DNA from: Eledone cirrhosa
Taxonomy: Eukaryota
Direction: 5' to 3'
NCBI GenBank assembly: GCA_964016885.1
Contig: OZ024740.1
Coordinates: forward strand, 267,902,001-267,966,000
Length of the DNA stretch: 64,000 bases
Below are positions 1 through 64,000 of this stretch, in pieces. Made by a program: the position numbers and the translations under genes. Numbering within the stretch: the first letter of the stretch is position 1; each line of letters opens with the position of its first letter. The notes under the pieces were generated by a model. It was not told the origin of the DNA. It searched no databases and was given only the letters and a program-made list of their open reading frames with translations.

Positions 1-324
1 ATATAACTTCATTTTCATTACGGCGCTGTATACATTAGTAGAAACATACTTTCTACTAATTTTATGCACGATTCTAATTTAAACGTCTTCCAATAAAATT
101 AATAGTTGCAATAAAATGCTACTAGTTTTATAGGGATTTTGGTGTCAAAGTTCGTGATTAATTAAATGTCACAATTTTTCTGTGCAATTAAAGTTCGATG
201 ATTGGACAAGCCAGTTGATAAAAATCAACTTTTGTATTAACATTCATGCAGTCTTTAGCGGACATTACAGAAGAGTTATCCTGTGCACAATTCTCATTTA
301 ATAGCATCTATACATCAACATATG

Positions 325-600
325 AAGACGTATGGCTTAGTGGTTAGGATTTTCAGCTCATGGCGCATTTTGTCTTTGAGGAAGACACTTTATTTCACAT
401 TAATCCTGTCCATTCAGCTGGCAAAAGTGAGTAGTGCCTGTAATTCCTGAGGTCAGCTACGTCATACATTGTATCTCCCTGAGAACTGCGTTAAAGGTAC
501 ACGTGTCTGTGGAATGGTCAATTACTTACACATAATTTCACGAGCAGCTAGTTTCAACTGGAGCCTTCGTTGTCGGAAATGACGGGGTCCAACAACAACA
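325..600 (+). mobile_element. tRNA-derived SINE family 2 (old)
   Basis: TGGCTTAGTGGTTAG A box, AAGACACTTTATTTCAC core and (CAA)n tail. Related pieces at 42892-43000 and 46700-46845. Confidence 0.6.
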
Positions 601-956
601 CACTCATTAACATGTGTATCTTTCTTTGTTTTATCTCATAAACTTTTATGTAGAGCACACTGTGTATCAGAAAATGTTAAGATGAATTTAATTAAGCTAC
701 AGTTTTTAACTTGGAAACCTCACTAAAAAGAATGAAGTATGACTCCAAAATATCTTCCTGTATCTTTACATAACCGTGCTACGCCGGAAATTAGAAGGAA
801 ACGACCAGACCCGATAGCTGAGAGTGTGGTTTAGAACGTCATTGAAACTCTGTCATACTTCAAAGTTTGGGGATAATATCTTTTATCGAGTTTATCATGT
901 GTTCTGTGTCGGACATATTTCAGAGGATGGTGAATCGATTTTCGTAAAAACAACCA

Positions 957-990
<34 letters not shown>

Positions 991-1362
991 AACATCTTTA
1001 CATCAATCTTAGGGCTTTCAGTCTAGTCATTTGCGATAATTGGAAAATGAGACGAGAGCTATACATTTGATGATTAGATTATTAAGTTCGACAGAGATGA
1101 CTGAGATGGCGACAAACCGTACGGATGGAGATAATGGAATTATGAAAAGTGTTCATCCCGCAGCAGATCGCAGCAAAGGTGTTACTTTTGCTATTTTTCC
1201 ATCACAATCGTCATTTTCTCATGCGACCATCCACAGTCCGAATACATCTAGTTCGTTTTCAAAAGTTGCATTTAATTTTCTTGCCGATGTCAAGGAAAGA
1301 AAATTATAACTTTCTCTATCCATTATTTTGAGGCATTTGGTAGAACTGAATAATTGAATATA

Positions 1363-1553
1363 ATAATTGTTTCTACTTTAGGCACAAGGCCTGCAATTAC
1401 CCCAGTGCATTACTGGTACTTTATTTTATCGACCCCATAAGGATGAAAGGCAAAGTTAACCTCGACGGGATTTGAACTCAGACCGTAAAGGGACGTAACT
1501 ATGCTAGAAAGCATGGCGTCCGACCCTCTACCGATACTGCCAATTCACCGCTC
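1363..1553 (-). mobile_element. tRNA-derived SINE, family 1 (~195 bp), representative full copy
   Basis: A box TGGCAGTATCGG, B box GAGTTCAAATCC, core CTTTGCCTTTCATCCTTACGGGGTCGATAAAATAAAGTACCAG, (ATT)n tail. Further copies at ~1952-2058(-), 5421-5599(+), 5614-5828(+), 14346-14545(-), 20155-20352(+), 20445-20598(-), 30913-31223(+ x2), 42188-42370(-), 46132-46314(-), 52913-53306(+ x2). Confidence 0.9.
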
Positions 1554-2322
1554 ACCCCATAGAATAATGAAAGTATTTAAAACATCACGGATAATATCAT
1601 CATTATCTTGCCGTGCTGGTCGGACAGATCGCCATGACTTTCCTTCTCCATCTAACTCTGTCATACATTGCTTGTTACAGGCCCTTCAGATTGTACACAA
1701 CATCCTTACATAGCTATTGGAAGTAAGTTCTATGAGGTCTGCCTAAGAACACAAGTTCAGTCAGCGAACTACTGCAATTCATCTATAGGTGTGGCGTCCG
1801 CGGATGAGAAATTAACAATCGAAAGATTAACATGACTCATTAATAACAATAGTTATTATATTCAATAAATATCAAATTTGCTACAGTTTGCGGGGATTGT
1901 GCTCCTTATTTCAATTATCGGCAGTATAAATTAGTATATTTATATAAAGATAATTATTTCTACTTTTGGCACAAGGCCAGCAATTATCCCAGTGCATTAC
2001 TGGTACTTTATTTTATCGACCCCGTAAGGATGAAAGACAAAGTTAACCTCGGCGGGATGGAAGAAAAATAACCCTAAGAACTGGTAAGTGCATTTACGCC
2101 TGTCTTGTGGAAATGGGTTATGATTAACTATTGGGTGCCATAAAAACTGAATCCTTTGAATAACTTGTAGCATAATAGGGATAAATGTAAACAAATAATT
2201 GCTCTTTTATTTATGATATTTCAAAAGTACACCCAGGTTTACATCCATAGAGTACCCAATTTTATGTCCGCTACTGTACACATAAATGCAAACTTAACCC
2301 TATAATTTGTACACAACTCCCT

Positions 2323-2387
<65 letters not shown>

Positions 2388-3014
2388 GCCTCTTCCCTAA
2401 TGAAGGGAAATTTGAGAAAATGAATCAAGAACATGTTCTAGACTAGAAGGGCGAAATTTATCTTCAAACAGGAATGCTTACAAAAAAATGAAAACGGCCA
2501 AAAACCTCGAATCACCGATTTGTGGTGTTAAGAAGGGCGACGGATTAACTCTGCCACGCAAGAAGAACAGAGAAGGCAAAATTCGGGAAAATAATGTCCA
2601 CAAAATCTCGTTTGACGCTCAAACAATTTTAACTCAGAATTCAGTTCAGCACCCTATAGTAAAAATTGATAGGAGAGAAATAAAACACACACGGAACTGC
2701 AGAACAATCAAATCTGTTGCGTTTCATGAAGTAGGGGTCCTATACTTAAAATAATCTCACTATTTCCTAAGTTAATCGGATGTATATATATATATTTATA
2801 TGTGTGTGTATGTATGTGTGTGTAAAATAAAATATATCCTTCGGTGATATATGTAATATATATATATGATATATATATATATATATATATATATATTACC
2901 TGAAGAAGGGCTTATGCCCGAAACGTCGTCCTCCACCTACCCCCCACTCTCCTGAGCGTGAATCTAATAAACATTTGTCGTACTGCCTCTCTGTTCTGTC
3001 CCTGTTCAATTTTT

Positions 3015-3063
<49 letters not shown>

Positions 3064-3086
3064 CATATTTATATATATATATATTA

Positions 3087-3132
<46 letters not shown>

Positions 3133-3133
3133 A

Positions 3134-3183
<50 letters not shown>

Positions 3184-3256
3184 ATTATATCCTCTTATAT
3201 ATAACTCTCTACATACAAATTGAGTTATATATTGTTTTACAATTGCTCGCCCTCCC

Positions 3257-3382
<126 letters not shown>

Positions 3383-3805
3383 CGATTTATTCATTTAAAC
3401 ATACACATAGAACAAGATGAACGATGTTATTTACACAACATGGAAGAAAATAATAATGTGAGTATTTAAAAAGACTTACAATCGCTGCAAATGAAATCAA
3501 TCAGACAAATTACTTTCTTGCAAACGATACAAAATCTACTACACACAATGAGACTTTCTAAAGATAATCAAAGGAGGATCGTCAATTGAATAGATTATTG
3601 GTCTAATGAAAAACAACTAGATTAATAAGGCAAATAAAAGCAAATAAAATTGTAGTCGTTGTCAAATAGCATTGAATAAAGTCTTTCATTAAAGTTGTTT
3701 AAGGAAAGTATATATATATGTGGATGTGCGTGGGATTGCAGGGTTGTGTATGTATGTATGCACAGACATCCATATTTATATACATACATACATACATACA
3801 CAGAG

Positions 3806-3845
<40 letters not shown>

Positions 3846-3866
3846 GCACACACACACACACACACG

Positions 3867-3965
<99 letters not shown>

Positions 3966-4049
3966 GCACACACACACATATATTATATATATGTTCAGAT
4001 CTAGCTGTCGAAACGGCCGGAGCTCAGCCGTCGGGGTCCTGACTCTTTT

Positions 4050-4109
<60 letters not shown>

Positions 4110-4239
4110 AGCAAAGAATCGCTGCTTACACCCTTAACAGGATCTTCTGAAACTAACAAAGTCAATCTGTTAGTTTCAGAAGATCCCGTTAAGGGTGAAA
4201 GCACCGATTCTTTGCTTAAACTTTAATCTGTTATATATA

Positions 4240-4284
<45 letters not shown>

Positions 4285-4928
4285 AAAATTAAGGGTTGTC
4301 ATGTCTGAGAGACATGCACCATATCCACTGTAGAATAAGCTCAAAGATTCCAATGAATAGATCCGAGCATTAAATATCAACTAGAAATAGATTGACATAT
4401 ATATATATAAAATAAACATATGAAACAATCACAGGGAATAATTTGTAAAGAATGTAAGCACACATAACTAGGTAGGTAACTAATTAAAGTTTAACTAGAA
4501 CTTCAAGTATAGATACCTTTTAAAATGATTAATCTCCTTTGTATATATTTCTTTAAGTAAAAAATATATTTCACCAATTAATCAGTAAATCACAGTAGTC
4601 AAATTCCCGGATGGTCACCAAAGGAGAAGAAGATAACTATCTGCGTTTACAAAGCAAATGCAAATCTGTGAATGACTCGAACCACGTGTTGCATTTTTAA
4701 AAAAATGCACACATTGCACAACGTCATCCCAGTGGCGTGAATAGGATTATCGACAGCCAGAAATAGCAGCCGAGTCTATTCAACTGAATTAGCTCAACAA
4801 TCAAGGGGCCGTATATATATCCAAAATTAAAATTAAGGGTTGTCATGTCTGAGAGACATGCGCCATATCCACTGTAGAATAAGCTCAAAGATATATATAT
4901 ATATATACATATATATGTGTGTGTGTGT

Positions 4929-4978
4929 TCTTGTCTGGTGACCCTGTGAGAAGCAGGCGAAACTCCAGAATAACAAGA
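4929..4978 (+). ncRNA. Type I hammerhead, degenerate copy
   Basis: UCUUGU-CUGGUGA-C CCUG..CAGG C-GAAA-CUC ca GAA-UA-ACAAGA. Sister copy 48768-48817(-) has CAGAUGA and CUC/GAG. The two copies imply a CUGAUGA consensus. Confidence 0.65.
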
Positions 4979-5001
4979 CTTACTATTTAAACTTAATGAA
5001 A

Positions 5002-5066
<65 letters not shown>

Positions 5067-6207
5067 AAGCGAAACTCCAAAGTAATAGGACTCACTTTTT
5101 AGCCTTAACATAAATGAATATTAAAACTCTACTTCGGTATGCGACCACAAAAATAAGGTAAACTGGCACTTTAAATGTATGTGCTGTTTACACGCTATAG
5201 TGAATCGACATATGTAAACCGTTCAGTCGACGTAAGTAGCATAGCGATTGATTTCAACAGGTTTTATAGGTAAGCAGTAAACATGAAAAATATACATTTG
5301 AGTTCTTTAAAGTCCCTTTATAAACGAAACATATTATTTTCACGAGAAACAAAGTATATTTGCAGAAACTTTGTTCTTTATATGGCTTCTGCTAATGTAT
5401 ATTTTGTATGAGTGTGTTTCCAGTATCGGTAGAAAGTCGGACACCATGCTTTGAAGTATAGAGTTACGTCCCTTTATGATCTCTGAGTTCAAATCCCGCC
5501 GAGGCTAACTTTGCCTTTCATCTTACGCGGTCGATAAAATAAAGTCGCAGTAATACACTGGGTAATTGCTGGCCTTGTGCCAAAAGTAGAAACAATTATG
5601 TACATTTGAACTTGGGCGGTGGACTGGCAGTAACAGTAGAGGGTCGGACGCCATGCTTTGCAGTATAGATTTATGGCCCTTTATGATCTGAGTTCAAATC
5701 ACGCCGAGGTTAAATTTGCCTTTCATCCTTACGGGGTCGATAAAATAAAGTACCAGTCACGCATTGATTTAATCGACTTTCCCCTCCTCCAAAATTGTTG
5801 GCATTGTGCCTATATAAGAAACCATTATGTACACATGAACGTGTGAGTATGTGCGTGTGTGAATGTGTGTGTGTGCGTATGCGTGTGAGTGTATATATAT
5901 GCGCACGTGCGTATTGGATTTCCATCGTTTTTGACAATAGCTGGAGGTTTAATCCTGCGATGGACTGTTTAAATATTATTTTAGGTTTATCCGTAATGTT
6001 TGGGGTTTGTATTGGGAAAGATGCTGGAGCCGATGTGTGTTTAATTTTTCTGCCTTCATGCCGTGATAATTTCATAGCATTTCATTATGGCATAATGAAA
6101 CTTCAGAAATTACTTCAGAAATTGATGTTATGAAGTTTTATAAAGTTATATATACCCCTTGCAATTATCACCGTCCATTCTAAAGATAGAAGAGTTTTTT
6201 ATAAAGT

Positions 6208-6625
6208 AAGAAGCTGAGCTGAAAAGTTCATAGGCTGACTATGAAAGAGTGATACTAGATCTGTGAAATCTTGCATGCATTAATTTCAACTATTCTTGCG
6301 GTGGATTGGCAGTATCGGTAGAGGGTCGGACGCCATGCTTTCCAGCATAGTTATGTCCCTTTACGATCTGAGTTCAAATCCTGCCGAGGTTGACTTTGCC
6401 TTTCATCCTTACGGGGTCGATAAAATAAAGTACCAGTAATACACTGGGTAATTGCTGGCCTTGTGCCTAAAGTAGAAACAATTAATTTCAACTATTCTTA
6501 TTAATAACTATTATGATTCGTTCCTGAGACTATGTTGAAAAATAAACCAATTCCGTCATTCTATGAGTGTATCTTGGTCAGCCTATGAATTTTTCAGCCT
6601 ATGAATTTCTCAGCCGACCCTCGTA
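6208..6625. mobile_element. Mariner-like MITE (~200 bp excluding the SINE insert)
   Basis: TIR consensus TACGAGGGTCGGCTGAAAAGTTCATAGGCTGAC with TA ends. Other copies at ~16975-17070, 18520-18613, 19940-20138, 20634-20690, 26127-26552, 26768-26967 and 34778-34968. Confidence 0.8.
6299..6483 (+). mobile_element. SINE family 1 inserted in a mariner MITE with a ~19-bp TSD
   Basis: ATTAATTTCAACTATTCTT on both sides. Confidence 0.9.
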
Positions 6626-6649
6626 AGATTTCCCTTCTGTATAATGTAA

Positions 6650-6750
6650 GCCCACATATATCTTATATGAATGGGAAACTCTGCCCACATATATCTTATA
6701 TGAATGGGAAACTCTGCCCACATATATCTTATATGAATGGGAAACTCTGC
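6650..6750. repeat. 33-bp tandem repeat x3
   Basis: GCCCACATATATCTTATATGAATGGGAAACTCT. Confidence 0.9.
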
Positions 6751-8151
6751 TGTGTGCATCTTACTTTCATAGCTGGGAACATAATGTAATTCTTCAATTG
6801 ATATACACTTGCTATTATTACATATAGTAGTACTACTTATTAACAACTCGCCAGCTTTCTATGAAGTAAATTATCACAAACTTTTTTCGTTTTCTTTATG
6901 AGTAAATCCAAGAAGGAAGAACTAAAAGTCTGAGGGGGTACTTCCGGTGTGAAGAAAGCGCAAGGCAGATAAGTCTACTAGATGCCATTAATGTTCTCAT
7001 TACATTTTAATAAGTCAGTTGTTAGATGTAGAAACGGGCAAATTTCCAAAGATTTAGCTGTAATGTGGAAAAGAAAGCGTAGAGATATGTTTTTTTAGAT
7101 TGATATACAGGAGAGAAAAATATATTGTCGGGTGCAGTAAGGAAGTAAGGTACAGAAAAGTATAGCACTTCTGTTCAATGCGTGTATGTCTTTAGATTTA
7201 TATGAGAAAAAAATAAAAAACGAGTAGATTGATGTGTGTAGTTGCAAGGTATAAGAAATATATATATTGAAGTGATATTAAAAAGAACAAAAACTCAAAG
7301 AAATAATTAAATTACACTATTAAAAACACAATTTAAAAAAAAGTTAATGTTTTATTGTAAAGGAAAATTTAACCAATTATTGGAATAGTATGGCTATTCT
7401 CAGTATAATAACGGTTAAGTACCCCCCCACCCCCCAAAAAAAAATCAGAACAAAAAACAACAACAAATAAAAACAACAAAAAACAATAGTTGATGTATAG
7501 AAACAATAAACTATAATTTTACTATTTTTAATTTCTGTTTCAAATTTACTATTACAATTTGGTATTTATAGAAAGCTTTCTTAAAATGAAGCTTGCTTTA
7601 TTGATCATCGTGTGTCAGCTGTAGACAGTTAGAGGATTTATGAAAAGACATTGCAAAAAAAACAAAAACAATTCATGGGAAAAGATAGTGGTGGTAGTGG
7701 TGGCGCTATTAAGCGCCATCTTATTTAAAGGCGTCAACAAATTTAATTCGATTTATTGATCAAAATATATAATAGTACTTACTTAGTATAAAAGAAAATA
7801 TTGCCAACACTTTTAAAGCGTCAAGTAAAACTGTAAAAAAAAATAGCAACAACAAAAAACAAACTAAGCAGTATTTCCATAGTTACCGTTGCTAATTAAA
7901 CTTTAATTAAGCAATGGTATGGAGAAAATATGAATGAAGCGTTATGAAAATTAGAGCAATGTCTTCACGACGTCGACGTCAACTTACCATCTGGACTTAT
8001 CTGAATGATAAGCATAGGCTTACAAGTAATCGTCTACGCCAGGGACCCCCAACTTGTGGCCCTCGCGCCGCATATAGCCTTTAAGGATGTCCAGTGTGGT
8101 TCTCAGGACAAGATAAGAATTTATATATGACAAAAACTTTTTACAGTAATA

Positions 8152-9005
8152 ATAATTGTTTCTGCTTTTTGGCACAAAGCCAGCAATTACCCAGTGCATT
8201 ACTGGTACTTTATTTTATCGACCCCGTAAGGATGAAAGGCAAAGTTAACCTCGGCGGGATTAAACTCAGAATGGCAAGGGACGTAACTCTATGCGTCAAA
8301 GCATGGGGTCCGACCCTCTACCGATACTACCAATCCAAATAATAATAATTGTTTCTACTTTTGGCACAAGGCCAGCAATTAGCCAGTGTATTACTGGTAC
8401 TTTATTTTATCGACCCCATAAGGATGAAAGGCAAAGTTAACCTCGACCTTTCATCCTTATGGGGTCGATCAAATAAAGTACCAGTAATACACTGGCTAAT
8501 TGCTGGCCTTGTGCCTAAAGTAGAAACAATTATTACTGTGGATTGGCAGTATCGGTAGAGGGTCGGACCCCATGCTTTCCAGCATAGTTACGTCCCTTTA
8601 CGATCTTAGTTCAAATCGCGCCGAGGTTGACTTTGCCTTTCATCCTTACGGGGTCGATAAAATAAAGTACCAGTAATGCACTGGATAATTGCTGGCCTTG
8701 TGCCTAAAGTAGAAACAATTATTATTATTACTGTAAAAAGTTTTTGTCATATATAAATTTTTATCTTGTCCTGAGAACCACACTGGACATCCTTAAAGGC
8801 TATATGCGGCGCCAGGGCCACAAGTTGGGGGTCCCCGGCGTAGACGATTACTTGTAGGCCTATGCTTGTTGTCATTCAGATAATAATAATTGTTTCTACT
8901 TTTGGCACAAGGCTAGCAACTACCCAGTGTATTACTGGTACTTTATTTTATCGACCCGATATGGATGAAAGGCAAAGTTAACCTCGGCGGGATTTGAACT
9001 CAGAA
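8152..9005. mobile_element. Cluster of five SINE family 1 copies (-,-,+,+,-)
   Basis: Repeated SINE core in both orientations. Confidence 0.9.
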
Positions 9006-9500
9006 TAATAATAATGGTTTCTTTATTGGCCACAAGGGCTGACACGAAGAAAAACACTAGAGACGGCACAGAACAGTACAGGACGATACAAAGTGGGTTT
9101 TGGTCGTGTAAACAGGTTATAACAAAATCGGGCCAGAAATCCAAAAACATCAAACAACAAAAATTCCCCAAGAAGGGGGAAACCTCCGAGGGTCACTCGT
9201 GGTGAAAACCACACAAAAGACCATGGCCACCCTGACCACCAAGGAAAGCGCCCTCTCTCTCACTTTCCCCACTCCTCAGTCTACAGGAGCATACAGAACG
9301 AGCCCGTTCCCTCGGACCAGACTCGCCACTTTCACCCACCTTTCAACAAACTTACTAGAATACAGCACTTGCCTCTCCACCCTCATTTTCCTCTTCAAGT
9401 GAAACTTGAAAAAGATAATCAGGGATTGGCCGGAGAGGAAAATGTCCGTCTTCAACCCTTTCAATCTTGTCCACCACACACTTTTTCTCGCTATGGCCAC
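9005..9500 (-). mobile_element. 3' fragment of a related Tx1-like LINE
   Basis: Minus frame VWWTRLKGLKTDIFLSGQ..FVERWVKVA, homologous to the ORF2 C-terminus at 13700-13900. Tail ends in AATAAA + (ATT)n. Confidence 0.88.
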
Positions 9501-9689
9501 CGGATAGATAATAATAATAATGATTTCATTTATTAGCCACAAGGGCCGACATGTAGGGGACAATACAAAGACAGGGAGAGTGGGGTTTACAATAAGGTCG
9601 AGTAAAAGTGCACAATGGCAAGACTAATTTAACATAATAATAATTGTTTCTACTTTAGGCACAAGGCCTGCAATTACCCAGTGCATGAC

Positions 9690-10030
9690 GGCAATGATAA
9701 AAAAAAAAGGGAAACGAAAGGAGAGAAAGAATAGGGAAATATAGAGAAAAGAGAGAGAAAAAAAAGAAGTAAAAGAACGGGAAGAGGATGGCAAGAGCTC
9801 TGGTGTCGCAGAAGAAATGGGAGAGGTGAGGGGGGGGGGATTGGGCTTTGGGCCTGGGGAAAGAGGGCAGAAGTGCTGCGCCCTATGGACAAAATGGCAA
9901 AATCATTCCCGTGGACGATGGCCAGTGACATCCGCTGCAACACCACTCAACGTCGCGGGGCTCCCTCCTCAGACGGGGCACCGACGCTCCGATCTTCTGG
10001 AAGAGCTCGGCAATACAGGGTCCAATATGC
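9690..10030 (-). mobile_element. 3' fragment of a CRE-like (restriction-like endonuclease) non-LTR retrotransposon
   Basis: Minus-strand translation IGPCIAELFQKIGA..REPRDVEW/LQRMSLAIVHGN.FAIL matches the C-terminal 'EPRE..WL.QRLS.A..RGN' pattern I recognise from CRE-type elements. Confidence 0.6.
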
Positions 10031-10205
10031 TCTTATCCAGTAGATTGCTTATAGCCAGCAACTGCATGACAGGAATGTTTGCTTCGTTTAAAATAATATC
10101 GCCAAATTTTATATAAATTTAAACTACTTTGCAAAGTAGTAGTAATAGTAATAATCTATAAATGAACCTAAAACTGATCAGGGTCCCTATAGGAACTTAT
10201 AGATC

Positions 10206-13200
10206 CCTAAAAGAAACATTTGTAGAGGATGTGGGGAATTCCTGCGTGAAACCAATCAACCGCGTCCTCTACAAAGGCCTCCCCACCACAGACAGCCCCA
10301 CCCAAGTCATCCCCATCCCACCAGACAACCCCCTCCCCACCAAACACCTCCGTCCCCACCCCGCCAGAAACCACCACCCCATCAAACATACCCTCCAACA
10401 CCCCCATGGTAATTGTGCAGCCTGGTCCCCAGGAGACGAAGAGCCCGATACCCGGGACGCAGAGAGGTAAGTGCCTTTTCTCTTCACCACCAACATGGCT
10501 ATGCTAAGAGTAGGGTGTCTAAATGCGCGTGGCCTGGGCTCAACTTGGAAGCAAGCAATGCTGCTAAATGACCTCAGGTCACAACGTATAGATGTGATGG
10601 TTATTTGCGAGGCCCGGATCAGCAACGTGCGACAGCTGGCCCCCTCCTTTGATGACTTTGAGATGCACGCATCTCTCTGTCAGCCCGGAGGTGGGGTTGG
10701 GGTTGTCGTTCTGCTGCAAAAACATCTGGGTCTCGCAACACAGACGGTACATTTGGACCCGGAGGGTCGACTAGTGGTTCTGGACCTTGGCAGTGGTGAA
10801 GGCGGAGCGTTTAGGTTGGTAGCCGTCTACAGCCCTTTCGGGTCAATGCGGCCGGACTTCTTCCATCGACTGGAGACTTTTCTCGGGACGTCCCGCTCCT
10901 TGCTATTAGTGGAGGACTGGAATGGTATCCTAGATGCACGTTGGGACTACGTAGGGGCTTGCCCCGATAGAGAGGGGTGTAATAGCCTCAAAGGGTTAAT
11001 CGGTCGATTTGACCTGGCCGATAGATATCGACTAGATTTTCCGACTGCGCCAACCTGGACTTGGGCAAACCGCAGCAGATCATCTAGGTCGTACCTAGAT
11101 AGGTTCTTAGTTAGAAATAAGGATAAGGACTTTTTAAGTTGTCCAAAAATGCGCATGGTTGGCTATTCAGACCACAGGTTAGTGACCTGCATGGTCAACC
11201 TTGACAGAACGCATAGACAGGGACCCGGTTACTGGAAGCTCAACTTCTCCTTACCGGCAAGTAAGATTTACAGGGACCGGATTAGCACTTTAGTTAAGGA
11301 GCGGTTGACGGGCGCAATCGTCAACAGCAGGTGGTGGGGATCTCTCAAAAGAGAGATTAGAGTAGTCTCTATAGAATTTAGTAAGGAGTTAGCCTCAAAT
11401 AGAAATAGGAAGGAAAGAGAGTTGGTAGATAGTATAGAAGAGGCAATTAGAAGCGGCGACGTGGCCAGAGTGCTAGCGTCGAAAACGGCTCTGGGCCAGT
11501 TCTTCGACGCGAAACACGAAGGCTGCATCGTCCGAAGCAAAATACGTGCTCTGGGAAACAAGGGGACCAAAGCTGTTAGCTGGGCCCGCGTGACAGAAGC
11601 CAAAAGAGGGAGTAGATCCACTATCTGGTCTTTGCGAGACCAGGATGAACGGGTGATCCTTGAACTTAAGCAGATGTGCGAGGCTATTCAAAAGCACTTT
11701 GCCAGATTGTTCGGAAGGGGCGGGGAGCCGGTTGGGGAAGTGGACTTCGGTCCATACCTCGACGGCTTGCCGCGTCTCTCGGACAGGGAGGCGAAGTCCT
11801 GCGAGGAGCCGATTTCAGCCGCTGAGATAGAGGACGTGCTGAGCCAATGCGGCAAACGCAAATCCCCGGGTCTCGATGGTCTTCCATATAACTATATCTA
11901 GCTATGCTGGACTTGTTCTCCGATCTCCTCGAGGCGGTCTACTGCAACTGGCAACAAAACGGGAGAATTCTCTGTGCTGTGACCAAGTGCGTAGTCACCC
12001 TAGTGAGGAAGGATGAGAACAAGGGGGACGATATAAATACAGAGTTACAGATTTTGGCCAAGGTGCTAGTAAAGAGGTTGGCGCTTGTCGTGGGCAACCT
12101 GGTGGGAGATGCGCAGACATGTGCTATCCCGTCCAGGTCCATCCACGACAACTGCCACCTCATGCGATACATCATAAAGAGGGTTGGGAACGAACCCGGC
12201 TTTGGTGGGGCCCTGATCAACTTGGATCAATCTAAGGCGTTCGATAGGGTCGACCATGCTTACCTGGATGCGGTTCTATCGGCAGGATTCGGACCGTTTT
12301 CAGGAGCTGGATCAATGCCATGCACAGCAGCCGCATCTGCTCTAGGGTCAAGGTGAACCGCTACCTCTCGGTGCCGTTCGAAATCGCGCGGTCCATCCGA
12401 CAAGGGTTCCCTCTCTCCTCCCTTCTGTATGTAATGACTCTAGAGCCACTGCTGCGGAAATTGGAGTTGTTGCAGGGCATCGCGTTGGAACCGGGATTGC
12501 GGAAAGCGTTGTCGGCCTACGCCGATGACGTAACAGTAATGGTGTCGACGGCCTCGGAAATCGGGGCGATCGGCACCTTACTGGAGGAGTACGAAAGGTT
12601 TACAGGGGCTAAGCTGAACCGGGACAAGTCGATCGATCTGCAACTCGGCACGTGGAGGGGCAAATCGATGCCCTCCGATGGTATCGTCGGGCGCTGGACG
12701 GAGGGCCCGGTGAAGTTGCTTGGGGTCTGGTTTGGACCAGACCTCCAGGTGGAGAAGAACTGGGGTGAGGTAACGAACAGGGTGTTTGCTCTGACCCAGA
12801 AGTGGGCCGAGTGCAAACTGTCCCTGAAAGGTCGGGCGGAGGTGGCGAACACTTATATAGCGTCCGTCATCTACTACTGCCTGACCGTTGTGCCTTGCCC
12901 AAGGGAGACGCTCGCCAAAATGGAGCGCGCACTCTTCCAATTCCTTTGGCAGAAGCGGGCTCCTATGGTGAGGAGATCCATCTTCTGACGACACCCTTCG
13001 AAAGGAGGGCTGGGGATGCCGTGGCTAATGATACGTAAACACGCATTAAGGCTACGGCAACTCCAGGTATTCCTCACCGGTCAACCGGTGTGGGCCCGTT
13101 TGTGAGGCGAGCCTTTCCCAGACTCGTCTCGCTCACCGAGCTGCAATCCCGGGTCAAGCAAAGACCGAGAAAACTGGGCGCCTGGCACACCGAGTGTGCC

Positions 13201-14172
13201 CAGGCGCTCACGGCTCTCTGGCAGGCGGACTCGGCTGTCAGTGGAGAATCCACCTCGTCATTCTATAGAGGGCTGATGGTTAGCAAGTGCGACAACGCGC
13301 TCGGAGAAGCCCTAGGCATGGAGGAAGACGAACTGGCCAACCTGATCTGTAGGACATTCAGCCCGGGACCCATGGAAAACTTCCAGAGGTCCCTCCCTGG
13401 CCTGGCAGTGCTACCGAGAGGCTCTGCCCATTCGAGAAAGGCTCTACAGACACGGGCGTCCGGGTAGGGACCCCTCGAAAAAGATCTGTCCCAGATGCGT
13501 GTGCGACGAGGAAACCGTTGCACACGCATTGGTACACTGCTCGGGCATTGCCGATCTGTGGGGCTATGTCGAACAACTGCTGTCAAGGGTGGGACCGATC
13601 CGGTTGACCACCGAGTCTATTGTAACGATCAAGCCGCCTCCCCTCTTCAAAAACGAAGGAGAGGCGGTGTTTCTGTGCGCAATAGCCATGGCGAAAGAGG
13701 TTGTATGGTGGACGCGTCTGAAAGGACTGAGGTCAGACACCTTTCTCTCTGGCCAACAACTGGTCCGTTTCTTCCGATATCATTTCGGAAGAAGGATCAG
13801 GATGGAGAGAGAGGTGCTGCACCCCAGCCGTTTTTATGAAAGATGGGTGAAAGTGGCGAGAATGGCCCGTGTGAATGGGCCTTCACTCTACATCAGACTG
13901 TAGGTGAGAAAGATGAAAGATCATGGGAGCACCCTCTCTCTGTGCTCCTGAGGAGAAGGGTTGCACACTTTTTTCGGGTGTGTGTGTGACCCCACAAGGC
14001 GCCTCCTCCCTATTTTGGATTTTGTTTTTCAATTTATTTTTGTTATATTTTATATTTTATATTTTTATATTTTGTTATTGCCTCCTCCTTAGTGAGGACG
14101 CCTTTTTATGTAAACTCCCCCATTGTACTTGTCACACTCTTTGATGCCCTGGTGGCAAATAAAAAGAAAGTT
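10206..14172 (+). mobile_element. Tx1/L1-clade LINE, 5'-truncated within ORF1, ORF2 disrupted
   Basis: ORF1 tail to 10470. ORF2 from ATG ~10495 with APE motifs (LNARGL, E, DWN, YLDRF, SDH, GYWKLN), RT motifs (KSPGLDG, LDQSKAFDRVDH, RQGFPLS, YADD) and a C-terminal CPRC..ETVAHALVHC knuckle. 3' UTR with AATAAA. Confidence 0.93.
10495..13903 (+). pseudogene. LINE ORF2 (AP endonuclease-RT-zinc knuckle) with several frameshifts and stops
   Basis: Split among track ORFs 10471-11901, 11904-12356, 12320-12988, 13090-13467 and 13499-13903. Confidence 0.9.
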
Positions 14173-14268
14173 ATATTATAAAGGGAAAACCCATTCCTCT
14201 GTCTCTCCGTCTGTCTCACGATCTCCCTGTCTGTCCGTCACATTTCATATCTATATATGTGTGTATTC

Positions 14269-14299
<31 letters not shown>

Positions 14300-15631
14300 A
14301 TGTGTGTGTGTGTGTGTGTTTCCCATTGTCCTTCAACATATAAATAATGATTTCTAGTATAGGCACAAGGCCAGTAATATTTGGTGAGAGGAAAGTCGAT
14401 TAAATCGACCCAGTACGTTACGGGTGCTTTATTTTATCGACCCCTTAAGGATGAAAGGCAAAGTTAACCTCGGTAGGATTTGAACTCATACCGTAAAGGG
14501 CCGTAACTCTATGCTGCAAAGCATGGTCTTCAATTCACCGCCCTTTTCAACATATAGATAATGCAACAGACTTCAAAAGAATTTCCCGGGGAAAAAAACG
14601 CGTGTCTAACGAGTTTTGATTGAACCGTCTTCGGTACTATGGATAATTCTGATATGCTGCCCTCATCTAAATTTGGAATGTTAATGTGGCCCTTTCAGGC
14701 AAAAAGTTTTGGCACCTCTGGTCTTCGTAGTCATCTGCTCTACTAGAAATAGCAACCAAATTTATCTCAAAACACACGATATTGTGGGAAATTTAGAAAA
14801 GAAAAACAAAGGGACACATTGGATGATACAGTCTGCGATACACTATATCTGAAAAGCTAGTATAGATAAAGCTAGTATAGATAAAGCTAGTATAGCTAAA
14901 GTGCCTTTGATTATTGGTCTGTTTTATCAGGGAACATCTAGGGGCCAAATATCAATAACAATAACATCAACAACAAAAAGAGAGATATAAGCAGATGGTG
15001 TTTAATTTCGTAACATTAACACATTCAATCATTGCTCTAATCCAAAGCCACACCTGTCCAAATGTTTTATTTTTATGTACAATATCCTACCATTTTTAAT
15101 ACTGATTCATAATATAGTGATAAGGTCTATGACAGGCGAAACCAGAAAATAACGGGATGAATAATATTTTGAACTGGGGAGGACAGGAATTCACCCAGGG
15201 CTAAACAACAACGATAATACATACATATACAGTCTAATATTGAAATCCAAACTATATACATATATAAGGTAAAATTGGACCTACGCCGGATTCTGACAAT
15301 GCATGTTCAAATTTCTTCATTAACGGAATGGTCAACTCGTGAAATTAGGGTGTAAGTGATTAACAGAAGCCAGGCTTGTATATCCTTGACTGAATTCTCC
15401 GTAAATTTCAGCATTACACGGTGTGACAAGGCTGGCCTTTTGTTTTACATGTAAACGTCAGTCGACATTCTTCTAAACACATTTTGTTAACCCCAAATTT
15501 GTCCAGAATACTTGGGTTGACATGAAACTATAGAAACAAGACTTGTGCAAGATACTACGTGGTGGGTTCGAACCCAATACTTGATGATTATAAAGCAAAT
15601 AGTTTATCCATTTGGCCACGCCTGCGTCTTT

Positions 15632-15721
<90 letters not shown>

Positions 15722-15987
15722 GCACGGTGTGCTACCTCTCTGTTTCCGCGCATGAAACTACACGTAGATGATATTAGGAAACCTGAGATGACAGAAGATA
15801 ATTGACAATAGTATCACATATTGGGATCGCTTAGTTTCAAAGCAAACAGTTTAATCACAGGGCGTGGCGAAAATGTGTTCTTGTGGCTTTTATGACATTA
15901 CTCAAGGGCTATGCATTAACGACATAAATAGGACGAGAATCGTTAACGATTGTTGTTGCAGATTTGTTGCAGTTGTTGTTGTTGTTT

Positions 15988-16032
<45 letters not shown>

Positions 16033-17075
16033 ACATTGTTGTTTAGCCCCAGGTCAACCATAATCGAGCATACTTATAATGAAATGCATTTCAGTTGTAA
16101 TGATTTGGTATTTCTTCCAGATACAGCGGCTCTTACACCACACTATCCAGCGTGCCCCACCTTTTGTAATAATACGGATTTTGAATGTTTGAAGTAAAAA
16201 TAGACGGGTTAAGCGAGAATGGTTTTGATCACAGAAAGAATTGCTCGATCAAATCTGACCTGGAGCTAAACAAAAACAGTTATTTATCTCAATGAGGCAC
16301 GTATTATACATTGTTTTCTTGTGAACACGCAGGGGGAAGATCTCTTTCTGAAATGATGGCATGCGTTAGAGCAACAAAAAGGAGGGTTGCGAGAAGTTTT
16401 GCACTAGCTGTCTATTGATAAGCTGAGACACAAAACACCTCGTTGTATCTAATTAACTTTTTTTTTATGTTCTTAGATCAAACTTCGCCAGGATCAATAT
16501 TTGCATTTCATCTTTTCGGGATCGATAAAGTAAATAGCACTCAAGTAGTACGGAAAATGATTAACAGACTATAAAATTCATTTAAATCTGTATTTAGTAA
16601 TAGTGAACTCGGTGGATGCGGAAATGAACAAACAAAGAAATAAACAAGAACACTAGAGAACAGTTTCATTTTCTTATTTGAAAGGTATTGATGATGGGTC
16701 AGTGTCCATGTGTGTCATAGGCCCCAGAAACTGATGAAATTGATTCCATTAATGTTCCGATAAACTGTTGCAAGTCGACGACCTCAGGGAAGATACGAGC
16801 TGACATGGAATTCCAGAAAGCCAACGTTCTTTTGGAAATGACCAGCTGTAGTATTTCGAGTAAAGTGTGAGGTAGTGAAATGAGTGAGATGAGAGAGTTT
16901 GAGTGGAGATGGTACGAGACCAGAAAACATTTTTGTACCAGAAGAAAAATCAGAGAGAAGAGACAGCATAAGAGTCTCGGCTGAAAGGTTCATAGGCTAA
17001 CCAAGATACTTTCATGGAATGACCAAATGAGGTTTATTTTTCAACATAGTCCCTGGAAAGAAACAATGCAAAAGA

Positions 17076-17530
17076 GGATGATTCCGATCTACATTTAGAG
17101 GATGCAGCGGCATGCAGAGCTCTGGTGATACCCGGGGAAAATCTTGATTGTATGCCCCAAAGATTCAAGTATAAAGCCTAATATACTGAGAAATATTATG
17201 AGAAAGGAAAATATTTAGAATATATAAACACAGATGAAACATGAAATAAACGCTTTATTCGATTTTAATATAAATCGATCAAATTTTTTAATTTCTTTTC
17301 CCCAAATGATGCCCACATCCAAAGGAGGCCCGGGGCCAACGCACCGTCGTCTTCACCACTGACGTTACTGGATGTTAATTCGAAGTGTGTCGTCGATCTC
17401 CTGAATGTTCCCAAAGTGTTCTTAAGAGTATGAACAAAAGAAGAGATACTGAAAAGCATGCATTAGACTAATTAAAACTTTTTTCTCCTCTTAAGATATG
17501 CAAACATTTTTATAACATTTACACATTTAC

Positions 17531-17578
<48 letters not shown>

Positions 17579-19348
17579 CGTGTGTGTCCTTTTGCAATAT
17601 CACAATGTCAAATACTACAGTTAATACAAACCATTGAGAGATACGTAATAAAAGACCGATACTTTTCAAAAGATTGGTTACTATAACGATTTCACGGATG
17701 CGTATTTCAGACACATAGGCCAGTTAAGGAAGAATACATCGATCGTTTATTTTTTTTCTTTATTTTTTTTGTTGTTGTTTTTTGTTCTTTTTTTTTTACT
17801 GTTTCTTCTTCACATTTGAAAAGAGGGTGTTAACCCCGAAATATCACGTTGAAATATACTGGGTAAAACATTACTTAGTTTTATCTTATTTGTCATCCTT
17901 TGCCTTTTATATACACCTGCTATCGCATTATACCCGCTTTTTGAAATTTATCGGTCTTTTATCACAATATCGTTTTTATTGACAAGAATATAATTTGTCT
18001 TTCTGTTTGGAATATCCCAAATACATTTAATACAGCTTGGCTCGAGCTACTGCGGACGACAAGCCATGTTGACAGTTCTTTCAGCTGGCCCTAAAAAAGA
18101 ACAAAATCTCCAGAAGAGATTTGAACGTAGAAATAAAACTTGCATGCACTAATTTTTAACTCTTATTATTAATATATGAAGAGTCCTGCACCCCAGTAAA
18201 TTTACTGAAAGGTGGGTGAATGAAGCGAAAATGGCCCGAGTGATTGGGCCTTCTCTGTTTATAAGCCTGTAGGTTGAGGAAGAGAGCAAAAGGAAGAAAG
18301 GAGCACTTGCACAACACGCTCCTCGAGTTGAGGGTTGTTCTATCGACGGGGTATTAAACAACCCATTTGTGGCGCCTCCCCCCTATTGGGGATTTCGATT
18401 GTTGAAATTGTTTGTTTGTTTTTATATTTTTTTACACGACTGTATGTAAAATCCCCGGCATGTCTTTGTATTGTCCCCTTTCTTGTTGCGCCCTTGTGGC
18501 TAATAAAGTAATCAATATAATATGAAGAGTTAAAAATTAGTGCATGCAAGTTTTCACAGGTCTAACACCACTCCTTCATAATCAGCCTATGCATTTTTCA
18601 ACCCACCCTCGTATTTGTGGGTCAGAGGCTGGAGCATGTCTGTTAATGACATTATGCTAGAGAGTTGAGTGTCTTTTTTTCTGGTCGTGGTTTAAGATGC
18701 CTTTGTATATAACAACGGCACTATATCTATGTGGGAGCAGTACTCCATTTTAAATCTATTTAGCTTTTGTTTTATTTCTACGTTCAAATCTCTTCTGGAG
18801 ATTTTGTTCTTTTTTAGGGCCAGCTGAAAGAACTGTCAACATGGCTTGTCGTCCGCAGTAGCTCGTGCCAAGCTGTATTAAATGTATTTGGGATATTCCA
18901 AACAGAAAGACAAATTATATTCTTGTCAATAAAAACGATATTGTGATAAAATACCGATACATTTCAAAAAGCGGGTATAATGCGGTAGCAGGTGTATATA
19001 AAAGGCAAAGGATGACAAATAAGATAAAACTAAGTAATGTTTTACCCAGTATATTTCAACGTGATATTTCGGGGTTAACACCCTCTTTTCAAATGTGAAG
19101 AAGAAACAGTAAAAAAAGAGAACAAAAAACAACAACAAAAAAGAAAGAAAAAAACAAACGATCGATGTATTCTTCCTTAACTGGCCTATGTGTCTGAAAT
19201 ACGCATGCGTGAAATCGTTATAGTAACCAATCTTTTGAAAAGTATCGGTCTTTTATTACGTATCTCTCAATGGTTTGTATTAACTGTAGTATTTGACATT
19301 GTGATATTGCAAAAGGATACACACACACACACACACACGCACACACGC

Positions 19349-19379
<31 letters not shown>

Positions 19380-19418
19380 TACATACATACATACATACAT
19401 ACATACATACATACATAG

Positions 19419-19461
<43 letters not shown>

Positions 19462-19918
19462 GTAAATGTGTAAATGTTATAAAAATGTTTGCATATCTTA
19501 AGAGGAGAAAAAAGTTTTAATTAGTCTAATGCATGCTTTTCAGTATCTCTTCTTTTGTTCATACTCTTTAGAACACTTTGGGAAAATTCAGGAGATCGAC
19601 GACACACTTCGAACTAACATCCAGTAGCGTCAGTGGTGAGGGCGACGGTGCGTTGGCCCGGGCCTCCTTTGGATGTGGGCATCATTTGGGGAAAAGAAAT
19701 TAAAAAATTTGATTGATTTATATTAAAATCGAATAAAGCATTTATTTCATGTTTCATCTGTGTTTATATATTCTAAATATTTTCCTTTCTCATAATATTT
19801 CTCTGTATATTAGGCTTTATACTTGAATCTTTGGGGCATACAATCAAGATTTTCCCCGGGTATCACCAGAGCTCTCCACTTCGCTGCATCCTCTAAATGT
19901 AGCTCGGAATCATCCCCT
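17076..19918. repeat. ~1.1-kb inverted duplication (17076-18135 vs 18768-19918)
   Basis: Arms are reverse complements with scattered substitutions and different microsatellite lengths. Confidence 0.9.
18185..18510 (+). mobile_element. Tx1-like LINE 3' fragment
   Basis: LHPSKFTERWVNEAKMARV + 3' UTR. Flanked on both sides by ATATGAAGAGT. Confidence 0.85.
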
Positions 19919-20596
19919 ACATGTAGCCAGTAATATAAAAGGGGTAGGCTGAAATGTTAATAGGCTGAACAAAATACTCTCGTGGAATGACAAAATAAGG
20001 TTTATTTTTCAACATAGTCCCTTGAAAGAAACAATGCTGTTATTAATAAGAAGAGTTGAAAATAATTCCTGCAAGATTTCACAGCTCTAGCATAACTCCT
20101 TCATAGTCAGCCTATGAACTTTTCAGCCGAATTTCGTAGATACGCTTTCTCTCCTGAGCGCTGGACACCATGCTTTGCAGCATAGAGTTATGACCCTTTA
20201 AGGTCCGAGTTCAAATCCCGCCGAGGCTAGCTTTGCCTTTAATCCTTAAGAGGTCGATAAAATAAAGTACCAGTAATGCACTGAGGTCCATATAATCGAC
20301 TTTTCCCTCACTCCAAATTGCTGACCTTGTGCCTATAGTAGAAACCATTATTGAAAGGATGGGAAATTTGATGCTGTTTGAGCTATTTGTATTAGCTTGT
20401 ACATTATATAAGTGTTTCTGATTTATTCACAAGGGTAACAGGAAAAAGATCGATTAAGTCGACTCCAGTGCGTTACTGGTAATTTATTTTATCGATCCCC
20501 CTGTGGATGAAAGGCAAAGCTAGCCTCGGCGAGATTTGAATTCGGGTCGTAAAGGGCCACAACTCTATGCTGCAAAACATGGTGTCCAACGCTCAG

Positions 20597-20628
<32 letters not shown>

Positions 20629-20969
20629 CGTATCTACGAAGGTCGGCTGAAAAGTTCATAGGCTGACTATGAAGGAGTTATACTAGAGCAGTAGGATTTG
20701 AAATCAGAACGTAAAAGGCCGTAACGTTATGCCGCAAAGCATGTTGCCTGACACTCTACCGATTCTGGCAAACCACCACCCTCAATCTCCAGCTTGTATA
20801 TTATAATAAACACTTTATTCCTTCATTTTCAATTTTTCCTTCTTGTGATGATTTATGATCAAACAAACATTATCCCTCAGATATTCCAAATTCAGCTTGA
20901 CTCTAGTAACATTAACTCTATGGTCAAAAAATTCGACCAGTCACAATTCTGGGGTCCGTTATTAGATAA

Positions 20970-22283
20970 CGATCTGAGTTCAAATCCCGCCGAGGTTGAC
21001 TTTGCCTTTCATCCTTACGGGGTCGATAAAATAAAGTACCAGTTATACACTGGTTAATTGCTGTCCTTGTGCCTAAAGTAGAAACAGTTATTAGATACCG
21101 TGTGGGCGGTGGTTTGGAAGTATCGGTAGAGAGTCAGGTATGCTTTGCAGCATAGAGTTACGGCCCTTTATGGTCTGAGTTCAAATCCTGCCGAGGTTAA
21201 CTTTACCTTTCAACCTTACGGGGTCGATAAAATAAAGTACCAGTAATACACTGGGATAATTGCTGGCCTTGTGTCAAAAAGTATAAACAATTATTAGGTA
21301 AGGTGGATTGGCAGTATCTGTGGAGGGTCGAACGCCATGATTTGCAGCATAGAGTTACGGCTCTTTACGGTCTGAGTTCAAATCCCGCCGAGGTTAACTT
21401 TGCCTTTCATCCTTACGGGGTCGATAAAATAAAGTACCAGTAATACACTTGGATAATTGCTGGCCTTGTGTCAAAAAGTATAAACAATTATTAGATAAGG
21501 TGGATTGGCAGTATCTGTGGAGGGTCGAACGCCATGATTTGCAGCATAGAGTTACGGCTCTTTACGGTCTGAGTTCAAATCCCGCCGAGGTTAACTTTGC
21601 CTTTCATCCTTACGGGGTCGATAAAATAAAGTACCAGTAATACACTTGGATAATTGCTGGCCTTGTGTCAAAAAGTATAAACAATTATTAGATAAGGTGG
21701 ATTGGCAGTATCTGTGGAGGGTCGAACGCCATGATTTGCAGCATAGAGTTACGGCTCTTTACGGTCTGAGTTCAAATCCCGCCGAGGTTGACTTTGCCTT
21801 TCATCCTTACGGGGTCGATAAAATAAAGTACCAGTTATACACTGGTTAATTGCTGGCCTTGTGCCTAAAGTAGAAACAGTTATTAGATACCGTGTGGGCG
21901 GTGGTTTGGAAGTATCGGTAGAGAGTCAGGTATGCTTTGCAGCATAGAGTTACGGCCCTTTATGGTCTGAGTTCAAATCCTGCCGAGGTTAACTATACCT
22001 TTCATCCTTACGGGGTCGATAAAATAAAGTACCAGTAATACACTGGGATAATTGCTGGCCTTGTGCCAAAAGTAGAAACGATTATTAGGTAAGGTGGATT
22101 GGCAGTATCTGTGGAGGGTCGAACGCCATGATTTGCAGCATAGAGTTGCGGCTCTTTACGGTCTGAGTTCAAATCCCGCCGAGGTTAACTTTGCCTTTCA
22201 TCCTTACGGGGTCGATAAAATATAGTACCAGTAATACACTGGGATAATTGCTGGCCTTGTGTCAAAAAGTATAAACAATTATT
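20970..22283 (+). repeat. Head-to-tail array of ~6.6 SINE family 1 units (~197 bp)
   Basis: Core recurs at ~21005, 21205, 21403, 21600, 21797, 21998 and 22194. Confidence 0.93.
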
Positions 22284-22369
22284 AGATACCGTGCATGCTT
22301 TAACTCGATTTAAGCATGCACGGTATGTTTTTCTACACAAATTGGTGGCCTTTCACGTTGTGTACGTGT

Positions 22370-22522
22370 ATGTGTACGTGTAAGTGTGTGAGTATGAATG
22401 TGTGCGTGTTTGAATGTGTACGTGTGAGTGTATGTGTGTGTGTGAGTATGAATGTGTGTGTGTATGAATGTGTGTGTGTAAGTGAGTATATGTGCATGTT
22501 TATGTATGTGTGCATAAGTGTG

Positions 22523-22556
<34 letters not shown>

Positions 22557-23042
22557 TGTATGTATGTATGTATGTATGTATGTATATGTGTTCATGTATG
22601 TGTATGTATGTGTGTGTGTGTATGTATGTGCATGTGCGCATGTGTGTGTGTATGTGTATGTGTGTATGTATGTGTATGTGTGTATATGTGTGTGTATGTG
22701 TGCGAATATATGTATGTGTGCATATGTGTGTATGCGTATGTGTGCGTATATGTGTATGTATGCATATGTCATGTGGGCATATGTGTGTATGCGTGCGAAT
22801 ATGTGTATGTGTGCATATGTGTGTATGTGTGTGCGTATGTGTGCGAATATGTGTATGTGTGCGAATATGTGTATGTGTGCATATGTGTGTGTATGTGTGC
22901 AAATATGTGTATGTGTGCATATGTATGTATGTGTATGTACGTGTGCGAATATGCGTATGTGTGCATATGTGTGTATGTGTGCGAATATGTGTGTACATGT
23001 GTGTATGTATGTGTATGTGTGCATATGTATGCATGTGTGCAA

Positions 23043-23073
<31 letters not shown>

Positions 23074-24475
23074 TGTGTGTATGTATATGTGTGCATGTAT
23101 GTGTATGTGTGCATGTGTGTGTATGTGTATGTGTGCGAATATGTTTCTGTGTGCTTATGTGTGTATGTGTGCAAATATGTGTATGTATGTATATGTGTAT
23201 GTGTGGGAATATGTGTATGTATGTATGTGTGCGAATATGTGTGCGTGCATATGTGTGCAAATGTGTGTGTGTGTGCATATGTGTGTATGTGTGTATGTGT
23301 ATGTATGTGTGCGAATATGTATGTATGTATGTATATGTGTGCATGTATGTGTATGTGTGCATGTGTGTGTGTGTGTATGTATGTGTATGTGTGCGAATAT
23401 GTCTATGTGTGTATGTATGTGTATGTGTGCAAATATGTGTTTGTGTGCAAATGTGTGTATGTATGTGTATGTGTGCGAATATGTCTATGTGTGCTTATGT
23501 GTGTATGTATGTGTATGTGTGTAAATATGTGTATGTATGTATTTATATATGTGTATGTATGTGTATGTGTGCGAATATGTGTATGTGTGCTTATGTGTGT
23601 ATGTATGTGTATGTGTGTAAATATGCGTATGTATGTATATATGTGTGTATGTATGTGTATGTGTGCGAATATGTGTAGGTGTGCTTATGTGTGTATGTAT
23701 GTGTATGTGTGTAAATATGTGTATGTATGTATATGTGTGTATGTATGTGTATGTGTGCGAATATGTGTATGTGTGCTTATGTGTGTATGTATGTGTATGT
23801 GTGTAAATATGTGTATGTGTGCGAATATGTGTATGTATGTATATATGTGTATGTATGTGTATGTGTGCGAATATGTGTATGTGTGTATGTGTATGTGCGA
23901 ATATGTGTATGTGTGTATGTATGTGTATGTGTGTAAATATGTGTATGTATGTATGTATATATGTGTATGTATGTGTATGTGTGTAAATATGTGTATGTAT
24001 GTGTATGTGTGCTTATGTGTGTATGTGTATGTGTGTAAATATGTGTATGTATGTATGTATATATGTGTATGTATGTGTATGTGTGCTTATGTGTGTATGT
24101 ATGTGTATGTGTGTAAATATGTGTATGTATGTGTGTATGTATGTGTATGTGTGTAAATATGTGTATGTATGTATGTATATATGTGTATGTATGTGTATGT
24201 GTGTAAATATGTGTATGTATGTGTATGTGTGCTTATGTGTGTATGTGTATGTGTGTAAATATGTGTATGTATGTATATATGTGTATGTATGTGTATGTGT
24301 GCTTATGTGTGTATGTATGTGTATGTGTGTAAATATGTGTATGTATGTGTATGTGTGCGAATATGTGTATGTGTGCTTATGTGTGTATGTGTATGTGTGT
24401 AAATATGTGTATGTATGTGTGTATGTATGTGTATGTGTGTAAATATGTGTTTGTATGTGTATGTGTGCGAATACG
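22370..24475. repeat. Complex (TG)/(TATG)-derived minisatellite
   Basis: Recurrent GCGAATATGTGTATGT / GTAAATATGTGTATGT / GCTTATGTGTGTATGT modules. Confidence 0.9.
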
Positions 24476-24669
24476 TGTGAAAGATAGAGATTGGGCGGGG
24501 ATAATTTATTACAAGACGCTAGAATGGGAGACAAATGGAAAGACTTACAGTATTAAGTTTAGTCGAAAGTTCAAATCTTGCTGTACTTCGGTCGATTACA
24601 GCCACTGAATGCCTCCCGTCACAAAGTTTGGCGCCTGGCGCCAGCCTGAGTAAAATAAAACCATTCAAC

Positions 24670-24714
24670 AGTAGTAGTGGTAGTAGTGGTGGTGGTGGTA
24701 GTGACGGTAATAGC

Positions 24715-24762
<48 letters not shown>

Positions 24763-24794
24763 GATGGTAGTAGTAGTAGTAGTAGTGGTGGTGT

Positions 24795-24826
<32 letters not shown>

Positions 24827-24829
24827 ATG

Positions 24830-24881
<52 letters not shown>

Positions 24882-24882
24882 C

Positions 24883-24928
<46 letters not shown>

Positions 24929-25027
24929 ATACTAGTAGTAGTAGTAGTAGTAAGAGTAGTGGTGGTGTTGGTGTTGGTGTTGGTGGTGGTAGTAGTAGTA
25001 GTAGTAGCAGCAGCAGTGTTAGTAGTT
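24670..25027. repeat. Trinucleotide microsatellite field (AGT/GGT)n; similar fields at 27696-28020, 29808-30268, 38160-38655 and 39410-39590
   Basis: Direct inspection. Confidence 0.95.
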
Positions 25028-25406
25028 TAAGTTATGTAAATCTCTGACCACCATTGCATCAAACGAGAAAGAGTATCTAACGCCCGTTTGATCGTTCAAG
25101 TTGCTATAGAAATAGCAGCCAAACCACCCTCAAATAACATCCTACTGCCATACACAAATAAATAAATTTAAAAAAAATCTCTACCCAGGACCAAATGATC
25201 GTGGCTGGAACGCCTATGATTATAGGTCTATTTCGTCAGGTGACCTGAGGCTAAACAACAACAAAAACAAGAAGAAGAAGAAGAAGAAGAAGAAGAAGAA
25301 GAAGAAGAAGAAGAAGAAGAAGAAGAAGAAGAAGAAGAAGAAAAAGACGAGGAAAAAGAAGAAGACCTCTTTCACACACGCACACATAAATACACACAAA
25401 CACACA

Positions 25407-25472
<66 letters not shown>

Positions 25473-26221
25473 GAGATAACAACAACAATATCAGCATTAT
25501 TTCAATACTAAAGGCTACTCTTTCAACAAAAAAAGAAGCCTAGATCTCTCAAAACGTAGAAATCAACGTGACGAGATAAAAGAGAAACTTAGGTCCTATA
25601 AATCTATAAATACTGCATTAGTGAAACCTTAGTACCTCCAAACTACTCATATTTATACCATGCTTAATAACTCTACGCTCTCTTCATTGAGGTTTTGTTA
25701 ATTTTCTTTTCTGTATTTAGCTTATTTTTACCTCAACCTCACCTGTAGAAATACTTAGTTTCGGTCACGTGTGAGATAAGAGAATTTTATTTATTTATTT
25801 ATTTATTCATTTATTTATAGTTTCTTCGTTCTCTCATCATCCTGTTCGTAATTTATCTTACTCTTACAATGTCGGCTGGTGTGAAAGCCCCGCCGCCGCC
25901 GACTGCCTGCCAGTTCGATCAGCCGGCCGGCCGGCCGGTCTTCTCTTAGCCTCCCACAACTACTGTTCTCTTCACTTTATAAATAAAGTCTGCTTCTACT
26001 TGATTATTTTTTTTAATGTATCCACAGCAGAGCATGGATAATCGAAAATACAAAGTATATTATCATGACAAACACGTTACTGGTTCACATACCACCACCG
26101 GCAGGCCCATGCGCAACTATAAGATCTGCGAGGTCGACAGAAAAGTTCATAGGCTGAACAAGATACTCTCATGGAATGACCAAATGAGGTTTATTTTTCA
26201 ACATAGTCTCTGTTGAAATTA

Positions 26222-26388
26222 ATAATTGTTTCTACTTTAGGCACAAGGCCAGCAATTACTCAGTGCATTACTGGTACTTTATTTTATCGACCCCCGTAAG
26301 GATGAAAGGCAAAGTCAACCTCGGCGGGATTTGAACTCAGATCGTAAAGGGACATAACTATGCTGGAAAGCATGACGTCCGACCCTCT
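26222..26388 (-). mobile_element. SINE family 1 (5'-truncated) inside a mariner MITE
   Basis: SINE core. TGAAATTAATAA duplicated at both ends. Confidence 0.88.
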
Positions 26389-26767
26389 GAAATTAATAAT
26401 GCAAGATTTTACAGTTGAAATTAATAATGCAAGATTTTACAGTTGAAATTAATAATGCAAGATTTTACAGTTGAAATTAATAATGCAAGATTTTACAGAT
26501 CTAACATCATTCCTTCATAGTCTGCCTATGAACCTTTCAGCCGACACTCGTAGGCTTCAAACGCTGGTAATAGGCGCTGGATAGACGCACAAATAAGTCC
26601 CATTTCGCACTATTTATCCTGTATTTTAGTAGGTAGTAAATGGAGCTTCGTCGGTTTTCATAATGAGTGTCCCAGTTATTCGATCTACAGAACAACCTAC
26701 TGGTTAAATTAACAGGCACTTCATGATTGGGAAGTGAACTTCTTCAACATGTTACGTTGAAGTATTT

Positions 26768-26967
26768 TAGGAGGGTTGACTGAAAGGTTCATAAGCTGAC
26801 CAAGATACTCTGAAGAAATGACCAAATGAGGTTTATTCTTTAACAGTCCCTGAAAAAAATCAATGTAATTATTAATGATAAAAGTTGGAATTAATGAATG
26901 TAAGATTTCACAACTCTAGAATCACTCCTTCATAGTCTGCCTATTAACTTTCCAGCCGACCCACGTA
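26768..26967. mobile_element. Mariner-like MITE, uninterrupted copy
   Basis: GAGGGTTGACTGAAAGGTTCATAAGCTGAC ... GTCTGCCTATTAACTTTCCAGCCGACCCACGTA. Confidence 0.78.
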
Positions 26968-28710
26968 ACAGCTGATGCAAATAGCTCAAACAGCATCAAA
27001 TTTCACATCCTTTAAAATTTCGTAACTAGAAAAATCAAAGATATTTTACCCTTTTATAACCCCTGTCCAACTCCGGCTGTTTCCATGACAACAGGGTAAT
27101 TTTAAAAAAAAATCTGTTATGTAAGCATTTAACTGGGTAAATTGTAGAGGAAGTCACCAAATTTCAGAGAAAAACCTGCTTCCTTTCAAAAGTTTTGCCT
27201 AAACACACACACACACACACAGATACAAGGAAGAGCTCAGAGAGCACCCACCACAGGCATAATGGGATTAAATAATCCAAATCAACTGAATGGAGATAAA
27301 AAATAACCCCAGTGTTATAAGCAGTGACAACATTGTAGAATTAACGAGCGTTTTGACAATTTCCGGTGTCAGCGGATTCAAATCCGCCAGTGTCTGCACG
27401 GGGAGACTCGTCTTCATAGAGATAGCAGCCAAAGCTCCTTCAAATCATAAGGCGAGGATATATTGGACAATGTAATTTTAGATATACTAAGTGTGAAAAC
27501 TAGATGGTGTGGTTACGTAAATGAGCTAATAAGGGAGCTAAACAACAACGACAACAACAACACCTACAGCATCTATGAGATTAGGGAAGCCACGGCAATA
27601 TTGATCTCAGAAAAGAGTTTGTCCAGTTGTGAAGTTTCACTCAGCCATCGATTCTGTACAGTAGTTCTGTTTATGGGCTACATTAATACTACTATTTCTT
27701 CTTCTTCTTCTTCTTCTTCTTCTTCTTCTTCTTCTTCTTCTTCTTCTTCTTCTTCTTCTTCTTCTTCTTCTTCTCCTCCTCCTCATCATCATCCCTCCTC
27801 ATCATCCCGCCTCCTCCTCCTTCCCCCTCCCCCTCCTCCTCATCCTCCTCCTCCACCGCCTCCTCGTCCCCCCTCCCCTCCCCTCCTCCTCATCATCATC
27901 ATCCCTCCTCATCATCCCTCCTCCTCCTCCTCCCCTCCTCCTCCTCCTCCTCCTCCTTCTTCTTCTTCTTCTTCTTCTTCTTCTTCTTCTTCTTCTTCTT
28001 CTTCTTCTTCTTCTTCTTCTTTATGTGAGGGTCATAGAATCGGGGCCAAAATCCTCAAAAAACACGCTTTCCAGTGGGTCCTGTCATTGTCAGAAGCAAC
28101 CGTCACCAATTGATCCGGCTGAGTCCCCCAAGCGAGACCAACCAACGACTGGACTTAATGGCTAAATTCATCGTATACGGTCATCGACGTCCTCAAGTAA
28201 GTGTGAATATCACTATCGACTACGAAGGACTGAAGGAAATGTGGTGAGGGCAGAGTGTGTGTGTGTGTGAGCTATAGCTCTAGTTTATTAATTTTCTTGG
28301 TGATTAATATTTTCAACTCTGACACAGTCCTTACGTGGACACTCGACCTCCTAGAGATAGCAACCAAATCTCCTTCAAATCCTAAGGTGGGGATATATTG
28401 GACAATCTAATTTTAGATACATTAAGTGTGAAAACATGACGGTGTGGTCACCAATTGATCATAATGACTAAATCCATTGGATACGGTTGTCCTCGCCCTC
28501 AAGTAAATGTGGATATCTTAATCGATCACTCTCGGGTCTCCAATAATTGCCACACATCCCACCCCAACTTATTAAATTGTGCTAATCTATCTCCGGCGAA
28601 ATTTGATTTTAAGTGGTAGAACTCCTGCGATAATTAATTTCCTTTAGACATTAAAAAACATTATACATGACAAAAAAAGTACAATACAAGAAATCCCATA
28701 CGTTATAAAA

Positions 28711-28880
28711 TAGCGAATTTCCCGGCGCCGAAGACGCTTCGTCGTCGAGGATGCACCCTAATTTTGACAACCAAAAATTTGAAAAAAAATAATAAACAAC
28801 CTTCGGCCTCCAAGACACATGGGAGATTTTGAGACTTATTTTAGGAAAAAAGTAGCGTTTCGACGCCAGGAAATACGGTA
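28711..28880. mobile_element. Tc1/pogo-like MITE
   Basis: Imperfect TIRs TAGCGAATTTCCCGGCGCCGAAGACGC / GCGTTTCGACGCCAGGAAATACGGTA. Confidence 0.65.
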
Positions 28881-28924
28881 TATAGTATGGGTTGGGGTCT
28901 CAATATATAAACTAAACGACTAAA

Positions 28925-29489
28925 TATGTGTGCATGTATGTATATATATATATACATACTACTGTACGTCTGTATACATGTATGTATGTACGTATACATA
29001 CTTATATTTAAGTATCAGCCGTACTAAGAGTGGGAAATGAAATTTCGTTTCATTTTTTCCGTTTATCGTTTTCGGTGCACCCGGCCGATTAACTCACTCG
29101 ATATGCAAATTAGGCTACTCAGCCGTTAATATGCATAAGGTAAGTATATACTTTCAGACGTTCAATCATCTGGCAGGAAGGTATACGTTGCTGACGATAG
29201 CTTATAAGCTTGAAACAAGTACAGCGTTCCTTTGTCAGTGTTGAACAAACGAGCAACGGTGGTTGCTAGACACTACGGCTTAATACGGGATGTTTGTTTA
29301 CAAACACACCGAGTATTATAATAAATGTTCGGTGAATCCATACGTACATATATATATGTGTGCATGTATGTATATATATATACATACTACTGTACGTCTG
29401 TATACATATATGTATGTACGTGTACATACTTATATTTAAGTAACAGCCGTACTAAGAGTGGGAAATGAAATTTCGTTTCATTTTTTCCG
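28925..29489 (+). mobile_element. ~430-bp non-coding HHR-bearing unit with terminal direct repeat (retrozyme/pLTR-like)
   Basis: 28925-29060 is repeated at 29355-29489. The family recurs as a palindrome at 49370-50152 and partially at 62170-62320. Confidence 0.75.
29186..29226 (+). ncRNA. Minimal type I hammerhead in a retrozyme-like repeat
   Basis: CGUUG-CUGACGA-U AGCU uaua AGCU U-GAAA-CAAG-UA-CAGCG. Copies at 49638-49678(-) and 49907-49947(+) have palindromic ACUAGU stem III but one core mutation each. Confidence 0.8.
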
Positions 29490-29807
29490 ACTAATTCTGC
29501 CTTTTCTTTTTAAATCAAGGGAGACAACCTGGAAAAATAATCGATTCCCCCCACACTCTCGTCGCTCATTCCACCCTAACCCATTATTTGGGACCCGAGA
29601 GTACAAGGGATTCAAGGAATTATGTGTGTGTGTGTGGGGGGGGGGGGGGTTATGTTACATCTCTCGTTTGTTAGTTTTCTCGGTGATTAATATTTACCTC
29701 TATTATCAGCAGGTAAAAAACAGCTGGAGCCCAGTTTAAATAGAAAAAGATTCCTATTTATTTTACAGCAGCAGATGGTCCCAAAGTACGCCCGCTGCTG
29801 TTTATTC

Positions 29808-29846
<39 letters not shown>

Positions 29847-29946
29847 CACTGGTGGTGGTGGTTGTGGTGGTGGTGGTGGTTGTGGTGGTTGTGATGGGTG
29901 GTGGCGGTGGTAGTGGTGGTGTTGGCAATAGTAGTAGTAGCAGCAA

Positions 29947-30003
<57 letters not shown>

Positions 30004-30055
30004 AAGCAGCAGCAGCAGCAGGAGCAGCAGCATCAGCATCAGCAGCATCAGCAGC

Positions 30056-30108
<53 letters not shown>

Positions 30109-30166
30109 AAGCAGCAGCAGCAGCAGGAGCAGCAGCAGTAGCAGCAGCAGCATCAGCAGCAGCAGC

Positions 30167-30266
<100 letters not shown>

Positions 30267-30394
30267 ATAGCTATTGTTATTTGTGGTGGTACATGATGAT
30301 GATGGCCGTTAGCTCCAAATCAGCCCTGATCGAGCAAATATTTACTCCACTATATACATTCCAGTTGTAACCATCCTTATTTTTATTGTGTATA

Positions 30395-30813
30395 TTAGGA
30401 ACACCTTCAGGTGGTTTCCTGCTAGCCTGTGTAGTGTGGATATTGATATTATACGCAAGTATATATACATGTAGATATGATACATCAAATAAAATCGTAA
30501 TTGACAATATACACAGAAACTGAACGAAGATTATCTTATGTAATCAGTAACGTAATCCATTGACGGAAATATATGACTGTTTATTTAAGCGATCGCTAAC
30601 CGAAAGTGTTGACATTTGAACATTTTAAAGAAGTGAATCTTAAAATAAGCGACAAAATTATTTATATTTAATCAAGAATAACGAAATTTAGTAGATAAAT
30701 TATGTAATATTCATTCATTATTTATTCAAAGTAATCCAACTTATTTTACAAACGGGATAAAAAAAATATATTCTGGACGCTGTCCCGCACTCCTTACTTT
30801 ATTATAGTTTAGA
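30395..30813 (-). mobile_element. Non-autonomous Helitron, second copy
   Basis: Reverse-complement homology to 47436-47920. 5' TCTAAACTATAATAAAG start and degenerate 3' hairpin. Confidence 0.7.
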
Positions 30814-31559
30814 TTGAAGTCTGATGTTTCTAGTAGAATGACTGATTAGAGACTCATTCCTTGGTTTTTCTAGGAACCTTTGTATATTTTTGCTATTATT
30901 GTTGTTCAGTTTAGGGCGGTGGATTGGCAGTATCGGTAGAGTCAGACACCGTGCTTTGCAGCATGGAGTTACGGTCCTTTACGGTCTGAGTTCAAATCCC
31001 GCCGAGGTTAACTTTGCCTTTAATCCTTACGGGGTCGATAAAATAAAGCCCCAGTAACGTACTGGGGTCGATTTATTCGACTTTCTCCTCCCCACAAATT
31101 ACTGGCTTTGTACATCCTGCCGAGGTTAACTTTGCCTTTCATCCTTAGGGGGTCGATAAAATAAAGTCCCAGTAATGTACTGGGTAATTGCTGGCCTTGT
31201 GCCAAAAGTAGAAACAATTATTATTGTTCAGTTTATGTAATTCTACAACCAGTTATATTTGTACAGATCTTACAGCAAGAAAGCAGTAGCTAATTCAAAA
31301 TGAACTTTAACTTATATATATTGTAGTTTATGTAATTGTATAAGCCTGACTCCCACCGAAGTCACACTTTACCTTTCATCCACTTAAGGTCGATAAAAAA
31401 GTATCAGTTTAGTACTAGGGTTGATTCTTCCTCTATATCTCTTTCTCACTCCCGCCTCTCTCTCTTTATCCTTCTCTGGAAGAAATCTGCTGTACTCAGG
31501 CCTAGAGAGGAGATGGGCTCCACTTGGTTTTAAAATGCTCTAAGAAATGCCGTATGTCA

Positions 31560-32200
31560 ATACGGTGCCCCTACAACTTCCTCAGAAGTTATGTGACCAT
31601 ACCATCTTTAAAAGACAATTACCAGTTCCTTATTTGTGTTTGAAATCAAGTTTTCGCCATTGTTCGGATATACGGAAACCAGCGAAGTTTTCCTTGTAAC
31701 AACGTCTTTTCCATGTTTAGCAGCTGAGATTTTTCTAGTATGAGGTGTTCCTGACTTTCTCTTTCTATGTGATGTTCATTAGGATGGTTGCTCAAGAATG
31801 CCAGCAGATGATTTTATCTGTTTGCGGTATATCATACATGCTTTCGATCATAATAAAAAAGCGGATAATAATGATAATATTACTCGGTATACTGTGCAGC
31901 TTATAAGGATTGACATGTGTTTTTCTCCATAGTCGTTCTCTTAACCTTCCGAATGCCAATATACGCTTGCTTACCCTGAGATATGATTCGTCACTCAGTC
32001 TACTCACACTACTGATTCTACTTCCCAAATAGGTAAAGAGGTTTGCTTCTGCCAGCACCTGCACTTCCATAATGATAGACTCAAGTTGTGCAGTTTGCTT
32101 TGAACAAGGAAGGACTTTGCTGATAAGGATATTAAGTCTTCCGGATCTTAATTTTCAGGTCGAACTTTATAGTTGGACCGTCAAAAGCAATCACACAGCT
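31560..32200 (-). mobile_element. Old RTE-clade LINE fragment
   Basis: FTYLGSRISS..LSDE..RVSK..AFGRLRERLW. Confidence 0.7.
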
Positions 32201-32311
32201 GTGCATGTCATCGCTACAATGGAAAACAAAGAAACAATCATCTACAAAAATACTATTCTCACAAATGGATGTGTGGTGTTGGTCTTAGATTTAAGGTGTG
32301 GCACATTAAAC

Positions 32312-34286
<1,975 letters not shown>

Positions 34287-35387
34287 TTGTTTTAGAAGCC
34301 TGTACAATGCAGATGACAATCTCCGGGTGACAAAATCAGGTGGCAGTAGGAAGAAGGAAGAGAAATGTAGATAGAAATGTAAAAAGAGACGTTAAAAGGC
34401 GTAAAAAGAAAACCAGAGATGGAGTTACCTTGGAAGATATTTACTGGTCCCTATATTTCGGATTTCACATCCATCGAGGCGAAGGGAAACAGGTATATCG
34501 GGGAAAGGAACAATGTGTGGCTGTCTTTATCTGTCATTTGCAAGTGTAAATATATGAATTACTCACTGTCCGCGCGCGTGATGTTTAAAATTCTCCTTCC
34601 AAAAAGACCAAAAGCTCTTGTAATGAGAGAAAAAAAATAACAAAAAAAGTAAAATGTAATAATTAATTAGCCGGATAAAAATCCAGTAACACACAAGCTC
34701 CCTCACCTCTGTTTATATTTTAATCAAAATTTAAAACAATATTAGAATTACATGTTTAATAAACGTATTTATAGCATAGTTGAAAAGTTCATAGGCTGAC
34801 CAAGATATTCACATGGAATGACCAAATGAAGTTTATTTTTCAATATAGTCTCTGGAAAGAAACAATGCAGTTGTTAATGAAAAGAATTGAAATTAATGCA
34901 TGCAAGATTTCACAGTTCTAGCACCATTCCTTCACACTCAGCAAATTAACTTTTCTCTCCATCCACGTAAATAGAGAGCTCTTGCCATACAAATTCCTTC
35001 TGATGGGAAGGAGAAAGATCGAATCGACTATTTGATTAGTTTCGGCTTTCGTTAAAGCCTCCGTTAGGATTCGATTAGTTTACCAAGAAAATGTAGAGAA
35101 TACAACATTACGAAATGTGTAAACAGTTTGACCTTCTATATAGAACGGGCACAGTCAGTCGTGTCTTTAAATCTATTAGAGCACTGAAACATCGTATTTG
35201 AGTTAGAATTGTAAACAAAGTGTAGAATGTTTACATATGTTTCATGACTATATTTTTAACTTTGCTATAAAAATAGACGCCTGGGGTTCTCAACATTTTC
35301 AGAGCAGGCCTAAAAATACATTCATTAAATAGAATTTAATCATGTTTGCAAAATTAATCTCAAACACGCAATAACACTGCTCTAGTT

Positions 35388-35419
<32 letters not shown>

Positions 35420-35729
35420 TGTATGTATGTATGTATGTATGTATGTATGTATATGTGTGTGTATATATATATATATAAAAATATGTGTGTATATATATAT
35501 ATATTTCCAAGAGATGTCAACATGAATGAACCTGTTATTTTTATCTAAAGACATTTTTTTCTAATTCCACCCCACCCATCCCTTCAATCTATCTTATTTC
35601 TCATTCTTTCTTCTGGTGAAGGACTAGCGTCCGAAACATTAAGACCCTCTTCCTGCTATTTCAAGCGTTAACCTAATATATTCCTTCCATATACTGTACC
35701 GATTGTGTTGTTATTTCTGTTTGTATTTT

Positions 35730-35781
<52 letters not shown>

Positions 35782-36057
35782 TAAAATAACAGATTAAAGT
35801 TTAAGCAAAGAATCGCTGCTTTCACCCTTAACGGGATCTTCTGAAACTAACAAAGTCAATCTGTAAACGCAGAACTGGATATTACAGATTGACTTTGTTA
35901 GTTTCAGAAGATCCCGTTAAGGGTGAAAGCAGCGATTCTTTGCTTAAACTTTAATCTGTTATTTTAATAAATATTTGCTCTACGGTTCTTATATATTTGA
36001 TATATATTTATCCTTATCGAGCCCTCTTTGGATTTTAGTCTTCAAATTTATTATTAT

Positions 36058-36134
<77 letters not shown>

Positions 36135-36272
36135 CAAATATATATGTATATATATGTATGTATATATGTATATATATATAATGAAGGAGTTGTGGTAAGG
36201 AACCAGGTGGACCATAACGCACCAGAGTACTCAATACTTAGGGTAGTAGAGTGGGTAATAGGAGAAAGTATG

Positions 36273-36371
36273 ACCCCGACGGCAGAGCTCAAGCCGTTTC
36301 GACGGCTATTTCTGGAATAAAGTAAGAGTTTTTTTAGTCTGTTAAATAAATAGCCGAGCTTTTCAAGGGGT
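36273..36371 (-). ncRNA. Type I hammerhead with U3-A8 core and long stem II
   Basis: ACCCC-UUGAAAA-G cu CGGCUAUUU..AAAUAGCCG u C-GAAA-CGGC uugagcucu GCCG-UC-GGGGU. Confidence 0.75.
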
Positions 36372-36799
36372 ACTTTCTTATATGGGAAGATTGTAGTTGT
36401 CAAGAGGATTGGTCAAAATTTGTAGCAGACACAGAAAAAGTCTATCATGGCAGTGGGTGCGAGGTGGGGTTGGCTGAACTTGCCTGTAGAACAATAGGGG
36501 AGTGGGTAGAGCCGGTCAAGCGTTGAAGGTGAAATCAACACGACAAATTCTAAGGAATGTGTATGAAAGTAGGCCAGGGGGGGGGGGGGGGTAGGTGAAA
36601 AAAGGTTTCTTTAGAAAATGGAGGAGGGACGTTATAGAAATGATAAATCAAATGTGTATATATATATATATATATATATAGATTCGTGTTGCTTTCATAT
36701 GTTGGTATGTATGTATATATATAAAGAGAGATACAGACAGAGATAGGGAAAATAATATAAGATGCGATATATTCATTGAAAATACGTTCGTAGAGAGCA

Positions 36800-37470
36800 T
36801 TTTGATCCCAATCTTTCTTATAGCTTTGATCCCAATCTTTCTTATAGCTTTGGACCCAATCTTTCCCACAGTTTTGCTCCCAAACTTTCACATAGCTTTG
36901 ATACCAATCTTCACCATGAATAAGATCCCAATCTTTCCCATAGCTTTAATCCCAATCTTCCCCATAGCTATGATTCCAATCTCGCCCATAGCTATGATCC
37001 CAATCTCGCCCATAGCTTTGATCCCAATCTTTCCCATAGCTTTGATCCCAATCTCGCCCATAGCTTTGATCCCAATCTTCCCCATAGCTTTAATCCCAAT
37101 CTTCCCCATAGCTATGATTCCAATCTCGCCCATAGTTATGATCCCAATCTCGCCCATAGCTTTGATCCCAATCTTCCCCATAGCTTTGATCCCAATCTTT
37201 CCCATAGCTTTGATCCCAATCTCGCCCATAGCTTTGATCCCAATCTTTCCCATAGCTATGATTCCAATCTCGCCCATAGCTTTGATCGCAATATTTGCAA
37301 TAGTTTTGATCACAATCTTTCTCATAGCTTTGATCGCAGTTTTCCCCATAGCTTTGATTACAATCTTTCCCATAACTTTGATCGCAATCTGTCCAATAGC
37401 TTTGACCCCAATCTTTCACATAGTTGTAATCCCAATGTTTCTCATAGCTTTGTTCTCAATTTTTGCCATA
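36800..37470. repeat. 24-bp minisatellite (ATCCCAATCTTCCCCATAGCTTTG)n
   Basis: About 28 units, decaying at the edges. Confidence 0.93.
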
Positions 37471-38619
37471 GCAAAAGTTATAAGCCATTTTCAATATTGT
37501 ACACCAAACCACCTACATACAATGCGCGCAAAATGAGGAGAGGGCACATCTTGTATAAATATAAGATAATTAATGTTGTTCCAAGTGGTCACAGCAGGCC
37601 AAACGTTATAAGTAATTTATTATACTGAGTTTCTTTTCATCAACCTACTACTACTGTACATCAAGCCACTGACAGGCAGTCTGTGCAAAATCCAGAGCGG
37701 CCATTTCTTGCGTGGATATGAGGTCATTGGTGTTATCCCAAGTAGTCGTAGTAGGCTAAAAGCTATCATTTTCAATAACGAGTTTCTTTCCACACACTTC
37801 GTAGTATTGCAGATCAGTCTACTTACAGACTGTGCATGCAAAATGAGGTGGGGCCCCATCTTGTAGGAATATGCGGTCATTGATGTTCTCCCAAATAGTT
37901 ACAGTAGACCAAAAGTTATAAGTAATTTTCAATAGTAATTTTCTTTCCATCCAGCTTATAGTACTGTACAATAAATGTAAATACCAGCTAGAAATTAGAA
38001 CATTTTGGAAGTATATGAATTAAATGGTATTCATTTATTTGAGGTATACCTTACTTCCGGAGATTTGACATTTAATGAATAACTTGCTTTGGCTACACCT
38101 CACATCTTTCATACAGTGTACGTGTTTTACTTCGCGTGGCAGAAGAAGGAAGAGGAGATGGTGGCGGTGGTGGTGGTGGTGGTGGTGATGGTGGCCGTGG
38201 TGGTGGTGGTGGTGCTGATAGTGGTGGTGCTGGTTATGGTGGTGGTGGTGGTGATGGTGGTGGTGGTGGTGATGGTGGTGGTAATGGTGGTGGTGGCTGT
38301 GATGCTGGTGATAAAGATGGTGGTGATGGTGTTATCGTGGTGGTGGCGTTAGTGGTGGTGGAGGTGGTGAGGGTGTTGTGGTGGAAGTAGTAACGGATGT
38401 GTTGGTAGTGGCGGCGGTGGTGGTGTTTGTGGTAGCGGTGTGGTAGTGGAGGTGTTGGTGTTGGTGTTGGTGGTAGTGGTGGTAATGGTGGTGGTGGAGG
38501 TGTTGGTGGTAATGGTGGTGGTTGTGGTGTAGGTGATGATAATGGTAGTGGTGGTAGTGGTGGTGATGGTGGTCGTGGAGGTGATGGTTTTGGTGTTATT
38601 GGTAGTAGTGGTGATTATG

Positions 38620-38655
<36 letters not shown>

Positions 38656-38849
38656 TTGGAGTTGTGGGAAGGGTGTTAATATCACAATGAGGTAAGTTAT
38701 GAAATCGTTTACACGAAAAGTGTTCTGCTGCACAGAAATCACACCCAATATTTCTTCTTCTTCTTCTTCTTCTTCTTCTTCTTCTTCTTCTTCTTCTTCT
38801 TTGCATCACGCACGCGCGCGCGTATACACACACACATGTAAGTGTGTGT

Positions 38850-39280
38850 GTGTATAGGAGAGGTGACAGTACGCAACTTTGCCGGAGTCCGACTCCCACA
38901 TTGAAGGATTTCAATTTAGCACCATTTGTCTCAACACAAATACTCGGCCATTCATATAGAGGCATCAGTGCAACAAGAAACTGACCATCGATCACACACT
39001 TCTGCACAACCTTCCACAACAGGTCCTGAGGAAGACAGTCATAAACCTTTTCAAGCTCGTCAAAACAAAAATATACTTCTTGGCAATACTCTCACGATTA
39101 CTCGAAGACCTTCCACAGTTTGAATATTTGGCGGCTTCGCTGTGTCCGGGGCGATATATCACTCCCAATGGCCATTGCTTGGGTACTTTTCGAGAGATCC
39201 AGGCCACCTGGCACTCACGAGTCAGCCAGAGAATACCTTCTCTATTTAAGGCCTTTAACTTCTGTGGCCTTGTCCCCCTC
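38850..39280 (-). mobile_element. RTE-like RT fragment
   Basis: NGAKLKSFNVGVGLRQSCVLSPLL preceded by ECQVAW..KVPKQWPLGVI. Confidence 0.72.
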
Positions 39281-39803
39281 CCCCCTAGACACACACACAC
39301 ACATATATATATATATAGTAGTTATAACGAAGGAAATGTGGTAAGGAACCAAGTGGACCATAACGCACCAAAGTACTCAATACTTAGGGTAGTAGAGTGG
39401 TGTTGTAGGTGGTAGTGGTGTTGTTGGTGGTAATAGTGGTGTTGGTGGTGTTGTTGGTGGTAATAGTTGTGTTGTTGGTGGTAATAGTGGTGTTGTTGGT
39501 GGTAATAGTGGTGTTGTTGGTGGTAATAGTGGTGTTGGTGGTGGTAATAGTGGTGTTGGTGGTGGTGTTGGTGGTGTTGTTGGTGGTAGTTAGTTATAGT
39601 TAGGTAAAACTATCCAAAGTATAGAGTAATTCAAGTCCGTAGGGCATGTCTGAATATAATTTTCTTTCCGGTTCACTTTCATCGGCACAGACTGAGCAAG
39701 CTAGTTTCCAGTGCTAACGCACGTAGCTGGTATGGCGCTGTTGAAGTAACTGGCCTTAATAATCAAATTCTACTTTTTACTCGGTTACTCTCTACCAATA
39801 CTG

Positions 39804-39888
<85 letters not shown>

Positions 39889-39964
39889 TTCACGGCTCAG
39901 AAATGCTTCTTTCTTTGAGCTAATTAATTGTAAAAGACTGTTTGAGTTTATAACTCTTAATATA

Positions 39965-40023
<59 letters not shown>

Positions 40024-40593
40024 ATAATAATAAATTTGAAGACTAAAATCCAAAGAGGGCTCGATAAGGATAAATATATATCAAATATATAAGAACCGTA
40101 GAGCAAATATTTATTAAAATAACAGATTAAAGTTTAAGCAAAGAATCGCTGCTTTCACCCTTAACGGGATCTTCTGAAACTAACAAAGTCAATCTGTAAA
40201 CGCAGAACTGGATATTTCAAAAAACGTTGCAACCGGAGGAAGACAGGAAGACGATACTTTGGTTCGTGGAAACGTTCGCTGGCTAAGAACGGGAAAAAAC
40301 GAATATAATACGTCATTAATAGGAGCGGTGAAAAACAATACGCGCAAAGACAGAACCACGTTTATAGTATAATAGAGGTCGTAGACTAATGTTCTCTTAG
40401 GTGGTGCATAGAGACGTTCTCTGGCGATGAACGAAAAAAACGAAAATAATACGTCATATGTGGAGCGTGGAGAACAATAGCACGCAAAGACAAACGGATA
40501 ATATATACCTACTTATGCAAATAAGTAAAGGTATAAACAAAACATATACTTAGCTCCCACATCGAGACGTAAAATATCCACGTATAGATCGTA

Positions 40594-41529
40594 CTATCCG
40601 TTAGGGTATAACGTGGGGCTGTAATACAGGAAAGTTTTGTGCAATTTATGTTTACAAGCCGAAATTGCCTCAGATTTTTTGTTTAAGATGTTGTCTGTGG
40701 CGTAGAGTATTTCCAGGGCCTCAGCGGCGCAGAGGTCACATGGTCTTTTATTACCGTTATACGATCTAGCCCTCGCTAGGATCTCCCAGTGTAACTTATA
40801 TTGGGTGTGGTTGTCTTTTAGACTCCAGATAAAAGCTGAAAGTGACGTCATATTCCTTCTTAGAGGGTAACGAAAAGAATGGGTATGCATGTAAAGACGC
40901 TGCTTGAATCTATTGGCGGTTAACCCTATGTAGGCCCTACGGGACGTGGGTGTTATAACCTTACATTTGTAGACAATGTTACTAGAAAGGCATTTACCGG
41001 ATAGGGGGCATTCAACCCGATTCCTACAATTACAGTTAGTACTAACTACAGGGTTGCACGTGTTCCTACGGCTAGGTAGTTTAGCTAAATTTGAAGCTGT
41101 GATGTTATGTGCAAGGTTAGGAGTCGTAGAGTAAGAAATTTTAATAGTATTTCTATTAAAAATTTTACTATATTTATGTGTAGGGGGAAAATGCTTCGTA
41201 ATAAGGGAAAGAAAGATCTTAGCTAATGGTGTGGCCACCTCCATATTATATGGTGGGTTATACCAACAAATGCGATGGGATCTATTTCTTCTAGGTCTAT
41301 TTTCGTACTCTGTATATGCTACCTTATCGACAAGTCCACTTCGAGCAAGAGCTTCATTGTAATAAGTGGAATCGTCGTTGAAAATACGCTGGTTGGTGGA
41401 AAGACGGGAAAGCCTCAACGAAACGTTTTTTACCAGGTTCTTGGTTATGCTGGCAGGATGGTTGGAATGCTTACTCATGTAATTAAGCGTATCATTCGGC
41501 TTTCTATACGGGTAATACAACCCATTCAA
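40594..41529 (-). CDS. PLE RT thumb + GIY-YIG endonuclease fragment (Hydra-like CNC..CPL.GKCL linker)
   Basis: YRKPND..NYMSKHSNHP, WYNPPY, KIFNRNTIKISYS, CNCRNRVECPLSGKCL, VYKCKV..AYIGLT..FKQRLYMH, CDLC..E, LNKKSE..CKH. Confidence 0.9.
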   Translation of the reverse strand: MNGLYYPYRKPNDTLNYMSKHSNHPASITKNLVKNVSLRLSRLSTNQRIFNDDSTYYNEALARSGLVDKVAYTEYENRPRRNRSHRICWYNPPYNMEVATPLAKIFLSLITKHFPPTHKYSKIFNRNTIKISYSTTPNLAHNITASNLAKLPSRRNTCNPVVSTNCNCRNRVECPLSGKCLSSNIVYKCKVITPTSRRAYIGLTANRFKQRLYMHTHSFRYPLRRNMTSLSAFIWSLKDNHTQYKLHWEILARARSYNGNKRPCDLCAAEALEILYATDNILNKKSEAISACKHKLHKTFLYYSPTLYPNG

Positions 41530-41702
41530 TAGGTTGAGGGTAACGTCGAGGTAATTAACGACCGAGAGATTGGCCTCAACCTGTATTTTTTCCCGTTCTT
41601 AGCCAGCGAACGTTTCCACGAACCAAAGTATCGTCTTCCTGTCTTCCTCCGGTTGCAACGTTTTTGAAATATCCAGTTCTGCGTTTACAGATTGACTTTG
41701 TT

Positions 41703-41753
41703 AGTTTCAGAAGATCCCGTTAAGGGTGAAAGCAGCGATTCTTTGCTTAAACT
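41703..41753 (+). ncRNA. Type I hammerhead with A4 core (CAGAAGA), PLE pLTR family
   Basis: AGUUU-CAGAAGA-U CCC guuaa GGG U-GAAA-GCAG cgauucu UUGC-UU-AAACU. Same motif at 4172-4222, 35798-35848(-), 35900-35950, 40131-40181(-) and ~46963-47052. Confidence 0.68.
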
Positions 41754-41769
41754 TTAATCTGTTATTTTA

Positions 41770-41819
<50 letters not shown>

Positions 41820-42668
41820 TAGCGAGGTTTTTTATATGAAATCGTGTGTCGGAATAAAAAAAAAAAAATGGCGTACAGGAGGAAAAAATATATACAGGAG
41901 GAAAAAATATAACACCACTGACGATGTTGCAGATGTGCAACGAAAGATTTATGTAAATTATGTAAACTATATATATGTGTTTGTGTCTATATTGTATCTG
42001 TATTATTTTTGACCGTCGGTCAGTCAATGGCAACATTGAGGACCGAGTAAGTTAGATCGCAGATATAAAAGACAGCGAGAAGCGAAAACCAACCAAACAG
42101 TGAGTGTGTTCTGTTATTAATTCTGGCAATATTACGCAAATATGACCCTCCCCAAGTATAACAATATATATATATATATATATATATAATTGTTTTTACT
42201 TTTGGCACAAGGCCAGCAATTATCCAGTACATTACTGGTACTTTATTTTATCGACCCCGTAAGGATGAAAGGCAAAGTTGACCTCGGCGGGGTTTGAACT
42301 CAGAATGGAAAGGGCCGTAACTCTATGCGTCAAAGCATGGTGTCCGACTCTCTACCGATACTGCCAATCCAATAATGGTTTATCGTTCTACATGGCCGAA
42401 TACAATAAATGTAATCTGTGTTTTTCGAATATTAATAACAATATGCGATTCGTTTGCAATTATGCAGACAGCGGCAAAGCGGGTCATTAATACATGAGAC
42501 TGACTGGCCTAGCTGCTGATATGCAAATCTGGCTGATCAGTGGGTCTGCTATATACAGATCTAACTGATCAGCCAGGCTACTAATATGCAAATCAGGCCG
42601 ATCAGTCACTGTATATTTTAGAAAATATATATTTTCACTAACTCTGACAGTTGGCAGGTAATAGTATG

Positions 42669-42713
42669 CTGTACCGATGAAGGGTAATCACCCAGAAACA
42701 TTAGTGTCTGCAG
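42669..42713 (+). ncRNA. Type I hammerhead (CCGAUGA core)
   Basis: CUGUA-CCGAUGA-A GGGU aauc ACCC A-GAAA-CA uuag UG-UC-UGCAG. Confidence 0.68.
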
Positions 42714-42840
42714 TTCTGTTTACATGCCAACACAGAGCTAGAATGATGGTATCATTCTATTGACATGGCTTTAAAGAGGCTGTTTGCAGAATTGCAAACG
42801 AATCGAATATTATTATTAATATTCGAAAAACTCAGATGAC

Positions 42841-42890
<50 letters not shown>

Positions 42891-43131
42891 GAAGGCGCGT
42901 GGCTGAGTGGTTAGAGAATCGTGAGGTTGTGATTTCGATTCCCGGACCGGGTGATGCCTTATGTTCTTGAGCAAGACACTTTATTTCACGTTGCGCCTTC
43001 TGCCTGGATTTGCGACCGACAGATAGTATTTGCAACTGGAAATACCAATGGAAACATTGTTTCCTCGGTCCGATTTGACGAGCTCCTCTCCACTCTTTAA
43101 GCGAATGAGGTCTGGTATCTTTTCGATCGAC

Positions 43132-43221
<90 letters not shown>

Positions 43222-43603
43222 TGTGTGTGTGTGTGTGTTTGTATATATATATTGCATATAAAACATCGTCTGGAAATGGTCATTTGCATATGGTGTGAAC
43301 TTGACAGGTTATGAATAATAAGCAGTAATACTAACAAAGTGTGGCTGATAACAGGGGTGTGTGAGAGAGATATTTCATTTTATAATGGGTTATTGAAATG
43401 AAAGTAAAAAAAGATTTCACGTTATCTCTGTAAGAAACAATATCTGTATTGTGATTGAAATAATAAATTCATGTAGAATTACCGTCATTTTCTTTGGCTA
43501 TCAACATAGAGCATTATGTGTGTGTGTGTTTGTGTTTGTGTGTGTATGTATATGTATGTGTGCGCGCGTGTGTGTATGCATATATACATATATACATGTA
43601 TAC

Positions 43604-43675
<72 letters not shown>

Positions 43676-44175
43676 ACATTAAGAAGTCGATCTGCAGATC
43701 GACCCAAGGAAACTATGTTTCCATATACTGTTCCGATTGTGTTGTTATTTCTGTTTACGCTTTAAATACACACACACACACACACAAGGAAACTGTTACC
43801 ATTTGTTTTTCCATTAGTGATGCTATGTGCCGTTTGCAACTCCTGGCAGAAGAAGCAACGTGGGCAGAAACGCCTCTATCCACGGAAAAATGAATGTAAT
43901 TTACCCAGTTTTATGAAGTATTATTTCTAGTAATCGACTGTTATTACATTATTTATTCCGTTTGGGACACTCACATTTCAAATATCTTTATCAGAAAACA
44001 CAAGGTCATGTGACAACCACATTTGACAGGAAATGGTAATTTAATACATTCCACTCTACCTATCTCTCACTCAGTATTCAAAAGATGTTCAGTTGTCATG
44101 TAATAGCTATGTGTAGCAACCTAACTCTGTATCTATCTTCCAACAATAAATGAAATCACATCTATCTATCTATCA

Positions 44176-44410
44176 AGAAGAAGAGAGCAAAAGGAAGAAA
44201 GGAGCACTTGCACAACACGCTCCTGAAGTTGAGGGTTGTTCTATCGATGGGGTATTAAACAACCCATTTGTAACGCCTCCCCCCTATTGGGGATTTCGAT
44301 TGTTAAGTTTGTTTGTTTTAATAATATTTTTACACGATTGTATGTAAAATCCCGGCATGTGTCTTTGTATTGTCCCCTTTTCTTGTGCGCCCTTGTGGCA
44401 AATAAAGAAA
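44176..44410 (+). mobile_element. Tx1-like LINE 3' UTR fragment in (TATC)n
   Basis: Homologous to 18280-18510. TATCTATCTATCA on both sides. Confidence 0.82.
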
Positions 44411-44447
44411 TATATCTATCTATCACCATCTCCCCCCCCCCCTCTCC

Positions 44448-44491
<44 letters not shown>

Positions 44492-44831
44492 CAAAATAAA
44501 GATCCGAAGGTATGGCATAAATTTCCAATCATTTTAATCACGACACATGTTTCAATAAGAGAGAGATCGATCGTGCGGCCATGATCGATTATCACTGATC
44601 TCGTCAGGTGAAAATGAATTGTCTTCAAATCCTTGATATGAGGGAGAAAATTTAACGATGTTCACTCACTAGAGTTTTGTCCCCCATTTTGATACAAATA
44701 CTCCGTTTTACATCATCTAGCTGTTCCCATTAATGGAATTGCAGATATACAAAAGCGTGGAGAACTTAATATTGCTAACAAAAGTTTATTGGACCGTATG
44801 ACGCAACCAATAATACACCTTACTATATAAC

Positions 44832-44889
<58 letters not shown>

Positions 44890-45224
44890 TCAAGGTTTAG
44901 CAAATAAGAAAAAGTTTCAAAATAAATTTTAAAAAATTAACTGTACTCACTATGGTTACCTTTACCGAATCGGTTTCGAGTCTCAAAAATAAATGGACAG
45001 TCATTGCGGCCATCCATTGCAAAGATAAACTCTCGTCAGAAGGATCTTTACACTCGAAGAATATAAAATTCCCGAGTTCAAATTACGAACTGGCGCTATT
45101 CAAAATTGCTCCCGAGATGAGAATAAATGATGTGGAATCAATTCCGTCCAGTGCCGTGTGTAAAGATAGAAGCAAAGGCAGATAGTCTACTACCACTATA
45201 ACTAGCAGCAGTCAGAACGACCAA

Positions 45225-45286
<62 letters not shown>

Positions 45287-45378
45287 CTATTTAAAAGGTA
45301 AACAGAAAAAAACTACACAATCGGTACTGTATATGGAAGGGATATATTAGGTAAACGATTGAAATAGCAGGAAGAAGG

Positions 45379-45412
45379 TCTTAACGTTTCGGACGTTAGT
45401 CCTTCATCAGAA
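45379..45412 (-). ncRNA. Minimal hammerhead (ACGU stem III)
   Basis: UU-CUGAUGA-A GGAC uaac GUCC-GAAA-CG-UU-AAGA. Sister copy at 35609-35644(+). A similar minimal motif CUGAAGA-A GGGC uuau GCCC-GAAA-CG-UC lies at 2898-2930. Confidence 0.68.
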
Positions 45413-45610
45413 TCTATCTATCCACCAATTTACGCACCTGACTGTGTATATATTTACATACATTCCTCTCAATCTATTGGTCAGTCGGCTTGTCTACCTC
45501 TCTGTCTGACTGGCAATCAGTAGTTATCTATTTATATATATTTACCTTCGCACAAGATCAAAATAACAACAGAAAAGCCAAAATTCCAACAGCACTCTGA
45601 AGATAGATAG

Positions 45611-45959
45611 ATTTCTTTATTAGCCACAAGGGCGCAACAAGAACAAAGACATGCCGGGGATTTTACATACAGTCGTGTAAAAAATATAAAAACAAACAAT
45701 TTCAACAATCGAAATCCCCAATAGGGGGGAGGCGCCACAAATGGGTTGTTTAATACCCCGTCGATAGAACAACCCTCAACTCGAGGAGCGTGTTGTGCAA
45801 GTGCTCCTTTCTTCCTTTTGCTCTCTTCCTCAACCTACAGGCTTATAAACAGAGAAGGCCCAATCACTCGGGCCATTTTCGCTTCATTCACCCACCTTTC
45901 AGTAAATTTACTGGGGTGCAGTGCCTCTCTCTCCACCCTGATTCTCCTTCTAAAGTGAT
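45611..45959 (-). mobile_element. Tx1-like LINE 3' fragment with 18-bp target-site duplication
   Basis: Reverse complement of the 18185-18510 family. ACTCTGAAGATAGATAGA duplicated at both ends. Confidence 0.88.
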
Positions 45960-46882
45960 ACTCTGAAGATAGATAGAAAGAGAGATAGACATATATGTAG
46001 AAGAAAACCAGCATAATTTTGTGAATATGTCTTTGATAATAATTAAAGAAGATGTGGCAGAAACTTATTGTAATTGATTTAAATGTATGTAAACTAAAAT
46101 ACAGAGATTGCCGAAGCAATCGAAGATTCAAATAATTGTTTCTACTTTTTGGCACAAGGCCAGCAATTACCCAGTGCATTACTGGTACTCTATTTTATCG
46201 ACCCCGTAAGGATGAAAGGCAAAGTTAACCTCGGCGGGATTTGAACTCAGATCATAAAGGGACGTAACTATGCTGGAAAGCATGGCGTCCGACCCTCTAC
46301 CGATACTGCCAATCAAATAATGAAGAATAATTAAACTAAATATGTTCGCTTTAAACCGCATAATTTCTGTGGGTTTTTATTCTGTGAAACTGCAGTAAGG
46401 AATAATAAATTCGCTACGCAATATATATCTAGCTTGCTCAATATTAAATTTTACATTTTGGAAATTACTCATATGGGATTCCTTTATTTTAAGGGACTTT
46501 AATGTGATCTTCCCAATAGTTAATTCTGAGCCATCTTTGAGATGGATTAATATATATATATATCGAAGACACCCTTCGGTCACGAATGACCATGTGATTT
46601 GCACCCAGAAAGTTTCTCCCCGAAGCACAAGTCCGAGCAACGTTGCCCATGTATACCAACCTCCCCTCTCCATTGGGCTTGCAATTGAAAGGTGGTGAGT
46701 TAGATTCTCGGACCGGGTGATGCGAAGTGTCCTTGAGCAAGTCACTTTATTTCACTTTGTTCCAGTTTACTCAGCTATAGAAATGAGTTGCAACGTCACT
46801 GCTGCCAAGCTGTATCGGCCATAGCCTTTCCCTTGGACATCATTTATATATATAGTAATAATAAATGTGAAGACTAATATAT

Positions 46883-46925
<43 letters not shown>

Positions 46926-47146
46926 AACCCGTAGAGCAAATATTTATTAAAATAAAAGATAAAAGTTTAAGCAAAGAATCCCTACTTTCACCCTTAACGG
47001 GATCTTCTGGAATTCCCGTTAAGGGTGAAAGCAGTGATTCTTTGCTTAAACTTTAATCTGCTCTTATATATATATATTAATAGGGATAACTTGAACCGTT
47101 AAGGTATATTATCCTTGGTTATGTCAAATATTTATGAAACATTTTG

Positions 47147-47208
47147 TATTTTATCTGACGATAGCGTACCAAAATTGTTGGTACCCTTGAAATATATATA
47201 ATAGAATA
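47147..47208 (+). ncRNA. Type I hammerhead with (AU)n palindromic stem III
   Basis: UAUUUUAU-CUGACGA-U AG c GUACCAA..UUGGUAC c CU U-GAAA-UAUAUA-UA-AUAGAAUA. Relatives at 52450-52515 (intact core) and 52814-52875 (GAAA>CAAA). Confidence 0.75.
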
Positions 47209-47250
47209 AATATGGTTTTATAAATAATGTTTGCATTTATTTAATATCAA

Positions 47251-47327
<77 letters not shown>

Positions 47328-47435
47328 TATATATATATCTATATCTTGAGTACACCATTCTGTGTGGAGATCCTTGAAACCTCCGGCTTTACTTGATCTT
47401 CTCATTCTTGTTTTCCAGTCATTACCGTATTTTAA

Positions 47436-47920
47436 TCTTAACTATAATAAAGTAAGGAGTGCGGGACTGCGTCCAGAATATATTTTTTTACCCCGTTTGT
47501 GAAATAAGTTGGATTACTTTGAATAAATAATGAATGAATATTACATAATTTATTTACTAAATTTCGTGGCTGTTGATTAAATATGTTTTGTTTATTTAAA
47601 GATTCACTTCTTTAAAATTTCTGAAATGTCATCACTTCCGGTTGGCCATCGCCTAAATAAACATATTAATTTTCTGTCACTAATTTTCTCCTAATGCAAT
47701 TTATATATAATATCGTCTTTTTTAATGTATCATGGATTACGTTACTGATTACATAAGACAGCGTAACATAGACTTCGTTCAATTTCTATGTATTATATAT
47801 TGTCAATTAGGATTTTATTTGATGTATCATATCTACATGCATATATATACTTGCGTATAATATCAATATACACACTACACATGCTAGCAGAAAACCACCC
47901 GAGGGTGGTTTTTCTGCTAG
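47436..47920 (+). mobile_element. Non-autonomous Helitron
   Basis: A|TC start, subterminal hairpin AAAACCACCCGAGGGTGGTTTT, CTAG|T end, no TSD. A second copy lies at 30395-30813(-). Confidence 0.8.
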
Positions 47921-48249
47921 TTTGCATTAATGTAATTGCAATATTTTACTGACATATTTTCTCTAATCTTTTTCAAACATATATCTATTAAATTCCGATT
48001 AATTTGTTTGGCGTATGTATATATCTGTCTATCTTCGGACTGCAGTTGGGATTCCTGTTTTGTTGTTTTTATTGTTGTTCTTGTTCAAAGATAGATACAA
48101 TTATAAATATACAGAAATAGATAGCTCTAGAAAGACAGTAAAGGACACAGATAGACAGACAAGTAGGTTGATAGGTAGATAAATAAATCGATAGACATAT
48201 ATCCATACAGACAAATAGACAGACAGATAGACTAGCAGATAGATAGACA

Positions 48250-48357
<108 letters not shown>

Positions 48358-48665
48358 AACAAGTAAGACCCCGACGGCTGAGCTCAAGCCGTTTCGACGG
48401 CTAATTCTGTACAGCAGTACAGAATTCGGCTAATTCTGTACAGCAGTACAGAATTAGCCGTCGAAACGGCTTGAGCTCAGCCGTCGGGGTCTTACTTGTT
48501 CCTATTACCCACTCTACTACCCTAAGTATTGAGTACTATGGTGCGTTATGGTCCACCTGGTTCCTTACCACATTTCCTTCGTTATATATATATATATATA
48601 TATATCCTATGATAAACAGGCAAAACTCCATAGTAACAGGACTCTTTAGCCTTAACAAAATGTAA

Positions 48666-48737
<72 letters not shown>

Positions 48738-48883
48738 ATGTGTGTTCATTTTGTTAAGGCTAAAGAGTCCTGTTACTCTGGAGTTTCGCCTGTTTATCAT
48801 AGGATCATCTGACAAGAACTTCGGCATTGAGTACTCTTTTCTCTCACATACGAATACACACACCACACACACACACACACACA

Positions 48884-48981
<98 letters not shown>

Positions 48982-49302
48982 GTTAATACCAGGAAGCAAA
49001 TTTACACAGATTACGTTCAGGCTTGGAAGGAGTAGAGGAGGTTCCAACATTTCGGACAGAAAAAATGTGCGTGGCTTCTGTCTAACGTGGATCGGCTGTA
49101 CGATAGGGTTTATTCAAAATATTAACAAATGTTTCCTTAGTCTGGTGTGCATATTATTAATCCAAGAACCGCTTACCTAGGAACTGTCTTGAATCGGCCA
49201 CCCGAACACCGAACACTACAACTAGGGAAACTTGTTGTTGAGTCAAATAACACCGAACGTTATAACTATCCTCGATACAGAGTACTCATAACCTTTACTT
49301 GG

Positions 49303-49373
<71 letters not shown>

Positions 49374-50149
49374 GGAAAAAATGAAACCAAATTTCATTTC
49401 CCACACTTAGTACGGCTGTTACTTAAATAAAAGTATGTACACGTACATACATATATGTATACAGACGTACAGTAGTATATATATATATATATATACATAC
49501 ATGCACACATATATATGTACGTATGGATTCATCGAACTTTTATTATAATGCTCGGTGTGTTTGTAAACAAACATCCCGTATTAAGCCGTAGTGTCCAGCA
49601 ACCACCGTTGCTCGTTTGTTCAACACTGACAAAGGAACGCTGTACTAGTTTGAAGCTTATTAGCTATCGTCAGCAACGTATACCTTCCTGCCAGATTGTT
49701 GAACGTATATACTTACCTTATGTATATTAACGGCTGAGTAGCCCAATTTGCATATTGAGTGGGTTAATCGGCCGGGTGCACCGAAAACGATAAACGGAAA
49801 AAATGAAACCAAATTTCATTTCCCACTCAATATGCAAATTGGGCTACTCAGCCGTTAATATGCATAAGGTAAGTATATACGTTCAACAATCTGGCAGGAA
49901 GGTATACGTTGTTGACGATAGCTAATAAGCTTGAAACTAGTACAGCGTTCCTTTGTCAGTGTTGAACAAACGAGCAACGGTGGTTGCTGGACACTACGGC
50001 TTAATATGGGATGTTTGTTTACAAACACACCGAGCATTATAATAAAAGTTCGGTGAATCCATACGTACATATATATGTGTGCATGTATGTATATATATAT
50101 ATATATACTACTGTACGTCTGTATACATATATGTATGTACGTGTACATA

Positions 50150-50206
<57 letters not shown>

Positions 50207-51042
50207 CCACATATATTCATATACATATATATATATATATATTGCCAAATATACTATACATCCATTCATATATATATATATATAAATGGACGTATAGTAT
50301 ATTTGGCAATATACCGTATGTTTAATTAAAACCATTTAGAAGACCATACGCTATCAGTTTTAAAGTAGTGACTATGTCACTTACTTCTTTTCGGTGAAAG
50401 AAGGGAGAGAAGCTGACAGTTTCACGCTGGCTGGCGTTCATTAGAGTCATGTATGCCCCTGCTTTAGCAGAAAATTATAGAAGCTGGATTCTTATAGAAT
50501 TCCATTAATAATCAGAGGCTGAGTATACAGAGCAATTGCCGGTTCAGCAAAAATTAGGTATTAGGATTGGTGCTCTGAAATAGCGATGTATACATGAATG
50601 TATGTATAGTATATTTGGCAATATACCGTATGTTTAATTAAAAACATTTAGAAGACCATACGCTATCAGTTTTAAAGTAGTGACTATGTCACGTCTTTTT
50701 AGCGAAAGAAGGGAGAGAAGCTGACAATCTGTTTAAAACGTTGTGGTGTCGTTCATGGCTTTCCTAGAGCTATTAGTGATATTTAGGGTCGACTTGTCAA
50801 TCTTCTGGCTCTTTGGTAACAACCATATTATTCCTATGTGTGTTTAACTGTTGAATTAATTTAATTTGATTATTTTAACAAGCAAATAATCTCTATATAT
50901 ATATATAATGCCAATCATTGTAAGTTTGAATCTGACATACAAAAACGTATATATATGAATAAGATAGGCCCAAATCATAGTATATTCAAATATCACAGAG
51001 AGAAAGACAGAGAGAGGGGGTGGGGTGGAGAAGAGATAGATT

Positions 51043-51119
<77 letters not shown>

Positions 51120-51712
51120 GAGGTGCATCAGAAATAAAACATCGATTACAGGTTAAAATGTAGTCTAGATAGATGAGAAACAAAACGAGGATATAGTTTA
51201 TGGAACACCTAAATGATTTAGAAGTCAAATTTAAGTAGGAGCAATATTATTAAGAAACACATGAATTTTGAAAGTAGGTTTATAAGTATGAATTTTCATA
51301 AGATTTTGGTAGTTGTCTCTGTGGCCTATTAGTAGGTACGAGAGAGGGTGGAGACCCTGGCCTTGGGTTCAATCCTGGTAAAGATTTATTATTTTACATC
51401 CGATAGAAAAAAACTGAAAAGTTTGGCCGGGAACGCAACTCCCGACCAGGATCGAACTTCAGACCAAGGTCACCAACGTCTATGATCCATCCAACTAGGC
51501 CGTCGAGACAGCTACAAAAGGGCAATAAAAATTAATAATCAAAAACCTACTTTCAAAATTAAAGTTAAAAAGATGTGGTGTCGTTCATGGCTTTCCTAGA
51601 GCTATTAGTGATATTTAGGGTCGACTTGTCAATCTTCTGGCTCTTTGGTAACAACCTTATTATTCCTATGTGTGTTTAACTGTTGAATTAATTTAATTTG
51701 ATTATTTTAACA

Positions 51713-51776
<64 letters not shown>

Positions 51777-52023
51777 AAATGAAAATCCGAAGGCAAGGTA
51801 ACATTTCCAATCATTTTAATCACGACACATGTTTCAATAAGAGATAGATCGATCGTGAAGCCATGATCAATTATCACTGATCTCATCAGGTGAAAATGAA
51901 TTGTCTTCAAATTCTTGATATGAGGGAGAAAATTAGCAATGTTCACTCGCAGAGTTTATTCCCTCAGCGAGTGAACATTGCTAATTTTCTCCCTCATATC
52001 AAGAATTTGAAGACAATTCATTT

Positions 52024-52097
52024 TCACCTGATGAGGTCAGTGATAATTGATCATGGCTTCACGATCGATCTATCTCTTACTGAAACATGTGTCGTGA
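52024..52097 (+). ncRNA. Type I hammerhead with extended stem II
   Basis: UCAC-CUGAUGA-(47 nt, partly self-complementary)-GAAA-CAUGUG-UC-GUGA. Copies at 51820-51893(-) and 44538-44611(-). Confidence 0.72.
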
Positions 52098-52555
52098 TTA
52101 AAATGATTGGAAATTTTACCTTGCCTTCGGATTTTCATTTTGATACTAATACTCCGTTTTACACCATCTGGCTGTTCCCTTGAATGGAATTGGAGATATA
52201 CTAAATCGTGGAGAACTTAATATTGCTAACAAAGATTTATTGGACCATTTTGCACAACCAATAATACACCTTACTATATAACAACCATATAAATATATAT
52301 ATGTAGGAAAAGAATGACTTCACTTGTAGTTCTAAACAATTTGATTTAATTTTATATTATGATTTGGTAGATCAAGATCTACCTTTTTTTTAAATATACC
52401 TAACGGTGCCAAGGATCTCACATATTTTCCAGTATATATATATATATTGTATTTTGTCTGATGAAGGCATACCATATTTTTAATATGATATCCCTGAAAT
52501 ATATATAATGAAATAAATATGGTTTTATAAACATAGTTTCCATTTATTTAATATC

Positions 52556-52629
<74 letters not shown>

Positions 52630-52649
52630 GATATTAAATAAATGGAAAC

Positions 52650-52700
<51 letters not shown>

Positions 52701-53307
52701 TGCCTCAGCCGGATGGCTGGAACAGGTAAAAGAGTTTATATACAGGTAAAAGAGTTATTTAAGTTGGTTATTCAACATTTTTGGATATGTCACTATCTAT
52801 AAAAGAACTTTTGTATTTTATCTGATGAGCGCGTACCAAAAATGTTGGTACCCTTCAAATATATATAATAAAATAAATATGGTTTTATAAAGATAGTTTT
52901 CATTTATTAATAGATTGGCAGTGTCGGTAGAAGGTCGGATGCCATGCTTTGACGCATAGAGTTACGGCCCTTGCCACTCTGTGTTCAAATCCCGCCGAGG
53001 TTAACTTTGCTTTCCATCCTTACAGGGTCGATAAAATAAAGTACCAGTAATGCACTGGGCTATTGCTGGCCTTGTGCCAAAAGTAGAAACAATTAATATT
53101 ATTGATATATATATAGGGCGGTGGATTGGCAGTATCGGTGGAGGGTCGGACGCCATGCTTTCCAGCATAGTTACGTCCCTTTACGATCTGAGTTCAAATC
53201 CCGCCGAGGTTGACTTTGCCTTTCATCCTTATGGGGTCGATAAAATAAAGTACCAGTAATGCACTGGGTAATTGCTGGCCTTGTGCCTAAAGTAGAAACA
53301 ATTATTG

Positions 53308-53350
<43 letters not shown>

Positions 53351-53958
53351 AATATGTAGACAGCACTCTGACATAGAATTTTTGGGCGTATGAAATATAT
53401 GCAGAAATATTTTGTGCCAGGACAACAGCTGGAAAATATATCTGATTTTCTATTTAGCAATGTCGCCTACCAGGGTTCTGCTAATACATAGTTTCATTCA
53501 TCAAAATATCGAGTGGACAAGTGAACATGTTCCTCTACATTTACGTGTAACTCTGAGTAGCAGGGAAATAAGTCCTGAGCTGATTCCAAACACATCCGCA
53601 CAAACACACACACACACACACACACACATACGTACACACACACTCACACACGCATGTATTCATCTATGACCATTATACCCCACCTCCTCCTACTCCTCTC
53701 CTACCCACTAACCATCCTTTCTTCTACCCACACTACTTCCTTCTCCAGACCCCTAGCTTGTCCAGATGCATTTACCACTTTATGCTAACCCCCACCCACA
53801 CACACACACACACAGACTTTCTCCATCAGCCTAACTTACTACTATGATAAATTCACCAAAGCTCTACCAACTAGTGACCTATTTTTACGATCTGCTGCAT
53901 GGTTTGCTGAAAAAAAGACAAGCCGAAACCGTTTGGCACCACGGTCAAGATTTTACCT

Positions 53959-54151
<193 letters not shown>

Positions 54152-55567
54152 AATTTAAAAAAATATGATCAACACTGATGTGTTTTTTTTGCAAAATGAC
54201 AATAACTTTTTAGCCAGATAGAAATACCTTAATTCAAGTACATATAGTCCGCCTGTATCGATCTAGAAAATATTAAATATTAAATCTATACTTACAGACG
54301 TAAAATGGCAACTGCCTTGTGCCTAGACAAGTTTAACTTTCAAAATTCAAACCTTTTCAGCAGATCTGTCGCAAGCCTAATACATGTGCTTTTGCACACG
54401 ACCTTCTCAGCATTCTGGCTCATATCCATGGCGCTAGAAATAACAGCCGTAAATATGGGATTATGAATTCAGCTCTACCGAAGGAGCAGATTTATTTCAA
54501 TTTAGTAGTCAAATACAATTATTAAGCTCTAAGAAAATACTTCTGAGCATTACAGTTGCCATTTTACGTCTGTAAGTATAGATTTAATATTTAATATTTT
54601 CTAGATCGATACAGGCGGACTATATGTACTTGAATTAAGGTATTTCTATCTGGCTAAAAATTATTGTCATTTTGCAAAAAAAACACATTAGTGTTGATCA
54701 TATTTTTTTAAATTGTACTGTAATGCTCAGAAGTATTTTCTTAGAGCTTAATAATTGTATTTGACTACTATATATATATATACATACCTTCACATATATA
54801 TGCTGTTTTCAGAAATGATGAGATTTGTTTATTGAAAAAAACCAACAAAGATTTAATATAATAGGTCTTGCAATCATAGAATTAGAAGAACCTTCAAATA
54901 TCTTACACTTATATTTTACATATTATTGTAATTAGTTTTTTTAATTTAGTTAACCTATAATTAGTACTTTACTACAGAGAACTTCATAATTTTATTTCCC
55001 TCTTACAGCTCTCTTTTCCTAAAATTAATACCTAAAAGTATACATATAAATTAATTTAATTTCCTGCTATGAATCTAGATTCCTTGTAGTTTATATAAGA
55101 TTGGTATTTCTCACTACTACCCTTATCCCAAAATTTTATTTTCCTTCGTTTTTAACAACATTCTTTAATAATATCTAATTATTATTTATCACATCCATAC
55201 GAAGTAATATAAATTTATCCCAATAAGTATACCTATCAATTAATTTAATTTCTTGTTATAGATCTAGATTCCTTGTGGTTTAAATAAGATTGGTATTTCT
55301 CACTTACCCTAAAATTTTACTTTCCTTCGTTTTTAACACTATTCTATAATAACATCACATTTTCGTATACCCTTAACCGGCTTGACCTCTTTTCATCTCC
55401 AAAGTATTCTTTCATTTAAAGTATTCTTTCCGTTCAAAACATTTCTACTACTACTATTCTATCAACTTGACCTCTTACTACTTTTCTATTGGTCAATTCA
55501 AAACCTGTTCCCAAACAGACCTATTATATTAAATCTTTGTTGTTTTTTTTCAATAAACAAATCTCAT

Positions 55568-55688
55568 CATTTCTGAAGACAGCATATATATGTGAAGGTA
55601 TGTATATTTCCTCTGATAGTTTGTAATATTTTTACATGGATCTATATACATACCAACACATATATATCCTAGAAACGATCGTAAAATG
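55568..55688 (+). ncRNA. Type I hammerhead with ~92-nt stem II
   Basis: CAUUU-CUGAAGA-[AUAUAUAUGUG/CACAUAUAUAU and GGUAUGUAUA/UAUACAUACC helices]-GAAA-CGAUCG-UA-AAAUG. Confidence 0.8.
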
Positions 55689-55875
55689 CTGAATTTTTTA
55701 TATAAGGAACTTGTTCTTTGTTTTTATTCATTGTTTTTATTAATTTAGCTTGTCTCTGTTTTCCTATGATTTTCATCGAAAATTTTTGAATACATCTTTT
55801 CTTTTCATGATATTTGAATTACATTGAGTTCTTCATACGGATTGGACACTACCGTATATTTTGGTAGATTTATCT

Positions 55876-55956
<81 letters not shown>

Positions 55957-56175
55957 TATGCAGGAAGTTATAGTTCACTTAAAGCATTGTGTAATGAGGT
56001 ATAAACGTTTGTATATGTATAATAAAGCCAAAACAATGCAGGTATGGAATGCAAATGCAAAAGATATTGTTGACAATTAGTCTTTTACCTTAGATTTATT
56101 TAAATGTCCTTAATTTTCGAGATAATATCTCTTCTTCGGAGGGAAGTAAAGCGGTTAAACCAGTGTTCTAAATAG

Positions 56176-56316
<141 letters not shown>

Positions 56317-56472
56317 CGTGTGTGTGTATCCCGAGTTCAATCGGGGGTAACCACAGTAAGTAAGGTACTCAATACATAGCACAGTATAATATTTAATATA
56401 GAAATGGTTTCTACAGGACTAGAACTGTTTTATTCGAAGGATATCATCAGGAAAGCCCTGTTACACACACAG

Positions 56473-56520
<48 letters not shown>

Positions 56521-56651
56521 GTGAGTTTTTTTTTACAAAATGAAAAATAACCGAGGTGTCCTACACGAGTGGAAGTATAAAGAAAAAGGGATGAAATCGA
56601 AAATGCAACTGAAGTCTTATTATTTTAAAATATATATATATTTATTTGGTT

Positions 56652-56689
56652 CCTTTACCGGTTTCGCAGTTCTTCTGCTTTTCAAAAGG
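56652..56689 (-). ncRNA. Second copy of the U3-A8 minimal hammerhead in the inverted pLTR
   Basis: Exact reverse complement of 62015-62052. Confidence 0.8.
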
Positions 56690-57200
56690 TGAGTTGAGAT
56701 GGAGGGTCTGTGGTTTTTCTCACATCTGGTTGGTCTCTAAATGTTACTTGTTTTATATGGAAAAAGTGGCTCGAAAACCAGGTTTTTCGAGAAGTAATTT
56801 GATTGGTTTGTCAATAATTATAATAAATTTCGCGCCAGTTCGCGTTACAATAGTTCTTCAAATAAGAGAGGGGGGGGTTGTCACAGGTTGTTTTTTCATA
56901 TATGAGTGTTTGAATTTCTTTTTACTTGAAAAAATGAGGCTCACGAAGGCTTTTTTTTGGTTGGTTATAAATGAAATTTGGCTGTCACGTGAACAAGTTT
57001 TCATTACATTTTTGCGCCCTTATTTGGAAAACTATTCTGTAGTCTTTATAGTGAATGTTATGACAATGGAGAGATAGTGGTCAAGGGAAAAGGGATTGGG
57101 AGAAATGTTCTGGTTCAGTGAATATGTCCAGCTGTCAGAGTTCAGGTGTCAGAGTTCAGATTTTCTATTAAGACTGAAGATATGTGTTTATTTGTGTGCT

Positions 57201-57233
<33 letters not shown>

Positions 57234-57723
57234 ATGTGTGTATTGGAAGATGATTCTATTAGTAGAGATGGAGGAGGGAGTTGTGTGTGTGTGTATATGG
57301 GTGTTATGTGTGTGTGTGCGAGTATGTTAGATAGAGAGAATATATATTTTGTGTGTGTGTATATATATATGTGTGTAGGAAAGTGGTTCTATTAGTAGAA
57401 ATGGGGAGGGTGTTGTAGGTGTGGGGGTTGTTATGTGTGTGTATGGGTGTTATGTGTGTGGGAGTATGGTTAGCATGTTAAGATGAAGAGAATATATATA
57501 TATATATATATTGTGTGTGTGTGTATGTGTGTGTGTAGGAAAATGATTCCTTTAGTAGGAATATTTTTGAATGAACATATTTTCCTGACTTTTTCGTGTT
57601 TGCTGTTGTATTGCCAGTGCAAACGTATTTTTAAGGTTTATTTAGTTCGGGTTTTTATTTTCTAAAGTAGAAGGTGTTATGTGTGTGTGTGTATGTCATA
57701 TTGTGGTGTTGACATAATGTATA

Positions 57724-58405
57724 TTAAACCTTATTTAATGTTGGTCTATATTTTTGAATAAACATATTTTCCTTATTTATTCGCATTTGTTCTGTTGTAT
57801 TGTTAGCGCAAAGGTAAAATGGGAAGACTTGGAATTTGGGTGTCTTATTACTTGCGCAAATGTCTAGATATGCACTTAGTGGTATCTGTCTCGTGGTTGG
57901 ATCTCGTAATTGTTGGCGATGAACTGTCATTCTGTTTCTGAGTGTGAGTTTAGTTTGTCCTATATAATCTTCATTGCATCCTTTACATTTAATGGCATAA
58001 ATTAGATTTTTTGATGAGCAAGTGAAGTGATTTTTTACAGTAAAATTTTGTCCTGATTTAAATGTATACGTGTTGCCTTCAATGAGGTGAGTGCAGGTTC
58101 CACAATTAGAGCGACCACATTTTTTGATACTTGGTTGTGGGTTTGTGGTAGGTAATTTGGCATTGGTGAGTAATGTTTTCAGTGATTTTGGTTGTCTTTT
58201 GCTTTTGATTATTTTGTGTGTTTCAAGGGCTTTTTTCATTCTTGGGTTTTGTTTTAGTAGTGGGATGTTATTGTGAATAGTGTTGTAAGCTTCCGCATTT
58301 CTTGGGTTGTGTGATGAGATATATGATAGAATATTGGACGTACCTTGAATTTGTTTCTGTTTCCGTAATTCATCAATGCCTATTGCTTTAGCCCTTTCTA
58401 TTCCA
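57724..58405 (-). pseudogene. Inverted duplicate of the PLE C-terminal/GIY-YIG coding region
   Basis: Minus-strand 171-aa ORF (57724-58239) is identical to the C-terminus of the 756-aa ORF. Confidence 0.92.
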
Positions 58406-58425
58406 TTATTTATTAGTAATAGTAG

Positions 58426-58734
58426 GACCTGATCCGCAGATCACAACCCACACAAAACCTATTCCAAAACCGTAGACCCCTGCCCACACAGAGCCTGTTC
58501 CAAAACCATAGATCCCAACCCACACAAAGGAACCAAATCTACAACCCGGACTATCAACAAACCGAACCTCAATACGTCCGAAACTTCTATACAAGACCAC
58601 ACAACAACAGGGGAAATACCATTAGATATAATAATACCAATGAAAAAACATTCCAGAAAAATCATTTTTTAGACCAAGGCTACAGGACTCACGACACCCG
58701 GTGGCACAAACCGATTTTGAAAAACCGAAAATAA
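58426..58734 (+). CDS. C-terminal remnant of a putative PLE upstream ORF (Q/N/P/R-rich, ends ..FQKNHFLDQGYRTHDTRWHKPILKNRK*)
   Basis: Stop-free from the truncation junction to TAA 58732-58734. Overlaps the RT frame and contains TTTTTTA at 58665-58671. Confidence 0.6.
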   Translation, partial: DLIRRSQPTQNLFQNRRPLPTQSLFQNHRSQPTQRNQIYNPDYQQTEPQYVRNFYTRPHNNRGNTIRYNNTNEKTFQKNHFLDQGYRTHDTRWHKPILKNRK

Positions 58735-60971
58735 TTAACATTTCAAATACAAACCTCTCAGCCCAACAAGTAAAAATTCTCTCCAAAGGTCTGAAATTCA
58801 CACCAACACCACAATATCCTAACCCCAACGAGATAAATGACGATATCTCACACTTCTGTAGAAAATTACGTCTCACAGAGGAATTCTTTGACAAGGAGAA
58901 TAACGACGAATCAATTGTACGGAATAAAAGCAGCTACAACCCAACAAAAGGTAGAAACAGAGTTCTGGACAAATTTTGTGACCACATAGCTACCTTCCCA
59001 TACCATGAACTACCGCAACCTAAACCCAAACCCAACACAAGTCGAAGGGAATGGGAGATTATCCATGAACTAAAAAACAATCCGGACATTGTAATTAAGG
59101 AAGCGAACAAGGGAAGTACTGTTGTCATTATGGAGGCTGAAAAATATAAAAATTCTATGTTCTCTCTCTTACAAAATGGTAATTACTATGAAAGAGTAAA
59201 AAACTACCAGCAATCAAAAATAATGACCAAATTAAACACACTGATTTATCGATACCAGGAAGACCTAACTAAAAAGGAACGCGATTATTTAACAAATTTT
59301 GAAAACAAAACCAGCAACCTTTACGGACTTCCGAAGATCCACAAATGTAAAATAATCAACGATGCCTGTAAACAATCCACCTCAGCCTGCGTGAACACAC
59401 AATACCCCACAGACCTTAAATTAAGACCAATTGTAGCGGGCCCACAATGTGAAACACACAGATTGAGCAACTTTATAGACATACTACTGAAACCAATACT
59501 GAAACACATACCAAGCCTTGTAAGAGACGATCTGGACCTCTTAAACCACCTCCCCAAACATGTCAACAACGACACTATTATTGTGTCTTTCGATGTAGTG
59601 AATCTCTACACAACGATCCCACACCAATACGGACTAGAAGCAATAGGATTCTGGCTAGAGAAATATCCCAATGAGATACCTGACAGAATAGAAAAAAGCT
59701 TCATCACCGAGGGATTAAAATTCATCCTACAGAACAACTTTTTTGATTTCGATGGCAATACTTACAAGCAAATATCGGGGACTGCGATGGGCACAAAAGC
59801 CGCTCCAACTTATGCCAACTTAGTCATGGCATACTTAGAAGTCCAGATATATGAACAGTCCAAATCAAAATACGGATTGAACTTCCACAAATATTTATCA
59901 GAGAATTGGAAACGCTACTTGGATGATTGCCTCATTCTTTGGTCCCACACACTCGACCAACTGAATGATTTCAAAAACTTAATAAACGGCATCAATAACC
60001 ACATCCAATTCACAATGGAATACAGCCAAGATCAACTCCCATTTCTGGACATCTTAATCACAAAAAAAGACACAAATATCGAAACTGACATACACTACAA
60101 ACCAACAGATTCCAAACAATATCTGCTATTCACCTCCAACCATCCAAAGCACACGAAGACGAACATTCCTTTTAACCTAGCGAGAAGAATTTGCACAATT
60201 GTCTCCAATTATGAAACGCGAAATAAAAGACTTCAAGAATTAAAGGAAATTCTACTTGAGAGAGAGTACCCACTATTACTAATAAATAATGGAATAGCAA
60301 GGGCTAAAGCAATAGGCATTGATGAATTACGGAAACAGAAACAAATTCAAGGTACGTCCAATATTCTATCATATATCTCAACACACAACCCAAGAAATGC
60401 GGAAGCTTACAACACTATTCACAATAACATCCCACTACTAAAACAAAACCTAAGAATGAAAAAAGCCCTTGAAACACACAAAATAATCAAAAGCAAAAGA
60501 CAACCAAAATCACTGAAAACATTACTCACCAATGCCAAATTACCTACCACAAACCCACAACCAAGTATCAAAAAATGTGGTCGCTCTAATTGTGGAACCT
60601 GCACTCACCTCATTGAAGGCAACACGTATACATTTAAATCAGGACAAAATTTTACTGTAAAAAATCACTTCACTTGCTCATCAAAAAATCTAATTTATGC
60701 CATTAAATGTAAAGGATGCAATGAAGATTATATAGGACAAACTAAACTCACACTCAGAAACAGAATGACAGTTCATCGCCAACAATTACGAGATCCAACC
60801 ACGAGACAGATACCACTAAGTGCATATCTAGACATTTGCGCAAGTAATAAGACACCCAAATTCCAAGTCTTCCCATTTTACCTTTGCGCTAACAATACAA
60901 CAGAACAAATGCGAATAAATAAGGAAAATATGTTTATTCAAAAATATAGACCAACATTAAATAAGGTTTAA
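58644..60971 (+). CDS. Penelope-like element reverse transcriptase + C-terminal GIY-YIG endonuclease (Neptune-like)
   Basis: Uninterrupted 756-aa ORF (track start is GTG 58701; frame open from 58644). PLE motifs: IINIS..LSKGLKFTPTP, EANKGSTVVIM, LYGLPKIHK, LRPIVAG, SFDVVNLYTTIP, QISGTAMGTKAAPTYANLVM, RYLDDCL, LPFLDILI, HYKPTD..YL.FTSNHP. Then a CGRSNCGTC Zn motif and NLIYAIKCKGCNEDYIGQT..R...H (GIY-YIG). Confidence 0.96.
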   Translation, partial: KNIPEKSFFRPRLQDSRHPVAQTDFEKPKIINISNTNLSAQQVKILSKGLKFTPTPQYPNPNEINDDISHFCRKLRLTEEFFDKENNDESIVRNKSSYNPTKGRNRVLDKFCDHIATFPYHELPQPKPKPNTSRREWEIIHELKNNPDIVIKEANKGSTVVIMEAEKYKNSMFSLLQNGNYYERVKNYQQSKIMTKLNTLIYRYQEDLTKKERDYLTNFENKTSNLYGLPKIHKCKIINDACKQSTSACVNTQYPTDLKLRPIVAGPQCETHRLSNFIDILLKPILKHIPSLVRDDLDLLNHLPKHVNNDTIIVSFDVVNLYTTIPHQYGLEAIGFWLEKYPNEIPDRIEKSFITEGLKFILQNNFFDFDGNTYKQISGTAMGTKAAPTYANLVMAYLEVQIYEQSKSKYGLNFHKYLSENWKRYLDDCLILWSHTLDQLNDFKNLINGINNHIQFTMEYSQDQLPFLDILITKKDTNIETDIHYKPTDSKQYLLFTSNHPKHTKTNIPFNLARRICTIVSNYETRNKRLQELKEILLEREYPLLLINNGIARAKAIGIDELRKQKQIQGTSNILSYISTHNPRNAEAYNTIHNNIPLLKQNLRMKKALETHKIIKSKRQPKSLKTLLTNAKLPTTNPQPSIKKCGRSNCGTCTHLIEGNTYTFKSGQNFTVKNHFTCSSKNLIYAIKCKGCNEDYIGQTKLTLRNRMTVHRQQLRDPTTRQIPLSAYLDICASNKTPKFQVFPFYLCANNTTEQMRINKENMFIQKYRPTLNKV

Positions 60972-61461
60972 TATACATTATGTCAACACCACAATATGAC
61001 ATACACACACACACATAACACCTTCTACTTTAGAAAATAAAAACCCGAACTAAATAAACCTTAAAAATACGTTTGCACTGGCAATACAACAGCAAACACG
61101 AAAAAGTCAGGAAAATATGTTCATTCAAAAATATTCCTACTAAAGGAATCATTTTCCTACACACACACATACACACACACACAATATATATATATATATA
61201 TATTCTCTTCATCTTAACATGCTAACCATACTCCCACACACATAACACCCATACACACACATAACAACCCCCACACCTACAACACCCTCCCCATTTCTAC
61301 TAATAGAACCACTTTCCTACACACATATATATATACACACACACAAAATATATATTCTCTCTATCTAACATACTCGCACACACACACATAACACCCATAT
61401 ACACACACACACAACTCCCTCCTCCATCTCTACTAATAGAATCATCTTCCAATACACACAT

Positions 61462-61498
<37 letters not shown>

Positions 61499-62014
61499 AG
61501 CACACAAATAAACACATATCTTCAGTCTCAATAGAAAATCTGAACTCTGACACCTGAACTCTGACAGCTGGCCATATTCACTGAACCAGAACATTTCTCC
61601 CAATCCCTTTTCCCTTGACCACTATCTCTCCATTGTCATAACATTCACTATAAAGACTACAGAATAGTTTTCCAAATAAGGGCGCAAAAATGTAATGAAA
61701 ACTTGTTCACGTGACAGCCAAATTTCATTTATAACCAACCAAAAAAAAGCCTTCGTGAGCCTCATTTTTTCAAGTAAAAAGAAATTCAAACACTCATATA
61801 TGAAAAAACAACCTGTGACAACCCCCCCCCCCCCTCTCTTATTTGAAGAACTATTGTAACGCGAACTGGCGCGAAATTTATTATAATTATTGACAAACCA
61901 ATCAAATTACTTCTCGAAAAACCTGGTTTTCGAGCCACTTTTTCCATATAAAACAAGTAACATTTAGAGACCAACCAGATGTGAGAAAAACCACAGACCC
62001 TCCATCTCAACTCA

Positions 62015-62052
62015 CCTTTTGAAAAGCAGAAGAACTGCGAAACCGGTAAAGG
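62015..62052 (+). ncRNA. Minimal type I hammerhead ribozyme, U3-A8 core variant, in the PLE 3' pLTR
   Basis: CCUU-UUGAAAA-GCAG aagaa CUGC-GAAA-CCGG-UA-AAGG: 4-bp stem I, 4-bp stem II, palindromic ACCGGU stem III. Confidence 0.8.
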
Positions 62053-62121
62053 AACCAAATAAATATATATATTTTTTAAAATAATAAGACTTCAGTTGCA
62101 TTTTCGATTTCATCCCTTTTT

Positions 62122-62170
<49 letters not shown>

Positions 62171-62351
62171 TATGTATACCTACATACATATATGTATACA
62201 GACGTACACCAATATGTATATATATACATATATGCACACATATATACATGTACGTATGGATTTACCGAGTAACAGCCGTACTAAGAGTGAGAAATGAAAT
62301 TTCGTTTCATTTTTTCCATTTATATATATATACATACATATGTGTGTGTGC

Positions 62352-62395
<44 letters not shown>

Positions 62396-62559
62396 AGGGA
62401 GACACAAAGCAGGCTTTGTTTACAAACGGCTAGCGAATTTGAAAATTAGTTAGTAACATGTGTTTACGCCGTATTTGACTAAATATAATTCGTCTGTTAG
62501 TTGGGATTTAAAAAAAAAAAACCCTGAATATAAAAAAGGATGAGTATTGAAGTAGATTT

Positions 62560-62787
62560 GACACGAACCCAGAGACACCAAACATTTGAGACTGGTGAGC
62601 ACTGTAATTCATGGCCGTGTGCCAAGCAGCAGGGAAAGAGAGCAGCGAAGAAGGGGTTGGATGAGCGACATTTACGCATTAACCGACAGGAATCCCTGTG
62701 AGTTGATTAGAATAGTGGACAAGATTGCTTGGAGGAAATTGCGGCAGGCATCCGCGGACACTTGGGGTCTATGATGATGATGATGAT
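62560..62787 (+). mobile_element. RTE-like LINE 3' end with (GAT)n tail
   Basis: LVSTVIHGRVPSSR..RRRGWMSDI..DKIAWRKL then TGATGATGATGAT. Confidence 0.65.
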
Positions 62788-63193
62788 ATCCAAATATTTG
62801 TATCGAATGTCTAATTTTGTGAGACTTGAAATGATATATTGAACACAATGAGGTTCATCAGATTGGGACACTTACCCCAGTTTGACTGGTATTAAGTGGC
62901 AGAGAGTACTAGGCAACCCCTAGACATGACGCCAGTCTATCGCATTGTTAATCTCTTTTTTATCCTGTTATTCATTTTCATCTAATTTGACTAGTGTATC
63001 GTCAAATGAAGTATTTTCATGCTACCCGATCCAGGAATTAAACTTACGACATGGCATACGTAAGCCGAACGTCTTAACTACTAGGCCACGCACATATTTC
63101 GAGTAAGCGGGGTGTCAGGGGAAAACTTACATCTAACCGAGTCAACGCCATAGATTTTAGTACGGTGGTCGATTCTTAATCTTTTTCTGTTAA

Positions 63194-63272
<79 letters not shown>

Positions 63273-64000
63273 CTTTCTGGAAGAAATCTTTGTTCAGACC
63301 TGGTGAGGCATAGGCTTCGGCAGATTTTAAATGCCCGTGACACGACGTGTGCTAGGAAGGTGCCTCTACGAGTACATACGGAATTAAAGGCCATTTCCTT
63401 CTCTTTTTTTCTTTTGGAAATTCTATTAGTGAAATTTGGCTACATGTATTCTGTACAAAAGTCAGTGAGGCAGTCTCTGCTAGCAGGTTGTAATCTGTTA
63501 TCCCGTTTACTCATCCAAAGCCGTACATAGCGCCGGTATTACCAATAAGCTAACTAGGCAGACACTTAGGGTACATGCTTCAGAGAGATGAATTACTGAA
63601 TCTTTAAAGTTTATACAAATTCATATAATTAATTTAAATGTAAAATAATTTCCTGCCATAACGTAATTAATCACTAAGCATCATTGCTACGATAGAGCGT
63701 TGTGGAAATATCCCAAACAGCGGAAAGAGTCGTCTGGTTGTAGGACATGTAGCATGATTTTCCGTGGGTTAATGTGAACTGTGTAGTAGAAAATGCAGGC
63801 TTGATAATTTTCTTAGTATATTCCGAGCAAAATGTATAAAAAATTAGGTGTATTTATAGCGATGAGTTTTGATGATCATGTTGGTAGTTGATGGTGTTGT
63901 GGTGTTGATTCGTTTGTTGCGTGTGTGCTCACTTGTAGCTTCCTGTGTCGTGTGGTCAGTGTTTTGTGATATTGTGACCAGATGTGTGCAGGTAAGTGAG

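Follow-up and report, generated by a model that had tools for sequence, protein, structure and literature searches.

A minimal type I hammerhead motif with a U3-A8 core in a Penelope-like element of Eledone cirrhosa

A 38-base motif in the window, the 64,000-nt stretch of Eledone cirrhosa DNA analyzed here, has the sequence and layout of a minimal type I hammerhead, and it is located on the sense strand of the 3′ pseudo-LTR of a Penelope-like element that encodes a reverse transcriptase and a GIY-YIG endonuclease. An identical motif occurs on the opposite strand of the same insertion (Table 1). The reading favored here, at a probability of about 0.6, is a minimal Penelope hammerhead in which cleavage after position 62048 would be slow and would require a dimer paired through the palindromic helix III, possibly with the assistance of a protein. 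This reading is preferred because published members of the class are inactive as monomers and weak as dimers (PMC4209133; review PMC6765202), and because the hammerhead of an anole Penelope-like element needs a protein. The copy in the window would likely cut only weakly.

Table 1. Coordinates of the hammerhead motif and its host element in the window (positions are those of the window)
Feature	Position	Strand	Remarks
Minimal type I hammerhead	62015-62052	+	U3-A8 core; 9 and 10.1 adjoin without a bulge; helix III with a palindromic insert of 4 nt; triplet G16.2-U16.1-A17
Helix I, 5′ strand	62015-62018	+	
Helix I, 3′ strand	62049-62052	+	
Core positions 3-9	62019-62025	+	U3 = 62019, A8 = 62024
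Helix II	62026-62029/62035-62038	+	5-nt loop; G10.1-C11.1 = 62026/62038
G12 to A15.1	62039-62042	+	G12 = 62039; A15.1-U16.1 = 62042/62047
Six-base self-complementary stretch (15.1 to 16.1)	62042-62047	+	Predicted intermolecular helix III
Predicted scissile bond, 3′ of A17 (62048)	62048/62049	+	Placed by hammerhead numbering; GUA is a natural cleavage triplet
Identical motif in inverted arm	56652-56689	-	Opposite strand, points away from the ORF; reverse complement 38/38
775-codon open frame	58644-60971	+	Reverse transcriptase, C-x4-C-x2-C linker, GIY-YIG endonuclease; Neptune/Nematis-type layout
Right arm	60269-62128	+	3′ part of ORF, microsatellite-rich 3′ region, pseudo-LTR with hammerhead
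Inverted, 5′-truncated copy of right arm	56576-58426	-	Abuts 5′ end of element; 99.1% identical
Extra "tail", about 60 nt, left arm only	56515-56575	-	Family sequence, covered by contigs of runs X2, X10 and X11
(AT)n tract, left end	56487-56514		Likely insertion target
(TA)n tract, right end	62125-62168		Likely insertion target

Every segment of the motif is found where the first-pass annotation had placed it. The core GAAA, the UH and a Watson-Crick pair between positions 3 and 8 (U3-A8) are all present, and helices I and II comprise 4 bp each and both occur within the minimum-energy fold, with the ends of helix I open. There is no extra base between positions 9 and 10.1, a base that is usual, not universal, in the class. 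Chance resemblance, by which the stretch would simply be ordinary pseudo-LTR sequence, is extremely improbable. A descriptor that specified the U3-A8 core, a helix I of at least 3 bp, a helix II of at least 4 bp, a palindrome of 2–6 nt and H17, composed after the motif was known and modelled on a published one, matched twice in the window and in none of 200 dinucleotide shuffles of it. The nearest relatives carry hammerheads in the same place, strand and layout, and one published element has the same core heptamer. What speaks for chance is that the folding energy of the motif is not unusual relative to shuffles (z −0.94), and that the Rfam covariance models, run on positions 55500–64000, returned no hammerhead family among 43 matches with E up to 10; the matches were microsatellite-driven miRNA and snoRNA families, below their cut-offs. 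The latter result is in line with the earlier expectation that a CUGANGA-based search would miss this motif.

The host element is recognizable by its open frame, in which the GIY-YIG domain scores 27.2 bits (over the Pfam cut-off of 22.6) and the reverse transcriptase, RVT_1, scores 28.5 (just under the cut-off of 29.6). Homologues number 2,187 at an E value of 1e-20 or better, and the closest named one is a protein of Octopus bimaculoides with 74% identity. The order of reverse transcriptase, CX2-5CxxC linker and C-terminal GIY-YIG is shared with the EN+ Penelope-like elements, and so is the anatomy of the insertion, since an inverted truncated 5′ copy, a one-sided tail and a microsatellite target are described for such elements (10.1101/2021.04.23.441226). 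The right arm ends 76 nt beyond the motif, in agreement with the distance of about 75 nt first noted, and with the core and helices in place this pseudo-LTR location upholds the assignment to the minimal type I hammerheads of Penelope-like elements. The two arms differ by 7 substitutions and 2 indels over about 1,860 nt. Hence the two hammerhead copies are parts of one young insertion on opposite strands; they are not independent evidence, and their identity is not conservation, because the arms of that insertion in which they lie are 99.1% identical.

The element had been called intact, which is accurate for the 775-codon frame, as it is open, but not for what lies upstream of it. A direct upstream pseudo-LTR, which would hold the promoter, is absent, as only the inverted arm lies there, and the ORF start lacks an in-frame ATG, with none in 58427–58780. 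Lacking a direct pseudo-LTR and an ATG, the window copy probably could not serve as an expressible master copy, and it would provide no dimer in cis. The missing upstream pseudo-LTR bears on the competence of this copy, not on its family membership. A frameshift near 58730 was considered and ruled out, since the N-terminal stretch conserved among the closest homologues is read in the long frame. Near the start of that frame, at 58660–58672, a T-run is followed by AG, which may be a splice acceptor through which an upstream exon could provide the missing start.

Several other features of the window were recorded. Five further hammerhead-like cores, all of the C3-G8 kind, are present at 2900 (+), 45410 (-), 41918 (+), 52458 (+) and 56450 (-). 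Those at 2900 and 45410 have the usual bulge, a two-base palindrome and a weak helix I, while the other three look decayed or doubtful; all five are probably stubs of other Penelope families. A 334-codon frame at 40594–41598 (-) resembles the C-terminal region of another Penelope-like element, distinct from the first; it had no match in Pfam, nor any to the first element by tblastn. A frameshifted non-LTR retrotransposon, with an endonuclease/exonuclease/phosphatase domain followed by a reverse transcriptase, occupies 10471–13903 (+). A near-perfect palindrome at 51772–52145, with 183-nt arms that are 98% complementary and an 8-nt spacer, adjoins an (AT)n tract, and smaller inverted pairs occur at 54184–54683 and 54778–55607. 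The stretch 52283–52326 matches the 3′ flank weakly and was set aside; no hammerhead precedes it.

The proposed mechanism centers on helix III. A single copy would be unable to close this helix, as its loop would be 0–2 nt. Two copies, supplied either by a transcript of tandem elements or by two RNAs, would form an intermolecular helix III of 4–6 bp and so complete both active sites. The first-pass suggestion of a palindromic stem III used in dimers is supported by the self-complementarity of 62042–62047, with a helix III that can form only between two copies. Predicted energies for the palindrome duplex are −8.3 kcal/mol for 6 bp and −4.9 for the inner 4 bp, and a nested two-copy structure is predicted at −18.9 kcal/mol versus −12.8 for two monomers. 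In the window insertion the second copy is on the opposite strand, so that a partner would be available only in trans. As with the anole Poseidon element, the protein encoded by the element itself may have to act as a chaperone, and cleavage would trim precursor transcripts near the end of the element. Dimer cleavage was reportedly observed by Lünse et al. (as cited in review PMC6765202).

An efficient monomeric ribozyme, stabilized by tertiary contacts with its flanks, is very unlikely. Helices I and II do form in the predicted monomer, with probabilities of about 0.7 and 0.83, and GUA is a natural triplet. Against this, the helix III loop would have at most 2 nt, the probability of helix I is 0.3 with 20-nt flanks and 0.07 with 55-nt flanks, and a monomeric minimal hammerhead of Schistosoma mansoni showed no cleavage in the assay described (PMC4209133). 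Slow, dimer-dependent cleavage, the preferred reading, would face a further obstacle in the window copy. Its most stable predicted monomer fold pairs U3 with A17, thereby extending helix I (−6.4 versus −4.7 kcal/mol); the probability of this pair is 0.56, with helix I at 0.70 in the same prediction. The U3-A17 pair is predicted to cover the cleavage site and would further slow cleavage. It is the counterpart of a C3-G17 pair that has been proposed to trap minimal hammerheads (PMC3884650, PMC1636495). Among the related motifs described below, A17 occurs in 0 of 10 with a U-A pair at 3-8 and in 1 of 18 with C-G, a difference that is not significant, A17 being rare anyway.

The swap to U3-A8 is stated to be active in vitro (PMC3088659), while in one type III hammerhead only a G-C swap rescued activity and U-A did not, single changes being weak (PMC9901934). 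Several natural U3-A8 hammerheads were described by Perreault et al. in 2011; these have the same compensatory pair as the window motif and are apparently not minimal, dimer-type Penelope motifs (PMC3088659). The first-pass annotation had implied that such a core is rare, which does not hold: Cervera and De la Peña published it in 2014 for the Cercyon Penelope-like elements of S. mansoni, with its own descriptor and about 1,300 matches (PMC4209133). The U3-A8 core of Penelope hammerheads was thus already known, and the window motif is a further example of it.

The closest published likeness is to these Cercyon hammerheads (Sm3/Sm4 rows, Fig. S3 of PMC4209133), which share with the window motif the type I topology, the pseudo-LTR location, a short helix I and the U3-A8 pair. 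The element-associated S. mansoni(4) row in the supplement of that paper has the same core heptamer. The window motif differs from the Cercyon rows in that it lacks the bulge between 9 and 10.1 and has a 4-bp rather than a 6-bp helix II, a 4-nt rather than a 2-nt palindromic insert, and A17 instead of U17. The Penelope hammerheads of Drosophila, mosquito, shrimp and Saccoglossus likewise have a small palindromic helix III suited to dimers, and in two of these rows, Marsupenaeus and Saccoglossus(2), the bulge is also missing and position 17 is A (PMC4209133). Unlike the window motif, however, the rows from these animals are C3-G8, so that A17 cannot pair with position 3. Another comparison is provided by the PAc hammerhead of the anole Poseidon element, which was cleaved only with the element's protein and needed the 3-8 pair; insertion of this element in vitro did not depend on cleavage, and RNA-seq ends at the cut site were absent from the data described (Frangieh et al. 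2024, PMC11167929). It resembles the window motif as a pseudo-LTR hammerhead near a two-ended "tail". In contrast, PAc has a C3-G8 core that overlaps the start codon and its cleavage has been assayed, whereas the window motif is known from sequence, lies 1,048 nt past the ORF stop and has no ATG in or after it.

The identity of U3-A8 as a true covariant of C3-G8, as first proposed, can be judged from related elements. A descriptor that left positions 3 and 8 free was used to scan 92 loci with related reverse transcriptases (75 from metagenomes and 17 from a genome collection), and it gave 45 matches in 31 loci, 44 of them on the ORF strand, as against a shuffled background of 0.15 matches per set. 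All 29 distinct hammerheads keep a 3-8 pair (18 C-G, 10 U-A, 1 U-G and 0 mismatches; Fisher p 5e-7, in counts that are not independent, since the rows are related and one assembly accounts for 8 of the 10 U-A motifs). The covariation is therefore real, and holds across families. The remaining 61 loci had no match to this descriptor, including the closest full-length ones (L001–L003), and many of the loci end near the ORF.

In a reverse transcriptase tree of 34 rows, the window element falls in a six-row clade with a support of 100/99, and the hammerheads of this clade also lack the bulge between 9 and 10.1. Two loci (L012, L066) had been dropped from the tree as too short and L081 was left out, L055 may represent a neighboring element, and the tree holds no named Neptune or Nematis reference, assignment to that type being by ORF layout. 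Within the clade the 3-8 pair is U-A (window, L005, L079), C-G (L006, L076) or U-G (L004), where the motifs of L004 and L076 come from a looser scan and have only one or two direct helix I pairs. As C-G, U-A and U-G are mixed within the clade, the pair has switched more than once. When seven motifs of the clade were aligned by sequence only, the helices did not come into register, and that alignment was set aside. As separate observations, related Penelope families in a single metagenome assembly (L050–L073) carry C-G, U-G and U-A at 3-8, with the wobble U-G intermediate in L061, L068 and L069, and animal-type Penelope elements, several with hammerheads, are found in bacterial genome bins (L076–L092), where they likely represent host contamination.

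Copies of the window family itself were compared over positions 56517–56880 of the left arm in contigs of 4 sequencing runs (X2, X7, X10 and X11), chosen from 23, none of which is recorded as RNA, a record that does not bear on expression. Run X2 contributed 6,960 placed contigs and run X10, from a related organism, here organism G, 285; contig depth is not equivalent to copy number. In X2, 23 places vary at 3% of depth or more over the 364 nt, one of them in the motif, at the outer base of helix I; there is no variation at this level anywhere in 62016–62052. At 54% of depth the outer pair of helix I is disrupted, by a change linked to a neighboring one that would create a U-A pair one position beyond. 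Compared with its flanks, the motif shows no significant excess of conservation in X2 (p 0.28 for 38 nt; p 0.08 for the inner 37 nt), and no compensatory stem change was seen in that run, covariation being confined to comparisons across families.

Depth in X2 is mostly 0.9–1.5 million over 56543–56711 versus 0.03–0.32 million beyond 56725, and at 56725 and 56576 loose contig ends continue into (AT)n; in the tail region as well, loose ends of family contigs run into (TA)n at 56576. The end segment of about 200 nt (56543–56724) thus likely exists as a short, non-autonomous, hammerhead-carrying derivative. Many short solo-motif copies have been described by Cervera and De la Peña (PMC4209133), and the depth of the end segment in X2 likewise fits many short copies.

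The run from organism G presents a different picture. Position 3 of the inverted motif (56685) is C in 21,300 of 21,569 depth (99%, 16 contigs) in X10, whereas position 8 shows no recorded change, even though three of the contigs cover the motif from end to end. The core of this apparently abundant family thus reads as a C3-A8 mismatch, which none of the 29 related motifs has, a hint that spread of the family is possible with a crippled ribozyme. It is possible, if doubtful, that the window motif too is a crippled descendant of a working hammerhead, with the U3-A17 trap in the window and the C3-A8 mismatch in a sister family; the motif would then be kept as part of an end segment of about 200 nt that the protein needs, or its palindrome would serve to pair RNAs, and cutting would not be the reason for its retention. 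Single changes at the 3-8 pair give low or no activity in the hammerheads described in PMC11167929 and PMC9901934, and the C3 form is predicted to lose helix II in its monomer fold to an alternative hairpin of −8.2 kcal/mol. The preference of the predicted window fold for the U3-A17 register, a conservation no better than that of the flanks and the dominance of short end-segment copies in X2 depth point the same way, as does the fact that Naiad elements reach high numbers without hammerheads (10.1101/2021.04.23.441226). On the other side, core and helix II positions other than 3 are unchanged in X2 and X10, and U3 is kept in three of the four runs, although in X7 and X11 by one contig each, and the X11 contig has lost G12. 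Depth is not copy number, and a few master copies may have spread the X10 form regardless of selection. A C-A wobble might, moreover, retain some activity. Slow cleavage as a dimer remains the favored reading of the window motif.

Searches of open-licence literature returned no report of a U3-A17 trap, of the U3/A8/A17 combination, of a natural C3-A8 hammerhead or of an amplified C3-A8 family. What is proposed here about the U3/A8/A17 combination and the amplified C3-A8 family draws on folding predictions and on the contigs of one run. A broader proposal, tentative and rather unlikely, is that nature has run an experiment in this cephalopod Penelope family, one showing hammerhead cleavage to be unneeded for spread: the lineage of the window copy would be self-blocked by its U3-A17 pair, a sister lineage would have multiplied with C3-A8, and the rest of the fold would be fixed as a signal for pairing or protein binding.

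The window motif adds a cephalopod example to a published class of hammerheads, and it illustrates that searches for such motifs must allow U3-A8. A C3-A8 family in organism G that proved genuine, abundant and unable to cleave would count as evidence from nature that amplification can do without the catalytic step, and the two sister families, U3-A8 and C3-A8, offer a ready-made test of this.
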